A DNA stretch of 64,000 nucleotides, from positions 335,544,001-335,608,000 of the forward strand of contig OZ024740.1 in assembly GCA_964016885.1 (NCBI GenBank), written 5' to 3'. The stretch's first letter is position 1; every line of letters starts with the position of its first letter. Positions 1 to 64,000 of the stretch are shown piece by piece. Under the pieces are notes generated by a model. It worked only from the letters and a program-made list of their open reading frames with translations. It did not search any database and had not been told where the DNA came from. Both the position numbers and the translations under genes were made by a program. This DNA comes from Eledone cirrhosa. Lineage: Eukaryota.

Positions 1-478
1 ATCGTCCCAGTGCCAAAGAAGGGAGATCTCTCTATCACCAACAACTACAGGGGGATCTCACTGGCGTCACTTGTGGCAAAGACCCTCAACAGGATGATTC
101 TTAACAGGATCCAGCCTGAGATGGAGAAGAAGCTCAGGGACAACCAAAACGGCTTCAGAGAGGGAAGATCAACCACCAGTCACATCCTGATGCTGAGGAG
201 GATATTAGAGGGAGCTAGAGCAAAGTGCCTTCCTGTGGTCATGGTTTTCATTGACTTTAGGAAGGCCCTTGATTATGTGGACCGTCACTGCCTGCTGAAG
301 ATCTTACAGGCTTATGGAACCCCCAAGAAGATAGCGGACCAGATATCACTGCTCTACACCAACACCAAAGCCCAAGTCATTACATCTGATGGGATGACAG
401 AGTTCTTTGAGATACTGGCTGGAGTGCTCCAGGGAGATACATTGGCTCCCTACTTTTTTATCATCGTAGTGGACATAT
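1..478 (+). mobile_element. Non-LTR retrotransposon reverse transcriptase fragment (RTE-like), breaks off into (TA)n
   Basis: ORF 10..552 has RT motifs KKGD..NYRGISL, QNGFR.GRST, FIDFRKA.D and GVLQGDTLAP. Homology ends at ~478 in a TA repeat, before the YADD motif. Confidence 0.85.
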
Positions 479-614
479 GTATGCATATATATATATATAC
501 AGTGGAGGTTCGACAAAGAAAACAGTGTTTATCTATGTGTATATATATATAGTGAGCAAAAGTGTGGACGTTAGAAAACCTTCTAGACGGATCACATTAT
601 ATAAGGAAAATTAT

Positions 615-802
615 GGCGGTGGATTGGCAGTATCGGTAGAGGGTCGGACACCATGCTTTTCAGCATAGTTACGTCCCTTTACGATCTGAGTTCAAATCCC
701 GCCGAGGTTGACTTTGCCTTTCATCCTTACGGGGTCGATAAAATAAAGTACCAGTAATGCACTGGGTAATTGCTGGCCTTGTGCCTAAAGTAGAAACAAT
801 TA
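615..802 (+). mobile_element. tRNA-derived SINE (family A), full length
   Basis: A-box-like TGGCAGTATCGG and B-box GAGTTCAAATC; 16-bp TSD attatataaggaaaat at 596-611 and 810-825; at least 6 related copies in the window. Confidence 0.9.
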
Positions 803-999
803 TATAACAATTATATAAGGAAAATGATAATAAAAAAGGTTATATATATATATTCAATAGGCAAACAGAAATAAAAAAGCAAACGACACAGTACAATGAA
901 AATATATATTATTAGGTTTACGCTGGACATTGTAGAAAAAGTATTGCAGCCTTTCGGACGCAACTCTTTCATCAGAAAGTAGAATACGAAATTAAAGAA

Positions 1000-1410
1000 A
1001 AAATAGAATAATTGAAGAGGCGCACATTAGAGAAAAAGCAAATCCATTTATGTCAGCATCTCTAGGAAAACGTTTGATACTGGCGGAAAATCCGACTCTT
1101 CCGTGATGTAAAAGGACACCAAGGACTGAGATATGTAGGGAAGAATGTCCCGGGGAAGGGAAATGACGAGCGACGGGGTTATACATGCCGATTCATATGT
1201 CACTCAAGTATTCAGCGAAACGGTCTGCCAAATGGATGTATATGAATCCATAAAGGGGACCCTGGTGTGCATAGACTACGTGGGTGGATGTGCAGGTGAA
1301 CGAGTGGCGGATACGATTGGACGTTAGTGCCTGAGAGGGGGCTACAAATGAAAGGACATATGTTACAGCGGGGACGAGAACAGTGCGGAGTTGGGTGGAG
1401 TCCTAGGTCA
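1000..1410 (-). pseudogene. Degenerate Penelope-like GIY-YIG endonuclease remnant
   Basis: Minus-strand frames read CSRPRCNICPFI, IRHSFTCTSTHVVY, LADRFAEYL and PVARHFPSPGHS, matching the PLE CxxxxCxxC + GIY-YIG pattern, with frameshifts and stops. Confidence 0.7.
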
Positions 1411-2094
1411 GAAAAGGAATGAACTACGTACACACACACACAAAACATGCAATGTGTATGTGCATATATGTATGTGTGTATATATATACACAAATAATTG
1501 CATATGTGTACAGCTGTTTATTTTAGCACTAAATCTACTGTTAATCTACTGTTAATCTACTATTATTGCAAACGACCCCACCTAGTATATGCTGTAGGAT
1601 ACACGACACAATCCTTTTGTTGGCTGTTTTATACTGGACATATCCACAAAGCTAAGGTGCATTTGGATTCAATAAGAACATTTTCAGTTAATATATGAAT
1701 GGAACGTTGCTAAAGGAAATGTTCATACCAGTCGTGAAGAAACCACTTTCCAAACAAAGATATAGACATCAGTGATTTCTCCACGTAATAAAAAAAGATT
1801 GTTACTAATACATATTATAAATATATAATATAATATAGTATAGTATAGTATAATATAATATAATATAATATAATATAATATAATATAATACTTATTTATA
1901 AATATAATATAATACATATTTATAAATATATAACATACATTGCTGTGGGGCAAGTGTAGAATGAGTAAAGTATATTTGCAGCAGTAATTTAATATATATA
2001 TATATATATAGCAATCCCAATTTTCTTCTTAAAATAAAACGAGAATGCAAATGCATTTGCTGTACCTGTAATTGTACCATTATTTAGGTTATTT

Positions 2095-2235
2095 CCAGCA
2101 TAGTTACGTCCCTTTACGATCTGAGTTCAATTCCCGTCGAGGTTAACTTTGACTTCCATCCTTACGGGGTCGATAAAATAAAGTACTAGTAATGTACTGG
2201 GATAATTGCTGGCCTTGTGCCAAAAAGTAGAAACA
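2095..2235 (+). mobile_element. SINE family A, 5'-truncated
   Basis: Matches 660-800; 16-bp TSD attatttaggttattt at 2079-2094 and 2236-2251. Confidence 0.9.
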
Positions 2236-3504
2236 ATTATTTAGGTTATTTTATTTGACAATAGTGAAAATCTGCTACATTAATATTTAAGCCTGGAGGG
2301 TACTAGCATCATCTGAAAGCTTCGACAAAATAGTAATATTGGTATTTTTCATCTGAATAATACCAACGAGTGAAGAGTCGTGAGATCAGATTCAACTTAT
2401 TTCAAGAATTGTATTGTAATATCGAAACTGCGCACTTTGTACATCAAATACAAATTTTATACATCAAGCATGAAAGGAAAAACGAAAGCAATGTCTTACG
2501 AATCGGGAGTGTACTTCCCAAGAAACATTGAGTTACACAAGATGTTCCACCTAACTTAAAATGCTGAGAGGAATATATCCCAACAAAAACCTAATGGCAT
2601 AACATACTGTATACATCAAACGTTTATGCATATGGTACATTTGAGAATGATGTCGATATCAAGAGGTAGTGTTGCAACGCTTTATCACATGACCGCTACA
2701 TGACATAACTTTTCCAAAATTACACCTTTGAAATCCAAGCGTATGTGATAATTACTAAATACTTGAAGAACAAGAGACACTGAATTCCTTAATTACAAAA
2801 TATGATATGAAATAGCTATTATGTCATAATTGTAAAAATACATTACAGCTCGAGAAATATTTTGGAACATTCTCATTAACGTTTTTGCTAAACCCAAATG
2901 CCTAGATATTTTTTTTAGGTTACAATCAAACATCCGGAGAGCTGGTTTCATGCACATGTGAGGAATTCTTTCAATATTAGTGAGGAAGACAATACTTATA
3001 AACAACTGTTGCAAAATCTGCCATTTCTCTACTCAGTTTATATTTACAATTAAATTCATGATATCTGGAATATTTAATTTAGTTACTAATGTTTGAACAA
3101 CAGGCTGGAAAACTGGGGTTTTCAACGTAAGTGATCATCAAACTCGTACTTCAAGCTAAATAAGGAAAGTATGAAATATATTTCTTGGGTTCAAGTTGTA
3201 AATCTATACATTTGTTCTTATCTTAGTCTCAAAAAATGGAAGTTTGTTCTTAGTTAATTTCGGAAGAATTCAAATAATTAAAATGTTACGAATATACATG
3301 TATAATACATAAGTACACAGGCATCTATACACATATAGACACATAAATACCACATATACATTCTTGATAACAAAGCTTCGCTTCAGAATATTCGTTCCGG
3401 CGCTATAGGCTGAAATCAACTTTGCCTGTCATCCTTTCCAATATTGAAAGCGATCTTTCCTCCTTCCCCTCCTATGTTTCTATGAGAGTAATCAGCTGTG
3501 CTCA

Positions 3505-3622
3505 GAGTGGGAAATGAAGGGCCTTGTTCAAGGACACAATGCACCGTCTGGTCCAGAATTCGAACTCACAACCTCAGGAATAGGAATACAAAGGTCTAAC
3601 CACAAAGCCATACACCTTCACA
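3505..3622 (-). mobile_element. SINE family B head (tRNA-derived, CORE-like)
   Basis: Reverse complement begins tgtgaaggtgtatggc..gtggttag..tgtgagttcgaattc..gtgtccttgaacaag, as at 50728. Confidence 0.7.
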
Positions 3623-3758
3623 CATTCACACACATGTATAAATAGGTTGACTTAAGAAATGTGTTGGTCCGTTTTCTATTATTTTTTCCGTTTCCCTTTT
3701 CCTGTGCGCCCCCCACACTTGTATTCTAAAGTCAGTCACGCGGGTTTTTTTTAACCTA

Positions 3759-3925
3759 TCTACTTATATATATAACCAGCAATTTCTGTCTGTATGTCCG
3801 ACAGTGGAAACACGTGCGTAGAGAGAGAGTGAGAGTGAAAGAAAGAGACAGACTACGAGAGGGGGATAGCGGGAGGGAGAGAGGGAGAGAGAGTGAATAG
3901 ACGCTAAAACACGTGCTACAGAAAC
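3759..3925 (+). repeat. Dispersed repeat, putative non-autonomous Helitron-like 5' end (copy 1)
   Basis: tatatataaccagcaatttctgtctgt..ccgacagtggaaacacgtgcg recurs at 4769-5060. A TC..TATATA..GTCTGTC start is typical of Helitron-derived repeats. Confidence 0.45.
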
Positions 3926-4758
3926 ATTACCTTCCCCTCTCCACTGACTTTGGTCACTGAGGCCGAGGGAATCGCTGGTTGCTATAGAGACACCTTGCAC
4001 AAGCCAGGAGTAACCAGTTCGAGGCGGTTCTGACTTGACACCATGCGAAGAAGGTTGCCATTGAATTTGTGGTTGTTGCTGCTGATAATAAGGACCATTT
4101 GAAGAAGGTTGCTACTGATGAGGTAATTTATTAATCAGATTGCGCAGTTCCATAACCTACGTTTGATTTGTTCAATTTTTTTCTTCAATTTTTGTTGTTG
4201 TTTTTTTTATTTCTTATTGAAAAAATATAAATAATAAAATAAGGTTAGAAATTTAAATACAATTAAATACGATTTAATTTCCATTTCCAGCAGCCAATGT
4301 CCAGTGTTCACTTTCGTGAAAAAATTGGAAATAATTAAAAAAATTGAAGTTTAACTTTTGAACATTTGTTTTGACAATAAAAAAATATTTCCTTATTCAC
4401 AGCTAATGATATGATTAAAATTCCATAGGAATATATTTTTCTAACCGCCAGTTATTTAAATATTATTAAAAATAAATTAAAAAAAAAAAAGAATGGAAGA
4501 TTTTGTGGATTTTTTTACCACCTTCCAAGCCTTAAACACTAATTCTCGCGAATTTGTGTTTTGTAATGACCCTCAGGACGCTGCTATTGTTGATTCCAAT
4601 AGTGCCTGGTATTCGAATATGTTAGTATACAATTTTTTGAATAAAATTAAGGTGCAATTAGAGCTGCCAAACAAAATTTTTTTCGGCTTCGGCCCATATT
4701 ATATATATATATAATGGGATGATGATGATGATATACATAGTTACATATGTATATGTAA

Positions 4759-5264
4759 TCTCCTTATAATATATAACCAGCAATTTCTCTGTCTGTCTGT
4801 CCGACAGTGGAAACACGTGCGCGCGTGCGAATGTTTTTTGCGCACGCGTAGAGAGAGAGTGAGAGTGAAAGAAAGAGACAGACTACGAGAGGGGGATAGC
4901 GGGAGAGGGAGAGAGAGTGAATAGACGCTAAAACACGTGCGCGCGTGCGAATGTTTTTTGCGCACGCGTAGATAGAGAGTGAGAGTGAAAGAAAGAGACA
5001 GACTACAAGAGGGGGATAGCGGGAGGGAGAGAGGGGAGAATTGAGGAGTGCTACAGAAACATATATACATTTCTGTGTGTGTGTAATATATATATATATA
5101 CACACACAGAAATATATATATATACACACATAAATATATATACATTTCTGTGTGTGTAATATATATATATATATATACACACAGAAATATATATACATTT
5201 CTGTGTGTGTAATATATATATATATACTAGCAGAAAACCACCCGGTGGTTGGTTTTCTGCTAGT
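4759..5264 (+). repeat. Same repeat (copy 2) with internal ~120-bp tandem duplication, ending in a CTAG palindrome
   Basis: The unit aaacacgtgcgcgcgtgcgaatg..gggatagcggga occurs twice; palindrome actagcagaaaacca/tggttttctgctagt at 5226-5264. Confidence 0.5.
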
Positions 5265-5480
5265 CATATTAATTAACGTACATCGACCGGTCTGTCTTCC
5301 TGTATTCTCCCTTCCTACTTTTCTACTTTTCTGCACGTCATTATCATTTCTCTATGTCTATACGCTCAACCTGCAGTCCTTCTTTCTTCCTATAATTCTA
5401 TTTCTCTTTCTATATATTGTTTCTCCCATGGCTAAACATTTACATGCACATTTCATTTCGTTTTCCCTTTCTTTTCAAAA

Positions 5481-5587
5481 CAATTGTTTCTAATTTTGGC
5501 ACAAGGCCAGGAATTTTCTCAGTGTATTACTGGTAAATTATTTTATCGACCCCGTAAGGATGGAAGGCAAAGTTAACCTCGGCGGGA
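5481..5587 (-). mobile_element. SINE family A 3' part
   Basis: caattgtttct..ggcacaaggccag..ttttatcgaccccgtaaggat..aacctcggcggga. Confidence 0.85.
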
Positions 5588-5722
5588 AATAATGTACTTT
5601 GATTTATAGCATCTTTCTTCTTTTATTTTTTAAGTCTTTACTTGTGTAATTCACCAGAATTTAGAAGTTTCTACCCATTTCGTTGCGTCCCAATGTGCAC
5701 TGGAATGAACAGTGTCAACATC

Positions 5723-5787
5723 AGTGCATTGAAACTGTAGTGCATTGAAACTTCAATGCATTGAAACTTCAGTGCATTGAAACTTCC
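5723..5787. repeat. 16-bp minisatellite, about 4 copies
   Basis: (c)agtgcattgaaactt repeated. Confidence 0.85.
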
Positions 5788-5866
5788 AGGGGTTGACTGG
5801 GGAGATGGCACTGTCCGTTTTCCCGTTAGGTTTTCTGTTGTATCTGTTCTGTGTGTCCCTGTTTTG

Positions 5867-5947
<81 letters not shown>

Positions 5948-5985
5948 ATATTAATAAATGGAAACTATATTTATAAAACCATATT

Positions 5986-6050
5986 TATTTTATTATATAT
6001 ATTTCAAGGGCAACCAAGGCAACCTTGGTGCGCTTTCATCAGATAAAATA
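5986..6050 (-). ncRNA. Type I hammerhead ribozyme (minimal, PLE type)
   Basis: Minus strand: TATTTTAT-CTGATGA-aagcgcaccaagg ttg ccttggttgccctt-GAAA-TATATA-TA-ATAAAATA. 8-bp stem I, long stem II, palindromic stem III loop. Confidence 0.85.
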
Positions 6051-6443
6051 CAAAATTGGTTTTATAAATAGTGACATAACCGTGGAAAACAACCTTGACG
6101 GTTGAAAATTCGCTGGATAGTGAGAAATTTCATTGAGGGTAATTCAAAGTTCTGTGTCAATATGCAAATGAATGTCCAAAAAATTGAAAAAACACAACCC
6201 TTTATTTAAATTACGCTGTGGGAAGAAGAGAGAGAGAAAAAAAGAGAGAGAAAAGAAAAGAAAAGAAAATATTAGTATATGTAGAAATAGAGTAAATATA
6301 TATATATATACATCAATGATATTAATAAATGAAAAGTATATTTATAAAACCATATTTATTCTATATATATATTCTATATGCATGTAAAACCATTATAAAA
6401 CCATTATAAAACCATATTTATTCTATATATGTATTCTATATGC

Positions 6444-6480
<37 letters not shown>

Positions 6481-6613
6481 TAAAGGGACATTTAATTTGT
6501 TGGTAATTCAACAAATATATATATTTATAACTGATTCGAAGCACTCGACAGATTTTCTGGAGCATAATATCAATGATATTAATAAATGGAAAATAAATTT
6601 ATGGAACCATATT

Positions 6614-6674
6614 TATTCTATTATATATATTTCAAGGGTACCAAAACTTTGGTACGCCCTCATCAGATAAAATA
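6614..6674 (-). ncRNA. Type I hammerhead ribozyme
   Basis: Reverse complement of the 6793-6853 copy. Confidence 0.85.
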
Positions 6675-6792
6675 CAAAGTTTGTTTTATAAATATTGACA
6701 TATCCAGGAACGAGATCTTAACGGTTCAAGGAAAGACTTGAACCGTTAAGATCTCGTTCCTGGATATGTCTATATTTATAAAACACACTTTG

Positions 6793-6853
6793 TATTTTAT
6801 CTGATGAGGGCGTACCAAAGTTTTGGTACCCTTGAAATATATATAATAGAATA
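6793..6853 (+). ncRNA. Type I hammerhead ribozyme
   Basis: TATTTTAT-CTGATGA-gggcgtaccaaagttttggtaccctt-GAAA-TATATA-TA-ATAGAATA. Confidence 0.85.
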
Positions 6854-6910
6854 AATATGGTTTTATAAATATACTCTCCATTTATTAATATCATTGATAT
6901 ATATATCTAA

Positions 6911-7474
6911 TTCTCCTACTCAACAACCAAAAACATAAAACAAAATATAAGTGCCTATAATGCATATAAATGTAAAAAAACCATGAGTATACCACCAATA
7001 CATCAAACTAACCATAATATCTCCTCTGATACAGGATTCACCAAAAGTTGTAACTGTAGAAACAAAGCAAATTGCCCATTAAAAGGAAATTGCCTTGTTA
7101 ATAACATAGTATATAAATGTAAAGTTAAGACTAAGGACTCAATTTATTCATATATAGGAGCTACCTCTAACCAATTTAAAGTAAGATTTAATACCCACAA
7201 ACACAGTTTTTAAAATGCCGCATTAGCTAATACAACATCTTTAGCTGAAATAATTAATAATTATAGAAAGAGGAATATAGATTATGACCTGACCTGGAGT
7301 GTGCTCAAAAGGGCCACCCCTTATCAAAATAATAGATATGAATGTAGATTGTGTTCCCAAGAACTTTTTGAAATAATGAAATCTAAGGATATCCTATTAA
7401 ATAAGCGACAGGAATTAATAATATCGTGTAATCATAAACTGAGAAAAACCTGTAAATATTATAAACCTAATTAA
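6911..7474 (+). pseudogene. Penelope-like (Naiad-type) GIY-YIG endonuclease, C-terminal part, one in-frame TAA
   Basis: One frame reads SYSTTKNIKQNISAYN..CNCRNKANCPLKGNCL..IVYKC..YIGATSNQFKVRFNTHKHSF*..LTWSVLK..CRLC..LLNKRQE..CNH. Stop at 7211-7213; no RT upstream (5'-truncated). Confidence 0.85.
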
Positions 7475-7974
7475 TATACACTTTAGAAATTATTATAATA
7501 ACATTTTTTTTAATTTAGTTAACCTATAATTAATATTCTACTACTGATGAAATACATCATTTTGTTTCCCTTTTACAACTATCTTTTCCTAAAATTGATA
7601 CCATTAAGTATACATATATACTGTTTTAATTTCAGGTTATGATTCTATGTTCCTTGTAATCTCTATATATTAGTTATTTCTCACTAATAATTTTAACCCC
7701 CCCCAATAATTATATATATTTTGTTTATTTCCCCTCGTTTTTAACAGCACTCTTCAATTACATCTAACTCTTATTTATCATATCTATATGCATTAATATA
7801 ATTTTATCAATATAAATATACCTATCAATTTAATTAATTTATTTTATTTTCATAGATGTAAATTCCATATATTTTTTTCACTAACACTTTTATCGTAAAA
7901 TTTTAGTCTCCTTAGATATTTACAATGGCATTATCTTTTATAACAGGAATTTTTCGCGTACCTTTTACCGACCT

Positions 7975-8443
7975 GACCCCTTTTCACCCCTAAAATAACC
8001 TTTTCATTCATCATACTCCTTCCATTCAAAACTGAAATCTGCCTTTTTCTACCCCTAAATTAAAGTTCCATTACTACAATTATACCATTTGGCCAGTTAT
8101 TACCTTTCTACTGGTCAATTCAAAACCTGTTCCCAAACAGACCTATTATATTAAATCTTTGTTGGTTTTATTCAATGAACAAATATAATTATTTCTGAAG
8201 ACAGCATATGACCTATTTTCATCCCTAAAATAATCTTTCATTCATAATATTCTTTCCATCCAAAACTGAAATCTACCTTCCTCTACCCCTAAATTAAGGC
8301 TCTATTACTACTATTTTACCATCTTGACCTTCACTATCTTTCTATTGGTCAATTCAAAACCTGTTCCCAAACAGACCTATTATATTAAATCTGTGTTGGT
8401 TTTTTTCAATAAACAAATATCATTATTTCTGAAGACAGTATAT
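7975..8443 (+). repeat. Two diverged ~234-bp tandem units downstream of the PLE endonuclease
   Basis: Both units contain ggtcaattcaaaacctgttcccaaacagacctattatattaaatct and end in ttatttctgaagacag. Confidence 0.9.
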
Positions 8444-8557
8444 ATATGTGTAGGTATGTATATTCCTTCTGATAGTTTGTAAAATGTTTACATAGATCTA
8501 TATGATACGCATACCAACACTAACATATATATCCTAGAAACGATCGTAAAATGATGA
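8420..8557 (+). ncRNA. Hammerhead ribozyme with extended (~100 nt) stem II
   Basis: TCATTATTT-CTGAAGA-[insert with atatatatgt/acatatatat and gtatg/catac pairing]-GAAA-CGATCG-TA-AAATGATGA; 9-bp stem I. Confidence 0.7.
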
Positions 8558-8608
8558 ATTTTTTTTAATATAAGAAACTGTTTCTTTGTTTATATATTAT
8601 TTTTATTA

Positions 8609-8657
<49 letters not shown>

Positions 8658-8662
<5 letters not shown>

Positions 8663-8940
8663 ATACACGGGGAGGGCCATATTTGTGTAATATTGCCAGA
8701 ATTAATAACAGAACACACTCACTGTTTGGTTGGTTTTCGCTTTTCGCTTCTGTGTCTTTTATATCGGTAATCTAATTTATTCGGTCCTCAATGTTGCCAT
8801 TGACTGACCAACGGTCAAAAATAATACAGATACAGTATAGATACAAATACATATATATAGTTTATCAAAGTTCTTTCGTTGCACATCTGCAACATCGTCA
8901 GTGGTACTACTGTTTCCTCCCATTGCATTGTATTTTCTAC

Positions 8941-8943
<3 letters not shown>
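8658..8943 (-). mobile_element. Non-coding PLE-type terminus between (TA)n tracts
   Basis: End ttgttatac..gggagggccat..ttgcca..aacacac resembles the arms at 13139/13527; contains an HHR-like motif. Confidence 0.6.
8863..8906 (-). ncRNA. Hammerhead-like motif (probably decayed)
   Basis: TACCA-CTGACGA-tGTTGCAgatgTGCAAC-GAAA-GAAC-TT-TGATA. Perfect stem II, one mismatch in stem I, poor cleavage triplet. Confidence 0.55.
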
Positions 8944-8983
<40 letters not shown>

Positions 8984-10384
8984 ATGTGTGTATATTTGTG
9001 TGTGTGTTTGTGTATGTATATATTGGCAGATCTGACGTATCACATAAAGAGCGAGGTACTAGTTCCAATTCTGCTCTCTTCTACATCTAATGAGCGAAAA
9101 TTGTTACATACCAAATGTTACCCGTGTTTGAAGCTTTTGTAAATAAAGAAAGGCTTTGCACGGGGTCAATTTCACTCTCTGGTCATCGAACGCAATTACC
9201 CAAAAAGTAGAATTAGTCAACATAATTTGATGTAAACGAAGTCGTAGATTTTATATCAGAGCGACCCTCTTCTTACTGAAGAGTCTGTCACTCTACTTCC
9301 CCAACCCCTACAAAAAATGTACTTACTTGCATGACCGTCGACTCTCCTGAGTTCCCCGCTCTTTGGCGGGTTTTCTTTTTTATTCCGGTGGGTGTTCAAA
9401 ATCACCCTCCTCGCCAAACGAGCTTGGTGAGGTTGCCGGTTTAATTGCTGCCGACCCAGGTTGTACTGAGTTACATGTTACCAGCAGCGTTGAAGAACGA
9501 GCTGACATATTATATATATATATATATATTATATATGCAGTCAGCTGACGCAAACAAACTGTAATTTCAAAGCCACTGCCATCTTTCTACTTTGAAAATA
9601 TAATATGTATCTATGTGTGCGTTTGGCTGTGTACATGTGTGTGTGTGTGAATGTGTATAGTCTCAAATTGCTATGTTCCAATAAACTGCTCATATTCCAG
9701 AATGATTTCCAATTCACATTTCATGTTTTGCACCTCTTTTGCTGTGCTATAATTCATTCTGGAATAGCTCCAATGTCATACTAATCTATATATCACATGT
9801 TTATGAATAAGCGTATGTGTGTGTACCTATGGCAGTGTGTGCGTGTCTTTGTGTATGTATTGTATATATATATATTTGTCTGAATGTTGGTATATGAGTA
9901 TATATGGAACTGTACTTATGTGTATATTTTATGTATCAATAAACTACTGCACAAGAGGACTTGTCAAGATGATACTGTGTAAAAACCTATTAATTATTTC
10001 CAATTGGTTTTTCATCACTCAGAATAAATTAATTATATTCCCTTAAACTCATACTTTTTAAACACCTACTATAGAAGTTAGGTGACATAAAAGTATATGT
10101 ATAATGATAAAGGGAGATGTACATAGTAATATATATATATAGAGAGAGAGAGTGAGTGAGAAAGAAAGCGAGAGCGGAAGATAGTAAGAGATAGTGGGAA
10201 GGAGAGAAAGAGAGGAGGTGAGAGGTGGACGATGGGGAGAGAGAAAAAGAGATGGCTTAAAAATCAACAGTCGTATAGATTGGATGTTTTCTCTCGCTGT
10301 AAATCGACGAATATTAGTGTGGATAGGTAGTTATGCAGTGAATAAGCAGACACGCGTATGCGCGTTTAACTGATGTTGTTTTCG

Positions 10385-10585
10385 ACGACAATTGTTCACA
10401 AAACGAACCGAACTTTTCGTGAAATTAAAGTACACATGGTTTAGCATTCCATATATAGGTGCACCACCATTAGCATATTTCTCAGGTTGATTCATCTTGA
10501 TAACGTGTGTGAAAAGACTGACACTTTGAATTACAGATACAATAAATTTTTGCCAGCCTAACAGACTGGTGCAACGTGAAACATA
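10385..10585. mobile_element. Old SINE-like repeat body
   Basis: gtgaaattaa..gcattcca..tttgaattacag resembles 13975-14100 and 40672-40810. Confidence 0.45.
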
Positions 10586-11177
10586 TTGTTTTACTCACGG
10601 ACACCAGTAGGTGCCAGGACTGGAACAGTTTACCTGACAATCCTGAGCTTCATGCGTGCGTGGATGAGCGCATGTATGCAGATATATGTGTGTTTCTCTG
10701 TTTTATCTGGTCATTTAGAACTATATAAATCCACCACATCAAAGATTGAAGCTGGGATTATCGAAATGTTCCGCCCGCAGCGCTTTCGCTTAATGCTCTG
10801 ACGACAGTGATTTTCTCCCTTGCTTGCTTTCTCATTATCTAGACACCATTAAAGGGAGTTACGGCCTTAAATAGGAAAGTATCTTAGAAAGTGTCATTTG
10901 TTGAAAATTATTTTTTTCTCACTCGTCAGTCAGCAAGATTTTATATTTAGAGTTCACACATAGCACCTACTTCAGGCGTTTTTATCTCGCCCCTTTATAT
11001 ATATATACATATGTATATATATGTGTGTGTCTATGTGTGTTTGTGTGTCTGTGTGTGTGTGTGTATGTGTTTGTGTGTCTGTGTGTGTGTATGTGTGTGT
11101 GTGTGTATGTGCGTTTGTGTGTCTGTGAGTGTGTGTGTGAGTGAGTGAGTGTGTGTGTGTGTATATATATATATATG

Positions 11178-11233
<56 letters not shown>

Positions 11234-11468
11234 CACAAGCGTGTCTGTGTACATCCAAACATCCAAACATATGGAGGAATGGACTGTTTCTGTATGCATA
11301 TGTGTTGTTTTCTCAGTTTTTATTCTATCTATATATAAATCAGTATTTATATATATACACGACGACGTCAATGAAAAGAATATAACAGTTTTTGTATTTT
11401 CTGAATAACTAAAATGAATCGTCCACGATATAATTGCTACATATACAAATATTGTTTATATATATATA

Positions 11469-11565
11469 CAGGTTGTCCCCCGAAAATGTATGCACACTTC
11501 AACAGCATTCTAATGAATATTCCCTTTACAGATACTCAAAGTGTGTATACATTTTTGAGACATCT

Positions 11566-11567
<2 letters not shown>
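11469..11567. mobile_element. Tc1/mariner-type MITE
   Basis: TA-flanked imperfect TIRs caggttgtcccccgaaaatgtatgcacactt / aagtgtgtatacatttttgagacatcttg. Confidence 0.75.
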
Positions 11568-11653
<86 letters not shown>

Positions 11654-12173
11654 ACGCATACATACTCGTTAGCACGTGATTGGAGTCACAATGAGAAACA
11701 GAAAGACAGAGAGATACATTGGAACGAAAAGTGAGTGAGGAAGAGCGAGAGAGAATGGGGAATATGATACAGCGTGTGAGCGCTTACTGTTCATTATTGT
11801 AATGCCATCATTCTGAGAAAAGAAAGTGAACATAGTAGAGTAATAACAAGAGTGATATGAAAACCAGAGAAAAATATATATTCTATGAGAAATTTTGCCT
11901 TTCTGTTCGATCGACAAGAAATAGAAATATAGTTATTAGATATATTACAGCTGTAAGAGGGACTAGACAACAATAGTAAATTATAGTTTGTTATATACGA
12001 CGAGACTAAGCTAGAAGATAATGATATCTCCTATTCTACTTTTCGTCGTCTTCTTGTATTCTGATATGTGACGAATGAAATAACGATGTTCCAGTTAACC
12101 ACAAAAAGACATAACAGCTTTCAGAATCCATTTACTACGTAGTTTTGCCTCTGGGCCTTTCACATTATTCTTC

Positions 12174-12261
<88 letters not shown>

Positions 12262-13048
12262 CTCTTTTTCTCCGTCTCTCTCCCTCTCCATCTCTCTCTC
12301 TCTCTCTGTATATAAATATATATACAGAGAGAGAAAGAGAGAGAGAATATATATATATATATAGAGAGAGAGAAAAAGATTGAGTGAGAGATGTCGTGTG
12401 AGCCAGAATGTGTGTGTGTGTGTATGTACGTGTGTATGTGTGTGTGCATGTTTGTCATATATCTATACTTAAAATTTAATCAATTGATCTTTACGCTTAC
12501 TGTATCGAACAGCGCATTGTGATGGAATTTCTATTAACTCTGTATATATATATATATAGGTGTGTGTGTGTGTGTGTGTGTGTTTGATTGTGTGTGTGTG
12601 TGTGTGTGTGTTTGATTGTGTGTGTATGTGTGATCGTGTGAGTGTGAGTGTGTGTGCGTGGATGTGTGTGTGCGTGGATGCGTGCGTGCGGGTGTATGTG
12701 TACACGTGTGTGTTAGTGTGTGAGTGTGTGTGTATGAATACACTCGCTTAAGCTGAACGAGTATGTGACGGCACAAGTGTGTACATGGAAAATATCCTGG
12801 GCATGAACAACGGAAATAAATTTATGTAATACCGTGGTTTGAGTAAAGTGTTCGTATATAGATACTTCTCCATTACATATGTACATATATTTTTATACAT
12901 ATGTATATACGACATTGTGTCCTTTACAATTTGTGACAATCTGTTTGCTAACACCATGTGAGAAAGATTGATTGATATGCAGATTTACCCTACATAGTAT
13001 ACGCAACACTTGCATTGTGTTGTGTATGAGATAAATATATAAACGAAC

Positions 13049-13084
<36 letters not shown>

Positions 13085-13138
13085 CGTTTCTGAATTTGTT
13101 TAGCAAGATTCTTTATCTGAAATCGTGTGTTGAAACCG

Positions 13139-13519
13139 ATATTGTTATACTTTGGGAGGGTCATGTTGCCAATAAGAAACACACGCACCAGTTGCTTTCA
13201 CTTCAATTTATTATATATTTATAAATTTATAAATTTACAAATCTACAAACTTATAAATTTCTGGTTGGTTGGTTGGTTCCACAACCAGATAGTTGTTTAT
13301 ATATAGTCATAGTCCTTTCGTCACACACTCTGTGACCTCTTCAGTGACTGGGGATTCCTTTCTTTGTTTCTGTGCCTTTCCTTTCTTCTGTCCTACGCCA
13401 TTTTGTTTCTCATAAGTTTGTAGATTTGTAAATTTATAAATTTATAAATATATAATAAATTGAAGTGAAAGCATCTGGTGCGTGTGTTTCTTATTGGCAA
13501 CATGACCCTCCCAAAGTAT

Positions 13520-13527
<8 letters not shown>
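13139..13527. mobile_element. Non-coding fold-back element: 116-bp inverted arms around an HHR-containing spacer
   Basis: Arms 13139-13254 and 13412-13527 are near-perfect reverse complements; abuts (TA)n. Confidence 0.85.
13305..13349 (-). ncRNA. Minimal type I hammerhead ribozyme
   Basis: AGTCA-CTGAAGA-gGTCACAgagtgTGTGAC-GAAA-GGAC-TA-TGACT. Confidence 0.7.
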
Positions 13528-13572
<45 letters not shown>

Positions 13573-13701
13573 TATATAATGAAGGAAGTGTGATAAGGAA
13601 CCAGGCGAACCATAATGCTACTTAGGGTAGTAGAGTGAGTAATAGTCCGGAAATAGCCGTCGAAACGGGTCGAGCTCTGCCGTCGGGGTCTTGAACATTT
13701 T

Positions 13702-13742
<41 letters not shown>

Positions 13743-13801
13743 TTAATCATGACGTAATATGAGAAAAGTACTCGACGTTGTGCAACTCAGTTTACTTTAT
13801 A

Positions 13802-13833
<32 letters not shown>

Positions 13834-13964
13834 ATATAATATATATATGTGTGTGTGTATGTGTGTATGTGTGTATGTGTGTGTGCTTGGGGGAGTGTAT
13901 AGCCATATACATATGTATGTATTTTATGGCACTCCGCCGGTTGCGACGACAAGTGCTGTGGTTG

Positions 13965-14190
13965 ATGCGATCAACGGAACAGCCTGCTCTTGAAATTAAT
14001 GTGCAAGTGGCTGAGCATTCCAAGGAAAATTATACGCTTAACGTAGTTCTCATGGAGATACATCCTGACACAGTATGTGACAAGGTTACCTCCTTGAAAT
14101 ATATAGTCTTGTTCAAGGAGACAACGTGCCGCCGGGAATCGAACTCACAATCTTACGATTATATGCCAAATACCCTTTCCATTAAGCCAA
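13965..14190 (-). mobile_element. SINE family B-related copy
   Basis: Minus strand has tggcttaatgg..gtgagttcgattcccggc..ccttgaacaagac (B-box + CORE-like). Confidence 0.65.
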
Positions 14191-14202
14191 TAAATGTATG
14201 TA

Positions 14203-14480
14203 AGTAGGTAGGCGGGTTGGTAGGTCTGTAGATAGTTAGTTAGTAGGTAGGTAGGTAGGTAGGTAGGTAGGTAGGCGGGTTGGTAGGTCTGAAGATAGTT
14301 AGTTAGGTAGGTAGGTAGGTAGGTAGGTAGGTAGGTAGGTAGGTAGGTAGATAGGTAGGTAGGTAGGTAGGTAGGTAGGTAGTTAGGAAGGTAGGTAGAT
14401 AGATGGGTAGGTAGGTAGGTAGATAGGTAGGTAGTTAGGTAGGTAGGTATGTGGTAGGTGGGTAGGTAGGTAGGTAGATA
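14203..14480. repeat. (TAGG)n microsatellite, left part
   Basis: Direct reading; scattered TAGA/TAGT variants. Confidence 0.95.
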
Positions 14481-15046
14481 ATTTTCTTTTTACTTGCCAC
14501 CAGGGCATCAAAAGTGGGACAAGTATAATGGGGGGAGTTTACATGCAAAGGCGTCCTCAATATGGAGGAGGCAATAACAAAATAGAAAAATAAAATAAAA
14601 TATAACAAAAAATAAAATTTATAACAAAGTCCTCAATAGAGAGGAGGCGCCTTGGGGGGTCGCACACACCCCCGAAAAAAAGTGTGCAACCCTTCTCCTC
14701 AGGAGGACAGAGAAGGGGTGCTCCCTTGGTCTTTCATCTTCCTCACCTATAGTCTGATGCAGAGTGAAGGCCCATTCACACGGGCCATTCTCGCCACTTT
14801 CACCCATCTTTCATAAAAACGGCTGGGGTGCAGCACCTCTCTCTCCATCCTGATCCTTCTTCCGAAATGATATCGGAAGAAACGGACCAGTTGTTGGCCA
14901 GAGAAAAAGGTGTCTGACCTCAGTCCTTTCAGCCGCGTCCACCATACAACCTCTTTCGCCATGGCTATTACGCACAGAAACAGCGCCTCTCCTTCGTTTT
15001 TAAAGAGGGGAGGCGGCTTGATCGTTACAATAGACTCGGCGGTCAA
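14481..15046 (-). mobile_element. L1/Tx1-type LINE copy A (5'-truncated, 566 bp)
   Basis: Near-identical to 15055-15624; ORF2 C-terminus plus 3' UTR; flanked by ggtagata / ggcagata. Confidence 0.93.
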
Positions 15047-15324
15047 GGCAGATATGTTTCTTTTATTTGCCCCAGGGCATCAAAAGTGGGACAAGTACAA
15101 TGGGGGGGGGGGGGGAGTTTACAAAACAAGGCGTCCTCAGTAAGGAGGAGGCAATAACAATATATAAAAATAAAATAAAATATAACAAAAAATAAAATTT
15201 ATAACAAAGTCCTCAATAGAAGGAGGCGCCTTGGGGGGTCGCACACACCCCCGAAAAAAGTGTGCAACCCTTCTCCTCAGGAGCACAGAGAAGGGGTGCT
15301 CCCTTGGTCTTTCATCTTCCTCAC

Positions 15325-18300
15325 CTATAGTCTGATGTAGAGTGAAGGCCCATTCACACGGGCCATTCTCGCCACTTTCACCCATCTTTCATAAAAACGG
15401 CTGGGGTGCAGCACCTCTCTCTCCATCCTGATCCTTCTTCCGAAATGATATCGGAAGAAACGGACCAGTTGTTGGCCAGAGAGAAAGGTGTCTGACCTCA
15501 GTCCTTTCAGACGCGTCCACCATACAACCTCTTTCGCCATGGCTATTACGCACAGAAACACCGCCTCTCCTTCGTTTTTGAAGAGGGGAGGCGGCTTGAT
15601 CGTTACAATAGACTCGGTGGTCAACCGGATCGGTCCCACCCTTGACAGCAGTTGTTCGACATAGCCCCACAGATCGGCAATGCCCGAGCAGTGTACCAAT
15701 GCGTGTGCAACGGTTTCCTCGTCGCACACGCATCTGGGACATCTTTTTCGATGGGTCTTTACCCGGGCGCCCGTGTCTGTAGAGCCTTTCTCGAACGGGC
15801 AGAGCCCTTTTGTAGCATTGCCAGGCCAGGGACCTCTGGAAGTTATCCATGGGACCCAGGCTGAATGTCCTACCGAACAGGTTGGCCAGTTCGTCTTCCT
15901 CCATGCCTAGGGCTTCTCCGAGGGCGTCGTCCCACCTGCTAACCACCAGCCCTCTATAGAATGACGAGGTGGATTCTCCACTCTCAGCCGGGTCCGCCTG
16001 CCAGAGAGCCGTGAGCGCCTGGGCACACTCGGTGTGCCAGGCGCCCAGTTTTCTCGGTCTTTGCTTGACCCAGGATTGCAGCTCGGTGAGTGAGACGAGT
16101 CTGGGAAAGGCTCGCCTCACAAACGGGGCCCACACCGGTTGACCGGAGAGGAATACCTGGAGGTGCCGTAGCCTTAATGCGTGTTTACGTATCATTAGCC
16201 ACGGCATCCCCAGCCCTCCTTTCGAAGGGTGTCTACAGCAGATTGATCTCCTCACCATAGGAGCCCGCTTCTTCCAAAGGAATTGGAAGAGTGCGCGCTC
16301 CATTTTGGCGAGCGTTTCGCTTGGGCAAGGCACAACGGTCAGGCGGTAGTAGATGACGGACGCTATATAAGTGTTCGCCAGCTCCGCCCGACCTTTCAGG
16401 GACAGTTTGCACTCGGCCCACTTCTGGGTCAGTGCAAACACCCTGGTCGTTACCTCACCCCAGTTCTTCTCCACCTGGAGGTCTGGTCCGAACCAGACCC
16501 CGAGCAACTTCACCGGGCCCTCCGTCCAGCGCCCGACGACGCCATCGGAGGGCATCGATCTGCCCCTCCACGTGCCGAGTTGCAGACCGATCGACTTGTC
16601 CAGGTTCAGCTTAGCCCCTGTAAACCTTTCGTACTCCTCCAGTAAGGTGCCGATCGCCCCGATTTCCGAGGCCGTAGACACCATTACTGTTACGTCGTCG
16701 GCGTAGGCCGACATCGCTTTCCGCAATCCCGGTTCCAACGGGATGCCCTGCAACAACTCCAACTTCCGCAGCAGTGGCTCTAGAGTCATTACATACAGAA
16801 GGGAGGAGAGAGGGCACCCCTGTCGGATGGGCCGCGCGATTTCGAACGGCTCCGAGAGGTAGCCGTTCACCTTGACCCTAGAGCAGATGCGGCTGCTGTG
16901 CATGGCATTGATCCAGCCCCTGAACACGGGTCCGAAGCCTGCCGCCACTAGCACCGCATCCAGGTATCCATGGTCGACCCTATCGAATGCCTTAGATTGA
17001 TCCAAGTTGATCAGGACCCCACCAACGCCGGGTTCGTTCCCAACCCTCTCTATGATGTATCGCATGAGGTGGAGATTGTCGTGGATGGACCTGGACGGGA
17101 TAGCACATGTCTGCGCATCTCCCACCAGGTTGCCCACGACAAGTGCCAACCTCTTTGCTAGCACCTTGGCCAAAATCTGTAACTCTGTATTTAGCAGAGT
17201 TATGGGCCTGAAATTATTTATATCGCCCCCTTGTTCTCGTCCTTCCTCACTAGCGTGACTACGCCCTTGGTCACAGCACAGGGAATTCTCCCGTTCTGTT
17301 GCCAGTTGCAGTAGACCGCCTCGAGGAGATTGGGGAACAAGTCCGGCATAGCTAGATATAGTTCGTATGGAAGACCATCGAGACCCGGGGATTTGCGTTT
17401 GCCGCATTGGCTCAGCACGTCCTCTATCTCAGCGGCTGAAATCGGCTCCTCGCAGGACTTCGCCTCCCTGTCCGAGAGACGCGGCAGGCCATCGAGGTAT
17501 GGACCGAAGTCCACATCCCCAACCGGCTACCCGCCCCTTCCGAACAATCCGGCAAAATGCTTTTGAAAAGCCTCGAACAACTGCTTAGGTTCAAGGATCA
17601 CCCGTCCATCCTGGTCTCACAAAGACCGGATAGTGGATCTGCTCCCTCTTTTGGCTTCTGTCAGGCGGGCCCAGCTAACAGCTTTGGTCCCCTCGTTTCC
17701 CAGAGCACGTATTTTGCTTCGGACGATGCAGCCTTCGTGTTTCGCGTCGAAGAACTGGCCCAGGGCCGTTCTTGACGCTAGCACTCTGGCCACGTCGCCG
17801 CTTCTAATTGCCTCTTCTACACTATCTACCAATTCCCTTTCCTTCTTGTTTCTATTAGAGGCTAACTCCTTACTAAATTCTATAGAGACTACTCTAATCT
17901 CTCTTTTGAGAGATCCCCAACCACCTGCTGTTGACGATGGCGCCCGTCAACCGCTCCTTAACTAAAGTGCTAATCCGGTCCCTGTAAGCCTTACTTGCCG
18001 GTAAGGACAAGTTGAGCTTCCAGTAACCGGGTCCCTGTCTATGAGTTCTGTCAAGGTTGACCATGCAGGTCACTAACTTGTGGTCTGAATAGCCAACCAT
18101 GAGCATTTTTGGACAACTTAAAAAGTCCTTATCCTTAATTCTAACTAAGAACCTATCTAGGTACGACCTAGATGATCCGCTACGATTTGCCCAAGTCCAG
18201 GTTGGCGCAGTCGGAAAATCTAGTCTATATCTATCGGCCAGGTCAAATCGACCGATTAACCCTTTGAGGCTATTGCACCCCTCTCTATCGGGACAGGCCC

Positions 18301-18758
18301 CTACGTAGTCCCAGCGTGCATCTAGGATACCATTCCAGTCCCCCACTAATAGCAAGGAGCGGGACGTCCCTAGAAAAGTCTCCAGACGATGGAAGAAGTC
18401 CGGCCGCATTGACCCGAAAGGGCCGTAGGCGGCTACCAACCTAAACGCTCCGCCTTCACCACTGCCAACGTCCAGAACCACTAGTCGACCCTCCGGGTCC
18501 AAATGTACCATCTGTGTTGCGAGACCCAGATGTTTTTGCAGCAGAACGACAACCCCACCCCCACCACCGGGCTGACAGAGAGATGCGTGCATCTCAAAGT
18601 CATCAAAGGGGGGGGAGCTGTCGCACGTTGCTGATCCGGGCCTCACAAATAACCATTACATCTATACGTTGTAACCTGAGGTCATTTAGAAGCATTGCTT
18701 GCTTCCAAGTTGAGCCCAGGCCACGCGCATTTAAACAGCCTACTCTTAGCATAGCCAT
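15325..18758 (-). pseudogene. LINE ORF2 (APE endonuclease + reverse transcriptase + C-terminal Zn finger), several frameshifts
   Basis: MAMLRVGCLNARGL start; GDWN, LDRF, SDH (APE); KSPGLDG, NFRPITLLN, LDQSKAFDRV, RQGCPLS, AYADD (RT); CxxC..ETVAHALVHC. Confidence 0.92.
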
Positions 18759-18782
18759 GTTGGTGGTGAAGAGAAAAGGCAC

Positions 18783-20726
18783 TTACCTCTCTGCGTCCCG
18801 GGTATCGGGCTGCACAATTTCCATTAGGGTGGGGGATGGGTTGTTGGGTGGGTGGTGGTTTCTGGCGGGGTGGGGACGGAGATGTTTGGTGGGGAAGGGG
18901 TGTCTGGTGGGGTGGGGATGACTTGGGTGGGGGTGTCTTTGGTGGGGAGGCCTTTGTAGAGGACGCGGTTGATTGGTTTCACGCAGGAATTCCCCACGTC
19001 CTCTACAAATGTTTCTTTTAGGGATCTATATGTTCCTATAGGGACCCTGATCAGTTTTAGGTTCATTTTTTGTTTTTGTTGGAGCTATCCAAAGTTTTCC
19101 CTTCGGTTTTGACCAAAGGGTTGTTTCTGATGGTCTCCATCAGTGTTCTATTTTCTTCGTTTATGTAAGTGTATGTGTACTTTTCCTGTGTTGTGTTTGT
19201 TTTTGTCTGTGGTTCCTGCACGTGTTTTCTCTTTGTTGTGGGTGTTTTGTTTTCGGGAGGGGGAACTTTTGTTTGTGATTTTTGTGCTGTTTGTGCTGGT
19301 GTTTGTGTGTTTGTTTCGTTTTTGTTCATGCGGTTCTTTCTTTTTATTCTTTTCACGGGTTGGAAGGGTTCCTCCTCATCGCCGCTGTGTGCCGTCGATA
19401 GGGGTTCCTCATCCGTGTTGATGGGTAGGAGTATGTTTTGGGGTTCTGTAGTGTCTGTGTGTGTTTTTGTATTTGTTTTGGGTGGGGAGGAGTTGGGTGG
19501 AATATTGTTCTCTGTTGTTTTTTCTTGTTGTCGTGGTGGTGGTGGTGGTGGTTGTGTTGTTATTTGTGGTGTTGGTAAAAGTGGGTTTTTTTTGTCAATT
19601 GAGGACAGGCAGCCCTTAGGTGACCTCTGCTTGCGCAGTGGTAACATGCGGACCGCCTACCCTCAACCGAAATGTTTATGTAGGTCTGTCCATCCAGAGG
19701 TACTCTCTGTGGGATTTTCATTATACGTTCTGGGCTCATCTGCACCAGAATTTCGATGCTAGTCCCACTAAATATATCTCTGGAGGATTTTCCTACTGAG
19801 ATCAAAGTGTCTTGTTCAAGGTCAATTAGGCTATAAAGTATCCACCAAATATCTACTTTGGGTCTTATACATGTAATTTTTATTTTTTGCGTTCTTTTTA
19901 CCATGTATGTAGGGAAAAAGGGAAAATGGGTGGACACAATGGGCGCGATGGAATAGTTTTGTGCTGTTATGTTGTTTTTCATTAGCACCGAGATGGTGCC
20001 GAAAAGTTTGGCTTTCTAGAATAAATAAAATGTTATCCATGTGGTTCCTTAATACTAGCTCAATCTCACTCTGAGATAGTTGAGCTGGTTTTTTTTATGC
20101 ATTTGAGATTGTCCTGAAAACCACCGTGTTCAGGGCATTTTCTCTCCTTCGTTCTTGTGGTGAATTTATGCTAAATGACCCATTGGGTCCAAAAGCACAT
20201 ATTGTTTAGCATCTTCCAACTTTTGTTTCGTGTTGGTTAAATCCAAAAGTTGAAATATTTCCGTTTTTTTTACGGTATCAGCAAAAGAAATTTTGCTTTT
20301 GTTGTCACTGTTGTTTGTATTTTCTTTGGTGTTTGTGTTGACATTTTTTTCCTTTTGATTGGTATTGTTGGACGTGTTTTCAATTTTTTCATTTTCTGTA
20401 TTTTTTGGTGTCTATTGTGGGCTGTTATTTTCATTTTTTGTTGTGTGAAATTCCCTTTCTTTACGAAAGGAAGTGTTTACTACATATGTGACGTTTGTGT
20501 TGTTGTTGTTTTTGTTGTCTTTATTGTTGCTGTTGTCGTTGTTGTTGTTGTTTTCAGTTTCTTGTATAGTTGTGGCTACATCAAGTTGTCGGTCAGCGGG
20601 TGGAGAAAATTCTTCCTCTGGCTGACCTCTGCCTTTGGCATCTGCTGCTGTGACAGTGGCAGGGGGAAGCTGTGAGTATGACTTCCCTTTTTTTCGTTTG
20701 AATGTTGGTGAAGATGCTTCAGCCAT
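18783..20726 (-). pseudogene. LINE ORF1 (gag-like, zinc knuckle), frameshifted
   Basis: Fragments 20412-20735, 19560-19988 (CYHCASRGHLRAAC), 19063-19647 and 18824-19066; Pro/Thr/Lys-rich tail. Confidence 0.75.
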
Positions 20727-20978
20727 TTTTATCAAAATAGGATTTTTCGAAATTTTTCGAAAGTTAAATATTTACAACACTATTTCGCCTAAAGGCGTAG
20801 AATATTTTGAGAGACTAACCAGATCAAAATTTGACCTGGCAGTCCCTCTACAAAATGGTACGAAAATGAACGTTTACAGTTCACAATTTCCAGATAAATT
20901 TAAACGTAACTTACCGAGCGAGCTCAGCACATTTGTCCATCGTAAGAGAGATTAGGTAGATAGGTAGGTAAGTAGATA

Positions 20979-22970
20979 TGTTTCTTTTATTTGCCACCAG
21001 GGCATCAAAAGTGGGACAAGTACAATGGGGGGGGGAGTTTACAAAACAAGGCGTCCTCAATAAGGAGGAGGCAATAACAATATATAAAAATAAAATAAAA
21101 TATAACAAAAAATAAAATTTATAACAAAGTCCTCAATAGAGAGGAGGCGCCTTGGGGGGTCGCACACGCCCCCGAAAAAAAGTGTGCAACCCTTTTCCTC
21201 AGGAGCACAGAGAAGGGGTGCTCCCTTGGTCTTTCATCTTCCTCACCTATAGTCTGATATAGAGTGAAGGCCCATTCACACGGGCCATTCTCGCCACTTT
21301 CACCCATCTTTCATAAAAACGGCTGGGGTGCAGCACCTCTCTCTCCATCCTGATCCTTCTTCCGAAATGATATCGGAAGAAACGGACCAGTTGTTGGCCA
21401 GAGAGAAAGGTGTCTGACCTCAGTCCTTTCAGACGCGTCCACCATACAACCTCTTTCGCCATGGCTATTACGCACAGAAACACCGCCTCTCCTTCGTTTT
21501 TGAAGAAGGGAGGCGGCTTGATCGTTACAATAGACTCGGTGGTCAACCGGATCGGTCCCACCCTTGACAGCAGTTGTTCGACATAGCCCCACAGATCGAC
21601 AATGCCCGAGCAGTGTACCAATGCGTGTGCAACGGTTTCCTCGTCGCACACGCATCTGGGACAGATCTTTTTCGATGGGTCTTTACCCGGGCGCCCGTGT
21701 CTGTAGAGCCTTTCTCGAACGGGCAGAGCCCTTCTGTAGCATTGCCAGGCCAGGGACCTCTGGAAGTTATCCATGGGTCCCGGGCTGAATGTCCTACCGA
21801 ACAGGTTGGCCAGTTCGTCTTCCTCCATGCCTAGGGCTTCTCCGAGGGCGTCGTCCCACCTGCTAACCACCAGCCCTCTATAGAATGACGAGGAGGATTC
21901 TCCACTGACAGCCGGGTCCGCCTGCCAGAGAGCCGTGAGCGCCTGGGCACACTCGGTGTGCCAGGCGCCCAGTTTTCTCGGTCTTTGCTTGACCCAGGAT
22001 TTCAGCTCGGTGAGTGAGACGAGTCTGGGAAAGGCTCGCCTCACAAACGGGGCCCACACCGGTTGACCGGAGAGGAATACCTGGAGGTGCCGTAGCCTTA
22101 ATGCGTGTTTACGTATCATTAGCCACGGCATCCCCAGCCCTCCTTTCGAAGGGTGTCTACAGCAGATTGATCTCCTCACCATAGGAGCCCGCTTCTTCCA
22201 AAGGAATTGGAAGAGTGCGCGCTCCATTTTGGCGAGCGTTTCGCTTGGGCAAGGCACAACGGTCAGGCGGTAGTAGATGACGGACGCTATATAAGTGTTC
22301 GCCGCCTCCGCCCGACCTTTCAGGGACAGTTTGCACTCGGCCCACTTCTGGGTCAGTGCAAACACCCTGTTCGTTACCTCACCCCAGTTCTTCTCCACCT
22401 GGAGGTCTGGTCCGAACCAGACCCCGAGCAACTTCACCGGGCCCTCCGTCCAGCGCCCGACGACGCCATCGGAGGGCATCGATCTGCCTCTCCACGTGCC
22501 GAGTTGCAGACCGATCGACTTATCCCGGTTCAGCTTAGCCCCTGTAAACCTTTCGTACTCCTCCAGTAAGGTGCCGATCGCCCCGATTTCCGAGGCCGTA
22601 GACACCATTACTGTTACGTCATCGGCGTAGGCTGACACCGCTTTCCGCAATCGCGGTTCCAACGGGATGCCCTGCAACAACTCCAACTTCCGCAGCAGTG
22701 GCTCTAGAGTCATTACATACAGAAGGGAGGAGAGAGGGCACCCCTGTCGGATGGACCGCGCGATTTCGAACGGCTCCGAGAGGTAGCCGTTCACCTTGAC
22801 CCTAGAGCAGATGCGGCTGCTGTGCATGGCATTGATCCAGCCCCTGAAAACGGGTCCGAAGCCTGCCGCCGCTAGCACCGCATCCAGGTAACTATGGTCG
22901 ACCCTATCGAATGCCTTAGATTGATCCAAGTTGATCAGGGCCCCACCAAAGCCGGGTTCGTTCCCAACCC
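20979..22970 (-). mobile_element. L1/Tx1-type LINE copy C (5'-truncated, ~2 kb)
   Basis: Near-identical to 15055-17047; TSD tagata at 20973-20978 and 22971-22976. Confidence 0.93.
21247..22929 (-). CDS. Uninterrupted C-terminal 560 aa of LINE ORF2 (RT + Zn finger); partial
   Basis: ORF track; SIRQGCPLS, AYADD, CPRCVCDEETVAHALVHC. Confidence 0.85.
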   Translation of the reverse strand: MDQSKAFDRVDHSYLDAVLAAAGFGPVFRGWINAMHSSRICSRVKVNGYLSEPFEIARSIRQGCPLSSLLYVMTLEPLLRKLELLQGIPLEPRLRKAVSAYADDVTVMVSTASEIGAIGTLLEEYERFTGAKLNRDKSIGLQLGTWRGRSMPSDGVVGRWTEGPVKLLGVWFGPDLQVEKNWGEVTNRVFALTQKWAECKLSLKGRAEAANTYIASVIYYRLTVVPCPSETLAKMERALFQFLWKKRAPMVRRSICCRHPSKGGLGMPWLMIRKHALRLRHLQVFLSGQPVWAPFVRRAFPRLVSLTELKSWVKQRPRKLGAWHTECAQALTALWQADPAVSGESSSSFYRGLVVSRWDDALGEALGMEEDELANLFGRTFSPGPMDNFQRSLAWQCYRRALPVRERLYRHGRPGKDPSKKICPRCVCDEETVAHALVHCSGIVDLWGYVEQLLSRVGPIRLTTESIVTIKPPPFFKNEGEAVFLCVIAMAKEVVWWTRLKGLRSDTFLSGQQLVRFFRYHFGRRIRMEREVLHPSRFYERWVKVARMARVNGPSLYIRL

Positions 22971-23572
22971 TAGATAGGTAGGTAGGTAGGTAGGTAGGTA
23001 GGTAGGTAGGTAGGTAGGTAGGTAGGTAGGTAGGTAGGTAGGCAGGTATGTATGTAGTTAGGTAGGTAGGTAGGTAGGCAGGTAGGTAGGTAGGTAGGTA
23101 GGTAGGTAGGTAGGTAGGTAGGTAGGTAGGTAGATAGCTAGGTAGGCAGGTATGTATGTAGTTAGGTAGGTAGGTAGGTAGGTAGGTAGGTAGGTAGGTA
23201 GGTATGAAGTTAGGTAGGTATGAAGTTAGGTAGGTAGGTTGGTAGGTAGGTAGGTAGGTAGGTAGGTAGGTAGATAGGTAGGTAGTTAGGTAGGTAGTTA
23301 GGTAGGCAGGTATGTATGTATTTAGGTAGGTAGGTAGGTAGGTAGGTAGGTAGGTAGATAGGTAGGTAGTTAGGTAGGCAGGTATGTATGTATTTAGGTA
23401 GGTAGGTAGGTAGGTAGGTAGGTAGGTAGGTAGATAGGTAGGTAGGTAGGTAGGTAGTTAGTTAGGTAGGTAGGTAGGTAGGTAGTTAGGTAGGTAGGTA
23501 TTTAGTTAGGTAGGTAGGTAGGTAGGTAGGTAGGTAGGTAGGTAGGTAGGTAGGTAGGAAGGCAGGTAGGTA
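22971..23572. repeat. (TAGG)n microsatellite, right part (~600 bp)
   Basis: Direct reading. Confidence 0.95.
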
Positions 23573-24929
23573 TGCAGTGAAGTGAAGTGAAGTGAAGAGA
23601 AAAGAAAATGTGTGGTAGACACATTTACTGAACAGATTCATTGAAATGAATAGAACAAACGACTCTATAAACGCCTGAAGCTACAATATACACGGATATA
23701 ATTTTGCATCACATTTAACTGGAAAGTTGGACAGGACATAAAATGTTATTGGGAGAACTGTGAAAAATATATGCTCAGATATTGAGATATTAGATATGTT
23801 GTCATCGACACCTTGGATTAGGTCAACCCAGTATGTGTATATTGTATATTGTATTAAGAATAATTCTAACAAGCAACATAATACAAATACGTTCAACTTT
23901 TCCATTTCCAAGATAGCTGCATAGTGCAGGATTTCGGTGATATATCTCCTTCAGCTTTCTTTACCCAACAAACTATAAAATCCTACATACTTTGAACAAA
24001 GATTGCCTCTTTCTAGTATTGCCATGAGAATATATAAAACTGGACAACATAAATTACCTCAGCATCAACACCCACAACAATCCAACAACAACAACAACCA
24101 CAAGTGAAAGCAACAATAAATAGTTTTTACTGACTACAATAACAACGAGTAAAACTAAATGTTAAAGATAATTTATAGCGACACAGAATCTACCAGGAAC
24201 GACTAAAAGTATGTAATAAAATAATAGGTAACTGCTGAATATAAGAAGGTTGAGAAGAATCAATTAATCACACTGTTTCTTAGATTTATTCAAGAAAGAA
24301 CGTATATACAAGTATGACAGAGTTGGAACTTATATACACGATAAATTACGAAAATATTTTGAAATACTGACAGAAATGAGATTGTATAAACATACAGTAG
24401 AACATGCCTCTGAGACTAAGTGACAATGTACTTGGATATGGCAACTCACACAGGAAAGGACAATGGATCGAATAGTTTTAACAATAACCACCAAGAAAGG
24501 TAGTATACCTTTAATGATGCATCAGTCCAAACAGACAATAATGAATCTCAAAATTTAATAAAGAAATCATCCATATATAAAGATATGGACACAGGGATAA
24601 TCAGAGAATAAAGAAAATATAACGACTGCTATATAAAGTACACAAACAAAATAAGATATACTTACTCCCAAAGCTGACAGTGCTGCATTCAGCTTTGCAG
24701 TGAAATTATGCAATAACAAAGACTACTATATAATGAAGATAATAATAATGACAACGACAACAATGACGTCAAGGAAAATAGAAACTATAATAATGATGAT
24801 AAGTACAAGAAGTGGAAGAGTACAAGTGGGGATTCTAAGAAGCAAAGGAATCACCACAAAGAATACTAATAACAACAAACACAATCCCCCAACAACTATC
24901 AGAAGATATCATTACAGAAGAAGTATCTA

Positions 24930-26950
24930 AAACACTGAAAATGCCAGCAACAGGAAGGCACACGAACACGACAAATTCCCAACCGGTTGAAACGTATAAA
25001 AGGGACATATGGTATACAACATTTCTTATGAAATAATGATGAAGCCAGAAATGTCAACTGACTGACTTATTAAAGTAGAAAAATATCCTAACCTCAGACA
25101 GTAAATACACAGAACACCACAAACCTGCAGACCCATAACATGCCTTCCTACAAGCTACAAGATCTTGACAGCAATAACGTTACAAAAACTGACCAAATAT
25201 TTGGAATAAAGTAACCTGCTACCAGAAGAGCAGAAAGATTGATGCAACAGCTCCCACGACTATAAAGACTAATTATTAATAAACGAAGACATAACAGGAA
25301 AACTCAGCAAAGGAAACAAAATCTCAGCATTTGATTACCAGAAGTCTTTTGAGAATGTTTCCCATCGGTGGATACTGAACAAACTAACCATAAACAAAGT
25401 AGCACCAACAATACAAACATTCACTAAACATACCATGAGTAAATGGCAAACAGTTCTGCAGATACAAACAAAAGATAGTTCTATGAAAATTGTTCCCATC
25501 TAAATTAACAAAGGGATATTTCAAGGGAACCTCCTTTTACTATGCCTCTTCTGTCTAGAATTGAAACCATTATCTTATAAACTAAACAGGGCTATGAATG
25601 ATATGGAAAGTAAAGCAACCATCGCTGGAATATGGAATATTTAAAGCTGAATAGTGCAGAGGAGAGACAACTTGAAACAGTGTTTAAGACATTACATGAA
25701 TTCACAAAGTAAGTAAACATGAACTCTGGACTAGAAGAATGTGCCAAGGCAACGCTTAAGAGAGATAAACCATATCAAAAACAGACATATAATACTTAAG
25801 AATGAATGAACTAGACGGGTTTCAATACACACAGATGAAAGAAGAGATTAGAAAGGAATACTATAGACGACTTAGATTACTACTTAAGAAGGAACTAAAT
25901 GCAAAGAATCAGATAATAGGTAGTAGTTCCAAGATTAAGCTATAGTTTTGATACTCTATACTTGACAATAAAGAACAAGCAGAACTAGAAAGAAAATCGA
26001 GAAAAATAATTAATTTAGATTATTCCATCCAAAACGAGATGTAGGAGATAATACTTAACACGAACACAATGGGTCATAGCCCTATACAACAAGCAACCTA
26101 TAATACATTATTCATTGTGGGACTACAAAACTAACTGATGAAGAATAAAAGAGAGATAATACAAATAACTATGAAAAATAAAGAAACCAAAATATGTGTT
26201 ATATCTTCAAGCCAACAAATTAAAAACAAAAGCTAAATTTACTGATAGTCATAAAGAGAATGAGAGAATAGAAGAAACATAACCCGTGTACCCAAAAACT
26301 AAATCGGGAGATATTAGACAAGCAAGTGTCAGAAACTTGGCTAGGAAGCTGTGGATTAAAAGCCGAGACTGCAGCACCTCAAAGCCTCCTCTCTCGAAAA
26401 TCATTCGAAATACATAATGAATTATAACACTGTAATTGCAGGATATGTATATATATATATATAACTATATATATAGGGAAGACAAAAATTAACCATATTG
26501 TGGCTGGCATGAGAGAAGTTGGTATTTCAGCACACTGGTTTTTATGCTAGAATTACAAAATAGTAATAGACAAATGCTGGTACAAGCATACACAAGAAAT
26601 ATTATCAGGGAACGTCAAACCATTCATACTCTAGTATGCAACTACACACTGACACATAGAACAAAGCCAATCGATCAGATATTTTAGTCAAAGACCACAA
26701 AAAAAATGAAATGGCTCATAATTGATGTATGAGTCCCCAGCGATGAGATAAATGAAATAAAGAGAAAAATTATCTGAAGGAAAAGGTATGAAGATTGAGA
26801 TAACCTGATATAGGTGCGAAAAATGAGAAACAATCCCTATATGTTTTCTGGTAAGGATAAAAAAAACCACACCGGTAGATAAATAACCAAACCCCCAGGA
26901 AGTACAAGTACATATAACATACAGAAAGTAGCACTACCCACATATCCATA
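24930..26950 (+). mobile_element. Highly decayed R4/Dong-like (RLE-type) LINE fossil
   Basis: Broken frames give RPITCLPTSYKILTAI, LLPEEQK, GIFQG, KERIRKEYYRRLRLLLKKELNAKN, GLKAET, CNCRIC and INHIVAG. Confidence 0.7.
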
Positions 26951-26984
26951 ATTACTCTCCCAAAAGTCGATGTCCAATATGCAG

Positions 26985-27610
26985 ACACAATCTGAAAAAT
27001 AGACTCACTCACTCTTGTCATTTGCGTTACATTCACTCATCACTGGTCCCCACATTCCTCTCCAAGTGAAACTTGAAAACGTAGCTTAAACCTTTAATCA
27101 GAGGGTAACGTGTCTATCTTCACTTCTTTCACGATTGCTCACCACACAATCACTTTCTCCACAACCATCAGACAGGAAACCTACTCTATTTTCCCTGCTG
27201 ACGAAAGGTGGTGAGTCGACCTTCACGATGGATATAGTCGATGCCCGAATACGTTCTAGACGAGGCGGCAGTTAGGCATTGGAAAAATGTATGAAGAAGT
27301 GTATCGATCTTTGGCTCTTGTCTCGGACACGACTGTCTGAGAGCATTTCTATGCCTGTAGATTTCATCTCGAACCGGCAATCCCTCCGGTTAACACTGAC
27401 AGGCCAGAAAATTCTGGAAATTATCCGTAGACCCCGGGCGGAAAGTCCTTTGGAACAGACAGGTCAGTGTGGTCTCACCGACAGCCGTAACTTCTGCGAG
27501 AATCTCGACACGCTTCTCCATTAATAATCTTCCATAGATTGCTAATGTAGAACTCCCATCGATCACAATGCCGAAGCGGTTGAGAGTTGTAAATGCTTGA
27601 CAATATTCTA
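26985..27610 (-). mobile_element. Older divergent relative of the Tx1-type LINE (ORF2 C-terminus)
   Basis: LFQRTFRPGSTDNFQNFLACQC*..LPVRDEIYRH..CPR and VNVTQMTRV align by eye with LFGRTFSPGPMDNFQRSLAWQC..LPVRERLYRH..CPR and VKVARMARV of copy C. Confidence 0.75.
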
Positions 27611-28366
27611 GATACGAGGATGATGTTGATGATGACGATCACGGATGTAGTGATGAGGATGAGAAGGAGGATCATCATGATGATGATGATAATCTTTATG
27701 ATTATCATTATGATCGGGGTGATCATGTTGATCACGATGATCTTAATTGAAGTGAAAGTATAAGCAGATTTTCTTTAATTTTATTTGTGTTGTTACTATT
27801 GTGGTAGGAACTAAAATATTTAGATTTATTACTGTCTCTCGAACACTAAATAATAGACTATTGGTTTCTGGAAGTGTTGTTTGGGGAACACTTGTCAGAC
27901 GTGTAGGAACACATGGGATATAGGTGTGGCAATTCTCAACATTTACTCATCACATTAACCAGATAAAATCTGAGGTTCTTTCATATATATGCCTGAATAA
28001 ACGACTGCCTCTCACACTTACTCGCTTCTCTCTTCTTAAGCATCTGACAAGCAATCGATTGTTATTTCTTATTCAATAGTCAGTGAAACTGAACTAAGGT
28101 AAAAATTCCTATTACAATAATAACAACAGGGTTAACTGAAAAGGAAACACATTTCTTGAACGAGTACAGTTAAAGTATAAGTTATTTTTGCCTCTTGCAA
28201 GTGGAAATGATAATTATATTAATATATTTTGAAGAAGTTTTTTCACATTTTCTTATCATGTGTTCTCGATAAAATATGACAGACGACAAACAAAATAACT
28301 TTGACAGACAAATCAATAAGTCTAATTCGATAATTTCATAACATCTCCAAAAATTATATTTATCTC

Positions 28367-28397
<31 letters not shown>

Positions 28398-31300
28398 ATC
28401 AATAAACTACTACAAATGATAATATTACTGTTGCTGTTAAATCCCTAATCAGCCTTGATAGAGAAGGCTATAACAAATTAACTTATTAATTAAATTAAAT
28501 GTTGCTCTCATTCTGATAGATCATTCGGTGCAGCACTTTACATGGAGCCTCGTTAGACAGTCTTACTTGTATAGCAAAGTTTACTTCAGCGATATTTCAA
28601 CTCACAATGCGTAGAATCAGAACAAATACCACAAGGCATGCATTTTCCCCGGCATTCTAACGATCAACCAATTTGCTATCTTAAACGTAGGTATGATAAA
28701 TGTTATTCAAATAGGTGAAATGTTACAGCGTCTGGAAAGAGGGATTCATAACATTTAGTTATGGCATATTTTGTTGTGATGTTACATCTTGACGAGATTG
28801 GTTTCTTTTCCATCTTGTTAGAGTCGATACAAACAGTAAGATACTATTGTAGTTACTGTGAGTAAGGATAGATAATGTTAATGTTCATATAAATGATTTA
28901 ATCAATTACATTTCTATAAAAGTGTAATTCATGATATGTATTACCTAGCTTTAGCCAGTCAAGTTAGATGTTTTGAGAATTTCTAATGGAATTTACTTGT
29001 GATTTAATAACGTCAAACTCATGCTAAATGTTAATGGGGAAATGCAGTTTAACCTTTAAGTTTTAATATTTAACTTATGGAGTGAAATACAGCGAGGTAA
29101 GTCTATAATTCAAGATAGACTATTTAATCGAGAAGGTAACAGAATGAGAATGTGTGACTTTTGATATTTATCTCCCAGAAAAATATTTTTCTATAATAAT
29201 CTAAACATTTAATGAAACAACACAAGCAGATGCAAATGATGTTGAAATAAGCCCAATGAAAGACTACGAATAGCACTAGATTACAAAAGATAACAAGATA
29301 TTTTGTTTAAATTATTCAATAAATATATTTGAAAATAAAAATACATAAAACGTTAAGTATTTTATGACAAGAAACAAAATCCTTTACGGATATCATCAGT
29401 AGCAGTTAAGAACAATGGAAATTAGAAGTTCCTATAATAATAACACACAAAGAGAGAAAACAATAACAGTTTTAAGAAATGAAATTTATGCCACTTCATG
29501 ATATTGTTTGATATTAAGTGATACCAAAAGAAACTTAGAAGATATCTCCCAACTCCACAAGATTAATGAGACAATCTAATGATGCTCTAGAGAACAAACG
29601 CAATATGATCAACTATAACTGACAAAAACAATCTAATTAGTGGAGTAGTACATGTAATAGCATAAGAAGTCAGCATTTACATCAATGAATTCTTAATACA
29701 GAAAAACAACTAATAGTTACGACCAAGAGTAAATAATGATTTCTTACATTGTCAGAAGGTCAAAAACACAGTACTTCACAGCTACAAATATCGAACCCGG
29801 TAGAAGTAATCTAAAAGTTATTCCGGGCGAGATTTCAAAACAAAAGTCAGAGACATAATTAAATAGTTCAGAATATTTTATTCGGTGTTTTACCATATTT
29901 TCTATCCACTGCCTTTCAGTAAACAAAATTGAACATAAACTGAACACAAACTGTAAACAACTTAGTCGGTTATCTCTTAATCTTAATTTAAATGCAGCTT
30001 GGTATTATAAAACATATTATAGATGCACCATCTAATCCTCAGTTTTCTAACTGTTTTGGTGAAGTTAAACGACGTCAGGAATTATTGACATTTGCATTTG
30101 GAAAATAACGTGATATAACAAAATCCTGCACGCCTCCCCACCACATTTAAATAAGCAAATAAAATGGATGTTAAGTGAAGTATTAAATGATTTTTCAAAA
30201 AAGATAAATGAAAGACACATACATCAATAAGTATTAGATAAAATATCAACATGACAGAAAACCGTCGATTTCAAGACATAAAAGAAAAATCGGACCAGCA
30301 GGCAAAATGTAATGTTAGAAAGATATATAACAAGATTGGAAAATTACCAAAACACTTGGCTCAAATAAAAAGTGTTTGATATACTGTATATATGGATCAA
30401 AGCCTTGAAAACATAAGACACATCCACGAATGTAGAAATACAAAAATATACTCGAAAAATCTATATTTTCAAAGGCCGTAAGTGATAGCATTTTATTTCT
30501 TAGTCACCTAGAGAAGGTCCAAGTTCATGACCCTTTTCATGGCTTCTATTATTAGGAGAAAGAGAAAATTATGGAGACCTAAACCTAACGCTAGCAACTG
30601 AAGGCATTCCAAAAAAATTAAATACATCATAAATACAAATAGTAAGCATAAAATCCGCAATCTTAAGCAAATAATCCGTAATTAAAATGGAGGAAAGCGT
30701 ATGTCTCTCAAATAAATAGGCCTGTTGGCGGACATTATAGTCAAGCACCAACGTTTCAGTGGGAAATAACAAAGCTTTATACAGTGGAACATCACGAACA
30801 AATCGTGCAGGAACAATTTTTCCAAACAAAAAACGTCTCGGTTGGCGAAAGGTATTTCAAGTAACGACAAGCATTTCGGCAGCAATAGTTGGCGACAAGA
30901 TTGGAGTATCGGCGGGTCAGCGTCACTTGCTGTGTATTTATTTACTATGGTGATATCTATCTGTTTTTCAAACGCAGTCACTCTCTTTCTCTCACCGTAT
31001 TTCTCTCTCAACCTTTCGTATGAACAAAGATAGTTTCGATTTACGAGCATGTTGAGTAAACATATATACATACACAAACAAACAAGATGTTGTAGGACAA
31101 AAGAAAGGAGGGACACAAAATAACAAATTAGTCACTGTCGAGGTTACTGAATCTGTGAAGAGCTTTGACAATAAAGAAAAAATCAACCATCCGGTTATTA
31201 AACTAATCAACAGAAAATTTATAATAAATTAAATTTAGAATCAACAGGTGGGTGTGTTTTATTTGGAAGCATGAGCCTCCGAAAGTATAACAATATACGT

Positions 31301-31551
31301 GTCATAACTTCTGATGGAGTCGTAGGGGCACTGTATTGACATACGGCGTTTCTTGGGCATTTTAAGCCTGCCGAAGCCCATCTCCTCCCTATATCTAAAT
31401 ACAGCAGATTTCTTCCAGAGAAAGTAGAGAATAACAGAGAGGAAATGATATAGTGATATAGAGAAAGAACCGAACCCAATACTAGACTGGTACTTTTTTG
31501 ATCGACCTTGAAAGGACTGAAAGGCAAAGTTGACATATATATATATATATA

Positions 31552-31622
<71 letters not shown>

Positions 31623-31964
31623 ACTTATGCATATGTATACATATGTATGCGTGAATGTGAGCGTGCGTGCTTGTCGGTATCAGTGAATTTAACTACACCG
31701 CTTAATTATGCGCGGTGTTTGCTTATGTACTGTAACGCAATGTAGCTACACAGAGAGTGATTAAATAAATACCAAACTTTTAAAAGATAAGTATTTCTAC
31801 GATCGACTAAACGCTTAGATGTTGAGCCACAGCATGACCGAATCCCAATGACTAAAATCAATAAATATAACATGACCATGCTCTTGCAAGCAGAAGCAAC
31901 TGTAAATGATTTTCATAAATGGCGTTTGAAAATACCATTGTTTTTCGTTGATTATATATATATG

Positions 31965-32022
<58 letters not shown>

Positions 32023-32039
32023 CGTGTGTGTGTGTGTGC

Positions 32040-32148
<109 letters not shown>

Positions 32149-32500
32149 TATGTGTGTATGAATATGTATATTTATGTGTTTCTGTCTGCGTGGGTGTCTA
32201 CAAACGAGTAAAATCACTCAATGTATCTAGTATAGTTTATACATTTATTAAAATCTGAGATATTAAATTGCTGCCACACAGTTTCATGTCAAAGCAAGTC
32301 ATGCAACTAGAATCGTTTACGACAGTAACGATACCCTTTGTAAAAATAAAATAGAAGCCAAGATAATGATAGTATTATGCCCTAAAAATATAAATTCCAA
32401 TGAAGCTGTCATGCACACATATGCCTACAAATATATGATGCACACTTAATTAGACAGATACATACACACACATACACACACACATGCACGCACACACACA

Positions 32501-32538
<38 letters not shown>

Positions 32539-32718
32539 AATCATTCAAACACACAATGCATATATTGCTGGACATATATCCTATATTATCTATTCACATA
32601 GACACATAGGAATAGTACGCAATAATAGACACATATAGAAGAAAACAGACATACTTTCATGAACAAAGAGACGGAAACAGCACCATATACACATACCGAA
32701 ATATGAAAATGCAGATAT

Positions 32719-32758
<40 letters not shown>

Positions 32759-34342
32759 ATTCACATATACATAAATGCTGACACAAAGTTAAAGAAGCCC
32801 CACACACATTTAAAGTTCCAGGCATACAGATGTTCACACAAACACACATAAACATAAAAATAGACACATTAAGCACATACGTGACTACATAAAGACACAT
32901 ATAGACAAAGGCATTTATTAATACTCATGAATAAAGACGAAGTGTAATAACGATTTTCGCTAGATAAAGACAAAAGCAGAATTCAGTGTGTATGAATAAG
33001 TGAAGAGAGATAGAGTGAGTTTAGTGAGGGTACGTTGAGAACAAGGGAAAGAAAAGAGAGAAATGAAAAGTGTAATAGGTGAATTGAAAGTAAAATACTA
33101 TAATAGCTGTTATAATGTACTATAGAATATATGTAAGGTTTCAGCCAGCACCGCGTGTATATATTAAACTGAATTATATGCATTGGACAGTTATATATAC
33201 AAAAGAAAGTTGTCTACATGTGTTCAGTGAATTAAAATTCTGTTTAATTTACATACGCATTGTCGGTGGAAACCTTAGATTTATTCTACCAAAACAAACA
33301 CTGCTGAGCGCCTCCGTAATTTATGAGTACGTCTAGCTGTCGAGAAAGCGTTAGTTATGCAAATCGGTTTTACGATTATGTGTAGATCGCAGTAATAGAG
33401 GCTAATTATGCAATGTTCTGTGAACAATTATAGGCGGGTGCTCAGTTTGTTATGTGATCCTAATATAGGATTGAAAGCGATCGAACTGAAGGTTTTTTTC
33501 TATTCAATAAGAGAATATACAACTGTCTCATATAGTTAATTGAGTTTTATTAAGACACTCAATGCTGGCTTAAATTTTAGATTTATTCGCTAGTATATCA
33601 TGACATCAAAAGAAGACCGTGCATAGAACATAATTAATTTAAGTATAATGGATATGCATTCTACCTACTGATGTATCTATGTAGAGTAAGCCACAAACGT
33701 TTGAAGGGATGAAGAGAGAGGTATGTGTAGGAAATATGAGAAAATGTTGAATTTTTTTGTTAGTAACAAAATATGTTGATATTTAGAGAATTTTCAAAAA
33801 AATTTCGAATTAAATTAGGGTGGACATATGTTCGCATGTTCAGCTAATTATATATATATAATTACTGAAATTATTGCTGTATCTGTAAATTCATTTTAGA
33901 AACATTTGTTGACAATGAAACGGTGACGGCAAGGTCAATTCTAAAACAAAGTTCTGACTATATATTAAAGGTTGCATTCAAAGGTGAGGTTTCTTTTCAG
34001 TTATCTTTCGTTTAGGTTTTTTTTATCTATGAGGTTAGTGTGACATTTGCACTGGAATGCACTCTATAGTAAAAAGAAACCTGGCAACTAGGTTCTTCAC
34101 TCGACCAAATAATATAAATGTATAAAGTTTTCTAGACACTACAGGAATATTATGAGAATATTGTTTTATATACGAGAGTTTTTCAAATGGCTTCCTACAG
34201 TCAATGAATAGTATATGTCAGTTCAACGTGGAACGTTATATTTGAAAAAGATAAGATGGAATGTGGGTGTCTGTGTGTACGTGCGTGTATGTGTCATATT
34301 AAATACCAAAAGTTGTACCATGAAGTTATATACACATACACG

Positions 34343-34407
<65 letters not shown>

Positions 34408-34489
34408 GTTATTCCGGGTTGAATCGGAGGTAACCACAGTAAGTAAGGTACTCAATACATTGCAGAGTATAAAAGTTTTAATATAGATG

Positions 34490-34540
34490 AGATTCTACAG
34501 GACTAGAACTGTTTCATTCTTTAGAAATCATCAGGAATCT
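34490..34540 (-). ncRNA. Type I hammerhead ribozyme
   Basis: Reverse complement of 36718-36768. Confidence 0.85.
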
Positions 34541-35019
34541 GGGTATCAAAAAATAAATATGGTATTTATAGGTCTCTACAAGTGGTAGGAGAGGGTGGGG
34601 AGTGAATGGGTGTAGGTCAGTGGTTGATAGAAAAGGAATTCATTAAAAGCTAATTCTACAAAGCTATAGTTTATTTTTATTAATTTTTGTTTTTAGTAAC
34701 AAAGGCAGACAGAATTCTATAAACAGGTTCCGGATGGCATGCCATTCCTTGTCATTAAATTTCTCTTAAGCTAACAGATGTCTATAAGATCAGTGGGGGG
34801 GGGGGGGGTCAGTCATGGTAGATAGAATTAAAGGAAAGGGAGATTCTTTAAAAGCTAAATTCATTAAGGTTCTACCAAGTGACAAAGGTTTAGAGAATTC
34901 TGTAGACAGATTCAAGATACTGAGTGCATATCTTACAATTATCTTCGAACTTCTCTTAAACTAATCAACTATATGCCAAAAATCAACAGACACATTCACA
35001 AAAAAAAACATACTCACTC

Positions 35020-35153
35020 ACACACTCGCGCGCAACCATAAACACACATACACATACACATATACACACATAAAAACACACGCACATATATAAATATATT
35101 TATATATATATATATACACACACATATATATATATATATATATACACACATAC

Positions 35154-35188
<35 letters not shown>

Positions 35189-35193
35189 TATAT

Positions 35194-35242
<49 letters not shown>

Positions 35243-35382
35243 TATACACATATACATATATATATATATACAAATATACAAATATACAAATACACATATA
35301 TATACACATACACACACACACAATATATATACACATATATACATATACACACACACACACACACATACATACACACATACAC

Positions 35383-35413
<31 letters not shown>

Positions 35414-35442
35414 CAAATATATATACATATATACATATACAC

Positions 35443-35473
<31 letters not shown>

Positions 35474-35572
35474 CACATATATACATATACATACATACAC
35501 ATACACACACATATATACACACACACATATATACACATATATACACACAGACACACACACACATACACATGC

Positions 35573-35617
<45 letters not shown>

Positions 35618-35824
35618 TACACATACATACACAGACATATACATAAATATACACATATATACAAACATATATACGCATATATACACACATATATACATAT
35701 ATATATATACACGCATACACACATACACGCACACACACAAATATATATACACACACTCTCTCTCACGCACACATATATATATATATACACACATACACAC
35801 ATACACACATACACATATATACAC

Positions 35825-35855
<31 letters not shown>

Positions 35856-35995
35856 TATACATATATACATATATATACATACATAAATATACACACATAA
35901 AACACATATACACACATAGATATATATATATACATACCCATACATATACACACATACACACAAATATATACACATACAAATAAATAAGTACTCAA
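35020..35995. repeat. Compound (TA)/(CA) microsatellite inside the PLE 3' region
   Basis: Direct reading; source of the spurious 321/350-aa ORFs. Confidence 0.95.
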
Positions 35996-36156
35996 TAAAT
36001 ATACGCATATACGCAGGCACATAAAAACACCTCTACAGGCAGAACATGTAGATAGGTAAAAGGTACTCACATAACCATAGTGGCCGTATTTCAGGTTGAG
36101 GAGGGGTAGGGGTAGGGTGGGAAGGAGGTATAGGGGCCAATAGGGGGAGGTCGTTT

Positions 36157-36612
36157 TTAGCCATCGGGCTTTAACACTGGCTTAAAGTGTTTGAAAGTTG
36201 CAAAGTTCTTGTGCATGCAGTTCGGGCAGTGTTCAGAGAGTTTGTTCAGTAGCGGGCCCTTGGCGAATAAAATGTCGTAGCTCTCTGAAATACAAAGGTC
36301 GCAGCCCTTGTGTCCTCCGTTGTAAGAGCGCGCTTTCTGGAGTATTTTCCATTTAAGCGTGAAGGGGGTGGAGTTCCTTTTGAGGTCCCAAACGTAGGAG
36401 GCGAGTGTTGTCTGATTTGATTTGTCCGGTCTTCTGAAGGAGTGGGTATGGGCATACCAACGGGTCTTAAAGTTGTTGGAGGTCATGCCGATGTAAGTTT
36501 TTTTGCAATCCTCGGTGCCTGAGATGACATCGCATTTGTATACGATATCATTTGTGAGGCATTTGTTTTCAAGTGGGCATGCTTCCTTATTTAGGCAATT
36601 ACATAGAGCCCC
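36157..36612 (-). CDS. PLE GIY-YIG endonuclease domain (open frame, N-terminally truncated)
   Basis: CNCLNKEACPLENKCL..IVYKC..YIGMTSNNFKTRWYAHTHSF..LKWKIL..CDLC..LLNK..CMH. The first ~16 aa of the listed ORF come from the inverted arm. Confidence 0.85.
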   Translation of the reverse strand, partial: GALCNCLNKEACPLENKCLTNDIVYKCDVISGTEDCKKTYIGMTSNNFKTRWYAHTHSFRRPDKSNQTTLASYVWDLKRNSTPFTLKWKILQKARSYNGGHKGCDLCISESYDILFAKGPLLNKLSEHCPNCMHKNFATFKHFKPVLKPDG

Positions 36613-36717
36613 AATGAATTCCTTTTCTATCAACCAATGACCTACACCCATCCCACTCCCCACCCTCTCCTACCACTTGTAGCGACCTATAAATACCATA
36701 TTTATTTTTTGATACCC

Positions 36718-36768
36718 AGATTCCTGATGATTTCTAAAGAATGAAACAGTTCTAGTCCTGTAGAATCT
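36718..36768 (+). ncRNA. Type I hammerhead ribozyme
   Basis: AGATTC-CTGATGA-tTTCtaaaGAAt-GAAA-CAGttctagtcCTG-TA-GAATCT. All three stems are closed; GUA cleavage triplet. Confidence 0.87.
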
Positions 36769-36780
36769 CATCTATATTAA

Positions 36781-36827
<47 letters not shown>

Positions 36828-37399
36828 TATACATATATATAGTATGTGTGTATGTATTTATGTATGTGTTTCCACTAAACAACCACCTAAAACCCTAGAG
36901 GTCTAACATGATTACTATCCCTTCAGCTACAATACCAATTGCTACAGAATCTTGACACCATGATGAACTATATAAGAGTTACCGGCATAGAAAATCTGTG
37001 TAATAATTGAACACGATCAGTACGAAGATATTTTACTAAACCTCTTTGATCATATGTCTCCTCAATCAGGGAGAACTTGCGATTAAACATTTTTGTGGTC
37101 ACCTGTACGTCACTACTCTCATTTTCTTTATAGAATATTTTGTTTCTTGTTTCAAGTAAACAAGCCTTCCCTATATACTTTAATGCAGAAGAAAATCCGG
37201 AGGTAATGGTAAAGGGAATTACCTTCAAAGTTTCTATATAGAATTAAACTTGCTTCGGTTGAAGTGGCTCTATTGTAGATCACATTTTCTTGTTTATCTT
37301 TTATCATTGGGTTTACTAATTCTCTTCTGTACTATAATTTCATCATTATTTGTTGTCCAAATAGACAATTGATTTACTCGATAAACAACACTATATTTA

Positions 37400-38362
37400 C
37401 TTTCTTCTTCTTCGTGGGGTCAGAGTCATGAGACTGACCTTCCAGATGGTCCTGTTAGAAGTAACTATCGTTGGAATCCTGATGGAATCCCAAGTGATAC
37501 CAACCAAGCATATGGCTGTTATCCAACCATCTTGGTTGTGATGTACCTTTGAGTCTCCAGCCCGTTGTCTTTGCCTGTATAATCTGTCCAGCTACGCTTT
37601 CCTAAGATATTTTAACCCCATGCCCCTAGTACTGAGGCTGTGGTCTCTCAATGCGGAGAAATAGCGGCACTACTTGGAGCTTCCTTTTCTTCGAGCTACA
37701 CACTCTATCGAGTAACTTTACTCCAAAGACCCCTCGGATGAACCAAAACTGGCCACTTATATTCGTGATCGTATTATTATAATCATTACCCACTAATCTT
37801 GATCATATATAAGGGTAGGTGTGAACATCAAATTGAAGAGAGCGCCCTTCTTCTGATGACCGAGTGTTGCACCAGCTCTAGAAATTCTTGCATTTAATCC
37901 AGCATCCTACATTCTATCACTCATGAAAACCACCCCCAGATACATGCATTTCTCCACGTGCTACACGCGCATGCAGAGCAGGCTGTCGAGAAAAAGGGGA
38001 AGTGCTGCAAATAAGTGTATTCTTGTGTCCTGGACTTTATAAAGGCGATCCACGAAATTGTTGTCGAAGGTCCTCAAAAATATGGGATCAAACGACAACT
38101 TTTTAGTGTCTTGAAATCCCAATATGCATGCCCTAAAATGTGCGGTCTGATAAATAGTGCGATTTTCATGAGCAGGATTGACAAGCGCAGCCGGGCTGGA
38201 ATGGATAGCAAAACGGTTTGGTGCAGTTATCAATCAACTGATATTTGCTGATGACATGGCGCTATTAAAATCATCGTGAGGTGCTTTCTGACATACACTG
38301 ATTTTCTGCTCATTGCTACAGGGTAGGAATGAGAATCGGTGTTGCAAAGACTGAGAAACTTG
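37400..38362 (-). mobile_element. RTE-clade LINE fossil with inverted 5' segment
   Basis: Minus 37400-37985: HVEKCMYLGVVFMSD..ARISRAG. Plus 37986-38362: VLDFIKA..QLIFADDMALL..GMRI..AKTE. Confidence 0.7.
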
Positions 38363-38948
38363 TCCCACAATATATATTTTCATAAATTTCAGTTCAAAAT
38401 ATTCCCAACTCCAGAGTTTACAGTAAACCTTTAATATCTGTTAAGCAAAGTTAAATAAACTTCAATATTTATGATCTGGCGTATAAAACAGTTCAAATAC
38501 GAAAAGTTTATATTCATCATTCTTTGTTAAAAATAATTTTAGGATAACGAGAATTTGATGCAATAAAATAGTAGCTAGTTAGTGATGTCTGTTTCTATTT
38601 GTACCATTCATAAATTACGGATAAAGAAGTGTTATCCATATGGGCTAATTTTGAATCGCTGTGGGTTCTTATCTGCTTACATCTGTTTATCAACGAGATG
38701 TCACAACAAAAGCCTTAACGATAAACAACAGAGTAACTAGCAACATATAATTCCAAATATTGTCGAGCAGACAGGCTTGAAGCAGCGGAGGTTAAGATGA
38801 GTATAAATATCCAGGGGGTGTAACTTGGAGTTACTGTAGGTTCACTCGGGTGCCACTCCATGTTTAGGTTCACTTCAGTGTCGAGGTGTAGAGCTAGACA
38901 GAGTGTATTATAGTGAAATAGCAAGGACGATTGTTTACTCCGTCGAAG

Positions 38949-39038
<90 letters not shown>

Positions 39039-39267
39039 GTTCATACACACACATATATATATATATATATACTATATATATACTCATAATATATATCTAT
39101 ATATATGCATATGCATATATATATATATATTTACATATACATATACGTATAAATGCATATATATACATATATATACACATATATATATACATATATAGAT
39201 ATACTTATACATGTATATACATATATGTACGCTTATATATATATGTATATGTCTATATATATATATA

Positions 39268-39309
<42 letters not shown>

Positions 39310-40671
39310 CATATATATATATATATAAACATAATTACATATGTATGCATTGTATGTGTACCGAGATTTGGCGTTTAAATAATGTGCCAATAATATGCCA
39401 AAGATATAAGTCAGATTGGCGTCACAATTTGGCATCCATCGTAAAATTGCTTTTCAAATCAATTAACTTCGGTTTGTTTCTATATTTGTTGTAGAAGTTT
39501 CACAACACCAGCAACCACAGACAAATCTAAGAAAAAGCAATTACATACATATTTTGTTTTTGTTTGTCATTTGTTAAATATAGCGTCATAGAGGTAAAAC
39601 TAATGTCTCTCTGCAGAATGTTGTCTCACAATATGCTAAGATAACATCATTAGCAGTGAAAAGGTGTTGGATGTGGCTGAAATATAAAATGTGTATCGCT
39701 TCAGATTAAAATAAAATAATTAAATCTAATATTTTGCAGATAAATATCTAATTGTTAGCTAATGAATAGGGGTGGATGTCCTATTAGCCCTCATTGAAGA
39801 ACAACTTGTTAACTCCTGTATTAAATGAATGTGGTATATGAGATGAGTTTATCAATGTTTTTAATGAGTTTGAGAAAGATTTTATTACACTAAACTAGGT
39901 CGTTACCGTACAAGAATATCAAAACCCAACATTTCCACCTAAGGAAGAATTTATTTATTGTACAGTCATGTTACTGTAGCTGGTCCCGAATTTGGTGCCT
40001 ACATAATAGGCTGATGACGACTAAGTCTATTAGTAATCGAATCCCAATACTGTTCTACTAGCTACCGACATGTGTCGTTTCTTTGATATTTCTATCAATA
40101 TACCAGCTTCTGCTCTTCCACACAGTCCCTTGTTTCATATTTCATAAGGATTATTCAAATATTGAACATATATAAGCAATAAAAACAGTACTCACTATAC
40201 AAATTAGAGCTACATTGAATATTCAAGTGTCTTTTTGGTTATGAAAACGGAGCAGAAAGGGAAAGGCAAGGGCTCTGGTATCCCAGAGAAATGGGTAGGG
40301 GAAACGGGCGGGTGATGCGCACTGAGCCATGGAAGCGGTCGTACTGAGGCTGTCATTTGTTATCCCATTTACACATGCCTAAACAGATTAGCACAGAACG
40401 GAGGGCATCTGGACATATATATAATTAATATATAATAATTTCCTGTATAACTTTTCAAAATTTGAAGTCAAACTTCACTCATCGTTGTTCCCTTGTCTGG
40501 GAAGTATATAAAAGTATTTGTGACCTCATGCGGTATTAAAAACAAAACCCAACAAAAATAATGTCCAACAGAAGTTGAAATAACGTTCTCTAAAGATGGA
40601 AATAACGTTTAGTGTTGATGGAAAGGATTAAGTTGGTTTTGAATTTAAGGGTTCTATTTGTTTAATCAGTA

Positions 40672-40810
40672 AAACAGCCTGCTCCTGAAATTAATGTGCC
40701 AATATGTGGTTGAGGATACTGCAGACAAGTGTTGGCTTAAATTAATTCATAGGGAGATTCAGTATAACAGTGTGAGGCAAGTCTGTCCGTTTGAATTATA
40801 GGTACAACCT
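40672..40810. mobile_element. Old SINE-like repeat body
   Basis: aacagcctgctcctgaaattaatgtgc matches 13977-14005. Confidence 0.55.
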
Positions 40811-41692
40811 ATTCGATGGGCTCCCTAACATAAATGTACTTATAAATAAACATACACACACATACACACATATTTATGTAAGTATATATGTATGTATGGT
40901 ATATATGTAAGTATATATGTATGTAAGCATGTATGTATGTGTCTATGTATGTATGTATGTATGCATGTATGCATGTATGAATATATAGGTATATAATCTA
41001 TGCAGAAAATTCTACACAGCTTAAGCGGAAATTGATAGGATTCTAAGTAACACTAAAATGCCCTTATATGGATATCACTAAGCAAGCAGTCAGCATATAT
41101 CTGCCAAACACATTTTCTATATCTAACATGTATGCCTTCTGTATTTTTCTCGTAGTTTCCCGTTTTTCATTTTGGTTTACTTTGTTTCATATATTATACA
41201 TGTTGCTGGAAAACTCCTTGTGATTTTTTCACATCCCTTTGGCAAATATCTATATTTTCAAAAAACACTTTTTTTATTACACCTTAGTTATGAGATAAAA
41301 TTCATATTACAAGACATAAATATTAGTTAAAACGAAATACGTCATTAATTGAGTACATATGTTAGAGGCTATTTCCTATTATTTTTCCCATAATCATATG
41401 GTGAGATATGAAGTGCGCAACACATGCTTATATGTGTATATATATATATATATATATAAGCATATATACATGCATAGATATATGCATACATACATACAAA
41501 CATACATATGTACAAATACACACACATTCGTACTTACATACATACAAACTTACATACATACCTACGTACCTACGTACATACACACTTACATACTAGCATG
41601 CATGCAAGTATACATTCATCCATCCATCCATACATACATGCATACATGCATACATACATGCATGCATGCATAAGTGGGTGTATGAGATATGT

Positions 41693-41745
<53 letters not shown>

Positions 41746-41786
41746 AATACTGTTGGCTTCTTGCTACAATACTTTCTATACCTTTC

Positions 41787-41845
<59 letters not shown>

Positions 41846-41952
41846 ATTATAATTCATTAAACTTCATATAGATTTTATGAAAGCAAACATAAATAAAAAA
41901 AAACTTTCACGGATATTTATTTATGTGAACACGTGTGTGAATGTTTTTGAGG

Positions 41953-42029
<77 letters not shown>

Positions 42030-42949
42030 ATATATATATGTATGTATGTATATATATATAAATATATATATATGTATACACATATATATATATATATGTG
42101 TGTGTATGTATGTATGTATCAATGTATATATAAAATATATATATATATATATATATATGGAGAGAGAGGGAGAAGGAGAGAGAGAGAGAAAGAAAAACAG
42201 AGGGTGACAGAGAGATCAGTGTGTACATGTGTGTATCTTTCCGTCCATGAAAGTAGATATTTCTGACGAACAAAAGATATAATCTTTTCCCCATTAATTG
42301 TCATGTGAAATACTTTAGAAGCAAGTTTTGTTATGGAAAGATATTCCATAAGTAAAGAAAATTGGCCAATTAGTACAATTTCTTGAGAAATTGCCGCCAG
42401 ATCTGAAATGTTTTCTTCAAATTCTACTCAATAAAAAGTTGACTATTTTTCTTATAGATGGCGACATAATTTAGATGCTGATCTACTACGTCCTTTTATG
42501 AACATGAATCTCAACCCAAGACCTCAGTTCTTGTTATTTACATATATATATGCGGGTGTGTGAGTGTGTGCATATGTATGTGCCTTTGTGTGAATGTGTG
42601 TATATATATATGTAAAAAATGTTCACGGTATGCAGTTCAGGAAGACGACAGATCAGGTTAGTACACGATGAAGTTTCAGATATAGAATCGGCATAGGCGA
42701 GGGTCCACTTTGTTTAGGATGTCCTGAAATGTAAATGGTTTTCAACTGTTGACTAAATGTTAAATATGAGATTCTATTTCAATGCATATAGTTCAGGCAT
42801 TTTTGCATCTACCTCTTGTGGTGACACATCTCTTGATAATATGACACACACACACGCACGCGCGCGCGCACACACGCACACACATCCATGAAAACTGTAG
42901 AGATGTATTCTATCAATTTGCTAAGAATATATATCACTTTTATTTGTTA

Positions 42950-44315
42950 ATAATGTAGATCCATTCTATGTTCAACAAGGGCTTTCGACTCCCTCAATTG
43001 CAATGCCTTGTGGTCAATGCTGAAGACAATTGAATTCCTAAGGTGTTCAGTGTTATAACATGCTCTATAAAAACATACAAGCTTCTGTTAAATCAAATGG
43101 TGTTGCATCAAACCCTTTTCGTATAGAAAATGTTACAAAGTTATTTACTTTCCTCTGATGATAGAGTGTATCTTCAAAGACTTATAATAATGGTGTTTTG
43201 TTTGAATTTAGAACATCAGGTGGGTTCTTCAATGACCAAAGATCTCAGTCGAAAGCTTTTACTTAAAATGCTTTCAGACTTCTTGTTTATAGATGATGTG
43301 GCTGTAGTAGGTAATTGTTTCCGGCAAGCAAAACAATTGTAAGCCGGTGTTCCTGTGCATCAAATGCGTTTAGCTTAAGAATAAGTGTGAAAAAGACAGA
43401 AGTTATATACCAGCCAACCAAAACCAACAACTGTCATAAGGCATAACACTACATAAGCCCCACACAGTACACCATCACGTCAAATTCTTGTGTTCAATAA
43501 ATCTCTCAAGTATGTAAGGTCCTTCTCACACTTAGGAACTAAAATACATTCTAGCGCTTCTTTAGATGATGACATTGTAAATAGGATCACCAATGCTAAT
43601 CATGATTTTGGAAAACTTCGAGCAAGGTTATGGCATGAGAGAGGATTGAGTTGTAAACCAAAATCTCAGTTTACCGAGCAGTTGTTGCTTCCAAATTGCT
43701 TAATGGATCTGAATTGTGATACGATATAGACAACATATCACAAAGCTGAATACTTTCCACGGGATATATCTTAGAAATATCTATGGTTTCACATGTAACG
43801 ACGAAGTTACTAATAAACAGTGGTTTTCTAAATGTGATATACAAAGCAGAGAAGCATTCTTAATAAAATCTCAATTAGGATGGGCTGTTCATGATGCAAG
43901 GATGAATGATGAAAATCTGCGGAAGATTCTCACTTTATGGCTATCTTCAGGCGTGAGTACGAAACAGAAGAATATCTTCTTAGATACAAGTATAAGCTGA
44001 AGAATAATGTCAAACATATTGGAATATAAGCATCAGAATTTAAGGAATGTTCTGCTGGACGTAATAGGTGGAGGAAAATCTGTTAAAATTACATCAGATG
44101 CCATGTCAACGCAAGGATTGAGCATCTAGATGATCTAAGGCAAGGCCAAAGGAATGCAGTTTGCGTTCGACGTTTCGTACGTGAAGGGTGTTGTCTGGTT
44201 TGCAGAAACAAATCAGATTTAGTGTCTCACAGAAGACACAAACCCTAAATGGGGAGTTAAAAGAAAGGGGAGTGTAGGGGTTCTCAAGAGTCGAACACAA
44301 CGAGAGATTGCATCA
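42950..44315 (+). mobile_element. Decayed RTE/BovB-like LINE (RT to 3' end)
   Basis: RAFDSL..ALWSML, LFIDDVAVV, LRISVKKTEVIYQP, FSHLGTKI..LDDDIVNRI..FGKLRARLW, QLGWAVHDARM. Confidence 0.8.
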
Positions 44316-44732
44316 TATATATATATATATATGATACGTATACTTGGAGACAGAGATACATAGGGATTTATATCAGTTGCAATACAATGTGTTTATAACT
44401 ACATCTCAAATATACTAATCTTTATTTAAATATACAGTCGCTCAATTTATTAAACTAACATTGAATAAACACAAGGAATATAATAATTGTAACATAATGT
44501 CGGTATATGTAAGTATGCAAGTTGCTTCAATATTTAGATTCTCCTCCTCTATTTATATTTCTCATCTGGGTCTGAAATATTATAAAAGCAGGTAATCACA
44601 TTATAATTGTCACAATTCCGACAGATGGTAAAGTGAAACAAGTTGCTGTTTAATTGGTAATCAATATTTTACAATATATGTGATGTTATCTTTAACAAGG
44701 TTTTATCATAAAAAAAGTCAAACTTCTGACTA

Positions 44733-44846
44733 GTCTTGTATTCTTTCAGTAATCTCTACGTATTTTTGTTTATCTTGCTTTACAGTAACAATACTGTAAA
44801 ACAAGATAAATAAAAATACGTTGAGATTACTGAAAGAATACAAGAC
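44733..44846. repeat. Near-perfect hairpin, ~55-bp arms, ~4-nt loop
   Basis: gtcttgtattctttcagtaatctc..tttacagta / tactgtaaa..gagattactgaaagaatacaagac. Confidence 0.9.
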
Positions 44847-45832
44847 GTTGAGGGATTGGGATTGAGATTCACCATCGTCATCATCCTCATTATCATCATA
44901 GACATCCTAATCCTCATAATCTTCATCTTCGTCGTAACTGAGAGCCCTACCATGGAGATACTTCCAAATTAGGAAAGCGTCGTTCGGAAGATATAAACAA
45001 TGCGAGTAAAATAGAACGCACAGACTGACAAATAAGTTAGACGAACATAAAAATTGTAAATAAATGTCTGGGGTAAAATCATGGTTTGACTGAGTTGTGT
45101 TACCAAGATCTGACAACTACTCGTTAAACACAAAAGACAACATGGCAAAACGCTTGAGGAAGTTTGAGTGAGCCATATGGAGGTAGACTGAAATGCTTTG
45201 AACTGGAAGAATGGATATGAAGAAAGAGAATGTAGTAACACCCCTGTCAGATCTTATAGAGACAAAGAGGAGAAAATCGAGTAGAGAGAAGAATAGAGAA
45301 TGTAATAAGGAAGATAGATATACGAAAGATGATAAAGTGATGTTTGACTAGAGTTAATAAGGACAAACCAACATTCAGAGAGATACGAGAATACTGTATT
45401 GCGTTGGAATGCAATATAATACAATATAATATAATATGATGTAATATAATATAAAGAATTATTAACTTTCACGGTATATTGTTACTACAGAAAAGTATCT
45501 AATAATAACAGGGCGTATATATCCCCGGCAAGGAATAATATGGGCATGAATGTGCATGGCAAAATTGATCATAAATCCAAATTTTGACGACAGAAAATAA
45601 TCTAATAATAGGGCATATAAGCTCCACAAAAGAGAAACTAATGGGCATCAACACGAGTGTATATATGTATAGCTGCCAACTAACAACTGGCCCTTACTCG
45701 ATAGTCTTTGAAAAGGAAGGTAACATTGGCAATGTATTCTCATATATACAATAGAGCATGCATGATCATAACAGGGATATCTGTAATTATCGTTCTGTTT
45801 GATCAGATCTTAAACGACTGTAAAAACGCGTG

Positions 45833-45917
45833 ATACATACATACATACATACATACATACATACATACATACATACATACATACATACATACATACATAC
45901 ATACATACATACATACA
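45833..45917. repeat. (ATAC)n microsatellite
   Basis: Direct reading. Confidence 0.95.
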
Positions 45918-46240
45918 TGGAGAAGGAGGACATCTACGGACCATTGATGAGGAGTTTGCAGATCCAGTATCCAAGATACATCTTCAGCTTCATACCCATC
46001 ATTATTTGACCTATAGGTTATGTACCAATCTGCTTGGGCCAAAATATGACTGAACTTGGAGTTGTGGGCAAAGAGCGCAGCTCCCTAACTAATGGACTAC
46101 AAATGGCTGCAGTAGCTGGCACCTTCAAAATTTGCAAAACATTCTTGCGATTCAAGGGATAACAATTTCTTTTCTTTTACAACCTTACCACCAGGGAGGT
46201 GGCCGGTCAAAAATGTACTCGAAATTAAAAGAAAGAGAAA
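45918..46240 (+). mobile_element. 5'-truncated RLE-type (R2/R4-group) LINE 3' end abutting (ATAC)n
   Basis: EKEDIYGPLMRSLQIQYPRYIFSFIPIII*PIGYVP..ELG..KICKTFL resembles the K..Y..L..PIIIG.LG tail of restriction-like endonucleases; short 3' UTR with an A-rich end. Confidence 0.6.
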
Positions 46241-47455
46241 CATATATGCATATGCACTTATATGTAATGATATCTAAAGCAAAATACTCAATGATTTTAT
46301 AGTCCTGCAAATCAACATAAGCAGCCAATTGATAGCTATGTCAATCGACATATCGAGATATAAGTGTCACGACACACGGTATTTTGTTTATATGGAAATT
46401 TGTATTTGATGATAAAATATATATCGTATATTGAATAAATATGTTCTAATTATATACACGAATTGACGGAATATCTCAATATATTATTGTACCTAATGGT
46501 ATCGGTGTCAAGTTAAATATCGGCAGTATTGTAATACATAAATTCGTTGCTTTTAAAATTATACTATAGATGTCTGTCCTTTCCCTCAGTATAATAAATA
46601 TTAGTAGAAACGTTAACCATTTTGATACCAAAACCCTTTTAGTCACTCTTAGTTCCATAATACAATGTTTATTTCAAGTTTCGTATATCTGCCTTCGTAA
46701 TTGTATATAACAATATTAAGGTTATCCTCTGAACAATAGCTGAATAATACAAAAGGTAGTTATACTTTTAAATATCTCAAATGCTTTTTTATTAATGTCA
46801 AAAGAATTCATTGGTAGTGTGGGTGTCTTTCATTTATAATATGGTAATGAAAGAGTTAAGCTACCAAGTAAATAGTATTAGTTCTAGCATTGCATACACA
46901 GATCGACACAAAGACATCTCTTATCACAAACACTGGCGTGCCATCATTTATGTCTCTCGTGAAAAACAAACAAAAACTATATTTAAAAGATGTTTTAGGC
47001 CAAATATTTAGATGTAACTACCGAAACTGTCGAGCTCTGTAAACTAATGAGAATATTACTGAAATATAATGTATATTTATGAAACCTAAAACTATCATAG
47101 ATGTGTAATATAAAACTATCATAGGAATGAAATATATATAACTACCATAGTCATGAGAGAAAAAACAAAGCTTTGGAACATACAACTACTGCAGTTTTGA
47201 AATATCGTCATTTTTTTTATTCTCCTACAACATAATTATTTCTGACATTTCATCTCTTACAGAAACTTGCTGAAATATATGCATGGGGTTCATATAATGT
47301 GCTAAATTGGTGACCCTGCAATATTTCACATTCTAGGTTTCTAAAAAGACATTCAACATTCAGAATAAGAAACAAATTTAACCATACCCTTCTCTCTTTT
47401 TGTGTGTATCTATGTAAATCTCTCTCTCTCTCTTTCTCTCTCTGTCTCTCTCTCT

Positions 47456-47605
<150 letters not shown>

Positions 47606-47979
47606 CAATTGTAATGTTTCTGTATGGATTTACACGAAATAGTGATTCATACATTTTAGGAAAGTGGAATACATTTCATTGAGTGTTGAAGATTTCACAA
47701 TTCACTATTGGAAGGGTTTCGCTCCTAATACCATTGTTTAATATACCGTTTCTAAAGGATAATAGGTTCTTGTTGAAAGAAATATTGGGATGTGGATTCA
47801 GTGTTAGATATCATCATCATCATCATCATCATCATCCTCATTATCATCACCATCGATTTTACGTCCGTTTCCCATGCTGCTATGTGTTATATAACGACAC
47901 GTTTCATGTGGCGTTATGCAAATGGTGGAGTACTTGCCATTGCTACAAGTACACCTTTAAAGCAAAGTGAATAGAAATA

Positions 47980-48154
47980 CAGTGAAATTTCGTTATAAAG
48001 AAATTCACGGGGTATAAAATAAATTCGTTGTAACAAAAAATGATTTATAATGAGATCGACATAGCACACCTAGCGTGTGGTTGGGGATTGAAAAAAATGG
48101 CGTTATACTGAAGACTTTGTTGTAATGGTATTCGTTATGACGGAATTTTACATG
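47980..48154. mobile_element. pogo/Tigger-like MITE
   Basis: TA|cagtgaaatttcgttataaagaa ... ttcgttatgacggaattttacatg|TA; imperfect TIRs. Confidence 0.65.
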
Positions 48155-50466
48155 TAACGCGTAATGAATGGCTCTGTTAAAGTTCATAATGTGCCATCCA
48201 GTCGTGCAGCCAACACTCTGAACTGTATTGTTCACAGATAAACATAAATATATAAAAAAAACTAAGTGTGTCGTTGAAAACAAAAATACATTGTTGAGAT
48301 CGTAATGCTAACCCTAACCATAAACATTTTACAAGCTGAAGAAAACAACATGGTTTTAGTTTTGAATATGTTTCTGGAAATAAGATTGTTGATAGAAATT
48401 GCAAAATGCTTACAACATAAAAAACCATCCTTGTTATGGCTATAATAATGCTAATTATATCAATAATGTATCTGAAAATTGAGATATATTAAATTTATAC
48501 AAGTATGTTTTACGCTGAAAACATTAGTGCGTATTGTGCATTGTATGCTATATGTGCATCGACTATAATATGTCTTCGTCATAATCAGAAGTATTGGATA
48601 CAGCCTCATCTGAAGATAAGTAGGATATATGTTTACCAATATTGAGAAATAATTTTCTTAAAACAGTAGAAAGTTGTTATTTGAATTATTAATATTAATT
48701 AGGTTTTCCTTGGGGATAGTATTAATTCGTCTCTAAATTTAATGCTATTTCCGATACATCAACTGTTTCTCTTAGTCGAGGCTCAGTAAAACATGTGCAA
48801 AGAGGAAGATTTTCATAAAACAAATCTAATTTTTGTTTTGCCACATTTATACTTGAATTCATAATTTATTCCATTGTCTATTTTAATTCTAAATTTCTTA
48901 ACTTCATTGTTCAATGTATTAAGTACTTTTTATTATTATTTTTGGGAATGAATTCTTTTTCTCTATATTCTGTTCGCGTATGTTTATTCCCCTTATTCAA
49001 ATATATTTCTTATATTCATTTTAAAATCTACATTCTGGGAAAAGGCTAAGGTTATGAATATTGTTTTCCCGGCTACGTCTTCTTTTGCATTACATGATAT
49101 AGTTAATTGATTGTGAAATTAAACAATGATTTAAATCTGTTACTACTACACTACTGACTGCTTCCTAAAGAATCGTACATGACGATACTCAGAGTAGCGA
49201 TGCTACATACGTGTGTGAGTGTATGTGTGTGTTCATGTATGTGTATGTATGTGTATATGCATAATATATACAACAATTGAGATCGATATATTATGCAACA
49301 TAAAGGAACAAATATTCGGTTAAATATAATCTATGAAGCCATTGAAATTGATGTTCAATCTTGACTAAAACCAGTAAGCGAATAAGATAATATATATTGT
49401 AAATGTAAATTTATCAAAACATATAATTGAGGCTGATCAACATAGACAGAATGTATTAGGAAACACGGAAAACAAATGTGTGAGGAAGAAATTTACTGTA
49501 GATGGGAAGATTTAATTTGGTTGTAGTGGGAAATAGATAAGGTAGGGGCTTAAATTCAGTTACTACACTAATCAAATAAGATAAAGTTTCTATTTCGGCG
49601 AGTATTTCCTTCTCAGATTTGCTTCACTGACTGTCCAGTATAATGACCAATCAGATTATTGAGCGGACACTTTATTGACCGAGCGTGATTTAGCCAATCG
49701 TTTGTCTATTGCCCACATTTCCGGCCAATCATCGTTATTTCTTTCGTTTAAGCCGTTTTCCGACGTCCCTTATCTTTCCCTCCCCAGATACTCTCTTTAG
49801 GACTGTATTTCATTTAACTGTATTTCGCCTCTCAGCTTCCTGTCAGTTATCTCCAGTACATGGTTTGGTCTCTTCTCATCATACACATATAAAAGATAAC
49901 CAAGACAACATTATATTTCAGCCATTTTTTATTTGCTTTCATTTTAGTTTGACAGGGTTATGTTAGTATGTCTTCTATCAAACTCCCCACCTACCTGTCC
50001 TGATAACTTAACCCCCCCCCCAGCTCTCTATTACTCTCCTGAGTATACAGTACATTAGTTACACTTTAAATAGAATATAGAATTTGACATATTTATGCAG
50101 GGATATCTCGCAGGAGATTATTTCAATTCCAGTGTTCACAAACGAATATATATCATTATCATTCGGTTTCTTGAAAACATCACCGTTGTTTGTGGTTATA
50201 GCCATAATCAATACGCACATATATACATATATATTCAAATACTCGCACAGAATCACGCACACATATGCACATATAGACACAAAAACACGCATGTCATCTG
50301 CCTCTTCCACGCACCCAGACATATTCACTGCATATATAGATTTAATAGTTCTCCCTCTCCCATACACAGACCCGTGCATAAATGTTATTTTCATTGTATA
50401 TACACAGTCCTATATATGTGTGTGCGCTTGTTTGTACACACAACACATACACATACACATTAATAA

Positions 50467-50539
<73 letters not shown>

Positions 50540-50546
50540 AATATGC

Positions 50547-50585
<39 letters not shown>

Positions 50586-50611
50586 TATGCATATATATAT
50601 ATATATATATA

Positions 50612-50665
<54 letters not shown>

Positions 50666-50671
50666 AATATG

Positions 50672-50723
<52 letters not shown>

Positions 50724-50727
50724 TACA

Positions 50728-50995
50728 TGTGAAGGTGCATGGCCTAGTGGTTAAAGTATTGGGCTTGCAATCGAAAGGTTGTGAGTTCAATTCTCGGACC
50801 GGGTGATGTGTGGTTTCCTTGAGCAAGACACTTTATTTCACGTTGCTCCAGTTTACTCAGCTGGTGAAATGAGTACCGGCCTGACCGCCCAGCCAGTGGG
50901 ATGGCGTTATCTTATAGCTAAAACAGCACGACGTGCTGTGACCAGCGGCACCGATTGCCGCCCGACAGACTGGTTGGTCAAGGTGATCAAGGTGA
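50728..50995 (+). mobile_element. SINE family B (tRNA head + CORE-like domain)
   Basis: A-box TGGCCTAGTGG, B-box GAGTTCAATTC, then ccttgagcaagacacttta (CORE-like); short repeated tail aaggtgat. Confidence 0.8.
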
Positions 50996-51943
50996 TATAT
51001 AGATATATATATATATATATTTCAATTTAGCCTTTTGAAAATCACAGAAAATTGATTATTTCACTAATAATTATTTTATAAATAGTTGTTCTGTAATTAA
51101 TTAATTATTTCATTAGTATACCATCCCTTGTGAAACAGGTTTATGTTTTGAAGTTCCGACCGATCTGCTGAAATGGTTTGAATTTTGAAATTTAAACTTG
51201 TCTAGGCACCAGGCAGTTGCCATTTCACGTCTGTAAGCATAGATTTAATATTTAATATTTTCTAGATCGATACAGGCGGACTATATGTACTTGAATTAAG
51301 GTATTTCTATCTGGCTAAAAAAAAAAAAAAAAAAAAATTGTTGTCATTTTGCAAAAAAACCACATTAGTGTTGATCATATTTTTTAAATTGTACTATATA
51401 TATATATATATAAATTTAAGTGGAAACTGCTACAATTCAGATAAATATAATAGTAAAATACAGCTGGAGTGAAAAAGTGAATAGAAATGCTTGCGAATAT
51501 ACAAGCTCGCACATGCCGAATGCCAGACGAACACGCATAACTATTACGCCATGTTACATCTAGCCGCTAATTATTGTTATGCCAAAAGTGTAAATTTTCA
51601 AAACATTGAAGGTTTTTAAAGCAGAATATTTTTCCAAGCTAATTACAAATAATGTTCTTTACTTTTACATATCTAGATTTATAATATTGAAGTTGAAAAT
51701 ATATTAAATCTTTATCACATTGAGTGACCGAAACCTGATAAATTTTTATTGGGAAAATTGAAAGTTTTAACAGGAATTCTTGCAGGAATAGGAATCCGCA
51801 TTTGCCGTATAATTTAAAGCGTATCCTAACACTAATTACAGTATTTTAGAACTTTTAAGTGTTAAGCTAGAATGTAAACAACATTTGAGTAATTTACGCC
51901 ATAATACTGATAACTATAAATCAGAATATATAAATATCAGTAA

Positions 51944-52090
51944 TAATTGTTTCTACATTTGGCACAAGGCCAGCAATTATCCGAGTGCATTACTGGTGCT
52001 TTATTTTATCGACCCCGTAAGGATGAAAGGCAAAGTGAACCTCGGCGGGATTTGAACTCAGACCGTAAAAGACAGTAACTCTATGCCGAT
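51944..52090 (-). mobile_element. SINE family A, 5'-truncated (another fragment at 52100-52170)
   Basis: Reverse complement of the 615-802 body. Confidence 0.85.
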
Positions 52091-52569
52091 TTAGTCACAC
52101 AGCCAACAATTTTGGAGGAGGGGAAAGTCGATTAAATCGGCCCCAGTGCATTACTGGTGCTTTATTTTATAGAAAGATAATAGTAATAATACTAACTGGT
52201 AGAATTTATTGACATTGTAGGCAATGTATATGAATATGGGCCCTTGGTTCCTGCTGGAGTCGTAGGGGTGCCATAGTGACATGCGGCTTGTCTTGTTTAA
52301 CTTGTTGAAATCCATTCGCTTTCCGGGTCTGAACACAGCCGATTTCTTCCGTAGAAGAGAGAATGATAAATGAAATAAATAAAGCAAGACAATCCACACT
52401 AACACTGAACTGGCACTTTTTTTTTATCAACCTTTAAAGAATAAAAAGCAAAATTTAGCTCGGCATGATTGAAATAATCAGAAGGCCAGAATAAAAAAAC
52501 GCAAAGTATTCTATCCGACGTTCTAACGATTATGCCGTCTATGTGGGTAAAGAAAATTAGACTGTACAC

Positions 52570-52607
<38 letters not shown>

Positions 52608-52982
52608 CAGCAGCAGCAGCAGTAGTAGTAGTAGTTGTTGTTGTTGTTGTTGTTGTTGCAGTAGTTTCGAGACATGTGTACTATTTCACTGTCAACTAAC
52701 TTATATAATATGATAAAAAAGCAAAATATATTCTTATAGGTAAATTTCTTTTTTACAATAATTCTTCTGTAGAGAAAAAGAGAACGAAGGGGAAATATAA
52801 CATTGAATATACTTGAAATAGCAGAGAATTTATAGAATAAAATAACATGTACACAAGTATATAACTATGTGAAAAGAAAAGTAAACGTTAGAAAACATTA
52901 TCAATAGAACTATTAAAAATATCTCAAAACAGCTCTGAGATTAAAACGTGTTAACTACCAACAACATAACATAATGGAGAAT

Positions 52983-53131
<149 letters not shown>

Positions 53132-53166
53132 TACATACATATATATATGTATATGTACATATGACT

Positions 53167-53260
<94 letters not shown>

Positions 53261-53262
<2 letters not shown>

Positions 53263-54216
53263 GAAAAATGGCGAGCTGTGTTGTTGCAAATATGATATAT
53301 ATAATAAATGAAGAATTAGAAATAGAAGCCAGGACTATCTGTCATCAGTGGTCTATTACCCATCATATGTATTTCTTCGCATTACAGACCATATACCTCC
53401 GGCTAGGGCAATGCAATAACTAAATTAAGTTATTGGGATAAAAAGAGTTGGGTGGAGAAAGAGAGACAGGTAAACAAACATGAATGGTGAGGCAACGTAA
53501 AGAGAGGAAAAATGAGAAAATGAAGACAATAATTCATTTTAAACATATGAACGTGCGAATATTGACGAGAAGGCAAAAGACACATCTTAGCCGTGCGAAT
53601 ATGAGCGAGGAAAGAATTTCGTACAGTGTGGGACGATGGAGGAGGTGAGAGAAAGGGTGAGGAGCAGAGAGTGAGTGAGTGAAAGTGTGAGGAAGAGGCT
53701 AGCCGAGAGAGGGTGACTAGCAGAGGTGTTGAGTGAAAGTAAGAGGAAGAAGGAGAGAGAAGAGGGAGAGAGAAAGAGGATAATAGTAATGGAAGTGAAA
53801 AAGACAGGTCACAGCGAAGGGGAAAGCATATATGAATGAAGAATGGCGAGCTGTGTTGTTGCAAATATGATATATATAATAAATGAAGAATTAGAAATAG
53901 AAGCCAGGACTATCCGTCATCAGTGGTCTATTACCCATCATAGGTATTTCTTCGCATTACAGACCATATACCTCCGGCTAGGGCAATGCAAAGGAAATTA
54001 AGTTATTGGGATAAAAAAGTGTTGAGTGGAGAAAGAGAGACAGGTAAACACACATGAATGGTGAGGCAACGTAAAGAGAGAAAAAATGAGAAAATCAAGT
54101 CAATCATTCATTTTGAACATAAGAATGTGCGAATATTGACGAGAAGGCAAAAGACACATCTTAGCCGTGCGAATGTGAGCGAGGAAATAATTTCGTACGG
54201 TTTGGGACGATGGAGG

Positions 54217-54217
<1 letters not shown>
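53261..54217. repeat. Tandem duplication with 575-bp period (1.7 units) between (TA)n tracts
   Basis: 53261.. and 53836.. both begin atgaa(a/g)aatggcgagctgtgttgttgcaaa and stay similar for ~380 bp. Confidence 0.92.
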
Positions 54218-54282
<65 letters not shown>

Positions 54283-54284
<2 letters not shown>

Positions 54285-54689
54285 TGGCTGCCAACTCGTT
54301 TTCGAGTACAGCCACTACTTTATATCCGTGTAGGAGAACCCCTACCGATGCGCTGAACGAGTGTGACTTTTTAGTCCAGCCAGCGACTTGAAAACTCTGG
54401 TACAGACACTACACTTGTGACAATTATTGACACATAGTGCTGGGCTCATGGTACCATGTGACGACAAGTGCAGAGAGATCTCCAGATATAAAGCAATGCC
54501 TGTGCCGTGAAGCTTTTATAGTGAGCAAAGGCACTGCACAAAGCCAGTCCCACTCTCTTAACCAAGATGATATTTACCAAAAAGAACAAGTCAACATCAT
54601 TGGATACCATCAGGGTTGCAGCTGTTATATCAGAGTTTTCCTTCTCCTAGAATTCTGCCTTGTCAAAGGCTAAGGGGTCATCTCTCCCA
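54283..54689. repeat. Unclassified insertion between (TA)n tracts (probable SINE/LINE-derived)
   Basis: GC-richer island that starts with hairpin gtggctg..actcg tttt cgagt acagccac and is bounded by TA repeats. Confidence 0.4.
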
Positions 54690-55299
54690 TATATATATAT
54701 ACATACATACATAAATATATACATATATCTGTACATATGTCTACAATATATATATCTGTGTGTGTATAGTTCAAGACTAGAAACGATAAATAAAGAGATG
54801 CAACAACACAGATTCTTCTTAGTTTCAAGCTGAAGAAGAAGTAGGAGAGGGTCTCGACGTGTCAGACATAAGTCCTTCTTCAAAAAATCGATATTTGGGA
54901 GCGAGATAGAATAGGTTAAAATATCGCATTTTAAGACATATAAAAAAAACACACACACATCTCTAAATTTAACTTCACAGCTCTGTACGGATCCACAACT
55001 AACACACATACACATCCTTATATATACACACATTCGTACATATAAACACACCCATAAGTCTATGTACAATTGTTTTTCCCCCCTTTCAGATAGACACGCA
55101 CGATCACTATCTTTAAAAAGGTTTTATCATACACAAAACGCCAAAATCAAAAGTGTTCTTAGAGATAGGGACATGAATGTTTTCGAGGCAATCCAAATTG
55201 AATTGGGAACGGGTGATAAACCCAAAAGCACGCATTTCATCCGTTCCCATGTCAATTCAATTTGGATTGCCTCGGAAACATAACCTTATTATGTAACAA

Positions 55300-55373
55300 G
55301 CTGTCTGATGATGCCACGACACTCGCACACAGAACAGTGTGGCCAGTGTCGCCATTGAAATATATATCACAGC
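55300..55373 (+). ncRNA. Type I hammerhead ribozyme
   Basis: GCTGT-CTGATGA-[cgacact..cacac/gtgtg..agtgtcg stem II]-GAAA-TATATA-TC-ACAGC. Confidence 0.85.
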
Positions 55374-56518
55374 ATTATTATTAAAGGACTTGAACATCTG
55401 AAACTACTTCGCTTTTCCTTATTCGATATTTACTCCGTCACTCCTATGTGGAAAAAGTACGTTGAGTGCTTGAATTGAATTGCATTAAAGTTTACCCTAA
55501 TAACTTAGCTCCAATTAGTTGAGCGCTTTACGATGTAACCGATATGGTGGAGAAGAGAGGAACCAACCATGAGCTGCCCCGGAAATTCCCTCTACCATGG
55601 GGATAGAAACCCCTGAAACTGGACGGACATAATAGTAATTTCCGGCAGGATAAATACACGGAAACAAAAAATAAGATAAACCCCTATTTCCCTGCACCAA
55701 ATCGCATTTGAACAGAAGCCCCCTCAATTCAATCTATACATGGACAGATTGACAATCATATGGATCATGTTTTTCTTTGGTATTGTTCCATGTGATTGAA
55801 ATTATGACTGTACCAGATTGACTAATGCCTTGAATGCTGTAGCTTACCCTCCGTTCTAATGTACGGCACTGTCGTTCAATATGTGGATAGAGAAACAGTG
55901 ACACTAGAACCCCTCTCAGAACTTCTTACTTAAACATCTCTCTCCATATTATTTACTCACTTCAATCTATATTTTTTTACTCACCTCAATCCGAATTCTC
56001 ACTTGAAAAAAATTTCTAACTTTTAATTATTAATTGTTAATGTTTAATTGTTTAATTTATAATTTCTAATACTTGATTTAGGACTTTAATTTTTATTTCC
56101 AACTCTCACTCTTAACTTACAATGTAAAACCATGATACCTAGAATTAAGTTTATTTTCCCTTTGAGTTGATGGTCAGTCGTACTGTCCACGCTAGGTGAG
56201 AGGTAGTATTATGACCTGTAAAAACTAACACTCTCCCACCCCCTCTGGCTTTCGACTGACTACCACAGTCGAGATGGGTAGCAGTAGACTATGGTACGGG
56301 CCATTGTGTCACTGAGAGGGTGAACTGACTAAGCGAATTTCGTTGAAATCTGCGGTAGCTAATGGTCAACTTCCTTCGGATATGCGCACGCGCAGACCGG
56401 TGGGGGTGAATTGGTACTCACATGGGAACGGGTGATAAACCCAAAAGCACGCATTTCATCCGTTCCCATGTCGATTTAATTTGGATTGCCTCGGAAACAT
56501 AACCTTATTATGTAACAA

Positions 56519-56592
56519 GCTGTCTGATGATATCACGACACTCGCACACAGAACAGTGTGGCCAGTGTCGCCATTGAAATATATATCACATC
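56519..56592 (+). ncRNA. Type I hammerhead ribozyme (second copy, one stem I mismatch)
   Basis: Same as 55300-55373 but the 3' arm reads ACATC. Confidence 0.8.
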
Positions 56593-56641
56593 ATTATTAT
56601 TAAACGACTTGAACATCTGAAACTACTTCGCTTTTCCTTAT

Positions 56642-56690
<49 letters not shown>

Positions 56691-56869
56691 TGAGAGGAGG
56701 GGCTGTGTGGTTACTGATAGCGAGTGAAGGCGACACAAACAAGAGATGGACAGTCTCCCTTCGTCAGTTGTTTACTACGGGTCACCGATGTTTCGGCGCG
56801 ATATCATATCTAAACAACTTATGCATATATATTATATATATGAATATTATATTTACACACACACACACT

Positions 56870-56928
<59 letters not shown>

Positions 56929-57305
56929 TATAATATTATGAGATGGTGTATATATATATGAGACGAAGCAAGTCGAATAGAACAGACATAGCTTCAGTTG
57001 TTTCGTCACTCACGCAATGACTAATTCAGTTCGTATTATTAAAATTTGAACTATGCTGGCAGAATGCACACTTTCCTTAATAAGTCAGGAAGACGACTTC
57101 GGGTGGGTAACAATATTTGTACATATATATACAAACATATATATATACCGTTTACGTTGAATGATTCAACTAATAAGTAGATCTAGTCATTCCGATTGCC
57201 GCAAAATATAAACAAAAATTGATACGGAGGCTTCTTTTAAATTTTTCATGTTCATTACATCTGATGACGTAGCGATTGTCTTGCGTCATTCTGCATTGAC
57301 GTAAA

Positions 57306-57346
<41 letters not shown>

Positions 57347-57434
57347 ATGCACTGATGATTCTAAACGAATGAAACAGTCCAAATTCCGTGGAAGTAATAT
57401 CTTAAGAAATATATTGTAACTTCTACTAACTGTA

Positions 57435-57523
<89 letters not shown>

Positions 57524-59304
57524 ATACATGTATATATATATATGTGTGTGTGTGTAACTTGTAAAAGATTATGGTTTCTTTCCGGTCAATGATTATTTAT
57601 TCTAAGTCTGGAATTATACTTTGAAATGATGGCTGTCAACATTTCTGATAAATCGAAGATCGTCTGATCTGTTCGCCTCTAAATACTATTGGGTCAGTTC
57701 TGGAAAAACGAGATATTTATTCGTACTTTGTCATAAGTCTTTATCTATGTCTGCCATGGAGAATATTTCTCTTGCATCGCATTTATGTCTTTGGCGTGTA
57801 TATAATATTTGTTTATGTGTTTTGTTATTGAGATTAAAGCCCTCCCTAGATATATCATAACAAGAAATGTTCCATAATACAGTGATTGTATCCTGTAATC
57901 GATAATCCCTGGCAGCTACTTAATCTCGTATGATGCATTAGAATAATAAATCAGTATCTTTAGGAAAAGCCTTGGCTGGAAATATTTACTAAATAATCAT
58001 TACTATAATGATAGCTATATACTGCATATAATAGAGAACTGAATTATAACTGAGATATACAACGATCAACTTTATGATTTTCAATAGAAATATTTTTAAT
58101 TTCATTGTATTGCAGAATGTATATCTGTAAACAAAGATGATGAGCGTATTTCGATTTGACTTTGAAATACATTCGTTCGCGTTGATAATTTCTTTGGATT
58201 GCTAGAATGAATTCGTCGGTTAAAATGTATTGATGTATTTGGTTAAAGTCTTTTAAACCTGAGATCAAATCCCGCTATGGTCAACAATTTGTTTCTGCCA
58301 TCGAGGCAATTCTGGTTGATAAAATTCTATATGGCGATCGATATAATTGACTACTCCTATAACTCATATTTATGCAGTGTGCCTAAGTGAAAAATCAATT
58401 TTCTTGACAATGGCTCGGATGTCACAATTTTTTTCTTTTCTTTTGCGTTTAAAAAGAAACGATTGTTGTGTATGTATGTAATACGTTTGGAAGTAAATTT
58501 CATTTTACGAGTGAATTGAGAAACTGGCGTCAGTAATGAAAAGTATTCAATCCCATTGTCATAGCTAATATTACTATTGCTACTGTCATTAATAGAATAT
58601 TGGGCTTATCATAAGTGGAATATTATAAACGTTAATAATAGCATAACTCTTATTAACAACCATTTGAAGTAGATACGGGCAGAAATTGTGCAGATAATAA
58701 GCACGCGATTTTTGTATTTCCTGCGAATACTTTTGAAATGAAATGTGAATGAGTGTCAAATTTTAGTATTTCGATAACCTCTACGGGTTCCAACTAACAG
58801 CATAAGTTAGAAATTAGGCGACTATATTTTCCTATTTCAAATTTTCCAATAGTTCGCAAGTTAAACAATTCTTGTTCAAACTTCTAACTTCACACTATAG
58901 TCTCTTGCATAATGATCTGTAGGATTAATTTACTCGAGTTTTCAAAACTTATTTGTACTTATCTACATAATGATGACTATATCTTTACATTCTCAATGTT
59001 TCGTAAGTTAACAGTATATATATATATATATAAAATGTATGTTGCTTCATAAGGAAAGTGCAGAGTTACAAAAAAGAGGAGGTTGGAGGGTTGAATATAA
59101 AAAAGATGTTATAATGATAGGTGACGTGTAGGCAAGTAACCGATGTGCGGAGATCGCTGCTGAGGCCAGGAACCTATCATTGGTACTGTTATGTGTGAAT
59201 ATGTATAGTATATATTATATATTGTGTATTATATTTTTTGTTTATATATATCATATATATATAATAGTGGGTATAAATCGAAATTGTAGCCGCAACTGTA
59301 CTAA

Positions 59305-59344
<40 letters not shown>

Positions 59345-59576
59345 ATGTATGTATGCAATAAGAATAGAGTGTTCAATACTATGAATTACATCAAAACTAA
59401 TGTATTATGATAAATCTGTAAGCATATATATGCAAAATACTTTAGAAAATACAAATATTATTATAAGAATATGCATGTGATAAACTTAGGAATATTAACA
59501 GAGAGAACAAGACAATGAACGAAAACAAGGCAAAATGAAAAGCAATTTTTTAACATTCTCCTTAAAATACAATAAT

Positions 59577-59757
59577 TGTTTCTATTTTGGGCACAAGGCC
59601 AGCAATTATCCCAGTGCTAGTACTTTATTTTATCGACCCGTAACTATGAAAGGCAAAGTTAGCCTCGGCGGGATTTGAACTCAGACCAGAAAGGGGCGTA
59701 ACTCTACGCTGAAAAGCATGGCGCCCGACCCTCTTCCGATACTGCCAATCCACCACC
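59577..59757 (-). mobile_element. SINE family A, full length
   Basis: Full head and tail; TSD ccttaaaata(c/t)aataat at 59560-59576 and 59757-59773. Confidence 0.9.
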
Positions 59758-61420
59758 CTTAAAATATAATAATTGTTTCTACTTTTGGCACAAAATATAA
59801 TAATACAAATGAAATGCACAGAACTCTAGGGTCATCGGCCGTTGAGATGGACTTGGGCAGTTTCGAACCTACTGTTGGTCCACCCAGGGTCACAGTGTCT
59901 TACACAAGCCAAAGGCAATTAAGCTATGACAAATACAAAGTATTTTATGTGGTGTCAAGGACAAATTGTGGTGCTTCTTATAGCATGAAGGTCTCAGGAA
60001 TGAGACTAAAGAAAGAAAAGGAAGAAAAAAGGCAAGAAAAAAGCAAGATATCGTATTAAAAAATTTAAGTCATTGAAATTAAGCGGGGGGGGGGGGGGTA
60101 ACATGTTCGTCACAGATTATGTATATATAAATGTTTGTGTGTGTGAGTGTGTGTGTGTATAGGCATTGATATTTTGCGATATTCTTTCCACTGGTGAAGA
60201 TTATGTTTACGGTAGATAGTTGCTAGTAGGCGAAGAAGATAATATCACAAGATTTAATGCTAAATTATAAGCTGTAATGTGCTAATATTGCGTTTTGATG
60301 AATGATATTCTCATAATTCTATTAAAGTAAATCCATTATCGTTGGGTCAACGACATCAAATAATCCTATTAATTTACCAGTCATCTATAGATTATTGTTC
60401 GTGATATTTAGATCTTCTCATTGTCGAACTTCTGTGAATAAGCATGTAGTTTGCTATCATCAAAAAGCACAATTGAGAGTGTATCTATGCATCTGCTCAA
60501 CCATATAAAAATAGTAGCCAACAATTTTGCATAAACTTTCAAGGTAGGTTTATTATTTCACACATAGATAATTCTTGATACAATTAATTAGAATTTTGAC
60601 CTCGTCGTTATCCTCTGGAAAAGCATGGTAATCTCTACTTCAAGTATAACTCATATATAAATTATGTTCTCTGTAATTATTACATGTCTTGTTATTGTCA
60701 TTGTTGTTATTTTTGTGTGTGTGTGTGTTTGTATTTTGTTTTATGCTTTTGTTCCTGATAAACTTGACGTAATAAACTATGACCTTTTTATAAAATCTCA
60801 TTACTGGTTTGAAATTAGACGTAATTGTGGAAACGAAAGAAACAAAAACACCAATTCTTCGATTCTTCCTTCTGAAATTATATCACTGATATTTTCCCGA
60901 TTGTTTGTTTTAAGTTTTGTTTATTTATTTTAATGTTTTGTTTTTCTTTGTATTGTTTTTTTTCTGGCAAAATGTTTATTGAATACGAATCGATTTTGCA
61001 GTATTCATTTTAAATTCTCTTATATAATTCTGCGCAATATTTTTGGAAAATACTCTAATTCAATTGAAAGCAAAATTGCTTCCAAGTGAAAAACTGTAAA
61101 CTTAATAAGTCTTCAATATTTACTCTTAAATCATTCTGCTTCAGTTCCATTTTTTCTCTGACTTGATATGACAAATTGTTATCATCTGGTATATAACCAA
61201 ACGTTCGCAACATTTTTGTTCCAATCATGACCTGAAAACCTATTTGTTGACTTTAATACATACAAACCTATATATATACATATATGTATATACATATATG
61301 TTTGTATGTATTAAAGTAAACAAATATAATGTATATATAATGTATATACATATATATATATGTGTGTGTGTGTGTGTATGTGTATCAGTTTACAGGCGTA
61401 ACTTGCTACGATGTTATAAT

Positions 61421-61593
61421 TGTTTCTACGTTAGGCACAAGGCCAGCAATTACCCAGTGCATTACTGGTACTTTATTTTATCGACCCCCCAAAGTTAACC
61501 TTGACGGGATTTGAACTCAGAATGGCAAGGGCCGTAACTCTATATGTCAAAGCATGGCGTCCGACCCTCTACCAATACTGCCAATCCACCGCC
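61421..61593 (-). mobile_element. SINE family A, full length with small internal deletion
   Basis: 15-bp TSD ctacgatgttataat at 61406-61420 and 61594-61608. Confidence 0.92.
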
Positions 61594-62151
61594 CTACGAT
61601 GTTATAATATCAAATGAATACAAATATAAGGTACGACAAATAGTGGGATATTAACGTTGATTGTTTACTACAGTAGGTTAAAAAGACTATAATTATTTAC
61701 GCTAATGAAATTAGTAAGTTACTGTAAATCTGGCTCCTTTCTTCTCGGACTCTCTCACTGACTGGTCAGTACATTATTTGTAGTCAGTTCATTAAGCGGC
61801 CATTCACATCATTAATGCTCCAGTGAATGATCTGAAATGATTTTTATCCTTCTTCAACTAAAACTGTGGTTTAATATTCTATGTACTAGGACGCCATGAA
61901 ACTTTTACATTTTACGGTAGGTTTCATATTAAACCATTCATTAACGAAACCAAAGTAATTCACTTTAAATACTCAAAGAGGAATTTTCTCTTCGATGTTC
62001 ATCAAACACTAATGTGGTTGATTTTTTTTTTCTCAAATGGAATAGAAAGATAAGTGCATCAAATTTAAATTTCCAAGAACCAAAATATTCAAGTGATAAT
62101 ATTTTGGAGAAACCTATTCCCATTTAAAATGGCTATCATTTTACAATCACA

Positions 62152-62195
<44 letters not shown>

Positions 62196-62755
62196 CTGTC
62201 ATTTTTTATGAACCGATATTTTGTTTTTCCTTCAGGACGAGTTTATCGATGCGTCTTTGTTATCCTTGTTGCTGCAAAGCAAGGAAAACAGATTCAAACA
62301 GATATACGACTTACTGTAATTGTTAAATCGTATAGGTATTCATGCATGTGCACATTATTTCTTACGGGTGAACGATCAGTGTTGTTGATGCTCAATGTGA
62401 ACATCTGTAGTTCGATATATGTTGAAGAACCGTGGATGTGACGGGAAGTCTAGAGGATATCAAATCTGTGAAGACATGATTAAGCATATATTAGAATATA
62501 TGTTTGTAAAGCAAAAGTAACTGAAGAGATAATTCAGATCGCTACAGCATACTCTGAGAAAAATGGAATACCGTTTATGATTGACCTAATGGGGTACATT
62601 GTCACACTTCTTTCAATCAGAAATATTAAGTCCAGAACAATATTGGGGAGATGTTTTATTTTATCTATAGTGTGAAGTTGAAAAGCAAAATAAGATTTGG
62701 ACAAAGGAGTTATTTTATATACCGCATGAAATTGGGGAGCAAATGCCATAGCATT

Positions 62756-62940
62756 GGATTGGCAGTATCGGTAAAGGGTCGGACGCCATGCTTTGTAGCA
62801 TGGATTTACGCCCCTTTACGGTCTGAGTTCAAATCCTGCCGTGGTTAGCTTTGCCTTTCATTCTTACGGGGTCGATGAGAAAAGGACCAGTAATGCACTG
62901 GGATAATTGCTGGCTTCTTGTCAAAAGTAGAAACATTTAT
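62756..62940 (+). mobile_element. SINE family A
   Basis: tggattggcagtatcggta..gagttcaaatc..gtagaaac. Confidence 0.88.
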
Positions 62941-64000
62941 TATCGGATCTACTATTTTAAAAGTTGCTGTGATTGAAGAGTCGATTCTAAAAGGATTCTA
63001 ACAACTTGGAAGAGCACTTTCTACCATGATACCAAAATGTCATTAAGGTTAATTAGGGTTCTTGTCTGCTTCTAGATTGTGATGCTCAAATTTCGCTTAT
63101 ATTACGGCTGTTTGAAAAGTATAGATATCTATGTTAAAAATCTGATATTTGTTAGTAGTATAATGATATTACTTTCCTCAATGGGTTTAAAAATAGTCCA
63201 TTGCCTGTATTGTTGCAGTGCCGCTGCAGGTGAACCAGATGAGAAATTAGATTGCTTAATCTTTGGTTTCGTGAGAGAATTAAAGAATCATGGCTACAAG
63301 AATAGTGGGCACCAGCTGTGATGTCTTGGATTTATCAAATGTGAAGAACATATTCTACTTATATTAGTCAGTGTAAACTTTGAAAAGCTATGGCGTGTGC
63401 CATGGCCTAAAGTACCAGGGGTTCAGTGGGTATTATGCGGGTAGATGATGCATGATTGTTATCCTTGTTTAAGCTATGTATAGATAGATGTAGTGAGAAT
63501 AATGGGTGATCAAGAGTTAAATTAGTTGAGAAATTGTCCTCTGTTTTCGATAGTGATAAACAAGTATACTTATTTACAGACAGTTCATAATGACAATTGA
63601 TTCGACTTTAAATAATTGTGTTTCAGTCACTGAGATCGTAACAAGATATGAACTACTATGTGATGATTGGGGTAGTTCACCAGTCAGTTTGAAAATGAAA
63701 TGCATTTATAGCTATGACTTAAAAATATTTAGAGACGGAATAATTGGAAGATGTCCAGACAAGAAAGGTAAGTTGATACTATATAAAGGAAGAATTCTGA
63801 TTATACATTTTAGTCTGGACTGCAGAGATGGATTAGAGATAAAGGATGAGAAATGTGTGAACGAATTTGATCGGATGTGTACATATGTGGAAAAGTGTGT
63901 GTACGAATGATACTAGGGACAGGGATGGATAGAAGACCATGGATATAGTAATAGAAATGGAACAATTGTCCAGTTGTTCAATACATATATCTACGTTATT

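Follow-up and report, generated by a model that had tools for sequence, protein, structure and literature searches.

Three Copies of One LINE in a TAGG Array

The window analyzed here, a 64-kb stretch of Eledone cirrhosa DNA, contains three minus-strand copies of one LINE (A, B and C) between two parts of a single (TAGG)n array, which raises the question of what sequence this element recognizes when it inserts. The initial annotation held that a Tx1-type LINE had been inserted three times at one variant motif of the array, GGTAGATA|GGTAGG. The layout of the locus is given in Table 1; TRF places TAGG-type arrays at 14196-14477 and 22971-23572.

Table 1. Features of the LINE-bearing TAGG array (window coordinates; residues of ORF2 in L100 numbering, L100 being a naturally open relative)
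Feature	Position	Strand	Evidence
Left (TAGG)n part with minority TAGA units, ending in target/TSD copy TAGGTAGATA at 14471-14480	14196..14480	.	
Copy A, 5'-truncated, 566 bp: 3' UTR and ORF2 residues 1047-1145	14481..15046	-	
TSD copy separating A from B, GGCAGATA, with one mismatch relative to GGTAGATA	15047..15054	.	
Copy B, full length but broken, 5.9 kb	15055..20952 (5' end about 20941-20952)	-	
ORF2 of copy B: APE, RT, zf-RVT	15325..18758	-	Pfam PF03372, PF00078, PF13966; tblastn with L100 ORF2
ORF1 region of copy B, several pieces, one CCHC knuckle	19063..20726	-	ORF list
26-bp spacer: B's TSD copy TAGGTAGATA (20953-20962), 10 array bases, C's target TAGATA (20973-20978)	20953..20978	.	
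Copy C, 5'-truncated inside RT, 2.0 kb	20979..22970 (or 22971)	-	
C's TSD copy TAGATA (22971-22976) and right (TAGG)n part	22971..23572	.	

The three copies are indeed co-oriented with different 5' ends, and they are 94.5-98.0% identical to one another where compared (B and C 98.0% over 2003 nt, A and B 94.5% over 583 nt). When the junctions were read, the TAGATA/CAGATA-type motifs were found where the annotation had placed them: AGATA precedes the 3' end of each copy and a duplicate of the motif lies beyond each 5' end. The junction motif at 15046-15054 reads AGGCAGATA, the A at 15046 being common to the TSD and the element, and the terminal two bases of copy A are unlike the family terminus. 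The notion of one variant motif did not hold up, given that the site of C reads AAGTAGATA|GGTAGG and the middle A/B copy differs again (Table 1). Likewise, the proposal that A and B share a TSD is correct, but a single target site for all copies is not, because A and B occupy a first target site and C a second, at a distance of 16 bp. The element has struck two TAGA units of the TAGG array, one of them twice. Once the TSD copies are subtracted, 897 bp of array are left, containing 11 AGATA sites, and the chance that two independent insertions would both fall at AGATA within this length is ~1.5e-4.

The exact 10-bp TSD of B (14471-14480 and 20953-20962) fits an earlier insertion of B followed by that of A into the left TSD of B. 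Given, however, that A is the copy most diverged from the family (best family match 96.8%; the values for B and C are 97.9% and 98.6%), A and B could have been inserted in either order. Several copies can also stem from one insertion through local duplication or mis-assembly, as happens elsewhere: at L249/L250 (contig C1:271079300-271092600), a two-element unit is repeated at 99.6% identity, and at L169/L170, three copies have one common 5' breakpoint, so that, judging from their sequences, both arrays look like tandem duplications or assembly repeats rather than re-insertions. For the window, such an origin is scarcely credible, since no two copies share a 5' end, the divergence among them is 2-5.5% and every copy is bounded by a TSD pair of its own.

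Two further features lie near the array. On the left, it is adjoined by a SINE-like stretch (window about 13940-14195), which may resemble an octopus SINE. A fragment of the C-terminus of a related ORF2, old and distant (35% amino acid identity), is found at 27249-27614, beside a degenerate (GAT)n run.

The Main Target Genome-Wide Is (GATA)n

The genome-wide examination of 3'-end flanks that the initial annotation called for was based on exact matches to the 31-nt 3' end of the family across the whole genome (3.0 Gb). There are 1,448 such ends, of which 1,207 are preceded by AGATA (pattern AGATA+TG); the remaining 241 do not read AGATA+TG and represent junction variants or other sites. The flanks thus share AGATA, and both this count and the TSDs described below agree with the proposed sequence-specific insertion and with a presumed first nick after AGATA on the strand that reads GATA. 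The longer motif AGATAGATA precedes 814 of the 1,448 ends, whereas in the window DNA outside the locus, which serves as background, AGAT precedes AGATA at only 2 of 218 sites.

Both flanks were inspected for the first 80 of the 1,448 copies in coordinate order (contig C1). In these 80 copies, positions -7 to -1 read A77 T68 A80 G71 A79 T80 A79, and the flank ends in AGATA in 69, in ATATA in eight and in another five-base sequence in three. At least two GATA units are present within 24 nt of flank in 48 of the 80. A family has been considered target-specific when one sequence type makes up >20% of its flanks (PMC4494074), a level that is exceeded here by both the GATA-rich flanks and the AGATA ends.

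A narrower specificity, for TAGA units embedded in (TAGG)n, is suggested by the window itself, where all three copies fit, and TAGG-embedded TAGA sites are real targets that are not avoided: 12 ends per 761 such sites genome-wide compare with 814 per 208,487 overlapping GATA-run sites, a rough ratio because the two patterns differ in length. Nevertheless, only 12 of the 1,448 ends follow GGTAGATA, at least two TAGG units occur in one of the 80 flanks and G at -7 in one of the 80 copies, so TAGG specificity has next to nothing to commend it; GGTAGATA|GGTAGG, or TAGG arrays in general, as the main target is refuted. The family is site-specific, with (GATA)n rather than (TAGG)n as its main target, and the window locus is a true but unusual instance of this target.

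A TSD of at least 6 nt was found in 50 of the 80 copies. The other 30 yielded none: in many of them the 5' end is unmapped, and some may lack a TSD; the automated 5'-motif calls for L092, L108 and L144 were false, and none of these gave a TSD. Among the 50, 17 non-periodic TSDs were chosen by eye. These are 9-23 nt long, including microhomology, and end in AGATA (14/17) or ATATA (3/17). Because the TSDs end in AGATA, this motif belongs to the target and not, as an alternative would have it, to the 3' tail of the element, which bears out the initial annotation on this point. In addition, L140 and L143, whose 5' ends differ, are separate insertions into different copies of an unrelated dispersed repeat, both at its single AGATA|G site.

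These junctions also bear on the idea that insertion is random, with copies retained preferentially in microsatellites, or that the GATA repeats grew from the 3' tail of the element. The flanking GATA runs are often long, and the 30 copies without a TSD would accord with such an origin. It is nonetheless very improbable, given the base-precise junction and fixed orientation, the presence of AGATA in both TSD copies at unique sites, the GATA runs also found beyond truncated 5' ends and the repeated use of one site in an unrelated repeat.

Another 3' end of the family lies on the same strand at 36 of the 80 loci and on the opposite strand at two (a few of these loci overlap). The claim that each TSD regenerates the target, so that arrays grow, is accordingly upheld by the same-strand ends but does not extend to all arrays, some of which are the duplications mentioned above. 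Several more diverged families, whose DNA is about 72-83% identical close to the 3' end, occupy GATA runs too.

A Tx1-Like LINE of an Octopod Lineage

ORF2 of copy B is broken into five frame pieces with two in-frame stops, and copy C has an open frame for ORF2 residues about 570-1145. The comparisons were therefore made with L100, whose ORF2 encodes 1,145 aa. This protein matches Tx1L of Xenopus laevis (P14381) with 310.5 bits and 30% identity, compared with 151 bits for human L1 ORF2p and at most 75 for R2 (same query and E-value scale). The ORF2 features of the L1 group and APE-type LINEs are present according to Pfam, namely an N-terminal APE, RT and a C-terminal zinc motif, and the 5' truncations, precise 3' end and variable TSDs of the family are as expected for such elements. 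Copy B, which is 96.5% identical to the full-length copy L104, contains AATAAA at 15062-15067 and is without poly(A); its core 5' end is at 20941, with 11 extra bases beyond (20942-20952) ending in GAGAGAT.

In the Tx1 clade, ORF1 is of the CCHC/RRM type rather than Transposase_22 (PMC5203782). A weak zf-CCHC match, below the Pfam cut-off, was detected in ORF1 of copy B (E 0.0015), L100 and L095 and none in L127, and Transposase_22 was absent from all four in the Pfam search. By domain content (APE, RT, zf-RVT and a CCHC ORF1) and similarity scores, the family is classified as a Tx1-like LINE, in keeping with the annotation's assignment.

Five copies (L100, L131, L134, L143 and L165) have the same 3' end as B and a diverged ORF1 region, with overall identity of 86-89% vs. 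96.5% for L104. This divergence suggests, at the sequence level, subfamilies that differ in their 5' halves.

Among named homologues, one from Argonauta hians is closest, with 65% identity in RT, and RT identity to the named vertebrate Tx1 proteins is 34-41%. A quick RT tree places the octopod lineage apart from the latter, with a poorly resolved base, no L1 row and a very long outgroup branch. Nearest to the octopod lineage is an unnamed ORF2 group (P0003-P0081, from ENA/JGI assemblies, in clusters of up to 732 members), at about 50% RT identity. A homologue search with APE only returned unnamed proteins only.

Sister Families in TAA Repeats

Among the diverged ends, three, from two families, sat in TAA or GAA runs. 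These two sister families have 7,896 and 1,234 exact 3' ends genome-wide. At least three TAA units are present in the flank of 26 and 27, respectively, of the first 30 copies of each family, and three GATA units in none of the first 30 of either. Copies of these families (L171-L230) are occasionally located in (GAA)n or (TAG)n, and many follow one another at intervals of about 6 kb, like the units of tandem arrays.

In the RT tree, the 13 rows of GATA families form one group and the nine rows of the TAA families another, with SH-aLRT of 99-100, although the clustering is partly built in because the labels were set by family terminus; the tree, made by a quick method, includes 50 of 60 rows, the 10 dropped for short RT coverage including the only S2-family row. 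The two groups show about 60% identity in APE and 71-75% in RT. Fixed APE differences between them cluster at residues 47-66 and also include position 194, in the loop aligned to the L1 hairpin, and this aligned loop is two residues shorter here than in Tx1L. In L1, grafting of hairpin loops changes nicking (PMC1950540). Open ORF2 copies exist for both the GATA and the TAA families. It is possible, and we put this forward tentatively, that a previously undescribed octopod Tx1-related lineage, with open ORF2 copies on both sides, has split into sister clades that nick (GATA)n and (TAA)n, respectively, through changes in APE, and that its microsatellite targeting evolved apart from that of vertebrate Kibi and Koshi.

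A Model of Insertion

Target-primed reverse transcription is established LINE biology. The insertion motif, its occurrence inside the TSDs, the fixed orientation, the domain content and the lack of poly(A) at the junctions that were read are direct observations. This Tx1-like family inserts right after AGATA in a single orientation, for the most part in (GATA)n, and we propose that it probably does so by way of a putative APE nick and priming at that point. The GATA strand would be cut first, APE nicking it at 5'-ATAGATA|G-3', by analogy with the endonuclease of Tx1L, which is sequence-specific (PMC1950540). Since the element lies antisense to the GATA strand, the ...AGATA end would be the primer under target-primed reverse transcription, and the nicked 3' end thus likely primes DNA synthesis. 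A second nick, upstream and on the other strand, would then generate a TSD of roughly 8-20 bp. Each TSD would leave a fresh AGATA on both sides, such that later copies, including those of sister GATA families, could accumulate in head-to-tail arrays. Selectivity may be increased further by short stretches of pairing between the nicked strand and the 3' end of the RNA.

The last element could, in principle, account for the entire pattern. If the endonuclease were loose and transcripts read through into the downstream (TATC)n flank, these would pair with nicked GATA ends, and only such nicks would prime. Consistent with this scheme, the bases at -1 to -7 are near-invariant, the junctions are without poly(A), with AATAAA only 7 bases from the end, and bases on the primer side of the nick are far better conserved than those beyond it, a pattern that RNA-DNA pairing would also predict. 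Furthermore, additional GAGAT/AGAT units separate the core 5' end from the TSD in full-length copies at non-GATA sites (B, L131 and L143), suggesting transcripts that overlap the flanking repeat or start in the upstream repeat of the source copy, and pairing between RNA and target has been proposed as an added factor (PMC1950540). However, mismatched targets (AAATATA in L156 and L164) are left uncorrected and are identical in both TSD copies. Beyond the nick, G and A are enriched, in 12/17 and 13/17 of the non-periodic TSDs, respectively; for the base directly after the nick position, G compares with 29/218 in the background, an enrichment confounded by sites at repeat edges. The APE domains of the GATA and TAA families also differ at many fixed columns. 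Selection by pairing on its own therefore seems unlikely, if less so than the other alternatives considered here, and nicking by APE, which we favor, and RNA pairing can act together.

Relationship to Known Microsatellite-Specific Elements

Waldo and Mino are R1-related, and Dong belongs to R4. These non-LTR elements are specific for microsatellites, Waldo for (ACAY)n, Mino for (AC)n and Dong for (TAA)n (PMC3812793), as is Togen for (TG)n (PMC4640811); the present family resembles all of them in this respect, and the TAA target of Dong is also that of the sister families. Closer to the present family, Kibi inserts into (TC)n, Koshi into (TTC)n and crocodilian Tx1 families into (TTCC)n/(TTTC)n (PMC4494074, PMC3812793). 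All of these are, like the present family, Tx1-type APE LINEs that prefer one microsatellite class, but the target is (GATA)n here and (TAA)n in the sister families, in contrast to those of Kibi and Koshi. Membership in Kibi or Koshi was rejected given the (GATA)n target and the position of the lineage outside the fish/turtle/frog group, the named Kibi and Koshi not having been identified among the rows of the tree. Because the lineage falls outside the named vertebrate Tx1 group, at the low RT identity given above, its preference for microsatellites is likely independent of that of vertebrate Tx1, as far as sequence comparison goes. With Tx1L, the family shares an APE-RT ORF2 and site-specific insertion, but the target of Tx1L is a DNA transposon sequence rather than (GATA)n (PMC1950540, PMC4494074).

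In Octopus vulgaris, 13 recently active L1-Tx1 families have been described (PMC13282606), and the present family may be among them; that account gives no target preference, the words "target" and "GATA" having no occurrence in its main text. The target list of a review comprises ACAY, AC, TC, TTC and TAA, and GATA is absent from that list (PMC3812793). Our own search, confined to the openly available literature as distinct from Repbase, Dfam and full Tx1 target lists, found no GATA-targeting LINE. Thus, microsatellite-specific Tx1 elements are already known, and it is the (GATA)n target that is apparently new and the contrast between sister clades that is useful.

As of 2013, the mechanism of microsatellite targeting was not well understood (PMC3812793). 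Sister groups that occupy different repeats in one genome, at thousands of sites and with open ORF2s, provide a natural pair for mapping APE specificity. Given that LINE insertions are frequent at the GATA and TAA microsatellite loci of this genome, the finding also bears on marker design and repeat annotation.
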